DNA of 64,000 nucleotides, from positions 1 to 64,000 of the forward strand of contig NIVC01001760.1 of NCBI GenBank assembly GCA_002269645.1, read 5' to 3'. The DNA comes from Macrostomum lignano. Lineage: Eukaryota. The translations under genes and the position numbers were made by a program. Under the pieces are notes generated by a model, which saw nothing but the letters and a program-made list of their open reading frames with translations, made no database searches and had not been told where the DNA came from. Below, piece after piece: positions 1-64,000 of the stretch; position 1 is the first letter of the stretch; each line of letters opens with the position of its first letter.

Positions 1-1334
1 GACATCTGACTACAGCTTCTCTGCTGACATCTGACTACAGCTTCTCTGCTGACATCTGACTACAGCTTCTCTGCTGACATCTGACTACAGCTTCTCTGCT
101 GACATCTGACTACAGCTTCTCTGCTGACATCTGACTACAGCTTCTCTGCTGACATCTGACTACAGCTTCTCTGCTGACATCTGACTACAGCTTCTCTGCT
201 GACATCTGACTACAGCTTCTCTGCTGACATCTGACTACAGTTTCTCTGCTGACATCTGACTATACAGCTTCTCTGCTGACATCTGACTATACAGCTTCTC
301 TGCTGACATCTGACTATACAGCTTCTCTGCTGACATCTGACTATACAGCTTCTCTGCTGACATCTGACTATACAGCTTCTCTGCTGACATCTGACTACAG
401 CTTCTCTGCTGACATCTGACTACAGCTTCTCTGCTGACATCTGACTACAGCTTCTCTGCTGACATCTGACTACAGCTTCTCTGCTGACATCTGACTACAG
501 CTTCTCTGCTGACATCTGACTACAGCTTCTCTGCTGACATCTGACTACAGCTTCTCTGCTGACATCTGACTACAGCTTCTCTGCTGACATCTGACTACAG
601 CTTCTCTGCTGACATCTGACTATACAGCTTCTCTGCTGACATCTGACTATACAGCTTCTCTCTGACATCTGACTATACAGCTTCTCTGCTGACATCTGAC
701 TATACAGCTTCTCTGCTGACATCTGACTACAGCTTCTCTGCTGACATCTGACTACAGCTTCTCTGCTGACATCTGACTACAGCTTCTCTGCTGACATCTG
801 ACTACAGCTTCTCTGCTGACATCTGACTACAGCTTCTCTGCTGACATCTGACTATACAGCTTCTCTGCTGACATCTGACTATACAGCTTCTCTGCTGACA
901 TCTGACTATACAGCTTCTCTGCTGACATCTGACTATACAGCTTCTCTGCTGACATCTGACTATACAGCTTCTCTGCTGACATCTGACTATACAGCTTCTC
1001 TGCTGACATCTGACTATACAGCTTCTCTGCTGACATCTGACTATACAGCTTCTCTGCTGACATCTGACTATACAGCTTCTCTGATGACATCTGACTACAG
1101 CTTCTCTGCTGACATCTGACTACAGCTTCTCTGCTGACATCTGACTACAGCTTCTCTGCTGACATCTGACTACAGCTTCTCTGATGACATCTGACTACAG
1201 CTTCTCTGCTGACATCTGACTACAGCTTCTCTGATGACATCTGACTACACTCTCTGACATTGACTACAGCAGCTTCTCTATGACATCTGACTACAGCAGC
1301 TTCTCTGATGACATCTGACTACAGCAGCTTCTCT
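1..1334. repeat. Minisatellite, 25-bp unit GACATCTGACTACAGCTTCTCTGCT with a 27-bp (+TA) variant in blocks
   Basis: Direct tandem periodicity; runs off the left edge of the window. ORF 827-1090 (MSAEKLYSQ)n is a by-product. Confidence 0.97.
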
Positions 1335-1374
1335 CCTTCTTCCTAACTACGACTCACCACCCACTCTCGCTCTC

Positions 1375-1654
1375 ACCCACTCTCCCTAACCCACTCTCCC
1401 TAACCCACTCTCCCTAACCCACTCTCCCTAACCCACTCTCCCTAACCCACTCTCCCTAACCCACTCTCCCTAACCCACTCTCCCTAACCCACTCTCCCTA
1501 ACCCACTCTCCCTAACCCACTCTCCCTAACCCACTCTCCCTAACCCACTCTCCCTAACCCACTCTCCCTAACCCAACTCTCTCCTAACCCACTCTCCCTA
1601 ACCCACTCTCCTAACCCACTCTCCCTAACCCACTCTCCCTAACCCACTCTCCCT
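1375..1654. repeat. 14-bp minisatellite (CCCTAACCCACTCT)n containing the telomeric hexamer CCCTAA
   Basis: About 20 tandem units read directly. Confidence 0.95.
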
Positions 1655-2257
1655 CTATCACCTACACTCCCTCTCACGCACTCCCTTTCACCTACTCTCT
1701 CGCTCTCACCTTCTCTCCCTCACCCACGCTTCCTCTCACCCACACATTCTCACCCAAGTAGCTGCTCACCACCAACTCTACAAATGTTTCAAAATGCATC
1801 GCTGTTTCACATTTATTACTCCGATATGACTTGTATTCTTCATATTCTTCATAAAAAAGTTCTCACCTGCATCGAAAATGTGCATGAATGAACCTCGACT
1901 CAAACTAGAAGGCTAACTGACTACTCAGCTCAGCCATTTCTGGTCAAGCTTTCGAACAGAGAAATCTGATTCACCATTTAGTCACGGTGCCCGCTCTCTC
2001 ACGGTCTGTGTGCCAAACATCAGGCACAGATAAGATAAGAGCCAAGCTTAGGCCTTGAGCGTATCGTGACCCAGCGTAAAATTTTTTCCAGTGTTAAACT
2101 TTTCTCATATTTATATGATTATTTTTTCTTTTCTCTCTGTCAACTGAATCTGGTTCGTAACTTTGTTTCGAATTTTACATTTTTTTAATCCCAATGTTTC
2201 CGATCCGAGCACACTTGAAATACTGGAATTCCCAGAATCATTAGCCTCCTCTGTTGA

Positions 2258-3015
2258 GATTCTCCAATAATATAATTCTCCGATACCAAAATTCTCATAT
2301 ACCGGAATTCCCCGATACCAAAATTCTCATGTACCGATATTCACCGAAAACGAAATTCTCCCATATTGAAGTTCTCCGATACCGAAATTCCCCGAAACCA
2401 AATTCCCCGATACCAAAATTCTCCGATACCGAAATCCCCTGTACCAAAATTCTCCCATTACAAAATTCCTCCATACAAAATTCTTTCATACCAAAATTCC
2501 TCCATACAAAATTCTTTCATACCAAAATTCCTCCATACAAAATTCTTTCATACCAAAATTCCTCCATACAAAATTCTTTCATACCAAAATTCCTCCATAC
2601 AAAATTCTTTCATACCAAATTCCTCCATACCAAAATTCTCCCATACCTAAATTTCCCGACACCCAAATTCTCCGAACCGAAATTCTTCAAAACCAAAATT
2701 CTCTCATACCAAAATTCTCCCATACCAAAATTCTCCGATACCAAAATTCTCTCATACCAAAATTCTCTCATACCAAAATTCTCTCATACCAAAATTCTCC
2801 CATACCAAAATTCTCCGATACCAAAATTCTCTCATACCAAAATTCTCTCATACCAAAATTCTCTCATACCAAAATTCTCTCATACCAAAATTCTACGAAA
2901 CCGAAATTCTTCCATACCGAAATTCTCCGATAGCGAAAAATTCCCCATACCGAATTCTCCGATACCAAAATTTTCTCCCCCTACCGAAATTCTCCGCTAA
3001 CGCAACCGAAATTCC
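2258..3015. repeat. Degenerate ~14-15-bp minisatellite (ATACCAAAATTCTC-like)
   Basis: Recurring ATACCAAAATTC core; the overlapping ORFs are repeat-derived. Confidence 0.9.
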
Positions 3016-3744
3016 CTTAAAACACATTAGAAACGCCTAAAACTAAAAAGGCATACAAAAACAAGACGGGAGTAAAACTCCGTTAGCAATTCTCACCGAT
3101 TGAGCGCCCCCCCCCCAAATCTTATCGGAACCTCTGGTAGGGCAGTGCAGAGTCGGAGCTGGGCAGGCAAAGAGTAACCCTGTCACCAGTGAATTTAGAA
3201 GCCAAAAGCAATTCAACATGGCACAACACGAAGCAGAGCTGCTCGGCCTGATAAAAAGCGCAAACTTTTCTTAGTCTGCAAAACTTCCCGTCTATGCATG
3301 CGGACAGCAAAATAAAGATTTGTTGAGCAGTCGTCGGAACCCAAGTCACTATCTGAGCTGCTTGCTTGGGCCTTCTGCTTTTTACGTTGGAGACGGAAAA
3401 AGTGTTGCGATAAGAGATAGTAAAACTTGCAAGCTAACACAGAATGCAGTCCAGCTGAAGCGTTTCCAGTAGTGACAGTTTTTACACCAGAGGCTAAAAA
3501 CGAAAATATAGGTTTTATTAGATTAATATAAGACGTTTAAGAAAAACCTTGTTCAGTAGAGCCAGTGAGTTTCTAATCTTTGCTTCTTAGATTTTTTGTT
3601 TGAAAAAAACAGTGCGATTTCCCGTAAACCGGTTTTCCAATACGATGTTAAGCTTTCTGGTCTGGGTAATTAGCTCACTATTTAGTTTACTAGCTCATTA
3701 TGGACGAAGTAGTTCACTCTAACAAATTCAACCAAGCTAACTGA

Positions 3745-4245
3745 TGCAGTTCACTCTCGATAGCATGTCACTCTCAACTCTCAGCTCACTGTCTATAGCA
3801 TGTCACTCTCAACTCTCAGCTCACTCTCGATAGCATGTCACTCTCAACTCAGTTCACTCTCGATAGCATGTCACTCTCAGCCTTCAGTTCACTCTCGATA
3901 GCATGTCACTATCAAGTCTCAGTTCACTCTCGATACCATGTCACTCTCAACCCTCAGTTCACTGAGTTCACTCTCGATAGGCATGTCACTCTCAGCCTTC
4001 AGTTCACTCTCGATAGCATGTCACTCTCAACTCTCAGCTCACTCTCGATAGCATGTCACTCTCAACTTTCAGTTCACTCTCGATAGCATGTCACTCTCAA
4101 CTCTCAGCTCACTCTCGATAGCATGTCACTCTCAACTTTCAGTTCACTCTCGATAGCATGTCACTCTCAGCCTCCAGCTCACTCTCGATAAGCATGTCAC
4201 TCTCAACTCTCAGCTCACTCTCGATAGCATGTCACTCTCAGCCTC
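3745..4245. repeat. ~35-bp minisatellite made of two CACTCTC-initiated subunits
   Basis: CACTCTCGATAGCATGT plus CACTCTCAACTCTCAGCT in tandem. Confidence 0.92.
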
Positions 4246-4391
4246 AATACTGTACTCAGGTACGCACTCATACACACGCTCACACAGGGTGTACATCGGC
4301 CCTCTGACTTGCCAATCGCCAGGCATGTACACTGTCTGTGCCATGGGGGCTGGCACTCATGGCTGTGCCTTGTGAATCGCACGAAAACGAA

Positions 4392-4426
4392 TGCGGCCGC
4401 GCACGGAATCGAACCAGGGACTTTAG
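4392..4426 (-). pseudogene. tRNA 3'-half-like fragment (T-arm/B-box, tRNA-Phe-like) or SINE remnant
   Basis: Minus strand reads CTAAAGTCCCTGGTTCGATTCCG, close to the eukaryotic tRNA-Phe variable loop/T-arm, followed by TTTT. No D-arm or anticodon arm found. Confidence 0.3.
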
Positions 4427-4850
4427 GTGCGCCAAGTTGAGTTAATTAATTTCACAGTTTGAAGACCTGTCTGTCCTGTATCCCTTTAGCCAGCCAGCCA
4501 GCGCGCAACCAGTTGTGCGATAATTTCACCAGAATTGAGGGGGAAAATGATAAACAGCAAGGGGAGCGAAGATCTGCATTGAATTCCTAGCCCGCATCAG
4601 CGACCGGGTAGCTTCTGGCGGCCTGCATGGGAGACAAATGATAGATCCCTTCCAACTAAGGAGATTTGTTGATCATATGACAGCCAAGTCTGACCATGGA
4701 ATACTAGAAAATAGTGTCTGGAACGGACCTCATAATAGTCTATTAACTTCGGAAGCAAGCGAATTTGTTTCTTAACATGTCTGAAATTCTGATAAAAACG
4801 AACTGTGGAGTCGCGGACAGCTGAAGTACAAGGAGGCCTGCATTATCAAC

Positions 4851-5481
4851 AGGAGAGGGGAGAGGAGAGGGGAAGGGAGAGGGGAGAGGAGAGAGGAGAG
4901 GGGAGAGGGAGAGGAGAGGGGAGAGGAGAGGAGAGGAGAGAGGAGAGGAGAGAGGAGAGGGGAGAGGGGAGAGGAGAGAGGAGAGGAGAGAGGAGAGGGG
5001 AGAGGAGAGAGGAGAGGGGAGAGGAGAGGGGAGAGGGAGAGGAGAGAGGAGAGGAGAGGGGAGAGGGGAGAGGAGAGAGAGAGGGAGAGGAGAGGGAGAG
5101 GGAGAGGGGAGAGGAGAGGAGAGAGGAGAGAGGAGAGAGAGGAGAGAGGAGAGAGGAGAGAGGAGAGAGGAGAGAGGAGAGGGGAGAGGGGAGAGGAGAG
5201 AGGAGAGGGGAGAGGAGAGAGGAGAGGGGAGAGGAGAGAGGAGAGGGAGAGGAGAGAGGAGAGGGGAGAGGAGAGGGGAGAGGGGAGAGGGGAGAGGAGG
5301 GAGGAGAGGAGAGAGGAGAGGGGAGAGGAGAGAGGAGAGAGGAGAGGAGAGGGGAGACGAGAGGAGAGGGGATAGGAGAGCTGAGAAGAGACCTTGAGCG
5401 GGCCGGGTTGCTATTCCAAAGTTTCAAAGGACCGAGGGCCGGATAGAGAGGCTTGGCGAGCCGGAGTTTGCCGACCCTAGC
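4851..5481 (+). mobile_element. Partial hAT-like MITE copy with a ~530-bp expanded (GGAGA)n purine tract
   Basis: 5378-5481 aligns by eye to 9072-9183 (GAGCTGAGAAG..CCTTGAGCGGGCCGG.TTGCTATT..GGATAGAGAGGCT..GTTTGCC.ACCC). Left end not recognisable. Confidence 0.65.
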
Positions 5482-6406
5482 ACTAAATGGACTGTATAAC
5501 CTGCTGATTCTGGACTTTCGTATTCCGAAAAACTCTCCTTATTACTCGTGTAGCTACCCGATCCCTTTATCAATTTAGCGTGTGACTTAGACATAGGTGA
5601 GAATGCGCTACTTGAAATGAACCGCAAGTCCGGCAGTTTCCACTCCAATTACTACTAGCTGGTAGTCCATGAGTCTCGACTACATTAAAAATCTATTCTT
5701 TCCCACAAGCGGCTCTATAATGCCCGACCCCTCCAGCGGACCCCGGCAATAATTCAAGCGTCAAATGCATATTCAAACGCGGTGGCGGCGGCAGTGCATG
5801 CTGGTAGAGAAACGGCCCGTTTCCTTCTTGCCCGCCAGTCCCCTTTCAGACTTGATCCTGCTCATAAATATACTCTTCCTTTCAAATTCACAAGCAAGCT
5901 GCTCAACCTCCACTCCAACTCTCTATTGTCCAGTCTCGGGCGGGTCTCTGCTTAGAAGAGATCTGCTCTTCTCCCCCCTGTCTGGTAGTCTGGTAACTCC
6001 TCTCCCCTCCCCTTGCTCAGCCGTTTTGTTCCCAGGTTCCGAGGGTTGGACAGCCGGGTTTCCAGTTCCTTCAGTCGGTTGGAGCTTTTCAATTGATATT
6101 GATACGGTTATGGGCAGGGCTAGACTATATATAATAATGCATAGGTCTCAGTTCATACATACTGTGTATTGTATAAGGGAAAGCGGCGAAGTGTCATCCC
6201 GGCACCGGCATAGGCATTTAGTTCTACATCTATCTATTATCCTAGCCAGGGAGTAACGGGATATAAAAAGCTAAACTATTAATATCATCACCGGCTTTCA
6301 TAAACTGCTTTTTCACACCGAATGTGAATTTGGGGAGTGTGAATTTGAGGAGTGTGAATTGGGGGATGTGAAACAGCCTCCCTAAGCTTCATCACGACTC
6401 ACGACC

Positions 6407-7510
6407 CACTGAGGGTAGACACTCCACTGAGGGGGTAGACACTCCACTGAGGGGGTAGACACTCGACTGAGGGGGTAGACACTCGACTGAGGGTAGACAC
6501 TCCACTGAGGGTGGACACTCCACTGAGGGTAGACACTCCACTGAGGGTAGACACTCCACTGAGGGTAGACACTCCACTGAGGGTGGACACTCCACTGAGG
6601 GTGGACACTCCACTGAGGGTAGACACTCCACTGAGGGTAGACACTCCACTGAGGGTAGACACTCCACTGAGGGTGGACACTCCACTGAGGGTAGACACTC
6701 CACTTAGGGTAGACACTCCACTGAAGGTAGACACTCCACTTAGGGTGGACACTCCACTTAGGGTGGACACTCCACTTAGGGTGGACACTCCACTGAAGGT
6801 AGACACTCCACTGAGGGGTAGACACTCCACTGAGGGGGTAGACACTCCACTGAGGGGGTAGACACTCGACTGAGGGTAGACACTCCACTGAGGGTAGACA
6901 CTCCACTGAGGGTGGACACTCGACCGAGGGTGGACACTCCACAGAGGGTGGACACTCCACAGAGGGTGGACACTCCACTGAGGGTAGACACTCCACAGAG
7001 GGTGGACACTCCACTGAGGGTAGACACTCCACTGAGGGTAGACACTCGACTGAGGGTAGACACTCCACTGAGGGTAGACACTCGACTGAGGGTAGACACT
7101 CGACTGAGGGTAGACACTCCACTGAGGGTAGACACTCGACTGAGGGTAGACACTCCACTGAGGGTAGACACTCCACTGAGGGGGTAGACACTCCACTTAG
7201 GGTGGACACTCCACTTAGGGTGGACACTCCACTGAAGGTAGACACTCCACTGAGGGTAGACACTCCACAGAGGGTGACACTCCACTGAGGGTAGACACTC
7301 CACTGAGGGTGGACACTCGACCGAGGGTGGACACTCCACTGAGGGTGGACACTCCACTGAGGGTAGACACTCGACTGAGGGTAGACACTCCACTGAGGGT
7401 AGACACTCCACTGAGGGTAGACACTCCACTGAGGGTAGACACTCCACTGAGGGTAGACACTCCACTGAAGGTGGACAGGACACTCCACTGAGGGTAGACT
7501 CCACTGAGGA
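6407..7510. repeat. 18-bp minisatellite (GAGGGTAGACACTCCACT)n
   Basis: About 60 units with variable G-run length; (LRVDTP)n and (SVECLP)n ORFs are by-products. Confidence 0.97.
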
Positions 7511-8959
7511 TAGAGACTCCACCGAAGGAAGAGACAGCAGAGGAAGGCAGAGATTCTTCCAATGGTTATAGGTAGAGACCACCTGACATTGTCTAGTTGC
7601 CTAGGGCAAAAAGCTGTTTTGATAGTACTCTGGGAAGATCTAGACTCTAGAGTGGGCTGTTGATGGCGGCGCCGGCTCGAGGCTGCGAAATCCAAGAGTA
7701 GAGCAGAGATCATTAGGAAGCGCGGCGTCGTTGAAACTTGGAAAACTCGAGCTGAGAGGAATCTTGAAAAAAGGTATAATGGGAGAGCAATCTCTATGGT
7801 CTCATTGGCTTGGCTAATTTGTTCGCTCGCGCAGCGCACGATTGCCAAGGCCTGGAAATCCGGGTCTATGGTCTACTTTTTGTCGCCAACCTCTTCTTAT
7901 GCTCTCGGACCTCTTGAGAAGCCGGCCGACCACGAGCTCATCCACCAATTTATCCATCCATTGCACCTCACATTCGAGTGGCGCCTGCCTTGGTGGGGTG
8001 TCACACGGCCGAACACCTTTTTACTCGAGTCTATGAAACTGTTCCAGCCTAATTAGGCCTCAAGCTACCGCATCGAGCCGGCTCGCAGACACTTGGCCAA
8101 GTAAAATGATCATTGAACTCTTCAAAAGTATTAGTTAGACTCCAACTTGTGTGTCGCCGTGGAACTGCAACGAATGAGGGAATTTCCTGGCGTAAACGAA
8201 GTGGAAAACAACCCTAGACAATTTTTTTCTGTAAAAGCTTATTTGATCCTTCAATCCTATAGTTGCCAAGAAGGGCTGCTCAATGTGCTCAAGCCCAGTG
8301 GATGGCGTTTTAATTGGCATGATGGCGGGTGGGTGCCGAGGGTCTGTGATTTTTCAGCTATACCGGCTTGGAGATTGTGTTGGAGTTTATGAAGCCAAGT
8401 GACTAGGAGAACTATGAAAATTTCTACATCAAACAGGTTTGTTATTGTGCAAAAAACGTACTTTTATGTACTTTCTAAGTTTACAAAGAAGAAAAACACC
8501 TGCAGCCTGACTGGGCAGACATGAAGATTTCCCAGAGTCCAGTAAGTGCTATCATGTTCACGTAAATAACTTCGTTCATTTATAAGGCCACTCGGTTCGG
8601 TTGGGCAGAAAAACAGTTCCGCCAGTAAGTTTACCGCCTTGATTGCTCTTCATCAGTGACATCTATTTTTCCATTCGGAGCCGAAGAGAATTGCTTTCTC
8701 AAGCAGGCCGGTTGTATATCAAGCTCTTTTCTTACTTTCTTTTATCTGTACCAAGAATCTTAGCAGCTCCGAAGATCTTCTATTTTCCTCCAGTGGCTTT
8801 GCTTTCCTTGACGCAAAGAAGATACCCCCCCCCCGTCCTCCATTTTCCCGAATCCCCAAACGTCTGCTAGGATGCAATAACAACCTTTGTATCATATAAA
8901 ACAGTGCATTACTTAGAGATTTCTTGCTTTTTGAATGCTCAGGCTCAGATACAATATAT

Positions 8960-9183
8960 CAGGGGTTGGCAGATCTATCCCCATGACTGCGGGCCAAATG
9001 AGGGGAGAGAGGAGATGGAATAGAAAAGAGAGGAGAGGAGAGAAGAGATAGGAGAGAGGAGATTAGAGAAGAGAGCTGAGAAGCGACACAAACCTTGAGC
9101 GGGGCCGGATTGCTATTGTGAAGTTTCAGAGGACCCGAGTGCCGGATAGAGAGGCTCGGTGGGCCGCAGTTTGCCAACCCCTG
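8960..9183 (+). mobile_element. 224-bp non-autonomous MITE with hAT-Charlie (MER58-like) ends
   Basis: Perfect 12-bp TIRs CAGGGGTTGGCA / TGCCAACCCCTG, internal GA tract and two further copies nearby. No clean 8-bp TSD. Confidence 0.75.
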
Positions 9184-9866
9184 CATAACAACGCGACCCT
9201 GAAATTCGGCTAGCAGGCCACTCATTTGACTGCCAACAAGTTTAGATTAGCGTTAGTGTTTTGGAGTTTAAGGCCAAGATTAAGATTAAGGCCGGCAGTC
9301 AAATGGCTTGATTGGCTGACAATCGTAGTGGCGCAGTCTCGGGGGTCATGGGGATCCCCCCTAAGATGGCCGACCATTAATTAAAGTTTGGAATCCTAAT
9401 TTTTAGGTTTAACACGACTTTAAAAGCAAAAAGTCTAAATGGCTGGAAGATAAATCTGGAATCCATATACTAAAAATAAAATCTTGCTTGTTTATACTAT
9501 AGGGCGACGCTCGCAGCATTCCCACAGATTTCTCGATTCTCTTCTAATATCTGTATGTACATTAACTGTATGTACATCCTGATGCGTGAGGCGGCCGTGG
9601 GTGGGGGATGAGCAGGGGGGCCCGGCTTAAGGCAGCCGCCTCCTCCACTAGAAACACAATCAATGTACATTGGCGACTAGTGTATGTACATTGCACGGCT
9701 AAAAATAAGATCTGCGGATTTCTGTTATCTTTTTGTCTCAAAATAAAACTAAGTAAGTAGATATAGTCTAGAGCTTGCACACCCCAGTTAGTGTGACTGT
9801 GAACGAACCTAACTCCCATAATACCTGAACCTGAAGACATTTGACTTCAGTTATTTACCGGTAATT

Positions 9867-10140
9867 CAGGTCTAGGCAAACTACGGCCCGCGAAGCCTCT
9901 CTACCTCTATCCGGCTCTCGGGTGCGTGAAACTTCACAATAGCAATCCGGCCCGCTCAAGGTTTGTGTCTCTTCTCAGCTCTCTTCTCTTTTCTCCTCTC
10001 CTCACCTCTCCCCTCTCATCTCCCATCTCCCCTCTTCTCTATCATCTCCCCTCTCCTCTCTTATATATCCTTTCATCTCTCATCTCTCTCATCTCTTATC
10101 TCTCCTTTCCTCTCACTGGCTCGCAGTCATGCGCTAGATT
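9867..10140 (-). mobile_element. Second MITE copy, inverted relative to 8960-9183
   Basis: Begins CAGGTCTAGGCAAACTACGGCCCG and contains CACAATAGCAATCCGGCCCGCTCAAGGTTTGTGTC and GCAGTCATG, reverse complements of parts of the 8960 copy. Confidence 0.7.
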
Positions 10141-11091
10141 TTAGATCATGTATTTTGTACTTTGTTCTCAAAATTTTACGAGTACAAGTAATTAACCCCG
10201 AGGGCTAAGTGGCCACCAGTAGATAGGAATTTTACAACCTAATCTAACAATAGCCATCGAGATCATATTTCACTGCGGGGCTGGCCTACTTGATTAGCAC
10301 CGGAACAGAAAGTGACAATAATTCTCATTGTTCCCCATGAGACCGCAAGAGCCACTCGGGCGTGTAGACAAAAACTTCTTTTGCTCTCGCAAAAAATCGG
10401 GGTTAAGGGGAGGGACAAAAAACGTTGATCTATCTGTCTATCAATCGATCCTTTTAGAACTATAGAAATCCCCTCCCCCCACGGCTGATGGGTTCTGAAA
10501 TTTTCAATTCGATTTCAACTGTGTGGATCTCAGCGGGGCTTTCTCAAATCTTATCTCATCGAGTGATCAGCCCATGGTCCATGGGGCGCATTATGATGAT
10601 GTGGCAGACTTGAGCGCTCGGGTGAAAGGGCAAAAAAACTCCGCTTCGAAATTGAATGGGCAAAAACCTGTGTTAAGGGCGACCTTTGCTCTGCCTCTCT
10701 ACCTGTCCATCGCCTGTCGCCTGCTCAACCAAAAAATGTTCCAAAAAGGCCTCCCAATCTAATCGATCTCCGTTGCGCTCGGCTGGGGAGCAGGTGTCTA
10801 AGAACTGGGATTCTGCATGGCATCTCGGGACAATACACTGCGGGACTGTGGGATGCAAGGGGGAACGGATGATTTATAACAAAATCGGTTCCGCTTCAAG
10901 TGATGGATAGAAATTAAACCGTTTCTTTCAGTTCCGGATCAAAGATGGGACTTTCGAATTCCGATTTTGACAATGACAGGGATGCTGGATAGGTGATGAA
11001 GAAGAGACTGGAAGAGAGATTGGGATAACTCTCGGGCTCACAAACATCGGGGCTCCGAAGTAGTTCTCATTTCGTCATTACTTTAACATCC

Positions 11092-11731
11092 TTCTGTCTA
11101 ACACCCTCTGTCTAACACCCTCTGTCTAACACCCTCTGTCTAACATCTGCACTCTCTGTCTAACACCCTCTGTCTAACACCCTCTGTCTAACACCCTCTG
11201 TCTAACACCCTCTGTCTAACACCCTCTGTCTAACACCCTCTGTCTAACACCCTCTGTCTAACACCCTCTGTCTAACACCCTCTGTCTAACACCCTCTGTC
11301 TAACACCCTCTGTCTAACACCCTCTGTCTAACACCCTCTGTCTAACACCCTCTGTCTAACACCCTCTGTCTAACACCCTCTGTCTAACACCCTCTGTCTA
11401 ACACCCTCTGTCTAACACCCTCTGTCTAACACCCTCTGTCTAACACCCTCTGTCTAACACCCTCTGTCTAACACCCTCTGTCTAACACCCTCTGTCTAAC
11501 ACCCTCTGTCTAACACCCTCTGTCTAACACCCTCTGTCTAACACCCTCTGTCTAACACCCTCTGTCTAACACCCTCTGTCTAACACCCTCTGTCTAACAC
11601 CCTCTGTCTAACACCCTCTGTCTAACACCCTCTGTCTAACACCCTCTGTCTAACACCCTCTGTCTAAAACCCTCTGTCTAACACTCTCTGTCTAACACCC
11701 TCTGTCTAACACCCTCTGTCTAACACTCTCT
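11092..11731. repeat. 14-bp minisatellite (TAACACCCTCTGTC)n
   Basis: About 45 nearly perfect units. Confidence 0.97.
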
Positions 11732-11939
11732 GGGTTACCAGGGAGCAATTCTCACGCCAACTAGACTACTCAGCCAGTCTGCTCAAGCTGCTTAAACTTG
11801 ATTGGATGGTCCTCTTTCTTTCTCGCTACGGTGGAAAGCAAAGCGAGAGTGAGCAAAGGCCGGGGCTCAGCGAGTCGCATTTGTGGGGAGGAGGGCTGCT
11901 CAAAACCGGGCCCAGCAAGAAAAGACCGTTTCACCGTTG

Positions 11940-11982
11940 AGCCAATGAGCTGTCAAACTCTCGCTTGGCGTCAGCCAATGAG
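11940..11982 (+). promoter_or_regulatory. Pair of CCAAT (NF-Y-type) boxes, candidate Blimp-1 promoter element
   Basis: AGCCAATGAG at 11940 and again at 11973 (33-bp spacing), about 0.8 kb upstream of the first coding exon. TATAAAT at 12400. Confidence 0.35.
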
Positions 11983-12747
11983 TTTGAGACCGGGTGGCTG
12001 GGGCAGGGGGTGAAATCAGAATGGAAAGGGAAGCAAGATGAGGCACCGCCCGCCTCAACCCCCCAGCAAAGCCCCCTGTCTGCTGCTTTCACCCTCCCCA
12101 ACCTCTCTCTCTCGACTCTCCCAAATATTTAGCTGGACACTTTCAAATCAAGCTAATATAGAATTACCTCCGCCTCCGCCCCATCACAAAACCAAGGACA
12201 CCGGTTAAACAACACCGCAGTGAAAGCAAGAAACTTAACAAAAAGCCTAGACTGTAAAACACCTTCACCTTTACTCAGCTTTCTCTATAATATTGATTTG
12301 CAATGCTACTGAAAGACGGCAGCTCAGACTAGTAGCTGACAGGCAAACAGATTAAAAATCACTGTTCTACGGCTTAACGCGATACACCCCAGCTCCGCCT
12401 ATAAATGGTGGTTGGCTCCTACTTTCTTGGTAAGTGAAATAAATACACAGGTATATATATACCTTCAGCCATGCTATTCGGTAGGCCCACCTGATTCAAA
12501 TGTTTGCTTTTCTTCAACTTTTCTTCTCAAAGGAGATCTGCTGCCACCTAACACCCGAAGCACCTGCCATTGCTTGCTTTTTTCGTTCCTGCTTTAAAGT
12601 AACTATGTCATGGGACATGGCCCCTACCATTTTTGCCAGGTGGGGCGGGGGGCAAATCCCCAATTGCAGTTGAGCAATAATCTCAACGTCAGGGGCAGCT
12701 CCCCCTCCCGCCCCCAACCTTAATTCCGCGGTGCTAAACTGCTTAAG

Positions 12748-13187
12748 ATGATGCTTCATCAACTCAACTCAAACTGATTCCGCAGCCTCCCAGCAATCGG
12801 GTCCAGCTGTGTTGGCGAGTGCCCTGCAGCAGCAGCAGCAACAGCATCAGCAGCATCAGCAGCAGCAGCAGCATCTTCTCCCAGTCAACAACCTCTCTGC
12901 CCGATAGCAGTCCCAGCAACTCCACTCCGCCGCCTCCGCCGGCCTCGCAGCAGCAGCAGCCGAAAGCGGAGCCGCATTCGCCAACATCGGCGTCCTCCAT
13001 TTTTTCATCGTCGTCCTCACCATCAGTGCGCCGTCAGCAGTCGCAGCAGGTGACGCCGACCACCGGGGAAGAGCTGGAGCGGGCGACCACCTACATTGTG
13101 CCCAATCGGCCCGCCTCCCCGGCATCCACCGCTGTCGGACTGCCGAGGAATCTGACAGTGCGCCATTGCTCAGTTGACGGTCGGCAG
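12748..13187 (+). CDS. PRDM1: Blimp-1/PRDM1 coding exon 1 (Ser/Gln-rich N-terminus and start of PR domain); 5' end uncertain
   Basis: EELERATTYIVPNRP..GLPRNL matches the Blimp-1 PR-domain N-flank (EE.CTYIV.D..SLPRNL). Phase-0 donor CAG|GTAAGA at 13187/13188 is in frame with exon 2. ATG 12748 needs one extra base near 12772 to join this frame. Confidence 0.75.
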
Positions 13188-16100
13188 GTAAGACTACATT
13201 TATTAGGTGGCGAGTCTAAATGCGTCATAGTTACTCCCGCCGTTTACCAAAAACTCCTGCTATGCCCTTATCGGATTGGAAATAGTTTCCCTGGAGTTAG
13301 TTTAACCAAGTTCACAATGTCACGGAGCACTTTGAATTCGCTAACAAAAACAAAGCATGTGATGTCAAGTGACTCTATCGTGAGGTAAAGCTTGTTGATT
13401 CCATGACCACGTGAGTAACAGGCGGCTTCCTGCCCCGTTTATCCAATCAATTAACCCACCGGTCAGCAAGGCATTGTGTGTTGACGCAACGGTTCATCCC
13501 AGGACTCTGGCAACAATGCCTGGGATTTTTTATGCTAGGGGGGGGGAGTTGGGGACTTAGTGAGACGCTGCCGGGCGGCACCCGAGAGATCTCATCGCGG
13601 CGGCTCTCTCTCTCTCTCTCTCACCCCGCTGGCTCCTGAGCAATGCTGTTGCCCAGGGCTCTAACGGAGAGTTCAGGTGGGTGTGGGTAGGGGGAAATGA
13701 AACCTACCGTCCCCTCAGAAAAGTTATCCCACAGCTTATCGCTATTCTGACCCGTCACGGCATTGAGGCAGCCCTGCTGCTCTGCCCGCCTGATTGAGAA
13801 TCAATTTTGCATTCTATAGGGTGGCCGCATGGTTGAATGGTGCATCTCTTTATCATAACTTGAGCTGCTCCAGTGAGTCAGCCAGGTCCAGCTCTTTCAC
13901 CTCACTTTGCCGCCAAAGAGGGGGGGTGAATGTACGCTGTTGGCCTCATCATGCATAACAACAGCTTCCTTATTTTTTCTCGAGACTTTCCTTTCGGTTG
14001 AAGATGCCCTGAAGGTTCATACTGTAGTGTACCGGGACTCGGCATTTATGGTCCCTCGGTAGGGGTTCGTGAGCCAGCTCGCATACAGCCTATCCAACAT
14101 GAGTGCGTAGTCTTGGCTTCAAACTCATTTATCTTCTGTCTTACTTCTCTCCGCACGCTTAACTTGTTAAACAAAAAGAGCAAGGTGTGCAGAATTCCAA
14201 TTTATTTAATTTTGAGAATGCGAGTAGCTGTTCCACAGACAGTATGCAGCTGGGCGCCTCTCGCACACCAAGCCCCAGCATTTGACACCCTGCCGCTGTG
14301 TATCTGGGCGTGTAAAACCGAAACGCTTCTTCTCTAAATCTATTCTTCAATTTGGTAAAGAAATTGTTTAAGATGAAAAATAGTTGAAAGAGATTGGAAC
14401 ATAGGGGGGTGGGGGCGAACTCAATCGAGGGGGGCGGCGCGGTGCTGCAGGGTGTCAGAGGCCGGTAATTCTCTTTTCTCTTTACGCTTCTCTCATATTC
14501 TGTTTTTTTGAGCCTTTCGGTGGGGGCATGCGACAACAAGCAAGACCACAATGCCCAGCGGTTGGATTTCCACTGGCGAAAGAGCATCCACTGTAGGCTG
14601 CAGCATAATTCAGTTGCAAGGGGGTCGGTCGGTCTGAAGTGGAAGTGAAATAGAAATTGTTCGCCTGCTTTTGCCCACTCAGTGGGGGGGGGGCAACGCT
14701 CCGTAACAATGGTAGTGCTAGTGATGCGAGTTTGAGTCGAGTAAAATTCTTTTCTCTCTGGGGTACTTTCTTGGTAATTACTCTATGCCGTCACGTTGGT
14801 TGTCACAACAAGCCTCCAAATTAATGCGGAATCGAACCTATGGTGTCCTTTGGTGCAGTTATACTTTGCTGCTCACATGCAGGCAGTCAGGGAGGCGGCA
14901 CCAGGTAGGGGTTAATCGGTTAACGATAACGCAGACTGACAATGCTGTACGATCGGAATTGACAAGTGAAGCGTTAGGTTTTGCAACACAGCTTATTATT
15001 AAAAACGTTGCATTGAAAACTGGGTCAAGCTCATAGGCCATAGCACATTGAGCCTCTGTCTTAAAGATGCTCAACTACTGATAACACCTGAGCTAGCTAA
15101 GCTGAGCAGGATATTATAAATTGCATAATCCTGGCCTACTACAACTGCATAGCTGAGCTCAGAGAGTTGCATCACAAATTTTCTAGCTAAATATAATTGC
15201 ACAGGTCTCTGCGCGGGGGAACTGGAATGCCGGTCTATCGCCATCCCACGCATACACTCTCTCCTCTACTGTCCAATTCTCCTCTGCTCAGCCCAGAATG
15301 CTATATAACTTTCCATCACCTGCCGCCCCAGCAGCAGTTTGTTTCAAAATAGCGCGGCAAGTGGGGGCGATGCAAACAGTGAAGTGAAGTGAAATGCCAA
15401 CCAGCAGCGGAGCTGAGAACCTACCGTCGCAGCCAAATGGACCGACCCGCCAGCAACTGCCGGAGTGAAAGTTCTTCGTAAATTATTCCGATTGTCTCTG
15501 TTGCAGCCAGGGGCGCCGGCCGGCTCCGTGGGTGTGCCAGCAACTAGCAGAGTGAGAGAGGGAGAGGGACGGAGAGAAAGAGAGAGAGAGAGAGAGAGAG
15601 TAGGTCAGGAAGCACAGCGGGACGCCACTCTCCCTGGGGCACCGCAGCGGCGTCCGCCGGCCTAGCAGGTCAGGTCTCCCGTTGCCCGCCTGCCGAGTGA
15701 AAGCTCTCTCTATCGCTATCTCTACCTATCTCTTTTGTTCAAGTTCACTCTCCATTTTCTGCCATTGCGCTGCCAACTCTAAAGCTGGTCTCGCTGAATA
15801 GTAGTGGGGGCAGGTCACTAGCTCCACTTTCCAATGTTGCATCTGCTGGCTGCCTGACACGGGCTGCTCGCGATGCAAAGGCCTCTTAAACTGCTTAAAA
15901 ATTGCGTTGAGGATTGAAGGGAAAAAGTGTGAACAGACACGCTTCAGTTGAACTGTGCGGAACGTTTGAAAGGGAGAAACTGGAAGCTTTGAGTGGTCTG
16001 CTTGCCACGGCTTTTGAGCTGCGTAGTGAAATCTTCAAGTCGCTCTGCTTCTCTGCTTCAGTGAGAGTCTCTGGCAGCGGGGAGGGAGAAAGTCCTCAAG

Positions 16101-18939
16101 CTGTTGTGCCGGCCTTTCCCTGCCTGCCCGGGCAGTCTGCAGTTTCTCCCGGCCAGTTCACACATCTGCGGCTGCCCTGCTTGCCGTCTGACAAAACTCA
16201 GGGACTTCCGACAGGGCAGGCACTCAGCAGCAGCAGCAGCAGCAGCCAGTCCAGTCGCGTCCTGAGCAGGGCGAGATGGGGTTGCGATGAGTCTATTGGT
16301 TTGATGCAGCCGGCAGAAATCCCAAACTAAGCCGACAATGCCGCCCGAAGGGGATCGCTGATAGACTCTGTCCTGCAGAGCCGGGAGAAACAACTGCGTG
16401 TTGTTGAGAGACATCGGCGGTTGGAAAGGGGCGATGGCTGAAGTGGCGGCCCTGACTGACAATGCCGCTGAGACAAAGGGCTGCTCCTCCACTCCGCAGC
16501 TCTTCTCTGCTCCACACTGCGCGCCTCCCATCAAAAAGAGCCGGACCACGGGAGGGATTCTGTCTCGTCTCTTCCCACCTCATCCTCTGTGTTCCGAGTT
16601 CGTTCAGCATGAGCCTCATAGCCGAAATCTTAGTTTGGAAAGATTTTTTTGGCCAGTTCTTGACACTCGATAGCTGGCTTGGCACCGGGAAATCGGGGGA
16701 TTTTTGAGGAAAAAAATGAGAAATGATTTCAATTCAAAACCATTTGAAAGTTGATCGTCCCGTCGCCTTTGTTTACAGTGCAAGCCTGGGCCAAATCGCC
16801 TCAAACTTACAGTTTTTAGGCAGCAGCGTCTTTCATTACGACAAGTGGCAGGCCAAGTTGTCACAATGCCATTATTGCATTCAGGGGGCCATCTTTTGTC
16901 ACCATCAAATTCCTTGTTAGCGAGGTGAAAGAGTTCAACGCCGGATTTCATGATGAGAGAATGGAAACTAAGAAGGCTAGTCATCTCCAAGCTTTTGGTG
17001 CGACTTCAACCCTCTCAGTTTTCCGTCTGCATCAAAATCTGTGCCCAGCACAGCTGCTGTGTGACTCCAACAAAACACACTGAGTCAATTTTTACTCTCT
17101 TTTCATTGTCGATGTGTCAGTCAGCCGGTGAAGAGATGAAGCAAACACGCACAATTTCGCCACTGTACCAATGCCTACTGCTTAGCGCCTACTGTCAGGT
17201 CAGGTTAGATCAGATACTGCGGCTAATTTCCTAGACCAAATTTGTCCAAGACACTTTAGTCTGAGCCTCAGCCAGTTAGCAGCGCATATTTGCCTTCTTT
17301 TTGTTACTCATTCAGTATTTATTATTGACAGAAAGCTCCGAAATGGCCTATTGTGTGTCAGAGAGGGAGAGAGAGTGTCTGCATTTCTGGATGCAGCCCG
17401 CCGGTGCACAGGGGGCCCGCGAGTTTTCACTTGACCGAACTGGAGTGGCTCTCTAATAATAGCAAATTATAGGGCTCAGCGACAGCAGCAGCTCAGCTCT
17501 CAGCATCTCAACTGGCTGAGTGAAGAATCAAAAACAGTGGCTGGAGAGAGTTGGCAGAATAAACAGTTGGGGGGCTGAGAAGTGGCGCCTGTTTGCTCTG
17601 CTCCCTGCCGCACCATCTCCAGTCATGTTTGACTTGGTCACCGGCTCTACTAACTAACAGTTTGAAAATCTGTGTCGATCTTTGTTGTTGTTAAAATCAA
17701 TTCGGTTCCCATATGCCTGCGCAGTTGGATTAAATGAAAACAATGGACTCTCTCGCGCAACACACCTGGTGGAAATCGGGGTGGTTTATTTTTATTGGCC
17801 CCAATCTGAATCACCCTACCCTACATGGACTTGTTGAGCTCGAGGGCAGCAAGTGACCGGCACCCTTGCCTGTGGGAGACAGTCCACCAGTCAGTGCGAA
17901 ATTCGAATTGCACAACAACCCGCCCGACCATTCGGCACTTTACCCGCTGCGCCTGCCGTCGAATTGTTGTTTGTTTTTGCGAAATTCAACGCGTTTTTTA
18001 TGACTTTTCCTAGAAAATTAAGTAGCTAAAAATTGCCGTAGGGCTCAAACGACTCCCCCCCTCCGCCAACGCCGTTTCGTGACGCAAACTGAGCACACGA
18101 TTGGAGGCTGAATGCGGGCTCAGAAAGGGGTGACAGGGTGATGCAGTGAGACTAATTCCGCGCACTTAACTTTCATATACGGGTAGTTGGGAGGCGAAAG
18201 CGTTAGAATTTATTGCGAATCCATTTATTTATATATTTTTTTCGGGCTGGAAACCCGTGAGCTGGGCTAGCGAAGAGGAAACAGGAAGCCGGGAAGTGAG
18301 GAGAACTGCTCGGGGGATGTGGGTGGCCACCACGCGGATGTCCTCCATCCGTGTGGGATCTGTGCTGCCATTGTGATCCTCACTGTGCTTTCTCTCTCTC
18401 TCTCTCTATACTTTTTCATCGGGCTCAAATTATCCCACCATAACCTTTACCTCGTCCTAGATCCATATTTTTACCTTCTATCGAGTCGTGCACGTCTGCT
18501 CAGTCGGGGCTGACCCTGCGATTGGGGCTGTCACGCATTTTGCTGCCGTGAGCTGCAGCAGCAGCAGCAGAGCAGTGCTCACTTTGCTTCTTCCGGAAAA
18601 CACGCAACGATGTGGGTGGGAGAAAAATTGGCGTGTTCCCCTGAGCTAATCAGCTTTGCGCCCACAGAATCCCGCATAGCGACAATGGGATGATGAGGGA
18701 GCCGATGCTGGCGGGCGGGATTAAGAGGGGAAGAGCCTGATGAGGAATCAGTGCGACTCCTGCCTGTCCCCGTTCTCATCCGGCCATGTAAACTAAAGAT
18801 TGATAGGAGTTGGATTAGCTGGGATGCGATCAATGGATTAAATATTGAAAGGGAAATTATGCGAGCTATCAATAAATCAAAGATGAGCGCTGGCTTAAAT
18901 GCTTGAAATTGAGATAAATTTAATCCAATGTTGCAGAAT

Positions 18940-19695
18940 AAGTACAGGAACGGATTATTAGGTATGATAGCAGGTACAAGAACCGGTAATTAGGTGCGGG
19001 AACAGGTACAAGAACCGGGTAATTAGGTGTGAGAACAGTTACAAGAACCGGTAATTAGGTGCAAGAACAGGTACAATAATCAGTAATTAGGTGTGAGAAC
19101 AGGTACAAGAACCGGGTAATTAGGTGCGGGAACAGGTACAAGAACCGGGTAATTAGATGCGGGAACAGGTACAAGAACCGGGTAATTAGGTGCGGGAACA
19201 GGTACAAGAACCGGGTAATTAGGTGCGGGAACAGGTACAAGAACCGGGTAATTAGGTGCGGGAACAGGTACAAGAACCGGGTAATTAGGTGCGGGAACAG
19301 GTACAAGAACCGGGTAATTAGGTGCGGGAACAGGTACAAGAACCGGGTAATTAGGTGCAAGAACAGGTACAAGAACCGGGTAATTAGGTGCGGGAACAGG
19401 TACAAGAACCGGGTAATTAGGTGCGGGAACAGGTACAAGAACCGGGTAATTAGATGCGGGAACAGGTACAAGAACCGGGTAATTAGGTGCGGGAACAGGT
19501 ACAAGAACCGGGTAATTAGGTGCGGGAACAGGTACAAGAACCGGGTAATTAGGTGCGGGAACAGGTACAAGAACCGGGTAATTAGGTGTGGGAGCAGGTA
19601 CAAGAACCGGGTAATTAGGTGTGGGAGCAGGTACAAGAACCGGGTAATTAGGTGTGGGAGCAGGTACAAGAACCAAGAACAAGTACAAGGTGTTG
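18940..19695. repeat. 33-bp intronic minisatellite (GGTAATTAGGTGCGGGAACAGGTACAAGAACCG)n
   Basis: About 22 units ending about 70 bp before the exon 2 acceptor. Confidence 0.96.
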
Positions 19696-19766
19696 GCACA
19701 GAGATTTACGGGAACAAAGGCTTACACTATTAATAATTTTCTAATTTAAATTCTTTCAACCCGCAG

Positions 19767-20121
19767 GCGGCCACGGTGTGGAGTCGGGATGCCATTCCCA
19801 GGGGCACTCGATTCGGCCCGCTAAAAGCGCCCCTAGCAACGGTCGCCACGGACAGATGCTGGCGGGTTCCCAGATCCGCGTCCGGCCAGCTTCAGCCGGG
19901 GTCAGCTGAGGTCAGCTATTATGACGTGACCTCTCCCAGGCGCTGCAACTGGCTGGCTTGTCTGCGCCAGTCGGCCAGAGACTTCAACGTCGTTGCGGCG
20001 ATGCGCGGCGATGAGTTGTACTTTTACACTGTCGAATCGGTGGGCTGCGACCGCGAGCTGGTGGCCTGGTACGGGGCGGACCTGCTGCGGCTGGCCTCGG
20101 CGCGGCCGAGGGATCGGCCAG
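19767..20121 (+). CDS. PRDM1: Blimp-1/PRDM1 exon 2, PR/SET domain core
   Basis: Acceptor TTCTTTCAACCCGCAG|GCG. Encodes VWSRDAIPRGTRFGPL..NWL..NVVA..ELYFYT..RELVAWYG (PR-domain motifs). Phase-1 donor CAG|GTGAGA. Confidence 0.92.
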
Positions 20122-20149
20122 GTGAGAATTAGGGGAATCGAAGTGGATT

Positions 20150-20560
20150 AGTAGGATTAGGATTTGAATTGAAATATTGGGATTTAAATTGGGAGATTGG
20201 GATTCGAAGTGTGGGAGATTGGGATTCGAACTGTGGGAGATTGGGATTCAAAGTGTGGGAGATTGGGATTCAAAGTGTGGGAGATTGGGATTCGAACTGT
20301 GGGAGATTGGGATTCGAACTGTGGGAGATTGGGATTCGAACTGTGGGAGATTGGGATTCGAACTGTGGGAGATTGGGATTCGAAGTGTGGGAGATTGGGA
20401 TTCGTGTGGGAGATTGAGATTCAAGTGTGGGAGATTGGGATTCGAACTGTGGGAGATTGGGATTCGAAAGTGTGGGAGATTGGGATTCAAGTGTGGGAGA
20501 TTGGGATTCAAGTGTGGGAGATGGATTCAATGATTGGGATTCGAACTGGAAGATTGGGAG
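20150..20560. repeat. 22-bp intronic minisatellite (TGGGAGATTGGGATTCGAACTG)n
   Basis: Tandem units starting just after the exon 2 donor. Confidence 0.95.
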
Positions 20561-20620
20561 TAAAAGAATTAGAAAACAACTGAGTTTTCATAGTAATGCC
20601 CAGCAATGGCAGCATATTAT

Positions 20621-22045
20621 ATAGCAATCATAAATGATAATAAAGGCCAAATAATGTAGCTCTCAGTACAAAACTTAAATTTGAGCTGCAAAGCCCAGTG
20701 AGCCTTCATTCGTATTCCTTGTCGCAAGAGGAAGAGACACTGGCAATAAAACTCCCCACAATACTGGGCAGACTGGCTGCATCAGATAACGATGGGAAAC
20801 GGTGGCCAGGTGATGCCCGGCCGAGATAAACTCAGCTGGGAGTCTTATTGGGGAACAATGGCAGTGGCATGGGAAAACGGAGAATGCATTAGCAAATGTT
20901 ACAAAACAGCTCTGGCAATATTTGATACATGCGCACAGAAATATTTTCTCAATTCAATTGGCAGAATCTTCGGCCGAGTCGCACCAGTCTCCGGCAAAAA
21001 AGACAAAGCAACACCACCACCAGCAGCACCAGCAGCCGGCGTTGCCATTCTCCATCGAGAGGCTGACTGGCGACCCGGAGCTCGCGTCGGCAATGCAGCG
21101 GCAGTCGGCTGCGCTCTCCTTTCCCAGGCCGCCGCCTCCGCCGCACCTGCCGCACCTGCCGCACCTGCCGCCGCCGCCACCGCCGAAAGCCGGCCTGCAC
21201 TGGCCGTACAACTCGGAGCTGCACAGCCAGCAGCACTCGCCAATGTTCGCCGCAGCCTCGGCGGCCGAGCAGCGCTGCCGAGAATTCGGCCACCCGCCCG
21301 TCCTGCCGCCGCCTGTGCCGCCGATTCCGCCGGCGCACTTCAACGACCAAGCGGCCGCGGCGGCGGCGGCGGCAGCGGCGGCGGCATCACTGTTTCCCTG
21401 CGGCCGGCCGCCCATCCTGCCGCTGCCGCTGCTCACCCAGCTGTACGCCAGCAGCATGGGCCTCCTCAACCTGCCGCTGTGGCCGCAACCGCCGCCGCGC
21501 CGCCGTCTCATTCAGTGGCGCCACCGCTGCCGGCTGTTCCATCGGCTTCGCCGAGGTCAAGCCAGCAGGCGCCGCACCAGCTGCCGCCGCCGCCGTCGAT
21601 GCCGCCGCAGCCTCTGCCGGCACATAACAGCGGTCAGCATCGCCGTGCCGCTGCCATGGCGAGCCCGACTGGCCCCGCGGCCGCAGCGGCGTTGGCGGCG
21701 GCGGCTGCTGCTGCAGCCTCCACTTCGTCTGGAGCTTCGCTGTCAAGCAGCCTCCGCTGATTGCAGCACGCGCAGCTGCGGCGCCGGCGGCCGCTGTCGA
21801 GTCCCCGTCGAGCGGTCGACCTCGGCACAATCGGCGTCGCGACGCTGGCGCCTCGCCGTCGAACGCGAGCAGCGAGGACGCACCGGTGCAGCACTGGCCT
21901 TCAGGCCCAGGGCGAACACGATCCGTCGGTCTTGCAGCAGTGGTCGGACAACGGGACATTCTAGACGCAGGCAACGTACGCGAGTTCGGCCGCTGCCACG
22001 AAGGTGACGCGGACGCACACGGGCGAGCGGCCTTTGCGACCTGAT
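20621..22045 (+). other. Second, truncated and indel-rich copy of Blimp-1 intron 2/exon 3 start; probable assembly chimera (empty haplotype)
   Basis: 20621-21886 matches 28965-30238. 21887-22045 is a deletion-riddled mosaic that still retains GCGGACGCACACGGGCGAGCGGCC from zinc finger 1. Confidence 0.8.
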
Positions 22046-22944
22046 TGCGCGACGGCTCACGGGGGAGACACCCTGGACCGTGTCGGCCGGTCGTACTTGC
22101 TCGGGGTCGACACCCGTTAACTCTTCGGTCGCCAAGTCGCGCTGGGCCGTCAGCGGAGTCTGCGAAAGGTGCGGCCCGTCACTCCCCTCCTCCGGGCGCC
22201 GCGCGAGGCCAGGATCCACTAAGAGAGACAGACCCCGGAGCCTCCCCAACAAGGGACCCCCCAACTCACACAGCTCAAAACCCCGCACAGCCAACAACAC
22301 GCACTCAAACGCCGCCTGCAGCACCGAAGGCGGGACCCTCCGACACCTCCCGGAACCACCACCAGAACCTCTCTTCCGCCCATACTGATTGCACAGAAAC
22401 GACACAGACACTGCTAAGAATCTAGACAACTGCTCAGGCACACTCACACCAGCCCCATCAAGAAACCTCGCCACCTCCTGAACCACCAGGCAAGCTCCTT
22501 CACTATCCCCAGCCCTCAACCGCGCCAGCAGCGCACCCCTCAGCCGCCTACACTCAGCAAGCGCAGCCGGAGCCAATAACTCGGCTGGGATCTCCGCGTG
22601 AACTGGAGCTTCCCCTGCGGCGCTTCCCTTAAGACTAGCCAAAGCTAACCTGACCTGCTCGGGCAACTCAACGTCAGGGGGAGGATTGAAAAAGTAGGCG
22701 TACTTTAACACCCCTTGACACGCTGCCTCCCAACCCGATCGTATACTTCCCGAAACACTGGGTCAGATAAAACGCACATCGCCATCACGTCTCGCTGAGA
22801 CTCCGGAGACTCTACCTCGGCAGGACAGACGCGGGGCCGCTTTGAGTACAGACGACTACACGCTGCCTCAATCTCCGCAGAGTTAGCAGTCCGACCCACG
22901 CCTAACACGCCATACAAATCAGTCGGTGTCGTTGGCGACGACAT
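22045..22944 (-). CDS. E1 ORF3: J-like domain (no HPD) plus conserved unknown helical domain; one frame break near 22711-22714; 3' end lost in mosaic
   Basis: DLYGVLGVGRTANSAEIEAA..LSDPVFREVYDRVG (J-domain helices). Adding one G to a G4 run joins it to ORF 21743-22711, which aligns by eye to E2 ORF3. Confidence 0.75.
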
Positions 22945-23281
22945 GGTCCTCCTGCAATGATGACATTTAAACCCAATCACTACCTATGCCTTGCGGACTA
23001 GCAACTGTGACCCTGACCTGACCCATCCTATGACATGTTTATTTTACAATACGATTGAGAACGCTTCTTGCCTAGCATACTTTGTAATTTTAATACATTT
23101 AATGTTTTTTACGTGCTTTCCATGCGTTCCATTTTATGATTTTTTTGTGCTTTGGGGTTGTATCATTTTTTTCATTTTAGGTTATTTTAGGCTTTCTACC
23201 ATAGACAACAGCGTGGAGGCATTAATACAAGTGCATATTAAAAATCAATTTATGACGACCGCCTTGTGAGCCCACTGCGAA

Positions 23282-26200
23282 TTAACGATACAATACCGGA
23301 TTCCCGTAATACGCTGGGGGCACACCCCGACGCTCGCGCAGTCTGCGCGGAGACACGGCTGGCGCCGCTGGAGCCACCGGTGCGCATGGCGCAACTGGCG
23401 TTCCCGGCCCTACTATCCCATGCCGAGGCCCAACGGCAACTGGTGGCACCACATACGAGTAAAACTCCTCCTCCTCCTCAAGTTCCGGCTCTTTAGTCGC
23501 CGGCCCCGCGGGCTCCTGTCTGCACCCTGCCGGCTCAGGCGGATGCGCCGACCGGCGCTGCACTGCCGTATGCCTATTCATCAACCTGAACTGCTCAGGC
23601 CGCTCGGGTACTTTTCGCAAATTATTATAATGCACTATTTTGCTCTTTCCCCTATTGGCGTGCTTTACCCGGTAATTCAAATCGGATATCTTCTCTAACA
23701 CCTTCGCCGGCCCCTTCCAATTGCAATGGAACTTGGCTGCCTCCCCTGCCTGCAGCGCAGGCGAGTATTCTAGGACGGCATCCCCAACTTCTATGGCCGG
23801 GCCTCGCACCCTTGAGTCGTACAGCACTTTCTGTTTCCTCTGGTACTGCTGCAGGTTGGTCCGCACCTGCGAATGAGCCTCAGCCAGACTATTACCTAAT
23901 GACTGAACATACGCCGGAGCACTGGCAGGAATGGACTCAGGCAAGGTTCCAATGTCCACTGGAAGCCGCATCTCCCTGGCGTACAGCATGTAGTACGGGG
24001 TGTACCCCGTGCCTCTGTGAACGCTGCTACGGTACGCCATGAGAGACGGGTGGATCAGATCCTCCCAGTCTCCTTCGCCCACCGACTCACTCATCCTGCA
24101 CTTGATCATTGACTTCAACGTCTTATTGAAACTCTCAGCCTGACCATCAGCCATCGGGTGATAGGAGGACGTTCTGCATTTCTTAACGGCAAGCAACCGA
24201 CACAACTGCTTCATCAAAGCCGACTCAAAATTGGTGCCCTTATCGGTGACTAGAAATTCAGGACAACCAAAGTGCGCAATCCAGTGATCAAAAATCGCTC
24301 GCGCCACCGTCGGGGCTCGCTGATTCGACAAGGGCACCGCCACCGGCCACTTAGTAAAAGAATCCTGGATTGTCAGCACGAATCGATTGCCACCTCTGGA
24401 CTTGGGCAACGGCCCGACAATGTCACTCATGATCCTCTGGAAAGCTCCTTCCGAGCAGATTGGCTGCAAAGGCGCCCGGTTGCTGCGCCCAGGCTTCGCC
24501 TTCGCACAGTGGACACAGCTCCGGCAATACTCTTCCACGGAACGACTCAGCCCCGGCCACCAGTATCTCGCCTTCACTTTCTCTTGTGTCTTCCTAACCC
24601 CAAGGTGCCCTCCTGCAACCCCATCATGAAGCTCACTGAGCACTTTCGGCAGCAAAGCCGGCGGCAGCAAGATCTTTTTCTGGCACCCACTCCCGGGACT
24701 CTGAAAATACAACAGATCAGACTCTACTCTTATCAGCTGCCGTTGTGCCCACAGCACACGCTCCTCCCACGACATCACTCTAGGCGCACTGGGGTTCGAA
24801 CCCGGGTCCAGGGCATAGGAGCGGACAGCTGCAAGCTTCTTCTCGGCCACTTGCGCCTGCTGGACTTCCTTCGAAGACAGCCCACTGCCAAACACCGCGT
24901 TCACTACTGGCACATTCTCGCTAAACTGGCAGCTAGGGCAGCTCTCATGGCCAGCGTGTTTTCGGTACTTGCGAGACAGCGAATCAGCGTTGCCGTGCTC
25001 CTTGCCTGGCCTGTGAATGATCTCAAAGTCGAAGTTCTGGAGCGACTCAAGCCACCTTGCGCACTGACCCTCTACGTCCTTCAGACTGGCTAGCCACTGC
25101 AAAGCTTTGTGGTCTGAACGAACAGTGAACTTTCTACCTAACAAATAGTACCTATACTTTTTGACGAAGTGCACGACGGCAAGCAACTCTAACCTGGTGG
25201 TGCAATAATTTTTCTCCGCCGCATGAATCATCCTAGACCCGTAAGCGATCACCTTCTCACGGCCATCTGCTTGACGCTGTGACAGGACGGCTCCCAGCCC
25301 GACGCGCGAACTGGCGTCCGTGTCGAGGATGAACTCCCCGGCACCAGGCGAAAAATCCGGGAATGCCATCACATTCGGTGAACACAAAGCGTCTTTCAGC
25401 CTGCAAAACGAGCTCTCCTCTTCACTACCCCACTCAAACTTCACTCCGTCTGCGGTTAACCTATACAGCGGCGCTGCAATCTCTGAAAACTGCGGGATAA
25501 ATGACTGATAGTAGGCGCACGTACCCAGGAATGCCTGCACCTTCTTGGCGCTACATGGCCTCGGCCAATTCTGGATCTCCTCGCACTTGCTCGGATCCGT
25601 TGCGATCCCCTCCTGAGAGACGATGTGGCCCAGAAACTTCACCCGCTCTGCGAGGAACACACACTTGGCGGGCTTCAGCTTGACATTGGCATCCCTCAGG
25701 CACTGGAAAACATGCTTCAATCGCTCGAGATGCTGACCCACCGACTTGGCGAACACGACTATATCGTCAAAGTACACCAGGCACTCCTTCCAGTTAACCT
25801 CAGACAGGGCCATAGACATTAGCCTGGCGAACGTAGCGGGAGCATTGCGCAAGCCAAAACTCATGCACTTCCAGGCGAACTGACCCCTGTTGGGTACCAC
25901 GAACGCCGTTTTCAACTGGTCCTTCGGCTCAATCGGGCACTGATGATAGCCGGAGGCCAGATCCATCGTCGAGAAAACACAGTTCCCTCCTAGCGCATCA
26001 AGCGTCTCGTCCATCCGCGGCGGTGGGTAAGGATCTGGCACTGTGACCTCGTTAAGGCGCCGATAGTCTAGACACAACCTCAAGCTACCGTCGGCCTTTT
26101 TAACCGGCACGATCGGGCTCGCCCACGGAGAGTAGCAGGGATAGATGCGATCCTGCTGCAACAACTCATCAACCTGCTTATCAATTTCCTCCTTCCAGCG

Positions 26201-27218
26201 CGGTGGAATCCTACGCGCGGGCTGACTTACTGGCTTGGCGTTGCCGGTGTCAATCTCATGCGCCATCAAGTGTGACTGTCCCAACTCCGAGCTATCCCTG
26301 GCAAAGACATCACGATTCCGAGCCATCAGGCGCTCAAACTCGTGCTTCTCATCGCCCGTCAGGCCACATCCTCCCCACTCCTTGACATCGCTGAGGGGGT
26401 TCCAGTCGTCTCGGACACTCTCCACCGAGTTCACCTGCCACCCAGCTGGCTGCTGGGCCGCCACTGGGGAGAACCAACCAATTCGGCTTCCCTTCCTTAA
26501 TGACAGACTGCATCCTGACGTGTTCAACACCCTGACAGCCAAGCGACCGTCCCCGTCAGGCATCTGTACCGATCTGGCCACCATCTGCTCGTTACTCACT
26601 CTCCTCTCAGACTCCACAATGCCTAGGAACTGAACCCCAGAGGGAACCCTTCTCTGCAACCTGACGTGCACCACCTTCTCTTGACCTGCATTGAACTGCT
26701 CAGGCTGACTCAGCACCAGACGGCAAAGACGCGGCTTATCTGCTGATAAGCGAAACGGATACACACAGGATGCAGTCTGCAAGCAATTCCTAGCAAAGTC
26801 AATCGCCATCCGTGTCTCACGAAAAAGTCAGTGCCCAGAATACATGCCACAGCCAGTTCCTCGACCACAGCGAACTCGTGCAAAAACTCGGTGTCCCCAA
26901 CAGAAAACTTCATCGTCACCATTCCATGTACAGCAATCGGTTCCCCATTGGCAGCGAAAACGGAAAAATTCGGCAAATTCGGCAATAAGTCAATGTCGGC
27001 TTTTTTAGACTTCAGGAAACGGTTGCTTAACAACGACACGGTGGCCCCGCTGTCAAGCAGACATGCAATCGGGGGCCCAAACCTAAACTGTGCATCCACA
27101 TAGCCCAGTCCCTGCCGACTCAGCACACTCTGGGACAAGGCCGCGGCCCCCGATGCACCCGGATTCACTGACGCTGGGGCCCGGACGGGTGCCCCGGCCG
27201 AGCCCCAATCCGTTTCCC
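23282..27218 (-). CDS. pol: E1 pro-pol (aspartic protease, RT, RNase H, integrase) via -1 frameshift; one further 1-bp break near 26810
   Basis: LLDSGA protease, YFDD RT, DAS RNase H, HHCC zinc site plus DDE core (DIVGP/DKGTNF/E), WKGPAKV GPY/F-like motif. Confidence 0.96.
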
Positions 27219-28144
27219 GAACCCGACTGGTCCCACCGACGATAGCAGCGGTTGCGCATGTGCCCTGACTGGCCACACTCCCGGCAGACCACTGCATTAC
27301 GGCACCGAGCCGTAGTATGCCCTGTCTGCAGGCACCGACCACACTGCCTCTGCTGCTGACTCTGCTCAGGGGCTCGATGCTGCAAGCTCACTTTTGGCTG
27401 CTCAGACCTTGCTGTCGCCATCGGCGCAGTGGGCGCTGCAGCACTTGCTTTTAGCTGAGCCACTTCCGCTTTCAGAGCTGCTATCTCGGCGGCTGCCCTG
27501 GACTCCTGGCTGTTGCCAGCCGCTGCGGCCTGACCCCCCACCATGTGCACAGCTCGCTTGCCCTCGGGCTCCATCAGAGCCAACGATGCCCTCACTTGAC
27601 GCACCCGCCTAATAGCGTCCTGGAGCGTCTCTGGCGCTTGCAGCAGCACGCTCTCCAGCACCCGGGCTGGCACCCGAATCCCCTTCAAAAACCTGTCTTT
27701 CACCAACTCTTCTCGCTGGGCCGCTGGCAGCATTGGGTACGATTTTCTCATAAGCTCCTTGAGCACGTCTGCATATTCTTCAATGGGCTCGCCATCTTTC
27801 TGATTCCTACTCTGGAACTCGGTCTTGTAATCTTGAGCAGTCCTATTCTCATCAAACCTAGCCTCTAGCTGCTCAACAAACTCATCATACGGCAAATCAT
27901 CGGCCAACTCAAGATTCGCAACAGCCTTAAAAGCAGTATTAAAGTCAAGCAGACTGAGCAGCGCCTGCTTGCGCTGATCCCCTAGAATATGAGCCGCCTC
28001 ACAATACCCTGTGAATTGTTGCATCCAAAGGGCAAAGTCCTGTGTGGGCACGTACTTATTTGGCCTCGGCACCCGCTGTGCCACATTAAGTTCGTTTTGC
28101 AGACGCGCCGTCAGGGCGTCAATCAGATCGTCTAAATTGGCCAT
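27083..28144 (-). CDS. gag: E1 Gag, 353 aa from ATG 28144, two CCHC zinc knuckles
   Basis: CGRCLQTGHTTARC and CRECGQSGHMRNRC; capsid-like YADVLKELMRKSYP..RFLKGI. Confidence 0.93.
   Translation of the reverse strand: MANLDDLIDALTARLQNELNVAQRVPRPNKYVPTQDFALWMQQFTGYCEAAHILGDQRKQALLSLLDFNTAFKAVANLELADDLPYDEFVEQLEARFDENRTAQDYKTEFQSRNQKDGEPIEEYADVLKELMRKSYPMLPAAQREELVKDRFLKGIRVPARVLESVLLQAPETLQDAIRRVRQVRASLALMEPEGKRAVHMVGGQAAAAGNSQESRAAAEIAALKAEVAQLKASAAAPTAPMATARSEQPKVSLQHRAPEQSQQQRQCGRCLQTGHTTARCRNAVVCRECGQSGHMRNRCYRRWDQSGSGNGLGLGRGTRPGPSVSESGCIGGRGLVPECAESAGTGLCGCTV
27212..27218 (-). other. -1 ribosomal frameshift slippery heptamer G GGA AAC (E1)
   Basis: In gag phase (TCG GGA AAC), pol lies in the -1 frame, downstream GGGGCUCGG/CCGGGCCCC stem. 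Confidence 0.8.
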
Positions 28145-28248
28145 GGCTACAAAAACACAGAGACAACCGAAGCAAACAACACACAAATAAACTAGGCAAC
28201 ACACACAACCCTAAACACACGGCAGGACAGCAGGGGAGAGGACCGCTG

Positions 28249-28266
28249 ATCCTGGTCACGGCACCA
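28249..28266 (-). other. E1 primer-binding site complementary to tRNA-His 3' end
   Basis: TGGTGCCGTGACCAGGAT, 2 nt from the LTR end; matches the known tRNA-His-type PBS. Confidence 0.85.
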
Positions 28267-28268
28267 CT

Positions 28269-28964
28269 TGTTGTGTCTCGGCCTAATGGCCGCTGGACGG
28301 GTCAAGGTTCGGGCCCTCCCCGCCTGAGACACCCCGGTCCCAGCCCTCACCCCGGCTATTCCTACCCTGTCTCGCTCGGTTCGGCGAGAGTTCGCCTGAC
28401 CGAACACCCTGGGATCGGCGAGAGTTCACCGTTCCCAGGTCCCTGCAGATCCCGGCCCCACGCGGCAACCCAGAAGAACGAAAGCTCGAGCTCACCTCCT
28501 CTTGATATATCGAGTTACTAACGAAGCGTTTATTGGCCCGAAGCAGTTATTGGCACGCGAAGGCAGAGGTACGCCGATGAACGCAAAAACAGTAAGAACG
28601 AAGCGGACACCAATAGAGAGCAAACGTGGAGCGCAGCCCGCTCAGGGCTAGCATTTAAATAATACACAAAAAAGGGGGAGGGGTGGGGCAGAATGGAGAC
28701 GGCGAGCCAAACCCTGGGCCCAGCCGGCTTATCAGCCAGCCAGCCAATACGAGCAGCCCAGGGTGAGGCGGGCAACGAGGGAGGGGGGCACCCAGATTGG
28801 ACAGAGATTGGGCCGGGGGCTGGGTGCAAAGGGCTAGGCCAGGGTTGAGACTTACGCCTCTCACAAACCCTGGCCCGGGCGCGAGACGGGGGACGGGGCG
28901 GGGTGGCATGAAAACTGAAAACAAAAGTACGAGTACATACACACTGGAAGGGCGCAGCCCAACA
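28269..28964 (-). repeat. E1 5' LTR (696 bp)
   Basis: Ends TGTTG...CAACA. PBS adjacent on the inner side; host intron sequence resumes exactly at 28965. Confidence 0.85.
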
Positions 28965-29320
28965 ATAGCAATCATAAATGATAATAAAGGCCAAATAGTG
29001 TAGCTCTCAGTACAAAACTTAAATTTGAGCTGCAAAGCCCAGTGAGCCTTCATTCGTAAATCGTAGTTCCTTGTCGCAAGAGGAAGAGACACTGGCAATA
29101 AAACTCCCCACAATACCTGGGCAGACTGGCTGCATCAGATAACGATGGGAAACGGTGGCCAGGTGATGCCCGGCCGAGATAAAACTCAGCTGGGAGTCTT
29201 ATTGGGGAACAATGGCAGTGGCATGGGAAAAACGGAGAATGCATTAGCAAATGTTACAAAACAGCTCTGGCAATATTTGATACATGCGCACAGAAATATT
29301 TTCTCAATTCAACTTGGCAG

Positions 29321-31005
29321 AATCTTCGGCCGAGTCGCACCAGTCTCCGGCAAAAAAGACAAAGCAACACCACCACCAGCAGCACCAGCAGCCGGCGTTG
29401 CCATTCTCCATCGAGAGGCTGACTGGCGACCCGGAGCTCGCGTCGGCAATGCAGCGGCAGTCGGCTGCGCTCTCCTTTCCCAGGCCGCCGCCTCCGCCGC
29501 ACCTGCCGCACCTGCCGCACCTGCCGCCGCCGCCACCGCCGAAAGCCGGCCTGCACTGGCCGTACAACTCGGAGCTGCACAGCCAGCAGCACTCGCCAAT
29601 GTTCGCCGCAGCCTCGGCGGCCGAGCAGCGCTGCCGAGAGTTCGGCCACCCGCCCGTCCTGCCGCCGCCTGTGCCGCCGATTCCGCCGGCGCACTTCAAC
29701 GACCAAGCGGCCGCGGCGGCGGCGGCGGCAGCGGCGGCGGCATCACTGTTTCCCTGCGGCCGGCCGCCCATCCTGCCGCTGCCGCTGCTCACCCAGCTGT
29801 ACGCCAGCAGCATGGGCCTCCTCAACCTGCCGCTGTGGCCGCAACCGCCGCCGCCGCCGTCTCATTCAGTGGCGCCACCGCTGCCGGCTGTTCCATCGGC
29901 TTCGCCGAGGTCAAGCCAGCAGGCGCCGCACCAGCTGCCGCCGCCGCCGTCGATGCCGCCGCAGCCTCTGCCGGCACATAACAGCGGTCAGCATCGCCGC
30001 GCCGCTGCCATGGCGAGCCCGACTGGCCCCGCGGCCGCAGCGGCGTTGGCGGCGGCGGCTGCTGCTGCAGCCTCCACTTCATCTGGAGCTTCGCTGTCTC
30101 AGCCTCCGCTGATTGCAGCACCCGCAGCAGCGGCGCCGGCGGCCGCTGTCGAGTCCCCGTCGAGCGGTCGACCTCGGCACAATCGGCGTCGCGACGCTGG
30201 CGCCTCGCCGTCGAACGCGAGCAGCGAGGACGCACCGGCTGGCGGAGGCGGCGGCCGCGGGAGCCACGCGCTGCCGTACCCGCTGCGCAAGAAGGACGGC
30301 AAGATGCACTACGAGTGCAACGTCTGCCTCAAGAGCTTCGGCCAGCTGTCCAACCTGAAGGTGCACCTGCGGACGCACACGGGCGAGCGGCCGTTCAAAT
30401 GCGACCTGTGCGACAAAGGCTTCACCCAGCTGGCGCACCTGCAGAAGCACAACCTGGTGCACACCGGGGAGAAGCCGCACGCCTGCTACGTCTGCCACAA
30501 GCGGTTCAGCAGCACCAGCAACCTGAAGACGCACATGCGGCTGCACAGCGGCGAAAAGCCGTTCAGCTGCAAACTGTGCCCAGCCAAGTTCACCCAGTTT
30601 GTGCACCTCAAGCTGCACAAGCGGCTGCACACCAACGAGCGACCGTTCGAGTGCCCGAAGTGCTGCAAAAAGTACATCAGCGCCAGCGGCCTGAAAACGC
30701 ATTGGCGCTCCGGTCCCTGCTTTGGCAGCGAGTTGGCCACGGATTTGAATTCCATTCTGAACTCGATTGTCACGGACAGCAGCCTGGACAGCAGGGACAG
30801 CATCGAGTTCCGCTGCGAGGAACAGTACACCGAGGATGAGGCGGCTGCGGCGGCGGAGGCTGCGGCGGACGAAGTCGAAGACGATGAGGAGGCCGAAGCG
30901 GATGCTGATGAGGCCTACGTTGAGGTTGAGGAAGTTGAGGATTCTGCGGCAGGCGATGAAGCTGACTCGGTGATGGAGCAGCGGTTGGAAACTGCGAACG
31001 CTTGA
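29321..31005 (+). CDS. PRDM1: Blimp-1/PRDM1 exon 3: Pro/Ala-rich repression region, five zinc fingers, acidic tail, stop
   Basis: Acceptor TTCAACTTGGCAG|AA completes the phase-1 codon (GAA). [42 protein letters not shown].. is the Blimp-1 signature, and the fifth finger is C2HC (CPKC..HWRSGPC). Confidence 0.97.
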
Positions 31006-31094
31006 AGCAGCCTTGACAGTTACTTTGATCCGAGCTTTATAGAATTCATTCTATACTAATCGAATACGGCCTTAGTCAGAGTTGTACGAAAGAG

Positions 31095-31100
31095 AATAAA
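31095..31100 (+). terminator. Candidate polyadenylation signal for Blimp-1
   Basis: AATAAA 90 nt after the stop; an alternative lies at 31632. Confidence 0.3.
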
Positions 31101-32728
31101 GAACCCCCCCCCCCAAGAAGTTGCCCAATTATTTACTGATAGCGCGATCGTGTGCATTTCTTTCTGTTACAAAATTTGCATAAAAAACTGTGCATTGTGC
31201 CATTGCGAATGCAGCTTCACTCCCTCAGCCTTGCCTGACCCCCCCAGACAGCCCAAACTTCCCAAGCTTGTTGTCAATTTCCCAATGAACACATTTGCCT
31301 ATATTTATAATATATATCTTTTCAAACAAAATACAGTTGCAATTGTTGGAACATTTTATATTTTAGCAATTTTGTTATAACGATAATTATTTGTTTGAAT
31401 TAAAAAAAACACGAAATATCGCACAGCCTGAAAACCTGTTTTTTGCAGCTTGTCCTTAATATTGTTGTTATTATTATTATTATTTATTAATACGATTGTC
31501 TAGAAGATTTTACGAACCGGGAGGAATGAAATAATCCCGGGGATTTGTTACTTTTAATCTGCCTTGCGTTTGAACCCTTAATATGTTTTCGTTGCTGGTC
31601 AAAACTGTTTATAAATGTGTGACAATTTGAGAATAAACATGAATTCGCTAGCAAATGCGACTTGGCCCAGAGATGTACAGCTGCTTTATGCTCGGCGCTA
31701 TATTTGAGAATCAAATTTTTCCTGTGTTTTGCTTCATTTTTTTATATTGATGTCCCCCATTTAGGTGCCGGATGTAGATTCCATATACGGGGATGATTTT
31801 TTTCGATGATTGCAGCGCACCTGCATTAATTATCTACAAACTCTAAATCTTTTAATAACTCCCACTGGCTCAGTACGATCTCAATTCCCAAATCGGACTC
31901 CCCATTCCTAATGAAAAAAGGAGAGTTGGAGACAACTCGAACTGGAAAATGGCGCGGATTAGCGGAGGATTAAGACAGACAAAAGATCCCTAAACCGTTT
32001 CAAAGGCCACTTGCTTCCAGCTCCATGGAGAGGGAATTTAACTCTGTCATTTTTTTCCTTTCTTCCCCCAGTCCAGCTGTTGAACGGGGATTATTGTAAC
32101 TCCGTCTGGGAAGGTGCAGCAAAATAATATTTTATTTCCCTTTTTCTTCTCCTCCCAGTCTGTTTCTAAGAATGCTGTTGTGCAGTTTGAGGAAGCCTTC
32201 ATATTAACTACACATAGTCTCCCAACCCCCATGGAAGACGCAGAAACCGCGGGACAAAAAAGAGAGAAGGGAAAGGAGGCCCCCCCTCCCTGCCCCGAGT
32301 CCTTCTCACTTTTCCGCTCGCACTGGCTGGCTGGTGGTGGGGCGCGCGGCGCTCTGTCAAGCCATATATATTAATATGCTCTTTCTGTCGGACTTGAAAT
32401 CCAGCCAGTGCGTGTCACCTGTCAGCAGATCCCTCCTACTAGACTCTCCTCTCCAATATTTCTCCTGTCTTTTTATTTTTGTTGCAAAATAAGTGACTCC
32501 CGTCGCTTATGGCTGGGGGGGAATGGCTTAAGCCGCTCCGCCAAGCCCTCACGATCCCCAACTCTACCGCACACACACATGAAAGATTAAATCCCGCCTC
32601 AGATAGAGAGAGAGAGAGAGAGAACAAATAACTATAAAAGGCAATTCCTCCGGGAGCTCTGACAGAGACTAATTGATCCTGTTGCTTTGAGAAACTCACC
32701 ATAGCTGTCTCCCCGCTGCTGCCGCCGC

Positions 32729-32779
<51 letters not shown>

Positions 32780-33018
32780 GTCTCCCTTGCTTTGCGGCGC
32801 CAGCTTGCAGGCCTTTTGCCTGTTGTTGCCTTTCTAACTTCCCGTGAAGCTCGCGAGTAGGGAACCAGCCCGCATACGGATCTATCAGCAATGCTTTATG
32901 GCCCATTGATCGAAAAACTTTATCCAAGCAGGGGTTGGCGGCTGGTGCTGTTGGTTAAGCAGAAATTGAAACGGTCTTTAGAATTTGAAATTCGTTATGC
33001 GGCTCTGCTTCCTGACAA

Positions 33019-33735
33019 GGTGTGTCTCACTGTGCCTCAGTGTGTCTCTACTCAGCCTCAATGTGTCTCACTGTGCCTCAGTGTGTCTCTACTCAGCCTC
33101 AATGTGTCTCACTGTGCCTCAGTGTGTCTCTACTCAGCCTCAATGTGTCTCACTGTGCCTCAGTGTGTCTCTACTCAGCCTCAATGTGTCTCACTGTGCC
33201 TCAGTGTGTCTCTACTCAGCCTCAATGTGTCTCACTGTGCCTCAGTGTGTCTCTACTCAGCCTCAATGTGTCTCACTGTGCCTCAGTGTGTCTCTACTCA
33301 GCCTCGATGTGTCTCACTGTGCCTCAGTGTGTGTAATGCCCCTCAAACTGTCTGTAATGCCCCTCAAACTGTCTATAATGCCCCTCAAACTGTCTATAAT
33401 GCCCCTCAAACTGTCTGTAATGCCCCTCAAACTGTCTGTAATGCCCCTCAAACAGTCTGTAATGCCCCTCAAACTGTCTGTAATGCCCCTCAAACTGTCT
33501 GTAATGCCCCTCAAACAGTCTGTAATGCCCCTCAAACTGTCTGTAATGGCCCTCAAACTGTCTGTAATGCCCCTCAAACTGTCTGTAATGCCACTCAAAC
33601 TGTCCGTAATGCCCCTCAAACTGTCTGTAATGCCCATCAAACTGTCCGTAATGCCCCTCAAACTGTCTGTAATGCCACTCAAACTGTCCGTAATGCCCCT
33701 CAAACTGTCTGTAATGCCCATCAAACTGTCTATTA
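33019..33735. repeat. Compound minisatellite: 41-bp units (33019-33332) directly followed by 21-bp units (TGTAATGCCCCTCAAACTGTC)
   Basis: Direct periodicity. Confidence 0.95.
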
Positions 33736-34859
33736 CATGTAGAGCCTTCAAAACACACCATAAAACCAACAAAATGAATGTTTCGAAACTCCAGTCCTTA
33801 GAATCCCCAATCCCCGTGTTCTCACTGAAGTTGCTACCCTACTTTATCTCCCTATTTAAGTTGGCTGTTGTGGCTCAGCCTTCTCCTTCATCTTCGTGAC
33901 ACCTCCCAAAAATCTGAGCACGATGACGCCGAGAGGATGCCAGCCAAACAAAAATTCATTGTTAAAAAATTATGCTTCAATAGAAAGTCAGCGCCTCGCG
34001 CAACCCCTCAAGCATTGTCGGCTTCAGTTGGGGAGAAGCAGCTTATTCCGCATTGGCCCATAGAAAACTGGCGCTGAGCTCCTCAGCTTGTTCTGATCAG
34101 CGAGGACAGCAACGGCATGGCAAAAGGCAGCGCATCCGCCACGGATCTCTTCTCTCTAACCCTAACATGTCTTCTTCTTCTAGTTCCCATTGTATTCCTC
34201 TACACCGTTTGCTTTCTTTTGGACCCTGCATCCTTGTTATACAATGAAGATTATTATGTTAGACCTGAACAAAAATTAGCAAGTAAAATACCTGCACACA
34301 CACACCTGGCTCCTTTGTCCGCCAGCCAAGTCTGCTCCACCCACCGGTCTCCGCTTCTGATTCAGACAGCCATATTCAGCAGACTTGTGTGTTTACTCTT
34401 GCCACCGGAACTGCTGCCGCAGGCGGCACCGCGGAATGGGGAGGGGGTTGCCAGCGGAAGACCATCGAGGGGATCCGGGACGCATCCTCCCAGCTCCGCC
34501 CCTGTCGCCAAGGAGGATGGATGGAGCAATCAGACAAGAAATAGTCGAGAGCAGCTTCTGGGTCGGGTCTGTGGCTGGCTGTGTCGCTTCCGTGGTGTTT
34601 TTTTCCCTGCCGCAATTTCTTATTGTTGAGGTCCTAATAACCTGGAGGCAATGGGGACCACGATAACTGCTCCCAAGAGAGCGCCAGAAGCTCAAATTCA
34701 AGTTTTTATTCCGTTTTTTCAACGCTTCTTTTCGTTTTCTTTTCATTTTTTTTAATTTTCAAGCGAAGTGCAGTTGCTGATTGTTTCTGTTGATGGACAG
34801 GTGGAGTTCCCAGCAAAGGTCTCAGCAATGGTAGGGTCTGTCAAACAGGAAGCAATAAG

Positions 34860-35190
34860 AGATTAAGAGATAGAGAGGAGAGATGAAGTGAGAGAGGAGA
34901 GATTAAGAGAGCGGAGAGATGGAGGGAGAAGGGAGAGGAGAGATTAAGGGAGAGGAGAGATTAAGGGAGAGGAGAGATTAAGGGAGAGGAGAGAAGAAAG
35001 GAGAGGAAAGAAGAAAGGAGAGGAGAGATTAAGGTAGAGGTGAAATGAAGGGAGAGGAGAGATTAAGGGAGAGGTGAAATGAAGGGAGAGGAGAGATTAA
35101 GGGAGAGGAGAGATTAAGGGAGATGGGGGAGAGTTGATAGGGAGGGAGATGAGAGAAGGGAGTGAGGAGAGATAGAAGAGAGATTACAGA
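34860..35190. repeat. Purine-rich repeat with 17-bp GGGAGAGGAGAGATTAA units
   Basis: Direct reading. Confidence 0.85.
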
Positions 35191-37152
35191 GCAAGAAAAG
35201 AGTGAATGGAGTTCAGAGACAGCTGACTCAAATCAAGAGCAAAGCAGTCTTTAAATTCCTTAACGATAAAGAAGAGGATTTGCAGCAATATAATTTAATC
35301 TCAGGCCCCAATCTTGTGTTCAGATAGGGGATGACGAAATTCTTGGCAAGCCCGTGTCAAATCCATTGCGCACGTGCCAGCAGAAAAGAGACTGCGAGAT
35401 GAATAAAGGAGAGCGGCATCAGATAGAATAAGTTATGCTTCTTCCTCGGGCAAGGAAACTTGCAAAACAAACGGATTTCCTGGCAAAACCAGAGAAGCAA
35501 ATCCTTTGTGCGAGTCGCCCCATTGTTCTTGCAAAATTTATTATTATACAGAATTCAAGTGCTTCTGTCTTCTTCTTCTTTCTGTATACAGTCTCTTTCC
35601 CGTCTTTCGAATTGAGCTCCGACTCAAGAGAGCCGCTTTGCCACCGGCGGTCGGCTCCTCTGGAGCGCAACAAAAATAGCAATCAGTACCGCCTTGAAGC
35701 AACTTTGCGGGAAATCTTCTCTGCGACAAAGCAAGACAGAAGAATACTCAATGCCATTGTCCCCCCCCAAGGGCAAAGTTGAGGCACAAAACTGCTCCAT
35801 TCGTTCTCAAACAGGGCCAAGTGTCTTTTGTTTGATGAAGCAGAACTGCATCTCGCACCACTGTCGCAATCTAATCAAGATCTACCAACTAATTGTGTTG
35901 CAGAAACTGTTCCTGATTGCTTGACAAATTGTATACAGTATGGCCAAACCGTAGTTGAGTTGCCATTATTTTTAGTTCAACAATCAAAATCCACCCCAAC
36001 TTTCCCAAGACCCATCATCGCGGACCATGGGGCTCATCGTTGAATGCAAATTAGCCGGCTTAGTGCGCGCAACCGTTTCCCTCGTCTCATTTCTTGACAG
36101 GTGCCAACCGACGAATCAATTTCAGTCCATATTAAACAAAGCCAGAGAGTTTTGGTCAATTATAATCAAATTTAGCGACAATGGGTGAAGCGGCCGGTCA
36201 GTCTCACGGTCAGAAGGGAACTCTGTGAGTAGGCCCAGCAGAGACAGCAGAGACTCCAGTAGCTGTCCGAGTCAACTCAACTGGAAAATTGCCCACCCCC
36301 CATGGTGCAGCCCCCCCCCCAGATCTGCCGGGCAAGTTCGGATCTCACTCGGAAGGAGACGTCAAAACCCAGGGTTCCTCAGGGGGGACTCAGTGAGCCC
36401 GGGGGTTTAGGGACCAGCCGCAAGAGTCTTCTTACTCAAGCTCAAACTCAGAAATCGAGCGAGAGGATATTGAGCTCGCGTATATTTTTTGGAGTCCAGC
36501 TGACTGCGAGACCCTCGCAGCAACATGCACGCACGCCATAGTGAAAGGACAGGGCAAGTCTCAATGAAAGTCAAGCCTTGAGGAGGCCACTGAGCGACAT
36601 TATTTTCCTTTCTAGAACTATGAACACGCACCCGATGAAGGCTGGGAAGTATTGGGCAGGAAGCTGACTCCATCATCCCTTGCTTATTATATTTTTATAA
36701 ACAGTCTTATTATAACGGTATGCGTAATAAACTGAATGTAAACCATTTCAACAGGATTAGGTTGATCCGCACCTGAGCTATAGGTCGCTTGATTAACTAA
36801 AGCGAGGACGCGGACTCCTCTGCCTGGTTGCTGGACAGAGGCAGCTGTGACCTAGCGGATTGCGCCTTTATAGTTGAGCAATTTTTTATTATTTGCTACG
36901 CTTCTTGGCCTCGAATTCCTACCTCCCTTGTCCGCTGAGTGCTAGGAGGATCTGCAATTTAATGCAGGTGATTGCCAACCTTGATTTCACAGTCATTTCA
37001 AACGGAAGTCATTCGGGTCTTTGAGAGATCAAAGTTAGAGAGGAGTTGGAGTTGGATTCCATGCCAGTTTGATGCGGGTTGAGAGCAGAAGGAAACAAGT
37101 TCACGCAATTCTACTGTTCACGGGCTGTGATCATGTGAACAGCTGGAGATTC

Positions 37153-37758
37153 AGAGACTAGATCATCACTTAGACTAGCTCATCACTGAGACTAGCTGAT
37201 CACTGAGACTAGATCATCACTGAGACTAGATCATCACTGAGACCAGATCATCACTGAGACTAGATCATCACTGAGACTAGATCATCACTGAGACCAGATC
37301 ATCACTGAGACTAGATCATCACTGAGACTAGATCATCACTGAGACTAGATCATCACTGAGACCAGATCATCACTGAGACTAGATCATCACTGAGACTAGA
37401 TCATCACTGAGACTAGATCATCACTGAGACTAGATCATCACTGAGACTAGATCATCACTGAGACTAGATCATCACTGAGACTAGATCATCACTGAGACTA
37501 GATCATCACTGAGACTAGATCATCACTGAGACTAGATCATCACTGAGACTAGATCATCACTGAGACTAGATCATCACTGAGACTAGATCATCACTGAGAC
37601 TAGATCATCACTGAGACTAGATCATCACTGAGACTAGATCATCACTGAGACTAGATCATCACTGAGACTAGATCATCACTGAGACTAGATCATCACTGAG
37701 ACTAGATCATCACTGAGACTAGATCATCACTGAGACTAGATCATCACTGAGACCAGAT
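37153..37758. repeat. 17-bp minisatellite (ACTAGATCATCACTGAG)n
   Basis: About 35 units. Confidence 0.97.
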
Positions 37759-38807
37759 ACTAATAAAAACAACTTATACCTTACTTATCAAACAATGCAA
37801 AAGCGATCTTCTAATCCCGTCTCCTTGCAAGCTCAAAACCCACGGGGTTCCGCCCGGACCCCCTGTTGAGCTGAACTGAGCGGCCCAGGTACGCACACCG
37901 CTTCGGCAGCTAAACGCATGTTCGCAGCTCCTTATGGTTTCAACCGGGGCTGCGAGAGTTGCCGATGAGCCGTGGATAATGGTTACCCGACACTCGAATC
38001 CCAAACACCCCGCGGAGGCGAACAGGAGCGGCCAACCCCCACAGAGTTAAATAGCCCCTGCTTGGGACAAAACAAAACATAATTCCATGTGTCTCCAGTT
38101 TCCTTGCACGCCGCGGTAAGCAGGCGCGGCTGTCTCAGACGGCTAGGCAAGACCAGAGAGATGCACTGTGAAGTCAAGCGGGTGCAAATGGCGGGCTTGG
38201 TACAATTTTCAAGCCTCACACCTGACCAAGTCTAGCCTGGGGGGCTGTTGGTGTCTGTTGTTAGCTAACAGCCTGGGTTGGCAACTCTGTCTGCGCGCAC
38301 CGGGTCCGGAACGCCAGCAAAATTATCATAGTATGCAAATATGATAGAGAATAACCACTATAAATTAAAGTTTTTTTTATACTATACAATAATCTTTTTT
38401 ATTTCGACGCGAACTCCCCCACCCACAAACCCGAGTCTTCGGAGGCAACCTGGGCCATAGATATATGATTAATAAATCAATAGGTGCCTTACACAGGCTT
38501 GCCAACTGTCGCGTTCGACTCCACTGTTCTGTTTTTGTTAGTCAGTTTGTTGCGAAGTGTCAGTGCGATCGGGCTTTTTGCCGCCTGCCACTGGTGCGAC
38601 CGGGAATTATTCATGGGCTGGTGGGGATAATAAATGACGGGCACCGTTCGCGGAGGTGAGACCTGGCTTTGACTTTGACGTTAGGATAAGAATGTGAAGA
38701 ATGAATTGAATTTGTTTTCACCGAGCTTAATTAAACCGGATATTCCAGGTGGCGTCTGAGCTTAAAGACATTCGCGAGAATGGGAGATATGGCGTGTCAT
38801 ATCGGAA

Positions 38808-39370
<563 letters not shown>

Positions 39371-40264
39371 GAATGCAGCTGGGCAGCGTGAAAGAGGTGA
39401 AATGAAATGATTTATATTTATGCGCCCAAGCGTTTTCTGCACTGCTCGAGCAGCTTATTGTCTCTTTTTTATCTCTCATTTCTTTTCCGAGCTGCAGAGT
39501 CACAGATGAAATGGCTGAGCAACCCTCGGAGGCTGAGACCTAAGCGCGGAGGGAAAGTGTCTCCTGGGAGGGAGGGCGTTGCTGCCAGAACAAGACTCGA
39601 GGGTCCGACGGCCTTCATACGGCCGAGAGAGCAGCAGAGAGGCTGTCAGTCCCCATTGTCCGTCTCTCCATCTCTGCTTTCCATTTTCTATTTCAATTTT
39701 CCATCGCTTCGTCTCTCATTTAACAGCGCTGAGCAAGCAGCATCTCAGCGGCATCATTGTCCGCAGCTATCAAAGCGTGCAAAGTGCTGCCTGAGAATTC
39801 GATATCACCTGGAGAAGTGTTGGGCCTCTTTAGCGAAACTGGCCTTTAACGATCCTCGGTTACAATGCGGCTCAGGTTGTTTCTGCTGTGTGAGAAACTT
39901 GCAGGTGAATCGAGTGAGAAGGTGGAGCCTCAATTCAATTCTTCACAGTGTCGATGTTTGTGAGAGCTCTCGAGTACAATAGAAGTTTTATTTAATGAAA
40001 TTGTCACTTTTATTTACCACTTTTAGCTGAGAGAAAATGGGCAATGGCGGGCCGGGCCAGCCAATTTAAAATAATAAGATTGATGGAGTGAGCTGTGACA
40101 CTGGAGAGAACTGCGGCGTGCAAGGGGCAATAGACAGGCTTAGCCAGGGAAAGAGAAATGTAGGGTAGTCAGCAGCGGGAGAGTTGCGATAGAAACAGGA
40201 AAGGTCAGACCGGGATGGGAATTGACAGAAATGGGAAGAGCAAGATGACAGAAAGTGAAAAAGG

Positions 40265-40450
40265 CTAAGAGAGTGAGACAGAGAGTGAGAGTGAGTGAGA
40301 GAGTGAGAGAGCGAGCGGGTGAGAGAGAGGGTGAGAGAGAGAGAGAGAGAGAGAGAAAGAGTGAGTGATAGAATGAGAGAGTGCGAGAGAGTGATAGAGT
40401 GATAGAGTGATAGAGTGAGAGAGTGAGAGAGAGTGGGAAAGTGAGAGAGA

Positions 40451-40492
<42 letters not shown>

Positions 40493-40635
40493 GGCGCCTC
40501 CTATCTCGGGCACTGACACGGTAGAAAGTCAGAAAGGACTGAAAAAAGTCAATTTAAATTGAGTAGCCGATATTTCCGATAGTGAGAAAGTGAGAGAGAG
40601 GGTGAGAGAGTGAGAGAGTGAGATAGTGAAAGAGA

Positions 40636-40671
<36 letters not shown>

Positions 40672-41245
40672 GAGAGAGGGTGAGAGAGAGAGTGAGAGAG
40701 AGAAAGAGAGAGAGAGTGGGAGAGTAGGAGAGTGAGAGAGTGAGAGAGTGAGAGAGTGAGAGAGTGAGAGAGTGAGAGAGTGAGAGAGTGAGAGAGTGAG
40801 AGAGTGAGAGAGTGAGAGAGTGAGAGAGAGAGAGTGAGAGAGTGAGAGAGAGAGAGAGAGAGAGGTGAGAGTGAGAGAGTGAGAGAGTGAGAGAGTGAGA
40901 GAGTGAGAGAGTGAGAGAGTGAGAGTGAGAGAGTGAGAGAGTGTGAGAGTGAGAGAGTGAGAGTGAGAGAGTGAAAGAGAGAGAGAGAAGAAGGAGAGTG
41001 AGAGAGGAGAGAGTGAGAGAGTGAGAGAGTGAGAGAGTGAGAGAGTGAGACAGGTCAGAGATGAGAGAGTGAGAGAGTGAGAGAGTGAGAGAGTGAGAGA
41101 GTGAGAGAGAGAGAGTAGAGATCGAGAGAAGAAGAAATGAATTAGAACAGAGTGAGAGAGTGAGAGAGTGAGAGAGTGAGAGAGTGAGAGACACTGAGAG
41201 AGAGCCTGAGAGTGTGAGAGTGAGAGAGTGAGAGTGAGCCAGAGT
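40265..41245. repeat. (GA)n / (GAGAGTGA)n purine repeats
   Basis: Direct reading. Confidence 0.93.
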
Positions 41246-41639
41246 GACACACGAGACATCATCAAAAACAATCCAATGCAGGAAAGTCTGCTAAAAGAAA
41301 TAAAAACTCTGACAATGGCAGACAGGTCATATCTATCCACAATGAGAGCTCGCCACTTCCCCACCGCATGCTGCGATCGAGAACCGAAATTTCTGAATTA
41401 GAACCCCGGCCCAATGACAATTGAGAGACAGAGAGAGAGCCTGCAAGCTGACAGGGCTCGACAAGTACGGCCTAGAAGAGGCTGCGAATACTCGAACTGG
41501 GGCCGGGATTTGCCTAATTACTCATATCGTTAAACTATGGAGTGCAGTTGAGTACTGAGAGACAGCCGGCTGCCGTGTGTCTCGGCGTGCTGGCTTCAGC
41601 TTTGCTGTAACTCTGCCCGTCACCTGCTGTCATGGCTGT

Positions 41640-42470
41640 CGTGAAGGGAGATGGAATAGAGAGTGAAGGGAGAGTGAAGGGAGAGTGAAGGGAGAGTGCA
41701 TGGAGAGTGAAAGAGAGTGAAAGGAGAGTGAAGGGAGAGTGAATGGAGAGTGAAGGGAGAGTGAAGGGACTGTGAAGGGACTGTGAAGGGACTGTGAAGG
41801 GATTGTGAAGGGACTGTGAAAGGACTGTAAAAGGAATTTGAATGGAGAATGAAGGAAGAGTGAGAATAGAGAGTGAAGGGAGAGTGAATAGAGAGTGAAA
41901 GGAGAGTGAAGGGAGAGTGAAAGGAGAGTGAATAGAGAGTGAAGGGAGAGTGAATAGAGAGTGAAAGGAGAGTGAAGGGAGAGTGAAAGGAGAGTGAATA
42001 GAGAGTGAAGGGAGAGTGAAAGGAGAGTGAAGGGAGAGTGAATAGAGAGTGAAGGGAGAGTGAATAGAGAGTGAATAGAGAGTGAAGGGAGAGTGAATAG
42101 GGAGTGAAAGGAGAGTGAAAGGAGAGTGAAGGGAGAGTGAATAGAGAGTGAAGGGAGAGTGAAAGGAGAGTGAAGGGAGAGTGAATAGAGAGTGAAAGGA
42201 GAGTGAAAGGAGAGTGAAGGGAGAGTGAAGGGAGAGTGAATAGAGAGTGAAGGGAGAGTGAAGGGAGAGTGAAGAGAGAGTGTGAAGAGAGTGAATGGAG
42301 AGTGAATAGAGAGTGAAGGGGAGTGAAGGGAGAGTGAAGGGACTGTGAAGGGACTGTGAAGGGACTGTGAAGGGACTGTAAAAGGAGTTTGAATGGAGAA
42401 TGAAGGAAGAGTGAGAATAGAGAGTGGAGGGAGAGTGAAGGGAGAGTGAACAGAGTGAAGAGAGAGTGAA
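41640..42470. repeat. 10-bp minisatellite GGAGAGTGAA with AAG/AGG/ATA variants
   Basis: Direct periodicity. Confidence 0.94.
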
Positions 42471-43129
42471 ATGAAAAGAAGGGTGATGAGCAGGTATCTC
42501 AGCAGGGCCCCATAGAATGCAATGAATTGAAGCAACCTGAAAGTTATTAAACGAGAGCTGCTATGCCGAGCTGAAGAGGGGATACCGGATCCAGTTAGAA
42601 AAACTATTGGAAATAATAAACTGAACAAATAAGTCAGTGACTGAGCTGGCTGTGATAAATGAGAATGCAGTGCATGACGCTGGTTGAGTCACGAGCCGAC
42701 ACCAACAAAAAACAGAATCACCAGAATCCGGCGATGTAGCGAATTGAGATTCACTTAGAGAAGTTTGTCTTGTCATCTTCTGCCTCCCTGTCTGTCTTGA
42801 CACGCGAGAAAATAAAAAAGCCGCTGCATCCCCCGGTACCTGGCTAAGCTGGAAGTGAATAGAAGAGGATTCTGCCTTCCAGCCTCCCACACGATGTCGC
42901 GCCCCGCACTGCTTAAGAGTGAAAAAAGTGACGGAGAAGCGCAGAAGAGACAAAGTGAGCTCCGCGTGGCGCCCCAGAAGAAGAAGAAAAACACGGCAGA
43001 GAAAAAGCACCCCGTTGGAGCCGGGAAAGTCTGCTGTTATAAAAAATGAGCAACTACTTCTCAAATTCTTCAAACCAACAAACCCTTACGTTGCATCTGG
43101 GGCCCTGATTTTTGAGACACAAATCCTGC

Positions 43130-44112
43130 GCGTGGCGCTAAAATGAGTCTGTGGCGCCAAAATCTGTTCTGTGGCGCTAAAGTCTAGTCTGTGGCGCTAA
43201 AATGAGTCTGTGGCGCCAAAATCTGCTCTGTGGTGCCAAAGTCTAGTCTGTGGCGCTAAAATGAGTCTGTGGCGCCAAAATCTGTTCTGTGGCGCTAAAG
43301 TCTAGTCTGTAGCGTTAAAATTTAGTCTGTGGCGCCAAAATCTAGTCTGTGGCGCTAAAATTCAGTCTGTGGTGCCAAAATCAAGTCTGTGGCGCTAAAA
43401 TCTATTCTGAGGCGCTAAAATCTAGTCTGTGGCGCTAAAATCTATTCTGTGGCGTTAAAATCTAGTCTGTGGCGCTTAAGTTCAGTCTGTGGCGCTAAAA
43501 TCTAGTCTGTGGCGCTAAAATCTAGTCTGTGGCGCTTAAGTTCAGTCTGTGGCGCTAAAATCTAGTCTGTGGCGCTAAAATCTAGTCTGTGGCGCTAAAA
43601 TCTAGTCTGTGGCGCTAAAATCTAGTCTGTGGCGCTAAAATCTAGTCTGTGGCGCTAAAATCTAGTCTGTGGCGCTAAAATCTAGTCTGTGGTGCTAAAA
43701 TCAGTCTGTGGCGCTTAAGTTCAGTCTGTGGCGCTAAAATCTAGTCTGTGGCGCTAAAATCTAGTCTGTGGCGCAAAAATTCAGTCTGTGGCGCTAAAAT
43801 CTAGTCTGTGGAGCTAAAGTCTGCGGCGCTATGGTCTAGTCTAAGACGCTTAAATCAAGTCTGCGTGGCGCTAACATCTAGTCTGGCACTAAAATCTAGT
43901 CTGTGGCGCTAAAATTCAGTCTGTGGCGCTAAAATTCAGTCTGTGGCGCTAAAATTCAGTCTGTGGCGCTAAAATTCAGTCTGTGGCGCTAAAATTCAGT
44001 CTGTGGCGCTTAAATTCAGTCTTTGGCGCCAAAATCTAGTCTGAGGCGCTAAAATCTAGTATGTGGCGCTATAGTCTAGTCTGTGGCGCTAAAGTTTAGG
44101 CTGTGGCGCTAA
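43130..44112. repeat. 20-bp minisatellite (CTGTGGCGCTAAAATCTAGT)n
   Basis: About 48 units, homogeneous centre and degenerate edges. Confidence 0.96.
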
Positions 44113-44792
44113 ATTTCATGCCAGAGTCTTAGGGAGCTAGTTTTTAGCTATCCATGTAGCTTGGGATTTTTTGGAGACATGCGACTGGAGTGTAGCTGGG
44201 ATTTTGCGCGTAAAGACAGTTGATGATGAGGAGGAAGGCTTCATCATCAGCATCAGCATCATAATAAACCATTGGGGACCCGGCAGCCCTGACTTGTGCC
44301 GGCTGGTTGGTGAAGCTTTGAATATTATTGAGACTGGGAAGCGGGCAGCGGCTTGCTTGGGAATTTTTGTTAGAGAGCGGCTGAGGATTTGGGAAGAAGT
44401 TTGGGAAGAGAGGATTTTCAAGCTTTTTTAGCTGAAGAGTGAGGAGGCGGGGCGGGGTGCAGCGTGCTGGGTTCGGGGGGGGGGTTAGCGAAATTAATTC
44501 CTCACTTTTTTCTCCTCTTGTTCCACAAATCCCACCAGAGTTTTCCCATGATGCGGGACCAGACTCATCTCGGTGAGTGGGCTGGGGCGGGCGGGGTCCC
44601 TAATCAATAAGTAATACACTGACAAAGACCTGAGCTGCTCAGCTTTGAAGGGGCCTGGCAGTTGTTGAGGTGAGGCATTGCTCAGTTTGGGTTTCACTCG
44701 GCACTTCTGGTTTCAATATTGGTTTGATGCGGTTAGGGCCAGTTTTAGATTCTGGATTATTTCGGATCTTGAACCTAACTTTTTCAGACATT

Positions 44793-45410
44793 TGGAGATG
44801 CTTTGATTCGTGTTGTGAATATCTGTGAATATGTGAATATTCTAGTGTTTGTGAATATTCTAGTGTTTGTGAATATCCGTATTGTGAATATCTAGTGTTT
44901 GTGAATATCCGTATTGTGAATATCTAGTGTTTGTGAATATCCGTATTGTGAATATCTAGTGTTTGTGAATATCCGTATTGTGAATATTCTAGTGTTTGTG
45001 AATATCCGTATTGTGAATATCTAGTGTTTGTGAATATCCGTATTGTGAATATCTAGTGTTTGTGAATATCCGTATTGTGAATATCTAGTGTTTGTGAATA
45101 TCTGTATTGTGAATAATCTAGTGTTTGTGAATATCCAGTGTTTGTGAATAAATCTAGTGTTTGTGAATATCCGTATTGAGAAAATCTAGTGTTTGTGAAT
45201 ATCCGTATTGAGAAAATCTAGTGTTTGTGAATATCCGTATTGTGAAAATCTAGTGTTTGTGAATATCCGTATTGTGAATAATCTAGTGTTTGTGAATATC
45301 TGTATTGTGAATAATCTAGTGTTTGAGAGTATTCTAGTGCGGTGAATATCTGGTGTTGTGAATAATTATTGTTGGTGAATATCTTAGTGGTGAATATCTA
45401 GTATTCATAA
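44793..45410. repeat. 32-bp minisatellite of two GTGAATAT-initiated subunits
   Basis: GTGAATATCCGTATT plus GTGAATATCTAGTGTTT. Confidence 0.93.
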
Positions 45411-45877
45411 AATAGTCACAGACCCAGTTTGCTGTTCCTGTCAGCAGTTGTGCCGTATGAGGAATGAAAGCGATGACGGAATGAGGAAATGAAATAATAA
45501 GAGCCGGCCTGTTGGAGAGCAGCTGAGCGGAGCAGTGGAATAACATTTTCTCTTCCGGTTTTTTTCTTATTTTCTCTTAGCTCTCACTCAAACTCGTTAT
45601 GGCACACGAGTGGAAGGGAAGGGAAAAAAGTGCATTAACAATAACAAAATGGTTGGAAAGACTGAAGGAGAAAATCGAGCACCTGCCTTTGAAGTGGCCA
45701 GTCGGAGAGTTTTGCTTTCTAGCTTGCTTTTCAAAGAGAGGAGGTGGCTGTCTGGGGGGCGCGGGGGGCATGGAGGTCTGGACAGGGGATCTGGTTCTAG
45801 CCGCGATAGTTAGGGTTCCCTCAGATTGCTCAGAAAAATTGAATGTTGTATGTAAAGAAGAAATGAAACATTTTCTG

Positions 45878-47520
45878 GATGTCTACATCTGCATGTCCAC
45901 ATCTGCGTGTCTACATCTGCATGTCTACATCTGCGTGTCTACATCTGCATGTCTACATCTGCATATCTACATCTGCATGTCCACATCTGCGTGTCTACAT
46001 CTGCATGTCTACATCTGCATGTCTACATCTGCATGTCTACATCTGCATATCTACATCTGCATGTCTACATCTGCATGTCTACTACATCTGCATGTCTACA
46101 TCTGCATGTCTACATCTGCATGTCTACTACATCTGCATGTCTACATCTGCATGTCTACTACATCTGCATGTCTACATCTGCATGTCTACTACATCTGCAT
46201 GTCTACATCTGCATGTCTACTACATCTGCATGTCTACATCTGCATGTCTACTACATCTGCATGTCTACTACATCTGCATGTCTACATCTGCATGTCTACA
46301 TCTGCATGTCTACATCTGCATGTCTACTACATCTGCATGTCTACATCTGCATGTCTACTACATCTGCATGTCTACTACATCTGCATATCTACATCTGCAT
46401 GTCTACTACATCTGCATGTCTACTACATCTGCATGTCTACATCTGCATGTCTACATCTGCATGTCTACTACATCTGCATGTCTACATCTGCATGTCTACA
46501 TCTGCATGTCTACATCTGCATGTCTACATCTGCATGTCTACATCTGCATGTCTACTACATCTGCATGTCTACTACATCTGCATGTCTACTACATCTGCAT
46601 GTCTACATCTGCATGTCTACATCTGCATGTCTACATCTGCATGTCTACATCTGCATGTCTACATCTGCATGTCTACTACATCTGCATGTCTACTACATCT
46701 GCATGTCTACTACATCTGCATGTCTACTACATCTGCATGTCTACTACATCTGCATGTCTACTACATCTGCATGTCTACTACATCTGCATGTCTACTACAT
46801 CTGCATGTCTACTACATCTGCATGTCTACATCTGCATGTCTACTACATCTGCATGTCTACTACATCTGCATGTCTACATCTGCATGTCTACTACATCTGC
46901 ATGTCTACTACATCTGCATATCTACATCTGCATGTCTACATCTGCATGTCTACATCTGCATGTCTACATCTGCATGTCTACATCTGCATGTCTACTACAT
47001 CTGCATGTCTACTACATCTGCATGTCTACTACATCTGCATGTCTACATCTGCATGTCTACATCTGCATGTCTACATCTGCATGTCTACATCTGCATGTCT
47101 ACATCTGCATGTCTACTACATCTGCATGTCTACTACATCTGCATGTCTACTACATCTGCATGTCTACATCTGCATGTCTACTACATCTGCATGTCTACTA
47201 CATCTGCATGTCTACATCTGCATGTCTACTACATCTGCATGTCTACATCTGCATGTCTACATCTGCATGTCTACATCTGCATGTCTACTACATCTGCATG
47301 TCTACATCTGCATGTCTACATCTGCATGTCTACTACATCTGCATGTCTACTACATCTGCATGTCTACATCTGCATGTCTACTACATCTGCATGTCTACTA
47401 CATCTGCATGTCTACTACATCTGCATGTCTACTACATCTGCATGTCTACTACATCTGCATGTCTACATCTGCATGTCTACATCTGCATGTCTACTACATC
47501 TGCATGTCTACATCTGCATG
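45878..47520. repeat. 14/17-bp minisatellite (CATCTGCATGTCTA +/- CTA)
   Basis: About 105 units; the 550-650 aa ORFs across it are by-products. Confidence 0.97.
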
Positions 47521-48329
47521 TTTAAAGCAACATTTTTAAAAACTTTGATCCGGAGAATTTAGTTTTAACTGGTTAAAAATAGCCAAATCCAGATTCCTAG
47601 TTTGTAAAAGTGGTCCTTGGCGCGGGCCGCTGCACTGCGGGAAAAAGGTTTGGTTTTTGGTGGCGGGCGGCATTGGGAAGCGCTTGGAATGGGTTGGTGC
47701 TGGTTGGTCTGTTATTCTAGGAGGAAGTGGTTAGAAGCCTTCTCTTGTCTGAATTGAAAGTTGCCTGGTGGAGCTGGCCTCTCCAGAACTCAGAACTCAA
47801 TTCCCGGCATGCCACTCCGAGAGGAGCAGGAGGCGGGAGAGAGAGGGAGAGGTGACAGAATGGCATTCACCGCGGTGAAGGGCCCGCAGTGGTGCATTTC
47901 ACTGTCAATTAATAAGGGAAGGTAGGGGCCGGCAGCCACAAGGCTAGCGGAAGCTCTAAGCCCCCTCTTCAATGAGAATCCCCCCCCTCAATTTGGGGAA
48001 ATAGCGCCCTGGCGGCAGTCTGGCTGACCACCTCCCATCATAAACTAGACCCGAGACCCAGACTCAGCTCTCCCCATCTCTGCTTATCCTACTCGTGTCA
48101 GCCAGCGCAATTCCGACACAATTGACAATCCCAATTATTTTGCAGCGTTGCAGCCCTGGAAAAGAGTGGGGGAGCGCTTTTTGTTGCTGCTGTCAGACCG
48201 GCTCAGGGCGGAGAGGCGTTTAGCTGGCTTAGCTTGCACCTGACCAGTGAACGGTTGGGGGATTCTCTAAATTGATACCCGCTCATTCGGGGTGTTTAGT
48301 TGTTTGGTTTGAGGTATCTTAGTTGGCTG

Positions 48330-48630
48330 GTTCGGGGTGTCTTTGGTGGCTGATTAGGGTTGTCTTTGGTGGCTGATTAGGGGTGTCTTTGGTGGCTGAT
48401 TAAGGGTGTCTTTGGTGGCTGATTAGGGGTGTCTTTGGAGGCTGATTCGGGAATTTCGGGGTGTCTTTGGTGGCTGATTTGGGGTGTCTTTTGTGACTGA
48501 TTAGGGGTGTCTTTGGCGGCTGATTTGGGGTGTCTTTGGCGGCTGATTCAGGGTGTCTTTGGCGGCTGATTCAGGGTGTCTTTGATGGATGATTTGATGT
48601 CTCTGGTGAGTGATTTGGGGTGTCTTTTGG
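48330..48630. repeat. 23-bp minisatellite (GATTAGGGGTGTCTTTGGTGGCT)n
   Basis: Direct periodicity, degenerate. Confidence 0.9.
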
Positions 48631-49289
48631 TTACCGATTTTAGCTAAAACAATTAGCTAACTTGAGATCTAATAACATTCATTCAGTTAGCCCCAGCATC
48701 ACTAATAGTCATCAATAAGAGTCGGAGGGTGTGTACAGTAGTTGAAATCATCATTCTAAAAATATGAATTAATGGCATTATTCAGCTAGGATAATGGCAA
48801 TCAGTGACGCCATTTTAGACGCGCAGCAATTGAAATGGTTACATGAGTATAATTGTGGCTAGTAGAATTTCACCTGTGCGCCAGGCTCACTGCAGCTGCC
48901 CCACCCAACCGAATAAGCCTTCGGGGCACGCTGGGCCTTCATCTCGGTATCCGGGCAGCCCCGTTTCCCCCAGCATTCCGGAACCACCAGACAGACAGCT
49001 CCCGCCTCCCATTTGAGTCCCGCCTTCTCCCCAACAGAATCCCTTGGGGGCTGATGACGGGAAATGGCTTCATTTTCTACACCGGCATTCTTCCGTAAGA
49101 AGGCCGTTTGACTCCTTTTCCAGAGCCCGAGCTGGGGGTCGGCCTCCGCCCGGAGACAAGCGCTGAGGATTCCGAGAGAAAAAATTAAGAAAAAAAGAAT
49201 TGAGACACAGGAAAAAAACCTATTATCGAACCAGGGACTACTGAAGGGTGCGTCCTGGTCTTCACAGAGCTGCCCTGGATTGGAAGACG

Positions 49290-49465
49290 GAAGCGATGGC
49301 TCTCCCATCTCTTCTCTCTGCTCTCTCTTCTCTCTCCTCTCCTCTCTCTTATCTCTGCTCTCTCTCCTCTCTTCTCTCGCATCTCTTCTCTCTGCTCTCT
49401 CTCCCTTCTCCCCTCTCTTCTATCCTCTCCATTCTGTTCTCTCCCCTCTTCTCTCTCCCCTCTCC

Positions 49466-49535
<70 letters not shown>

Positions 49536-49655
49536 TCTCTCCCCTCGTCTCTCCACTCTTGTTCTCTCTCCTCTCTTCTCTCTCTCTCCTCTCTTCTCTC
49601 CCCTCTTCTCTTCTCTTCTCTTCTTTCTTATCTCTTCTCCCATCTCATCTCTCAG
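49290..49655. repeat. Pyrimidine (TC-rich) low-complexity tract
   Basis: Direct reading. Confidence 0.88.
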
Positions 49656-50459
49656 CCTCAATTCATGTGGATTCTTCATCTGGCCTTAGAGATAGAAACG
49701 TTTGCCAATCCTTGGCCTAAAAGTTTAATGCAGCCACTTTCATAACGCCTAGAATTCAGCATTTTTGATGAAAATCTCTTTTCGGCGATGCAAAGTCCCT
49801 GGCTGGCAACAAAGACCCCGGAGCAGGAAGGAAACCATCTGGGTTATTGAAAACACGGACACGGTCTGCAAGGCTACATTGAGACGGTTACAAACCGAGC
49901 TCTACTCGGGTCAGCAGGTGCGCGGGTCAAGTGAGGCGGCGGAAGGCCTTCCCGGTCCGCGTGCCGCCAGCCACTCGGCTGCTCTTCTTTGAGACCGATT
50001 TACCGATTTTCTGTTTTTGACTTTTGGCTTCCCCGCTTCTTCCGCCTCGTTTCCGCGGCCCAATTTGTCCGACCGGCTGCGGCCTTGGCAACCAAAAGGG
50101 AGCCCAGCTCAGACTCAGAGCTCCGATCCCTAAGGGATTGCGGGCCGCCGTTTATAATTCGCTATTTTAAACAGTCAATATGCTAATTTGGCACCTGGAG
50201 TCCCGCTTTTTAAAAGAAGTCAAATGCTTCTTTAAGAGATAACTTCTATGGGGGTTGAACGCAGATTAATTGGGAATCCGTGGAAGATATGCAAAAAAGA
50301 CTTGACAACTGGCCTGGAATCTTCCCGGGCATCATCCTGCACCCTGGTATCTAGCGGAACTTGACGTCACAATTTATCAATTTGCTTTTTTCTCACCCAT
50401 CCTGTCTCAATGCTTTTTCCTTCTGCCCATCCTCTTGTTTCATATCTTTCTCCCATTTT

Positions 50460-51066
50460 ATCCACCTCTCTACCTTTCTCTACACCTCTCTACCTCTCTC
50501 TACACCGCTCTACCTTTCTCTACACCCCTTTACCCTTCTCTACACCTCACTACCTTTCTCTACACCCCTCTCCGTTTCTCTACACCTCTCTACCTTTCTC
50601 TACACCCCTCTCCATTTCTCTACACCTCTCTACCTTTCTCTACACCCCTCTCCGTTTCTCTACACCTCTCTACCTCTCTCTACACCTCTCTACCTTTCTC
50701 TACACCTCTCTACCTCTCTCTACACCTCTCTACCTTTCTCTACACCTCTCTACCTCTCTCTACACCTCTCTACCTCCCTCTACACCTCTCTACCTTTCTC
50801 TACACCTCTCTACCTCTCTCTACCTCTCTCTACACCTCTCTACCTTTCTCTACACCTCTCTACCTCTCTCTACACCTCTCTACCTTTCTCTACACCTCTC
50901 TACCTCTCTCTACACCGCTCTACCTCTCTCTACACCTCTCTACCTTTCTCTACACCTCTCTACCTTTCTCTACACCTCTCTACCTCTCTCTACACCGCTC
51001 TACCTTTCTCTACACCCCTTTACCCTTCTCTACACCTCACTACCTTTCTCTACACCTCTCTCCGTT
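50460..51066. repeat. 20-bp minisatellite (TCTACACCTC TCTACCTTTC)n
   Basis: Two 10-bp subunits in tandem. Confidence 0.94.
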
Positions 51067-51702
51067 TCTTGTTCACTTGCAATAATTACACAAACCTAGT
51101 TTGCAAGTTAATAACTGAACAAAGTTATTTAAACTGAATTATATATTTTTTTCGATCCAGTCATTAGGCCTTACAGCTAGCTAGTCTAAACACTGAATTG
51201 GAAGAGACAGACTGTAAGTGAATGGAAGGAGACACAGAGAGAGATGATATACTTGCAGTTTTGGCTCCACCCCTGGGGGCAAACTTTGGCCAGACTACTT
51301 GAAAACAAACTTGCACAGTCCCGGGGCCGATCACTGAGCTGGTGCTTCAGCTCCTTGCGGTCTTGCACAACTGCAGTAGTATAAGTAGTAGTATATAGTT
51401 GAATATATCGCTGTTACTTAGCACCGGTTCCTTCCTGCATGTAGGCTAACTGCCGCCTTAAACCCCTGAGGCGAATTCCCTGTGAGCAGGGCTGCAGAGT
51501 AAAGGGATGAGAACAGCTGAGGATGCATTGTTCCCTTCGATCCCACTATTTCCGGTTCTCCCAAAGACGCGCTTTCCCGAACCTGGGTAGAGAATTAAAA
51601 ATTAAGGCCTTAGATATTTTCTCTGTTTTAAACTTTAAATACTTACTCTTCTCAGTTGCAGAGCCTGGTTCCTTTTTAGCCTGTTTGACTTGCGTTTTAT
51701 GC

Positions 51703-52354
51703 GGGCTACCAGGGGTGACAGGAGTAACAGGGGTGACAGGAGTACCAGGGGTGACAGGGCTACCAGGGGTGACAGGAGTACCAGGGGTGACAGGGCTACC
51801 AGGGGTGACAGGAGTAACAGGGGTGACAGGAGTACCAGGGGTGACAGGAGTACCAGGGGTGACAGGAGTACCAGGGGTGACAGGGCTACCAGGGGTGACA
51901 GGAGTACCAGGGGTGACAGGGCTACCAGGGGTGACAGGGCTACCAGGGGTGACAGGAGTACCAGGGGTGACAGGAGTACCAGGGGTGACAGGAGTACCAG
52001 GGGTGACAGGGCTACCAGGGGTGACAGGAGTACCAGGGGTGACAGGGCTACCAGGGGTGACAGGGCTACCAGGGGTGACAGGAGTAACAGGGGTGACAGG
52101 AGTACCAGGGGTGACAGGAGTACCAGGGGTGACAGGAGTACCAGGGGTGACAGGGCTACCAGGGGTGACAGGGCTACCAGGGGTGACAGGAGTACCAGGG
52201 GTGACAGGGCTACCAGGGGTGACAGGAGTACCAGGGGTGACAGGGCTACCAGGGGTGACAGGAGTAACAGGGGTGACAGGAGTACCAGGGGTGACAGGAG
52301 TACCAGGGGTGACAGGAGTACCAGGGGTGACAGGGCTACCAGGGGTGACAGGAG
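51703..52354. repeat. 18-bp minisatellite (GGGGTGACAGGAGTACCA / GGGGTGACAGGGCTACCA), left part; interrupted by E2
   Basis: The array resumes at 61010 in register after the element. Confidence 0.97.
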
Positions 52355-53187
52355 TGTCATGAATGTGTTATTATGACTGTGTGTACTTTGCTACTTTGCT
52401 ACGCCGGGCCAGTCGGCCGTCCTCTCCCCCCTCCTTAGATATTTTCTGACTCACCCACCTGCACTTCTGCGCGTGCGTACCCCTCCCCTCCCTGCCTAGA
52501 CCTTTTCTGTTGAGTCAAACCCCCCCCATGCTCTGCGTGCGACCCCCCCCTGTGCGACCCCGCCCCATTATTTTGTTAGCTTTGCTGCCCCGCCCCTGTT
52601 TGTGATTGGCTGCCAGTCCCAGTCTGCCGTGCTGCGCCCCGGCGATTGGCTGGTACAGCTCATGCGTTGCCTTGGCTGATGTCTAAGCCCCCTTTTCTGC
52701 CTTTATCCCGCGCCCTCGACCCCCAGTTTGCTGCCTATTTATTCGGCCCCCTTGAGACCCCATTCTCGTCGTCTTCGTGGCTCCTCGGCGATTGTGCCAG
52801 CGTTGGTTGCTGAATTGCTATTCCTCGCAGAATTGCTAGACAAATATATAAGTAAAGAATATCGAGATCACCACTGCTCTGACGGCGCTGTTTCTTGTAC
52901 GACTGAAATCGCGGCTGGTAAGCCTTCCAATTTGTACGTCATTTGGGTCTGCATCTGTACTAGGCACCTTAGAGGGATTAAGTGCGTCGTACGCCGGTCC
53001 CACCCCAAGCAGCTCTGCGTCGTACGCGAGTCTGTAGGCTGTCGTGCGTCGTACGCTCGAGCAGCCTAGTCCCGACGGACACCGCGTCGTACGCGTGTCA
53101 GTGGAGGACCGCAGCCAGGGTCAGTACACGAACCCGGGTCTGGGAAAGGGGCACGAAAGGACCGAGCCCTTGAGCCCCATCATCACA
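52355..53187 (+). repeat. E2 5' LTR (833 bp)
   Basis: Matches 60174-61009 apart from the length of two C homopolymers. Contains two TGATTGGCT (reverse CCAAT) boxes and TATATAA. Confidence 0.98.
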
Positions 53188-53190
53188 AAT

Positions 53191-53207
53191 TGGCATCCTT
53201 GGTGGGA
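53191..53207 (+). other. E2 primer-binding site (TGGCATCCTTGGTGGGA); primer tRNA not determined, Arg- or Asn-like
   Basis: TGG start 3 nt after the LTR; the reverse complement ends in G-CCA like a tRNA 3' end. Confidence 0.7.
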
Positions 53208-53295
53208 CCCTGCGCTGTGGAAGACTAAGCAAGGAAGAAAGCTCGAGGCGCGGAATATTGTGAGAAATTAAGGTTAGAAACTGTGACGCCGTGGT

Positions 53296-54372
53296 ATGGA
53301 TGCTGGAGGTGCTGCTGGAGGTGCTGCTGGAGGTGCGGCTGGAGGTGCGGCTGGAGGTGCGGCTGGAGGTGCGGCTGGAGGTGCTGCTGGAGGTGCTGCT
53401 GGAGCCTTTGGTGTTAATGATCTGGTCGCCGCCTTGACTGCCCAGATTCAGCAGAACATGCAGCAAGCGGGTGCCCTCAGGATTCAGAGGCCGGTGAAGT
53501 ATGCTCCAGGAATGAATTTCGTGAAGTGGTTGAGGCTCTTCGTAGCTTATTGCGATGCCATGCAGATTCCGATGCAGAATCGGCGCGCTCAGTTGCTCAG
53601 CAACCTAGACTTCAGCACCTTCCAAGTTGTTGACAACATGAACCTTGGGGACGACTTGCAGTTCGAAGAATTTACCCAGGCCTTGAGGGATAGGTTCACT
53701 ATGCACCGTACCGTCGTCGACTACCGCACAGAACTGAGCAATAGAGAGCAGAGTGAGAAGGAGTCGGTAGAAGATTTCTCTGAAGCTGTGATTGAGTTGG
53801 TCGCAAACGCCTTTCCTGATGCGCCTGCCGATGTGCGCGATGATCTTGCGAAAGAGCGATTTATGCGAGGCGTCCGTGCGGGGGTGGCTGTGCGGGAGCG
53901 ACTGTACATGAGCCAGCCGGAGACGTTAGCGGACGCAATGCGTCTGGTGCATCAGCTGGAAGCGGCGGTTAGGGCAAGTCATGGTCCACCAGGTCAGGTA
54001 TCGAAAAGAACCGTTTGTGCTGTTACGACCGAGACCAGAAAGGAGGCTTCCGAAAGCAGTGAGGTCGAGATGCTTCGAAAACAGCTGGCGGCCATGGAGA
54101 TGCGAATGAAAGAGATGGAGGAGCGGAGGTCTGAAGAAGCGGCAGAGCCGACCCCGGCGAGTCGGAAGGCTGTGCAGTGTTTTTCGTGTCGAGAGTGGGG
54201 CCATATCTCATCAAAGTGTCCGAAGAAGACCAGTCAGAAGAGTGAAAACGGGAAATCGCCAGTACGATGTCACAAGTGCAACGGTGAAGGCCACCTATCC
54301 TTCAAGTGTCCGAAGTCGGGAAACGGGCCGAGGGGACCGACCGGGGAGAGTCGGGACCCTGCCAGGAAGTGA
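53296..54372 (+). CDS. gag: E2 Gag, 358 aa, N-terminal (AGGA)n repeat and two CCHC knuckles
   Basis: CFSCREWGHISSKC and CHKCNGEGHLSFKC; N-terminal domain homologous to E1 Gag (DL..ALTA..Q..RP.KY.P..F..W...F..YC.A). Confidence 0.95.
   Translation: MDAGGAAGGAAGGAAGGAAGGAAGGAAGGAAGGAAGAFGVNDLVAALTAQIQQNMQQAGALRIQRPVKYAPGMNFVKWLRLFVAYCDAMQIPMQNRRAQLLSNLDFSTFQVVDNMNLGDDLQFEEFTQALRDRFTMHRTVVDYRTELSNREQSEKESVEDFSEAVIELVANAFPDAPADVRDDLAKERFMRGVRAGVAVRERLYMSQPETLADAMRLVHQLEAAVRASHGPPGQVSKRTVCAVTTETRKEASESSEVEMLRKQLAAMEMRMKEMEERRSEEAAEPTPASRKAVQCFSCREWGHISSKCPKKTSQKSENGKSPVRCHKCNGEGHLSFKCPKSGNGPRGPTGESRDPARK
54318..54324 (+). other. -1 ribosomal frameshift slippery heptamer G GGA AAC (E2)
   Basis: In gag phase, pol in the -1 frame, downstream AGGG-GA-CCGAC/GTCGG-GA-CCCT hairpin. 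Confidence 0.82.
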
Positions 54373-57300
54373 AGTCTCCCAGGAGCGAGGAACCGGGGTT
54401 GCTCACTAACTCTGTAAATAAATCCAAGTGCGTCTCTGGTGATGGGAATTCAAAGAGCAACCTGGTTCATGAGGCGTGTTCGTCGGTATCAACGGAGCCT
54501 CTGACAGTTTTTATTTCCGGTGCGGTTTCCGGCAAGCCAGTGGCTCTGCTGTTAGACAGTGGTGCGAGTGTGTCAGTGCTGAGCTGTGATGTTTTCCTGA
54601 GGCTGCCGCAAGAGGTGAGGGAGAGACTGACTGCAATGGACGGTTCCCTTTCAACGGCCAATGGAGGTGCGATGAGGATGAGAGGCTGCATTGTGCTGGA
54701 CGTGGAGATTGGCGGCGAGCGGTGGTCAGCGAATTTCTTCGTAGTGGACGGATTACGTTATGATGTCATTCTCGGGTCCGAATTTTTCAAACAGCATCGT
54801 TGCGTCATCAACTATTCAGAGTTTGTCTTTCGAGTGGGCGATGTTAGAGTTCCGATACGGCAGAAAGGCGAGCTGCCCGTGGTGTGTCGAATCAAAGCCG
54901 AGACAACGGTATTTCTGGAACCGGCGCAAGAAGTGATCATGCCAGCCAGGGTAGAGAAAAAGGGCGCAAGAAACTGCGGATCGGTCGGCATAACGGAAGA
55001 AAAGCCGGTGAAGGCCGCTGAGAAGGATTTGGCGCTGGCTCGAGCTCTGGTAGCGCCCGGCGTGGATGGACGGCTGCCGATGAGATTGCTGAATACGTCC
55101 AGTTGTAGGAAGAGGGTCAAGAAAGGAGAGACGATTGGCTGGTTTATTCCTTTGGAACCGAACGGAGGTATCAACGTGGTGCGCTTGGACGACGACGTAG
55201 AGGCCAAGAATGAAGCGGAGGCATGGGACCCGATCGAAGAATTCCGCGAGTGGGGTTCGTGTGGCCTGTCGGAGGAGGAGGAAGCCGACTTCAGGGAGCT
55301 GATTTCCCAACATCGGGCTGTCTTTGCTAAGGACTCCAAGGATCTCGGCGGTACGACGGTGATGAAGCACGAGATCGACACTGGAGATGCCAGGCCTGTG
55401 AAAGAGGCGGCGAGGCGGATTCCCCCTTACCTGCGGCAGGAAGTGGACAAGGAGTTGGATGACTTGCTGGAAGCTGGGAGAATCAGCGAGGTTCAGTCCC
55501 CATGGTGCTCTCCGGTGGTGTGCGTGAAAAAGAAGGACGGTTCCCTGAGGTTCTGTTGTGACTACCGGAAACTGAATGAAGTGACCAAGAAGGATGCAGT
55601 GCCGTTGCCCAGGACAGATGACCTGTTGGAGAGCCTAGGCGGTGCCAAGATTTTTTCGACCATGGACATGCAGTCGGGATACTGGCAGATGGCGGTGGAA
55701 CCCAGCGACAGACTGAAGACGGCCTTTGGCGTTTCACACCGGGTACAGCAGTACGCCTGGAACGTTATGCCATTTGGATTGACAAATGCACCGGCTTCAT
55801 TCAGCCGGCTAATGAATGTGGTGTTGGGGAAGTTGTGCTGGAAGACGTGTTTGGTGTATCTGGACGACCTGCTAGTGTGGTCACGAACGGTAGAAGAGCA
55901 CCTGGAACGGTTGCAAACGGTTTTTCGACGGTTGCGAGCAGCGAACATCAAACTGAAGCCGAAGAAGTGCGCATTCCTGCTGAAGTCAGTGACCTTCCTG
56001 GGACACGTAGTGTCAGCTGATGGGATCGCCACGAGTCCAGAAAAGATTGCCGAAATTCGTGACTGGCCAACTCCGAGGAATGTGAAGGAAGTAAGGTCAT
56101 TCCTGGGACTGTGCGGGTATTACCGGCAATTCATCGCAGATTTTTCCCGCATTGCTGAGCCGATGCTGCGACGGACCCGACATGATTGCCCGTGGAGCTG
56201 GGATGAGGAGTGTCAAGCCGCATTCGAGGCCCTGAAGGAAAGGTTGCAGGGATCTGAGGTCATGGCGTTTCCAAACTTTGCGGAGGACGCTGGAGAATTC
56301 GTTTTAGACACAGACGGTAGCACAAAAGAAGGAATTGGCGCTGTGCTTTCGCAGGTGCAGAAAGATGGGAGTGAGAAGGTAATAGCTTACGGAAGCAGGA
56401 CGTTGTCGCGAGAAGAACGGAATTACTGCACGACACGAGTCGAGTTGCTGGCCGTGGTGTTTTTCGTACAGAAGTTTCGTTATTACCTGATGGGGCGAGA
56501 GTTTCTAGTGCGCACCGATCACAGCAGCTTGAAGTGGCTGCATTCGCTGCGGGACGTAGAAGGACAACTGGCCAGATGGCTGGAACTCTTGGCTCCGTAC
56601 AGGTATCGCATCGAACATCGTCCGGGAGTGAAACATCAACACGCGGACGCTCTCTCCAGGAAGCCACGTCGGCGCCATCAAGGAAGCGAGAGTTGTCCTG
56701 GATGTGCACAAGAGCAGATCGGCGTGAACGCGTTGGGATTGCAGAAGTGGACCTCGGAGGAGATCAGAGAGAGCCAGAAGATGGACAGCGACATTCGTCA
56801 GGCGATGGAGCTGCTGGCTCACAGCGACGGAGAGATAACCGAAGAGCATTTGCGGCGCATATCACCGACGGCAAGGAGGATTGTCGAAAGACGTCGTGAC
56901 CTTGAGGTGTCGGACAGTGAGGTGTTGCTGTGTCATACGGCCAGTAGACGTCAGCCGCAAGTGGTGTTGCCACGGAATATGCTGAGAGCGGTGCTGGAAG
57001 AAGCTCATGGTGGACGGAGTGGAGGGCACGTTGGGATTTTCAAGACCAAGGAGAAGGTGCGGCAATCGTTTTGGTGGCCGGGACTTGGCCGCGAGGTCGA
57101 AGAGCACGTAAAAGCCTGTTTGGACTGCACCAAGGCCAAAGCTGGCAAGAAACCAATTGCACCGATGGAGCCGATTCCGAGTTCAAGCCCATTCGATATC
57201 GTGATGACGGACGTCATCGGGCCGCTGCCACGGAGCAAGAAAGGAAACTTCTACATCCTCACGGTGCAAGATGCGTTCTCAAAGTGGCCTGACGCTTATG

Positions 57301-58514
57301 CCATCCGGAACCAGAAGTCGGCAACGATCGCAAGGGTGCTATTCGAACGCTGGATTGCCAATCACGGGTGCCCCCGGGTACTTCACTCAGACCAAGGAAG
57401 GAACTTTGAGTCGGGGATCGTCAGGAAGCTGTGCGAGCTGTTGGGTGTGAAGAAGACCAGGACGAGCGCCTACCACCCGAGTGGCAACGGACAGGTGGAA
57501 CGATTTAACGGGTTCCTGAAGAACAGTTTGCGCACGTATCTGGTACAGAAGGGTCAGAACGCCTGGGAGGAGTACCTGCCAAGTGCCTTGATGGCTTATC
57601 GATCGACGGTCCAGGCGTCCACCGGTTACACGCCCTACTACATGCTGCATGGTCAGGAGATGCCGCTGGGATTCGAACCAGAGGACCTTAGGCGAAAGAC
57701 GGACAGCTATCCCTTGTTTGTGCAAGAGATCCAGCAGAACCTGCTTCATGCCCATGAACGCATTCGAGAAGGACGCGAGACGGTTCAGCGACGGCAGAAA
57801 ATGAATTACGATCGGAAAGTAAAGGGCAAAGCGATTCAGAAGGGCGACTCTGTCTTGCTGTACTATCCGTGCTTGGAGATGGGAGAGAAAAGCAAGTTCC
57901 ATATCAACTGGCGCGGCCCAGTGAAGGTCCTGGAGAAGCTGTCAGATGCGTTGTACCGAGTGCAGGATCCGACACAGCCGCAGAAGACCAAGGTGGTGCA
58001 CTTCAACAATCTCCGGCCGGTTCAGGGCCAGACGGAGGCGGCAGACGGTCAAGAGACTAGAGAGGAAATTGGGAGGGCCAGTTCGGGAAAAACCAGGCCG
58101 CGACGTGATAATTCCACTGCTGGACGAAGCCGAAGGCAGAGAGTGCAACGGGGCGAGACCCAGAGGTGGACCGCAGCGCGAGGGCCGCAGGACCAGGAAT
58201 CCGAGCAGGAAGATGAAGAGTTTGAAGATCTTCAGCTGCGGTTTCAAGATCCAAGAGATCACGCTCCACCGGACACCCGAAATCTGGCCGAAGACTGTGA
58301 GCCCGGACCTGAGCGTCGAGAAGCAGACGATGACGAAGAAGAGCACGACGATGAGTCGCGGTACGACGAGGAGCAGGACGAAGAGGATGAGGCAGAGCCG
58401 AACGACGCCAACGTACCCGAGCAGGAAGTGAGGACGGCACAGGAGGAAGCAGGGCGACCAAGACGTCTGCGGCGACCGCCAGATCGGTTTGGGGTCCCGG
58501 TGTACTACTACTGA
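54318..58514 (+). CDS. pol: E2 pro-pol: protease, RT, RNase H, integrase, long acidic tail; uninterrupted
   Basis: LLDSGA, YLDD, DTDGS, HHCC, DVIGP/DQGRNF/E, WRGPVKV within a 1402-codon open frame. Confidence 0.98.
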   Translation, partial: GKRAEGTDRGESGPCQEVKSPRSEEPGLLTNSVNKSKCVSGDGNSKSNLVHEACSSVSTEPLTVFISGAVSGKPVALLLDSGASVSVLSCDVFLRLPQEVRERLTAMDGSLSTANGGAMRMRGCIVLDVEIGGERWSANFFVVDGLRYDVILGSEFFKQHRCVINYSEFVFRVGDVRVPIRQKGELPVVCRIKAETTVFLEPAQEVIMPARVEKKGARNCGSVGITEEKPVKAAEKDLALARALVAPGVDGRLPMRLLNTSSCRKRVKKGETIGWFIPLEPNGGINVVRLDDDVEAKNEAEAWDPIEEFREWGSCGLSEEEEADFRELISQHRAVFAKDSKDLGGTTVMKHEIDTGDARPVKEAARRIPPYLRQEVDKELDDLLEAGRISEVQSPWCSPVVCVKKKDGSLRFCCDYRKLNEVTKKDAVPLPRTDDLLESLGGAKIFSTMDMQSGYWQMAVEPSDRLKTAFGVSHRVQQYAWNVMPFGLTNAPASFSRLMNVVLGKLCWKTCLVYLDDLLVWSRTVEEHLERLQTVFRRLRAANIKLKPKKCAFLLKSVTFLGHVVSADGIATSPEKIAEIRDWPTPRNVKEVRSFLGLCGYYRQFIADFSRIAEPMLRRTRHDCPWSWDEECQAAFEALKERLQGSEVMAFPNFAEDAGEFVLDTDGSTKEGIGAVLSQVQKDGSEKVIAYGSRTLSREERNYCTTRVELLAVVFFVQKFRYYLMGREFLVRTDHSSLKWLHSLRDVEGQLARWLELLAPYRYRIEHRPGVKHQHADALSRKPRRRHQGSESCPGCAQEQIGVNALGLQKWTSEEIRESQKMDSDIRQAMELLAHSDGEITEEHLRRISPTARRIVERRRDLEVSDSEVLLCHTASRRQPQVVLPRNMLRAVLEEAHGGRSGGHVGIFKTKEKVRQSFWWPGLGREVEEHVKACLDCTKAKAGKKPIAPMEPIPSSSPFDIVMTDVIGPLPRSKKGNFYILTVQDAFSKWPDAYAIRNQKSATIARVLFERWIANHGCPRVLHSDQGRNFESGIVRKLCELLGVKKTRTSAYHPSGNGQVERFNGFLKNSLRTYLVQKGQNAWEEYLPSALMAYRSTVQASTGYTPYYMLHGQEMPLGFEPEDLRRKTDSYPLFVQEIQQNLLHAHERIREGRETVQRRQKMNYDRKVKGKAIQKGDSVLLYYPCLEMGEKSKFHINWRGPVKVLEKLSDALYRVQDPTQPQKTKVVHFNNLRPVQGQTEAADGQETREEIGRASSGKTRPRRDNSTAGRSRRQRVQRGETQRWTAARGPQDQESEQEDEEFEDLQLRFQDPRDHAPPDTRNLAEDCEPGPERREADDDEEEHDDESRYDEEQDEEDEAEPNDANVPEQEVRTAQEEAGRPRRLRRPPDRFGVPVYYY

Positions 58515-58613
58515 AGAAGGGTCCGGTGTACGGCGCTTGGATAGCCAAAGGGGAAGGGAGGTACATGTCGTGCGTGTCTCATTGCTCATCGGAGTTAGGC
58601 CGGACTGTTACAG

Positions 58614-59599
58614 ATGGCGGACCTCTACGAGTGTCTTGGAGTGCAGCTGTGGGCGTCTGCGGCACAGATTCGGAAAGCGTTCTACGGTCGAGCACGCGAA
58701 CTGCACCCTGACAAGAGCGCAACAGAGGAGACGCGAAGAGATTCCAGGAGTGCGAAGAGGCGTACCGAATACTGTCGTGTCCGTTCCTTAGAAAGCTGTA
58801 CGATATCTTTGGAAATGCTGTTCGTGACCGGGATGAGATGCTTCGGCTCGCAGAAGGGATGTTAGAGGATGAAGACATGCCCGACGATCTCCGAGAAGAG
58901 ATAGAAAGACTACAAGAGAGCGACCGATTAGCTGAGGAGGCGTACGAGAGAGAACAGGCGAGGAGGGATGAGGAGCACGTCAAGATGGAGGCAAGTGAGG
59001 AGGCCTCAGACGATGAGCAGGACGAAGAGATGAACGAGGCGAGTGAGACACTGCCGGAGGAGTACGAGGTCGAGAAGGTCTTAGGAGTACGAGTCACGGA
59101 GCGAGGAGCGGAGTATCTGCTGCAGTGGGCCGGTGTAGAGGAGCTTGAGACGTCATGGGAAGCGGAGGAAGATTGTGCCGGATGTAGAAACCTGATTGAA
59201 GAATATCTGCAGAGAGCGTACCGGCTTCAGACAAGACCGTGCCGACCAGTGACCGTCGCGGAACTGGAGAACGTAGGACCCAGTCGGAAGAAACTGCACC
59301 AGGCAATGCGGAAGGGCGACCCGTGGGGCATCTTTGAGGTGCTGCTAGCCCTGAAGGGGAAGTGCGCCACTGCCTTGGTGGATTTCAAGGAATTCGGTCC
59401 GGAGTTGATGCTGCAAATCCTGGGCTACTTGGAGCGAGACGGTCGCAAGTATCCGGGGCACGGAGTTCGTCGGTGGAGTCGCCAAGCGTGTCAAGCTGTC
59501 TACATGTCGGTGATGGTGGTGTTCCCGCTGTTCGACCTGCGACGCCAGGGTTTGGTCCTGGGTGCCCTCCGTAGGCTGTGGGATTCGTGCTCTGACTGA
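58614..59599 (+). CDS. E2 ORF3: DnaJ domain (HPD), acidic linker, chromodomain, unknown helical domain; ~328 aa with a 1-bp break near 58735-58741
   Basis: MADLYECLGV..IRKAFYGRARELHPDK, then in the other frame FQECEEAYRILSCPFLRKLYDIFG; EYEVEKVL..EYLLQWAG..TSWEAEEDC..LIEEY chromodomain at about 59060-59209. Confidence 0.88.
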
Positions 59600-60161
59600 G
59601 GCTATGTCTTCCTAGGGACTTTGGGGCTAGGGACTTTGCAGTGCAGACCCAGGGACAGCGGAGCGGAGGTGGACCGGCCTTAACGGGTGCTGACGGAGCG
59701 ACGCGGCTGTGCAGCAACCGCAGGACTCGACGACCAGCGCAGAGCGACCAGAGCAACCGGCGACAGTAGCGACAGGGAGACGAGGCACCAGAGCGACGGC
59801 CGTACTCGGCGGGATGCAGGGAAGCAGTGCTAGTATTACTTGTGAGGGTAAATGTTTGACGGTTTCATTTTTTTGTTTTTTGTGAACATTTAGCGTTTTT
59901 TTCGAACTTCAGCGTTTTTGTTAAAGTGAGTTTTTCCCAAAATTTGCGTATTGCTTCCCAATGATGCGTACTCACTATCCTATGTTTGAAGGTTTCTTCG
60001 TCATTTTTAAACGGTATAATCACTGCGGTTTTGTTTTTTGTTCGAACTAGTTGCCATGCGAGTCCAAAATATTTTTCAAATGCGGTTTGTTCCTCTGTTC
60101 AATTTTTTTGTTATAGTAGCATCATTTCAATATTCGACTTTTCGAACTCGAACTTTTGTCT

Positions 60162-60173
60162 AGGGGACGGGAG
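60162..60173 (+). other. E2 polypurine tract
   Basis: AGGGGACGGGAG immediately before the 3' LTR. Confidence 0.85.
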
Positions 60174-61009
60174 TGTCATGAATGTGTTATTATGACTGTG
60201 TGTACTTTGCTACTTTGCTACGCCGGGCCAGTCGGCCGTCCTCTCCCCCCTCCTTAGATATTTTCTGACTCACCCACCTGCACTTCTGCGCGTGCGTACC
60301 CCTCCCCTCCCTGCCTAGACCTTTTCTGTTGAGTCAAACCCCCCCCCCATGCTCTGCGTGCGACCCCCCCCCTGTGCGACCCCGCCCCATTATTTTGTTA
60401 GCTTTGCTGCCCCGCCCCTGTTTGTGATTGGCTGCCAGTCCCAGTCTGCCGTGCTGCGCCCCGGCGATTGGCTGGTACAGCTCATGCGTTGCCTTGGCTG
60501 ATGTCTAAGCCCCCTTTTCTGCCTTTATCCCGCGCCCTCGACCCCCAGTTTGCTGCCTATTTATTCGGCCCCCTTGAGACCCCATTCTCGTCGTCTTCGT
60601 GGCTCCTCGGCGATTGTGCCAGCGTTGGTTGCTGAATTGCTATTCCTCGCAGAATTGCTAGACAAATATATAAGTAAAGAATATCGAGATCACCACTGCT
60701 CTGACGGCGCTGTTTCTTGTACGACTGAAATCGCGGCTGGTAAGCCTTCCAATTTGTACGTCATTTGGGTCTGCATCTGTACTAGGCACCTTAGAGGGAT
60801 TAAGTGCGTCGTACGCCGGTCCCACCCCAAGCAGCTCTGCGTCGTACGCGAGTCTGTAGGCTGTCGTGCGTCGTACGCTCGAGCAGCCTAGTCCCGACGG
60901 ACACCGCGTCGTACGCGTGTCAGTGGAGGACCGCAGCCAGGGTCAGTACACGAACCCGGGTCTGGGAAAGGGGCACGAAAGGACCGAGCCCTTGAGCCCC
61001 ATCATCACA
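60174..61009 (+). repeat. E2 3' LTR (836 bp)
   Basis: Direct repeat of 52355-53187. Confidence 0.98.
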
Positions 61010-61130
61010 GGAGTACCAGGGGTGACAGGGCTACCAGGGGTGACAGGAGTACCAGGGGTGACAGGAGTAACAGGGGTGACAGGAGTACCAGGGGTGACAG
61101 GAGTACCAGGGATGACAGGGCTACCAGAGG
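61010..61130. repeat. Right part of the 18-bp minisatellite split by E2
   Basis: Same units as 51703-52354. Confidence 0.95.
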
Positions 61131-61704
61131 TGTCAATGGCGTCGGGACTGTCGGATCAAAAAAAGGAAGAAATCCCAATTAAACTCGATCTTTGAAAGCT
61201 GACTCCACTACTGTCTCAATTGTACTGTGCCGACTGGGCCATGGTAGCGAAAGGTGACGCCCTCTGGGCTCTATTGGTCGTGCAACTTCATGTTTACACT
61301 TAAAGACAATGCTAATATTCAAACGCGCCGCCTCTGCCGCCTCCGTCGCCGCCACCGAGTCGCCGCGAAGAAACAGGGAAAAAAGAAACTTAAAAAAAGA
61401 GACTTTGAGTGAAAACGATCTATACTGAACCAATTTGACACCTTCCAAGTCTTCAGTTGCGCAAAGGTTTTTGTCTTGTCGAAACGCACTCGGTTAACAC
61501 CTCACTGCTGACCAGTTCTGTGTGCAATGTGTATGCAAATTGATCATTAGAAGTGGATTGAGTATCAGAAGTAGCGAGAGCATGCAAGGTGATGATTGCA
61601 AGCACGACATGTCGGAGCCATGATTTTTTATTGAAGCAGTCGCGAGCGCTATAGGAGAGGGGAAGAGTGGGGTGCCAGCAGAAGATGTCAGACAAGGTAC
61701 CGTA

Positions 61705-62163
61705 AAGGAGGCACCAGCAAGGATGTCAGAGGGGGCACCAGCTAGCATGTCAGAGGAGACACCAGCAAGGATGTCAGAGGAGGCACCAGCAAGGATGTCA
61801 GAGGAGGCACCAGCTAGGATCTCAGAGGAGGCGCTAGCTAGGATGTCAGAGGAGGCGCTAGCTAGGATCTCAGAGGGAGCGCTAGCTAGAATGTCAGAGG
61901 GAGCGCTAGCTAGGATGTCAGAGGAGGCACCAGCTAGCATGTCAGAGGGAGCGCTAGCTAGGATGTCAGAGGAGGCACCAGCTAGGATGTCAGAGGGAGC
62001 GCTAGCTAGGATGTCAGAGGAGGCACCAGCTAGCATGTCAGAGGGAGCGCTAGCTAGGATGTCAGAGGGAGCGCTAGCTAGGATGTCAGAGGGAGCGCTA
62101 GCTAGCATGTCAGAGGAGGCGCTAGCTAGGATGTCAGAGGAGGCGCCAGCTAGCATGTCAGAG
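61705..62163. repeat. 24-bp minisatellite (GCTAGGATGTCAGAGGAGGCACCA-like)
   Basis: About 19 variant units; the (ARMSEEAP)n ORF is probably a by-product. Confidence 0.93.
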
Positions 62164-63267
62164 AAATCTCCATTAGAGACGGCCACTGCGTCAAAGCATC
62201 GAGTCCGATTGCTAACTGTTTTGCCTGCTATTTTCAAGCAGAAATTCAAAGCAACAACAGTCAAAAGAGAGGCAGCCGCCCCGCATCAATAAAACATTGA
62301 TTAGCTTAGCTTAGCATCTGAGAAGACTCAACAAACAGAATAATTCTTGTCCCTACTAGTTTTTGCGCGGCTCTTTTTTGAGGAGAAGCGGGCCGCGGAG
62401 ACAGCGCGCAGCAGTTCCCGTCGGCGTCGCAGTGGGGGAAAGCGGGCGGGCGGTGGGAGCGGCTGCCACATGCGCCCCCCCCGCTCCCCCAATGAGACTC
62501 GCCCCGCGCAGCAATGCAGGCAGGCAAAGCAGGAAAAAAGTGAAGACTGAAGGAGAGATTTTGAAAGAAATTTTCCAGACTTCTCTGGAGAGAATTATTT
62601 CTTGAGCAGTTTTCTCTCTCCTAATATTAGTCATTTCCCGCCAATTCTCATTTTCGTGGCTTTCGCGATTGCTTAGAAGAGCTGCCTGCAGCACTCAGTC
62701 TTCCCTTCTCAAGCTGGGGAAAGAAATAAAAACTGTTGAGTTAATTTCTTTCAGCAACACACATCCCAGATCCCCACCTGCAATTTCCTGCGCCCCGTGG
62801 CAGTGGCAACAGAGTAATGCAGGCTGCTGCAGCGCTCTCTCAGCTCAGGCTATCAAAATTCTCGCAATCCCGAAAACCGGGAAAAGCAATGAAAAACACT
62901 AGCGGAGTGCAGCGATGGTGTTTGGGGAGATTTTTCCCCAAATTGGCAATTCTCCCAGGGCTCTCCTATAGCCCTGCCAGAGCACTCAGCTGTCAGGCAG
63001 CCGCAGTTCTGCCCACAGATCAAAGAGGAGTTAAAAAACCCGGCAGAATGCATCCAATTAACCTGCTCCCTCTTATACCACAAAATGCCCATGCCGCATA
63101 TTTGACAAGCGGGGCAATGCAGTCTACACTGTTTGAGTCTAATTGCATGGAAAGACTGTGGAGGGTGCCAAAAACGAATGAAATATTTCCCAATTAAGCT
63201 GTGAAGCAGTTATTTTGCAGAGGAGTAACTGCTAAATAACCTGCATAAACTCATCAAGGCTCAGCTT

Positions 63268-63745
63268 CTACTAACAGCTTCACAGGCTCTACCAACAGCT
63301 TCACAGGCTCTACCAACAGATTTACAGGCTTTACCAACAGATTTACAGGCTCTACCAACAGCTTTACAGGCTTTACCAACAGCTTTACAGGCTCTACCAA
63401 CAGCTTTACAGGCTTTACCAACAGCTTTACAGGCTTTACCAACAGATTTACAGGCTCTACCAACAGCTTTACAGGCTTTACCAACAGCTTTACAGGCTCT
63501 ACCAACAGCTTTACAGGCTTTACCAACAGCTTTACAGGCTTTACCAACAGATTTACAGGCTTTACCAACAGATTTACAGGCTTTACCAACAGATTTACAG
63601 GCTTTACCGACAGATTTACAGGCTTTACCGACAGATTTACAGGCTTTACCAACAGATTCACAGGCTCTACCAAAAGCTTCACAGGCTCTACCAACAGCTT
63701 TACAGGCTCTACCAACAGATTCACAGGCTCTACCAACAGCTTCAC
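63268..63745. repeat. 21-bp minisatellite (ACCAACAGCTTTACAGGCTTT)n
   Basis: About 22 units. Confidence 0.95.
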
Positions 63746-64000
63746 ATCCTCCACCACAGAAGCTTAAACAAAAAGCCAAAAAGGCCTCAGAAGACAAAAA
63801 GCAAGCCGGTACCAGCAAGACAGAGTCAGTCAGTCCCGTATATATCAGGTGAACTAGCTTGCAGTGAAACAAAGCAAATTACTGTGCAATGGAGGGGGAG
63901 GGGAGGCATTGACTGGCAAACGCATGATTGAACTTGAAACCGCGGCAGACAAAAATTGCGTCACACACACAGCGCAACACAATTGGGCCCAATCTATTTG

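Follow-up and report, generated by a model that had tools for sequence, protein, structure and literature searches.

A J-domain protein with an unclassified basic domain in a lineage of Ty3/Gypsy retrotransposons of Macrostomum lignano

We report that one lineage of Ty3/Gypsy LTR retrotransposons in the flatworm Macrostomum lignano carries, after pol, a third open reading frame (ORF3) whose core is a J domain, usually an acidic linker, and a basic domain of ~110 aa, here called X. Sequence comparison supported the view that ORF3 was inherited with the lineage, is old, and is under purifying selection. It may be the first retrotransposon-encoded Hsp70 co-chaperone, in which a new nucleic-acid-binding domain and swappable readers would aim Hsp70 at silencing complexes and dismantle them; we propose this tentatively, at somewhat under an even chance.

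Two elements in the window and their unbroken relatives

The window was the stretch of 64,000 nucleotides at the start of a contig of M. lignano (NIVC01001760.1:1-64000), and the genome searched was 764 Mb long and repeat-rich. The window holds two Gypsy elements, E1 on the minus strand and E2 on the plus strand. In both, gag is followed by protease, reverse transcriptase, RNase H and integrase (PR-RT-RH-IN), the order characteristic of Ty3/Gypsy LTR retrotransposons. E2 is complete, with paired LTRs, a primer binding site, and a 4-bp target-site duplication that sits in an 18-bp tandem repeat. Of the E1 LTRs, the window contains the 5ʹ one but no 3ʹ one, and the element is cut off inside ORF3 near 22024. 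The features of the two elements were as follows.

28269..28964, minus strand: E1 5ʹ LTR, with a candidate splice donor after base 28496 (motif match only)
27083..28144, minus strand: E1 gag, Retrotrans_gag-like, with a CCHC knuckle
23282..27387, minus strand: E1 protease-RT-RNase H-integrase; in the window copy the frame shifts downstream of the protease
22729..22944, minus strand: beginning of E1 ORF3 with a J-like domain that lacks HPD (PF00226 E=4.9e-5, short of the cut-off); an AG acceptor motif precedes the ATG by 7 nt, and a frameshift lies near the end of the J-like part
22229..22555, minus strand: E1 domain X (held-out profiles 17.1-25.3 bits)
21869..22228, minus strand: remainder of E1 ORF3, broken off near 22024; other copies run on into a TatD-like domain
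52355..53187, plus strand: E2 5ʹ LTR, with a candidate splice donor after base 52917
53296..54372, plus strand: E2 gag
54288..58514, plus strand: E2 pol (PR-RT-RH-IN), a single open frame, integrase without chromodomain match
58614..58820, plus strand: E2 ORF3 start and J domain with HPD, with AG directly before the ATG and a frameshift near 58730 in the window copy
58877..59056, plus strand: E2 post-J helix and acidic linker (35 D+E vs 13 R+K in the linker)
59057..59215, plus strand: E2 chromodomain of HP1/Swi6 type (PF00385 E=1.4e-12)
59279..59596, plus strand: E2 domain X (family structure model pLDDT 91)
60174..61009, plus strand: E2 3ʹ LTR, 99.4% identical to the 5ʹ LTR

On either side of E1 lies a copy (20621-21886 and 28965-30238, 98.2% identical) of a host exon region coding for C2H2 zinc fingers (frame 29281-31005). 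The duplicate stands in place of the E1 3ʹ end, by tandem duplication or misassembly.

Both ORF3s in the window are frameshifted, that of E2 near 58730 and that of E1 near 22730. Unbroken frames were found in 17/28 loci of the E2 family (326-328 aa) and in 10/21 loci of the E1 family (558-562 aa); since the assembly is redundant, these locus counts are not insertion counts. The E2 frameshift is shared by one other copy, L001. It was absent from the assembled copy L004, which has the same 3ʹ flank, and from the contigs of 4/4 runs, so an assembly error or a very recent event is likely.

The unbroken E2 ORF3 (328 aa) encodes J, acidic linker, chromodomain and X in this order, and that of E1 (558 aa) a J-like domain without HPD, X, and a TatD-like domain. 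The motifs quoted for the two ORF3s in the first-pass annotation were all present and colinear, at the positions where it had placed them. It had called X the C-terminal domain, a label that does not suit the unbroken E1 copies, where the TatD-like domain comes after X. Further families in the genome were of the types J-acidic-X (F3, F4, F4b, F6 and F9), J-chromo-X (F5), and J-X-TatD with HPD (F7 and F8), along with cut-down forms. The conserved protein family proposed from E1 and E2 thus holds for the common core of J and X but not as a uniform architecture, because a chromodomain or TatD-like parts were added and some subfamilies lost or shortened ORF3.

F5 (locus L056, contig C455) looks like a mosaic relative to E2: gag-pol is 92-93% identical, the J region 68%, and the second half of X with the region downstream 91%. 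ORF3 parts are exchanged between subfamilies. A multi-copy subfamily with an F7-like RT (L105, L117-L119) retains just the final two thirds of a TatD part of F8 type and has neither J nor X. In F11, the sister of E1, a GC-rich post-pol stretch with frames of 200-250 codons (L106:4600-5350; L108, L120 and L122) gave no match to J, X or TatD, and it is possibly a replacement ORF3. The subfamilies without ORF3 (F11 and F3b) or with TatD only are still multi-copy. Primer binding sites in the clade, compared at 28249-28266 (E1) and 53191-53208 (E2) of the window and at loci L123, L079, L084, L091 and L077, were of three types: one in E1, F7, F8 and F9, another in F3 and F6, and a third in E2.

Homology, descent and selection of ORF3

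One explanation of the likeness between E1 and E2 is that host DnaJ genes were captured separately by the two, or that their ORF3s are carried along neutrally, with X similar by chance. The direct local alignment of X would fit it, as the result was marginal (score 37, z=2.3, with 168/5000 shuffles reaching the score). Global alignment of the two X domains gave z=4.0 (17/5000 shuffles), and alignment of E1 ORF3 residues 1-245 with the whole E2 ORF3 gave z=6.6 (0/2000 shuffles). A profile built from five other families, with E1 held out, gave E1 X 17.1 bits, where the best of 5000 shuffles reached 8.1. When each of 15 X sequences was left out in turn and its near relatives were also removed, E1 reached 25.3 bits against a shuffle maximum of 8.9, and 15/15 members beat all 1000 shuffles. 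The homology claimed for the two ORF3s was borne out by these held-out profiles, and it reaches further families.

The RT tree contained 36 rows, namely 27 that formed one clade (support 97/97), the 7 nearest outgroups and two more distant rows; the outgroups were all from the M. lignano genome, where 150 of 4123 RT candidates were scored. The clade holds all J-X carriers and comprises six deep lineages, each with such carriers. Fourteen of its 27 members have J and/or X, 2 have TatD only, 5 have a post-pol region without match (F11 and F3b), and the remaining 6 are truncated or at contig ends. J, X or TatD was found in 0/7 of the nearest outgroup elements. All carriers of ORF3 therefore fall in one clade, as expected if the protein belongs to the lineage, though some clade members lost it. 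The clade may be the Gmr1/Osvaldo cluster, a guess made on a tree of M. lignano RTs only. Clusters of the LTR elements of this species are given in PMC12801592.

Within the clade, the TatD carriers formed one RT subclade (100/99), in which ORF3-less F11 was included. Separate trees of J and X both recovered E1+F7+F8 (95/95 and 99/97), as the RT tree does, and deeper forks of the ORF3 trees were unsupported.

The dN/dS ratio of ORF3 was 0.08-0.34 in 16/18 comparisons, the other 2/18 being saturated; several dS values exceeded 1.6, near saturation, and are imprecise. Its upper bootstrap bound was below 1 in 15 of the 16 measurable comparisons. By domain, the ratio was 0.08-0.22 for X, 0.13 for TatD and 0.21 for the chromodomain, and two measurable RT controls gave 0.03 and 0.06. 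E1 ORF3, without HPD, gave 0.29-0.34 in three non-independent comparisons. One RT clade, a congruent subclade of J, X and RT, and dN/dS well below 1 upheld the earlier suggestion that ORF3 is an old, selected component of the lineage. Separate captures, neutral passengers or chance similarity are hardly credible: the profiles made without the tested member, the agreement between the trees and the low dN/dS all speak against them, and the X matches examined in the genome lay in element-type ORF3s. Short of a host gene with J and X outside the elements, we count this explanation as already refuted.

Domains and expression of ORF3

PF00226 matched above its cut-off in E2, F3, F4 and F5, with E=4.7e-16 in an unbroken natural copy of E2, and Foldseek gave J-domain structures with rmsd 1-3. 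The HPD motif was present in 12/13 aligned J domains, E1 alone being without it. With a J fold and HPD (12/13), ORF3 is, as predicted from its sequence, a class C J-domain protein, and the J-like domain of E1 would fit type IV. HPD is required for Hsp70 stimulation (review PMC13254874).

Two J matches were rejected as separate cases. The antisense match in L098/L124 was spurious, the sense strand carrying a J relic. The J fragment of L089, considered as a second capture, is a piece of F3 type; between it and a distant pol lie that element's LTR and other DNA. In the PF00226 scan of the genome, many of the 150 scored matches coincided with element ORF3 copies, not host genes, and public gene models fuse element ORF3s with their neighbours (database proteins P0003 and P0013). 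This is a warning for annotation, many "DnaJ genes" of the M. lignano genome being element cargo. A single frame of 1449 codons at L086:726-5072 opens with an HPD J domain (3/150 among the DnaJ matches listed); no relation to the elements was found with the probes used.

Domain X has a pI of 9.5-12.0 in 15/15 members and an Arg-rich loop. Its AlphaFold model contains five helices (pLDDT 91), and in the model of the full ORF3 protein J and X are separate folded modules joined by a disordered linker (pTM 0.46). NCBIfam gave 0 families for 6 X-bearing members, and in Pfam no family beyond DnaJ matched more than 1/15 members. HMMER over 1.84 billion representative proteins found X in just 7 clusters, of which one is an M. 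lignano gene model, four are Logan proteins and two are JGI/IMG proteins. The proteins of these clusters were 25-80% identical where measured and read as J-X proteins or fragments; the M. lignano database protein is identical to the unbroken E2 ORF3. Two word-based database searches added only M. lignano models. The first-pass annotation had suggested that the ~110-aa domain may be new, and these searches, in which neither Pfam nor NCBIfam gave a significant family and HMMER so few clusters, agree with it. We conclude that X is, by sequence criteria, an unclassified domain almost without relatives in protein databases. Through the Logan and JGI/IMG proteins, the family may extend to other species. 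Architecture would link database proteins P0002 and P0004-P0008 to retrotransposons; metagenome scans gave nothing for P0008 and only J-domain matches for P0006 (48/48 loci).

In sequence, X was unrelated to any solved chain, the PDB matches being J domains and one designed protein. When the X model was compared by Foldseek with PDB and viral libraries, no match reached E<=0.001. Among 48161 chains compared by VIA, M-Sec ranked best (Z 8.6, rmsd 3.8, 118 aligned), and four-helix bundles of the B12-cap type reached Z 7.1-7.7 (rmsd 2.4, 79 aligned). All these fold matches are within the range of generic bundles, and fold novelty does not follow from them.

The E2 chromodomain was closest to HP1/Swi6, with PDB matches to Swi6 (1.8e-10) and CBX5 (1.1e-9). 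At the positions of the aromatic cage, two of three residues are kept in E2, the third position not being aromatic, and three of three in its relative F5. No chromodomain fused to the integrase C-terminus was found, and neither E1 nor E2 pol had a Chromo match. The TatD-like part matched PF01026 (35.7 bits vs a cut-off of 27) and YjjV in PDB (4.6e-8), with 12/12 PDB matches belonging to the TatD family. Judged against host TatD fragments and the N-terminal TatD motif, only the central Glu is kept of the metal-binding and catalytic His/Glu/Asp residues, plus one N-terminal His in F7/F8. Because most metal ligands are lost and the part is nonetheless under selection, it is likely a binding module. 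A host donor was not found in the genome at E<=0.01; in a small search, the best host TatD fragment had 27% identity and E=0.001.

Sequence motifs around ORF3 suggest how it may be expressed. AG stands directly before the ORF3 ATG in E2, F5, F4, F4b, F6 and the L098 relic; F9 has it 1 nt before the ATG, E1 7 nt and F3 16 nt. By lineage, it lies 0-1 nt before the ORF3 start in 5/7. The background before other ATGs in E2 was 18/110 directly and 24/110 within 1 nt. A GT[AG]AG donor motif was present in the 3ʹ half of 8/8 carrier LTRs; it was also present in the LTR of ORF3-less F11 and in one of the two outgroup LTRs that could be delimited. In F7 and F8, the ORF3 start has AG followed by TG, with no ATG of its own, and the donor is preceded by A, thus a splice would create the start codon. 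No splice joint was listed in contigs of the four runs covering E2 and crossing the acceptor, contigs in which rare forms and short ends are dropped. From the conservation of both motifs, donor and acceptor, we predict that ORF3 may be expressed from a spliced mRNA.

The LTR of F3 (L123:440-485; L151-L172) carries the 35-letter M. lignano spliced leader up to letter 33, without the terminal AUG, and shares upstream letters with some loci resembling SL-RNA genes. The leader sequence is published in PMC8629364. Among 86 loci matching the leader, 30 were examined: 18 were F3 LTRs, 8 were SL RNA gene-like, and 4 were other copies. The F3 LTR may itself encode a mimic of the leader where its RNA begins.

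Possible function and relation to known systems

Our favoured reading, held at just short of an even chance, is that the J domain recruits host Hsp70 and X holds ORF3 on nucleic-acid-bound complexes of the element, most likely loosening silencing. A short mRNA would be spliced from the donor in the 5ʹ LTR to the acceptor at the ORF3 start, and ORF3 would be translated from it. The HPD-bearing J domain would stimulate Hsp70, as class C J proteins do, the Arg-rich loop and helices of X would bind DNA or RNA, and the acidic linker would serve as a spacer or charge mimic. The HP1-type chromodomain and the catalytically stripped TatD barrel would be extra addressing modules for chromatin or nucleic acid, and the repressive complex would be stripped or remodelled by Hsp70. 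In this scheme E1, as a derived form of type IV that is blind to Hsp70, would still bind but not stimulate. Nucleic-acid binding by X is suggested by its charge, and silencing as the target is a guess. Several features suggest an adaptor aiming Hsp70 at nucleic-acid complexes: HPD is retained, X is basic, the two independent add-ons are modules for the nucleus or nucleic acid, evolution is fast although constrained, and some subfamilies do without ORF3. Since purifying selection also acts on E1, which has no HPD, Hsp70 stimulation cannot be the whole function.

J and X are the invariant core across all six lineages and X is basic, which would equally suit a co-chaperone of replication, with X binding element RNA or cDNA in the particle and Hsp70 aiding Gag assembly, RT activation or uncoating. 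Hepadnavirus RT has chaperone needs. The J domain of SV40 T-antigen serves replication (PMC13254874). Such a role is nevertheless unlikely, though to be taken seriously: ORF3 is missing in multi-copy subfamilies (help in trans would be possible), a chromodomain has no obvious use in a cytoplasmic particle, and HPD is lost in E1. That some subfamilies are multi-copy without ORF3 would suit an accessory gene of counter-defence more than one needed for a core step.

The HP1-type chromodomain of E2 and F5, together with the insertion of the window E2 in a tandem repeat, raised another explanation, that ORF3 is a detached adaptor for integration targeting: X would bind integrase or cDNA ends, and the chromodomain or TatD barrel would read the target site, as in chromoviruses. 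We compared insertion sites, with tandem repeat as a proxy for heterochromatin, small n, duplicates merged, and 5/59 loci without an LTR end. Tandem-repeat sites made up 5/17 in E2 vs 8/44 in three chromodomain-less families (Fisher p=0.49), and mean repeat cover of the flanks was 0.23-0.24 in all four families. We consider integration targeting very improbable.

Manipulation of the stress response, in which ORF3 would occupy Hsp70 and thereby free heat shock factor or disturb Hsp70-dependent small-RNA loading, has a precedent in the phage J protein Rki (PMC13254874 and PMC3486835), and some heat-induced LTR families exist in M. lignano (PMC12801592). A canonical heat shock element was found in 0/13 LTR-containing regions scanned in the clade, and the conserved basic domain and the add-ons would be left unexplained, so that this explanation appears rather improbable.

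If the favoured reading, Hsp70 aimed at silencing complexes, is true, ORF3 would be an animal counterpart to viral counter-defence genes. Element-encoded counter-silencing proteins are, to our knowledge, rare in animals. X is compact, confidently predicted and unclassified, and the family varies naturally in having or lacking HPD, the chromodomain, TatD or the entire ORF3. As transgenesis and RNAi are available in M. lignano, such variants make the bearing of Hsp70 on transposon control directly testable.

ORF3 is apparently undescribed, a variation on the theme of accessory ORF3s with an unclassified domain. No retrotransposon-encoded J protein was found in the literature searched; Repbase and the earlier classification paper of the LTR elements of this species could still mention the domain. 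The main text of PMC12801592 had 0 matches for DnaJ, chromodomain, TatD or ORF, and the DnaJ-domain rows in its supplement are transcript clusters, none with the chromodomain accession. LTR elements are known to carry accessory ORFs, and viruses to encode J proteins; a retrotransposon lineage with a J protein of its own was not met with in the literature searched.

Among known systems, the ORF3s of the bdelloid rotifer elements Juno and Vesta (DEDDy exonuclease and GDSL esterase) are alike in being a third ORF after pol in invertebrate Ty3/Gypsy elements, modular, gained and lost, and there typically spliced, as described in PMC5408684, in which DnaJ and TatD do not occur. They differ in being catalytically intact, family-specific enzymes gained repeatedly, whereas the flatworm ORF3 has a J adaptor ancestral to the whole clade and a TatD add-on without most catalytic residues. 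Chromoviruses likewise encode a chromodomain; theirs is on integrase, while that of E2 and F5 is in a separate ORF, resembles HP1/Swi6 most, is found in one of the six lineages, and goes with no bias in the flanks. Errantivirus env shares the position of a third ORF and likely spliced expression, but ORF3 has neither signal peptide nor transmembrane segment in 6/6 proteins (maximum 19-residue hydropathy 1.04-1.49) and no env family match. VANC of the Arabidopsis VANDAL transposons is alike in the proposed counter-silencing role, a purely functional analogy, and VANDALs are DNA transposons. There is also a parallel in parts with viral J proteins such as polyomavirus T antigen and phage Rki, in which a selfish element likewise combines an HPD J domain with a client-binding part; in the text of the J-protein review (PMC13254874), where "transpos" is absent, the hosts of such proteins are DNA viruses and phages, and here it would be a lineage of retrotransposons.
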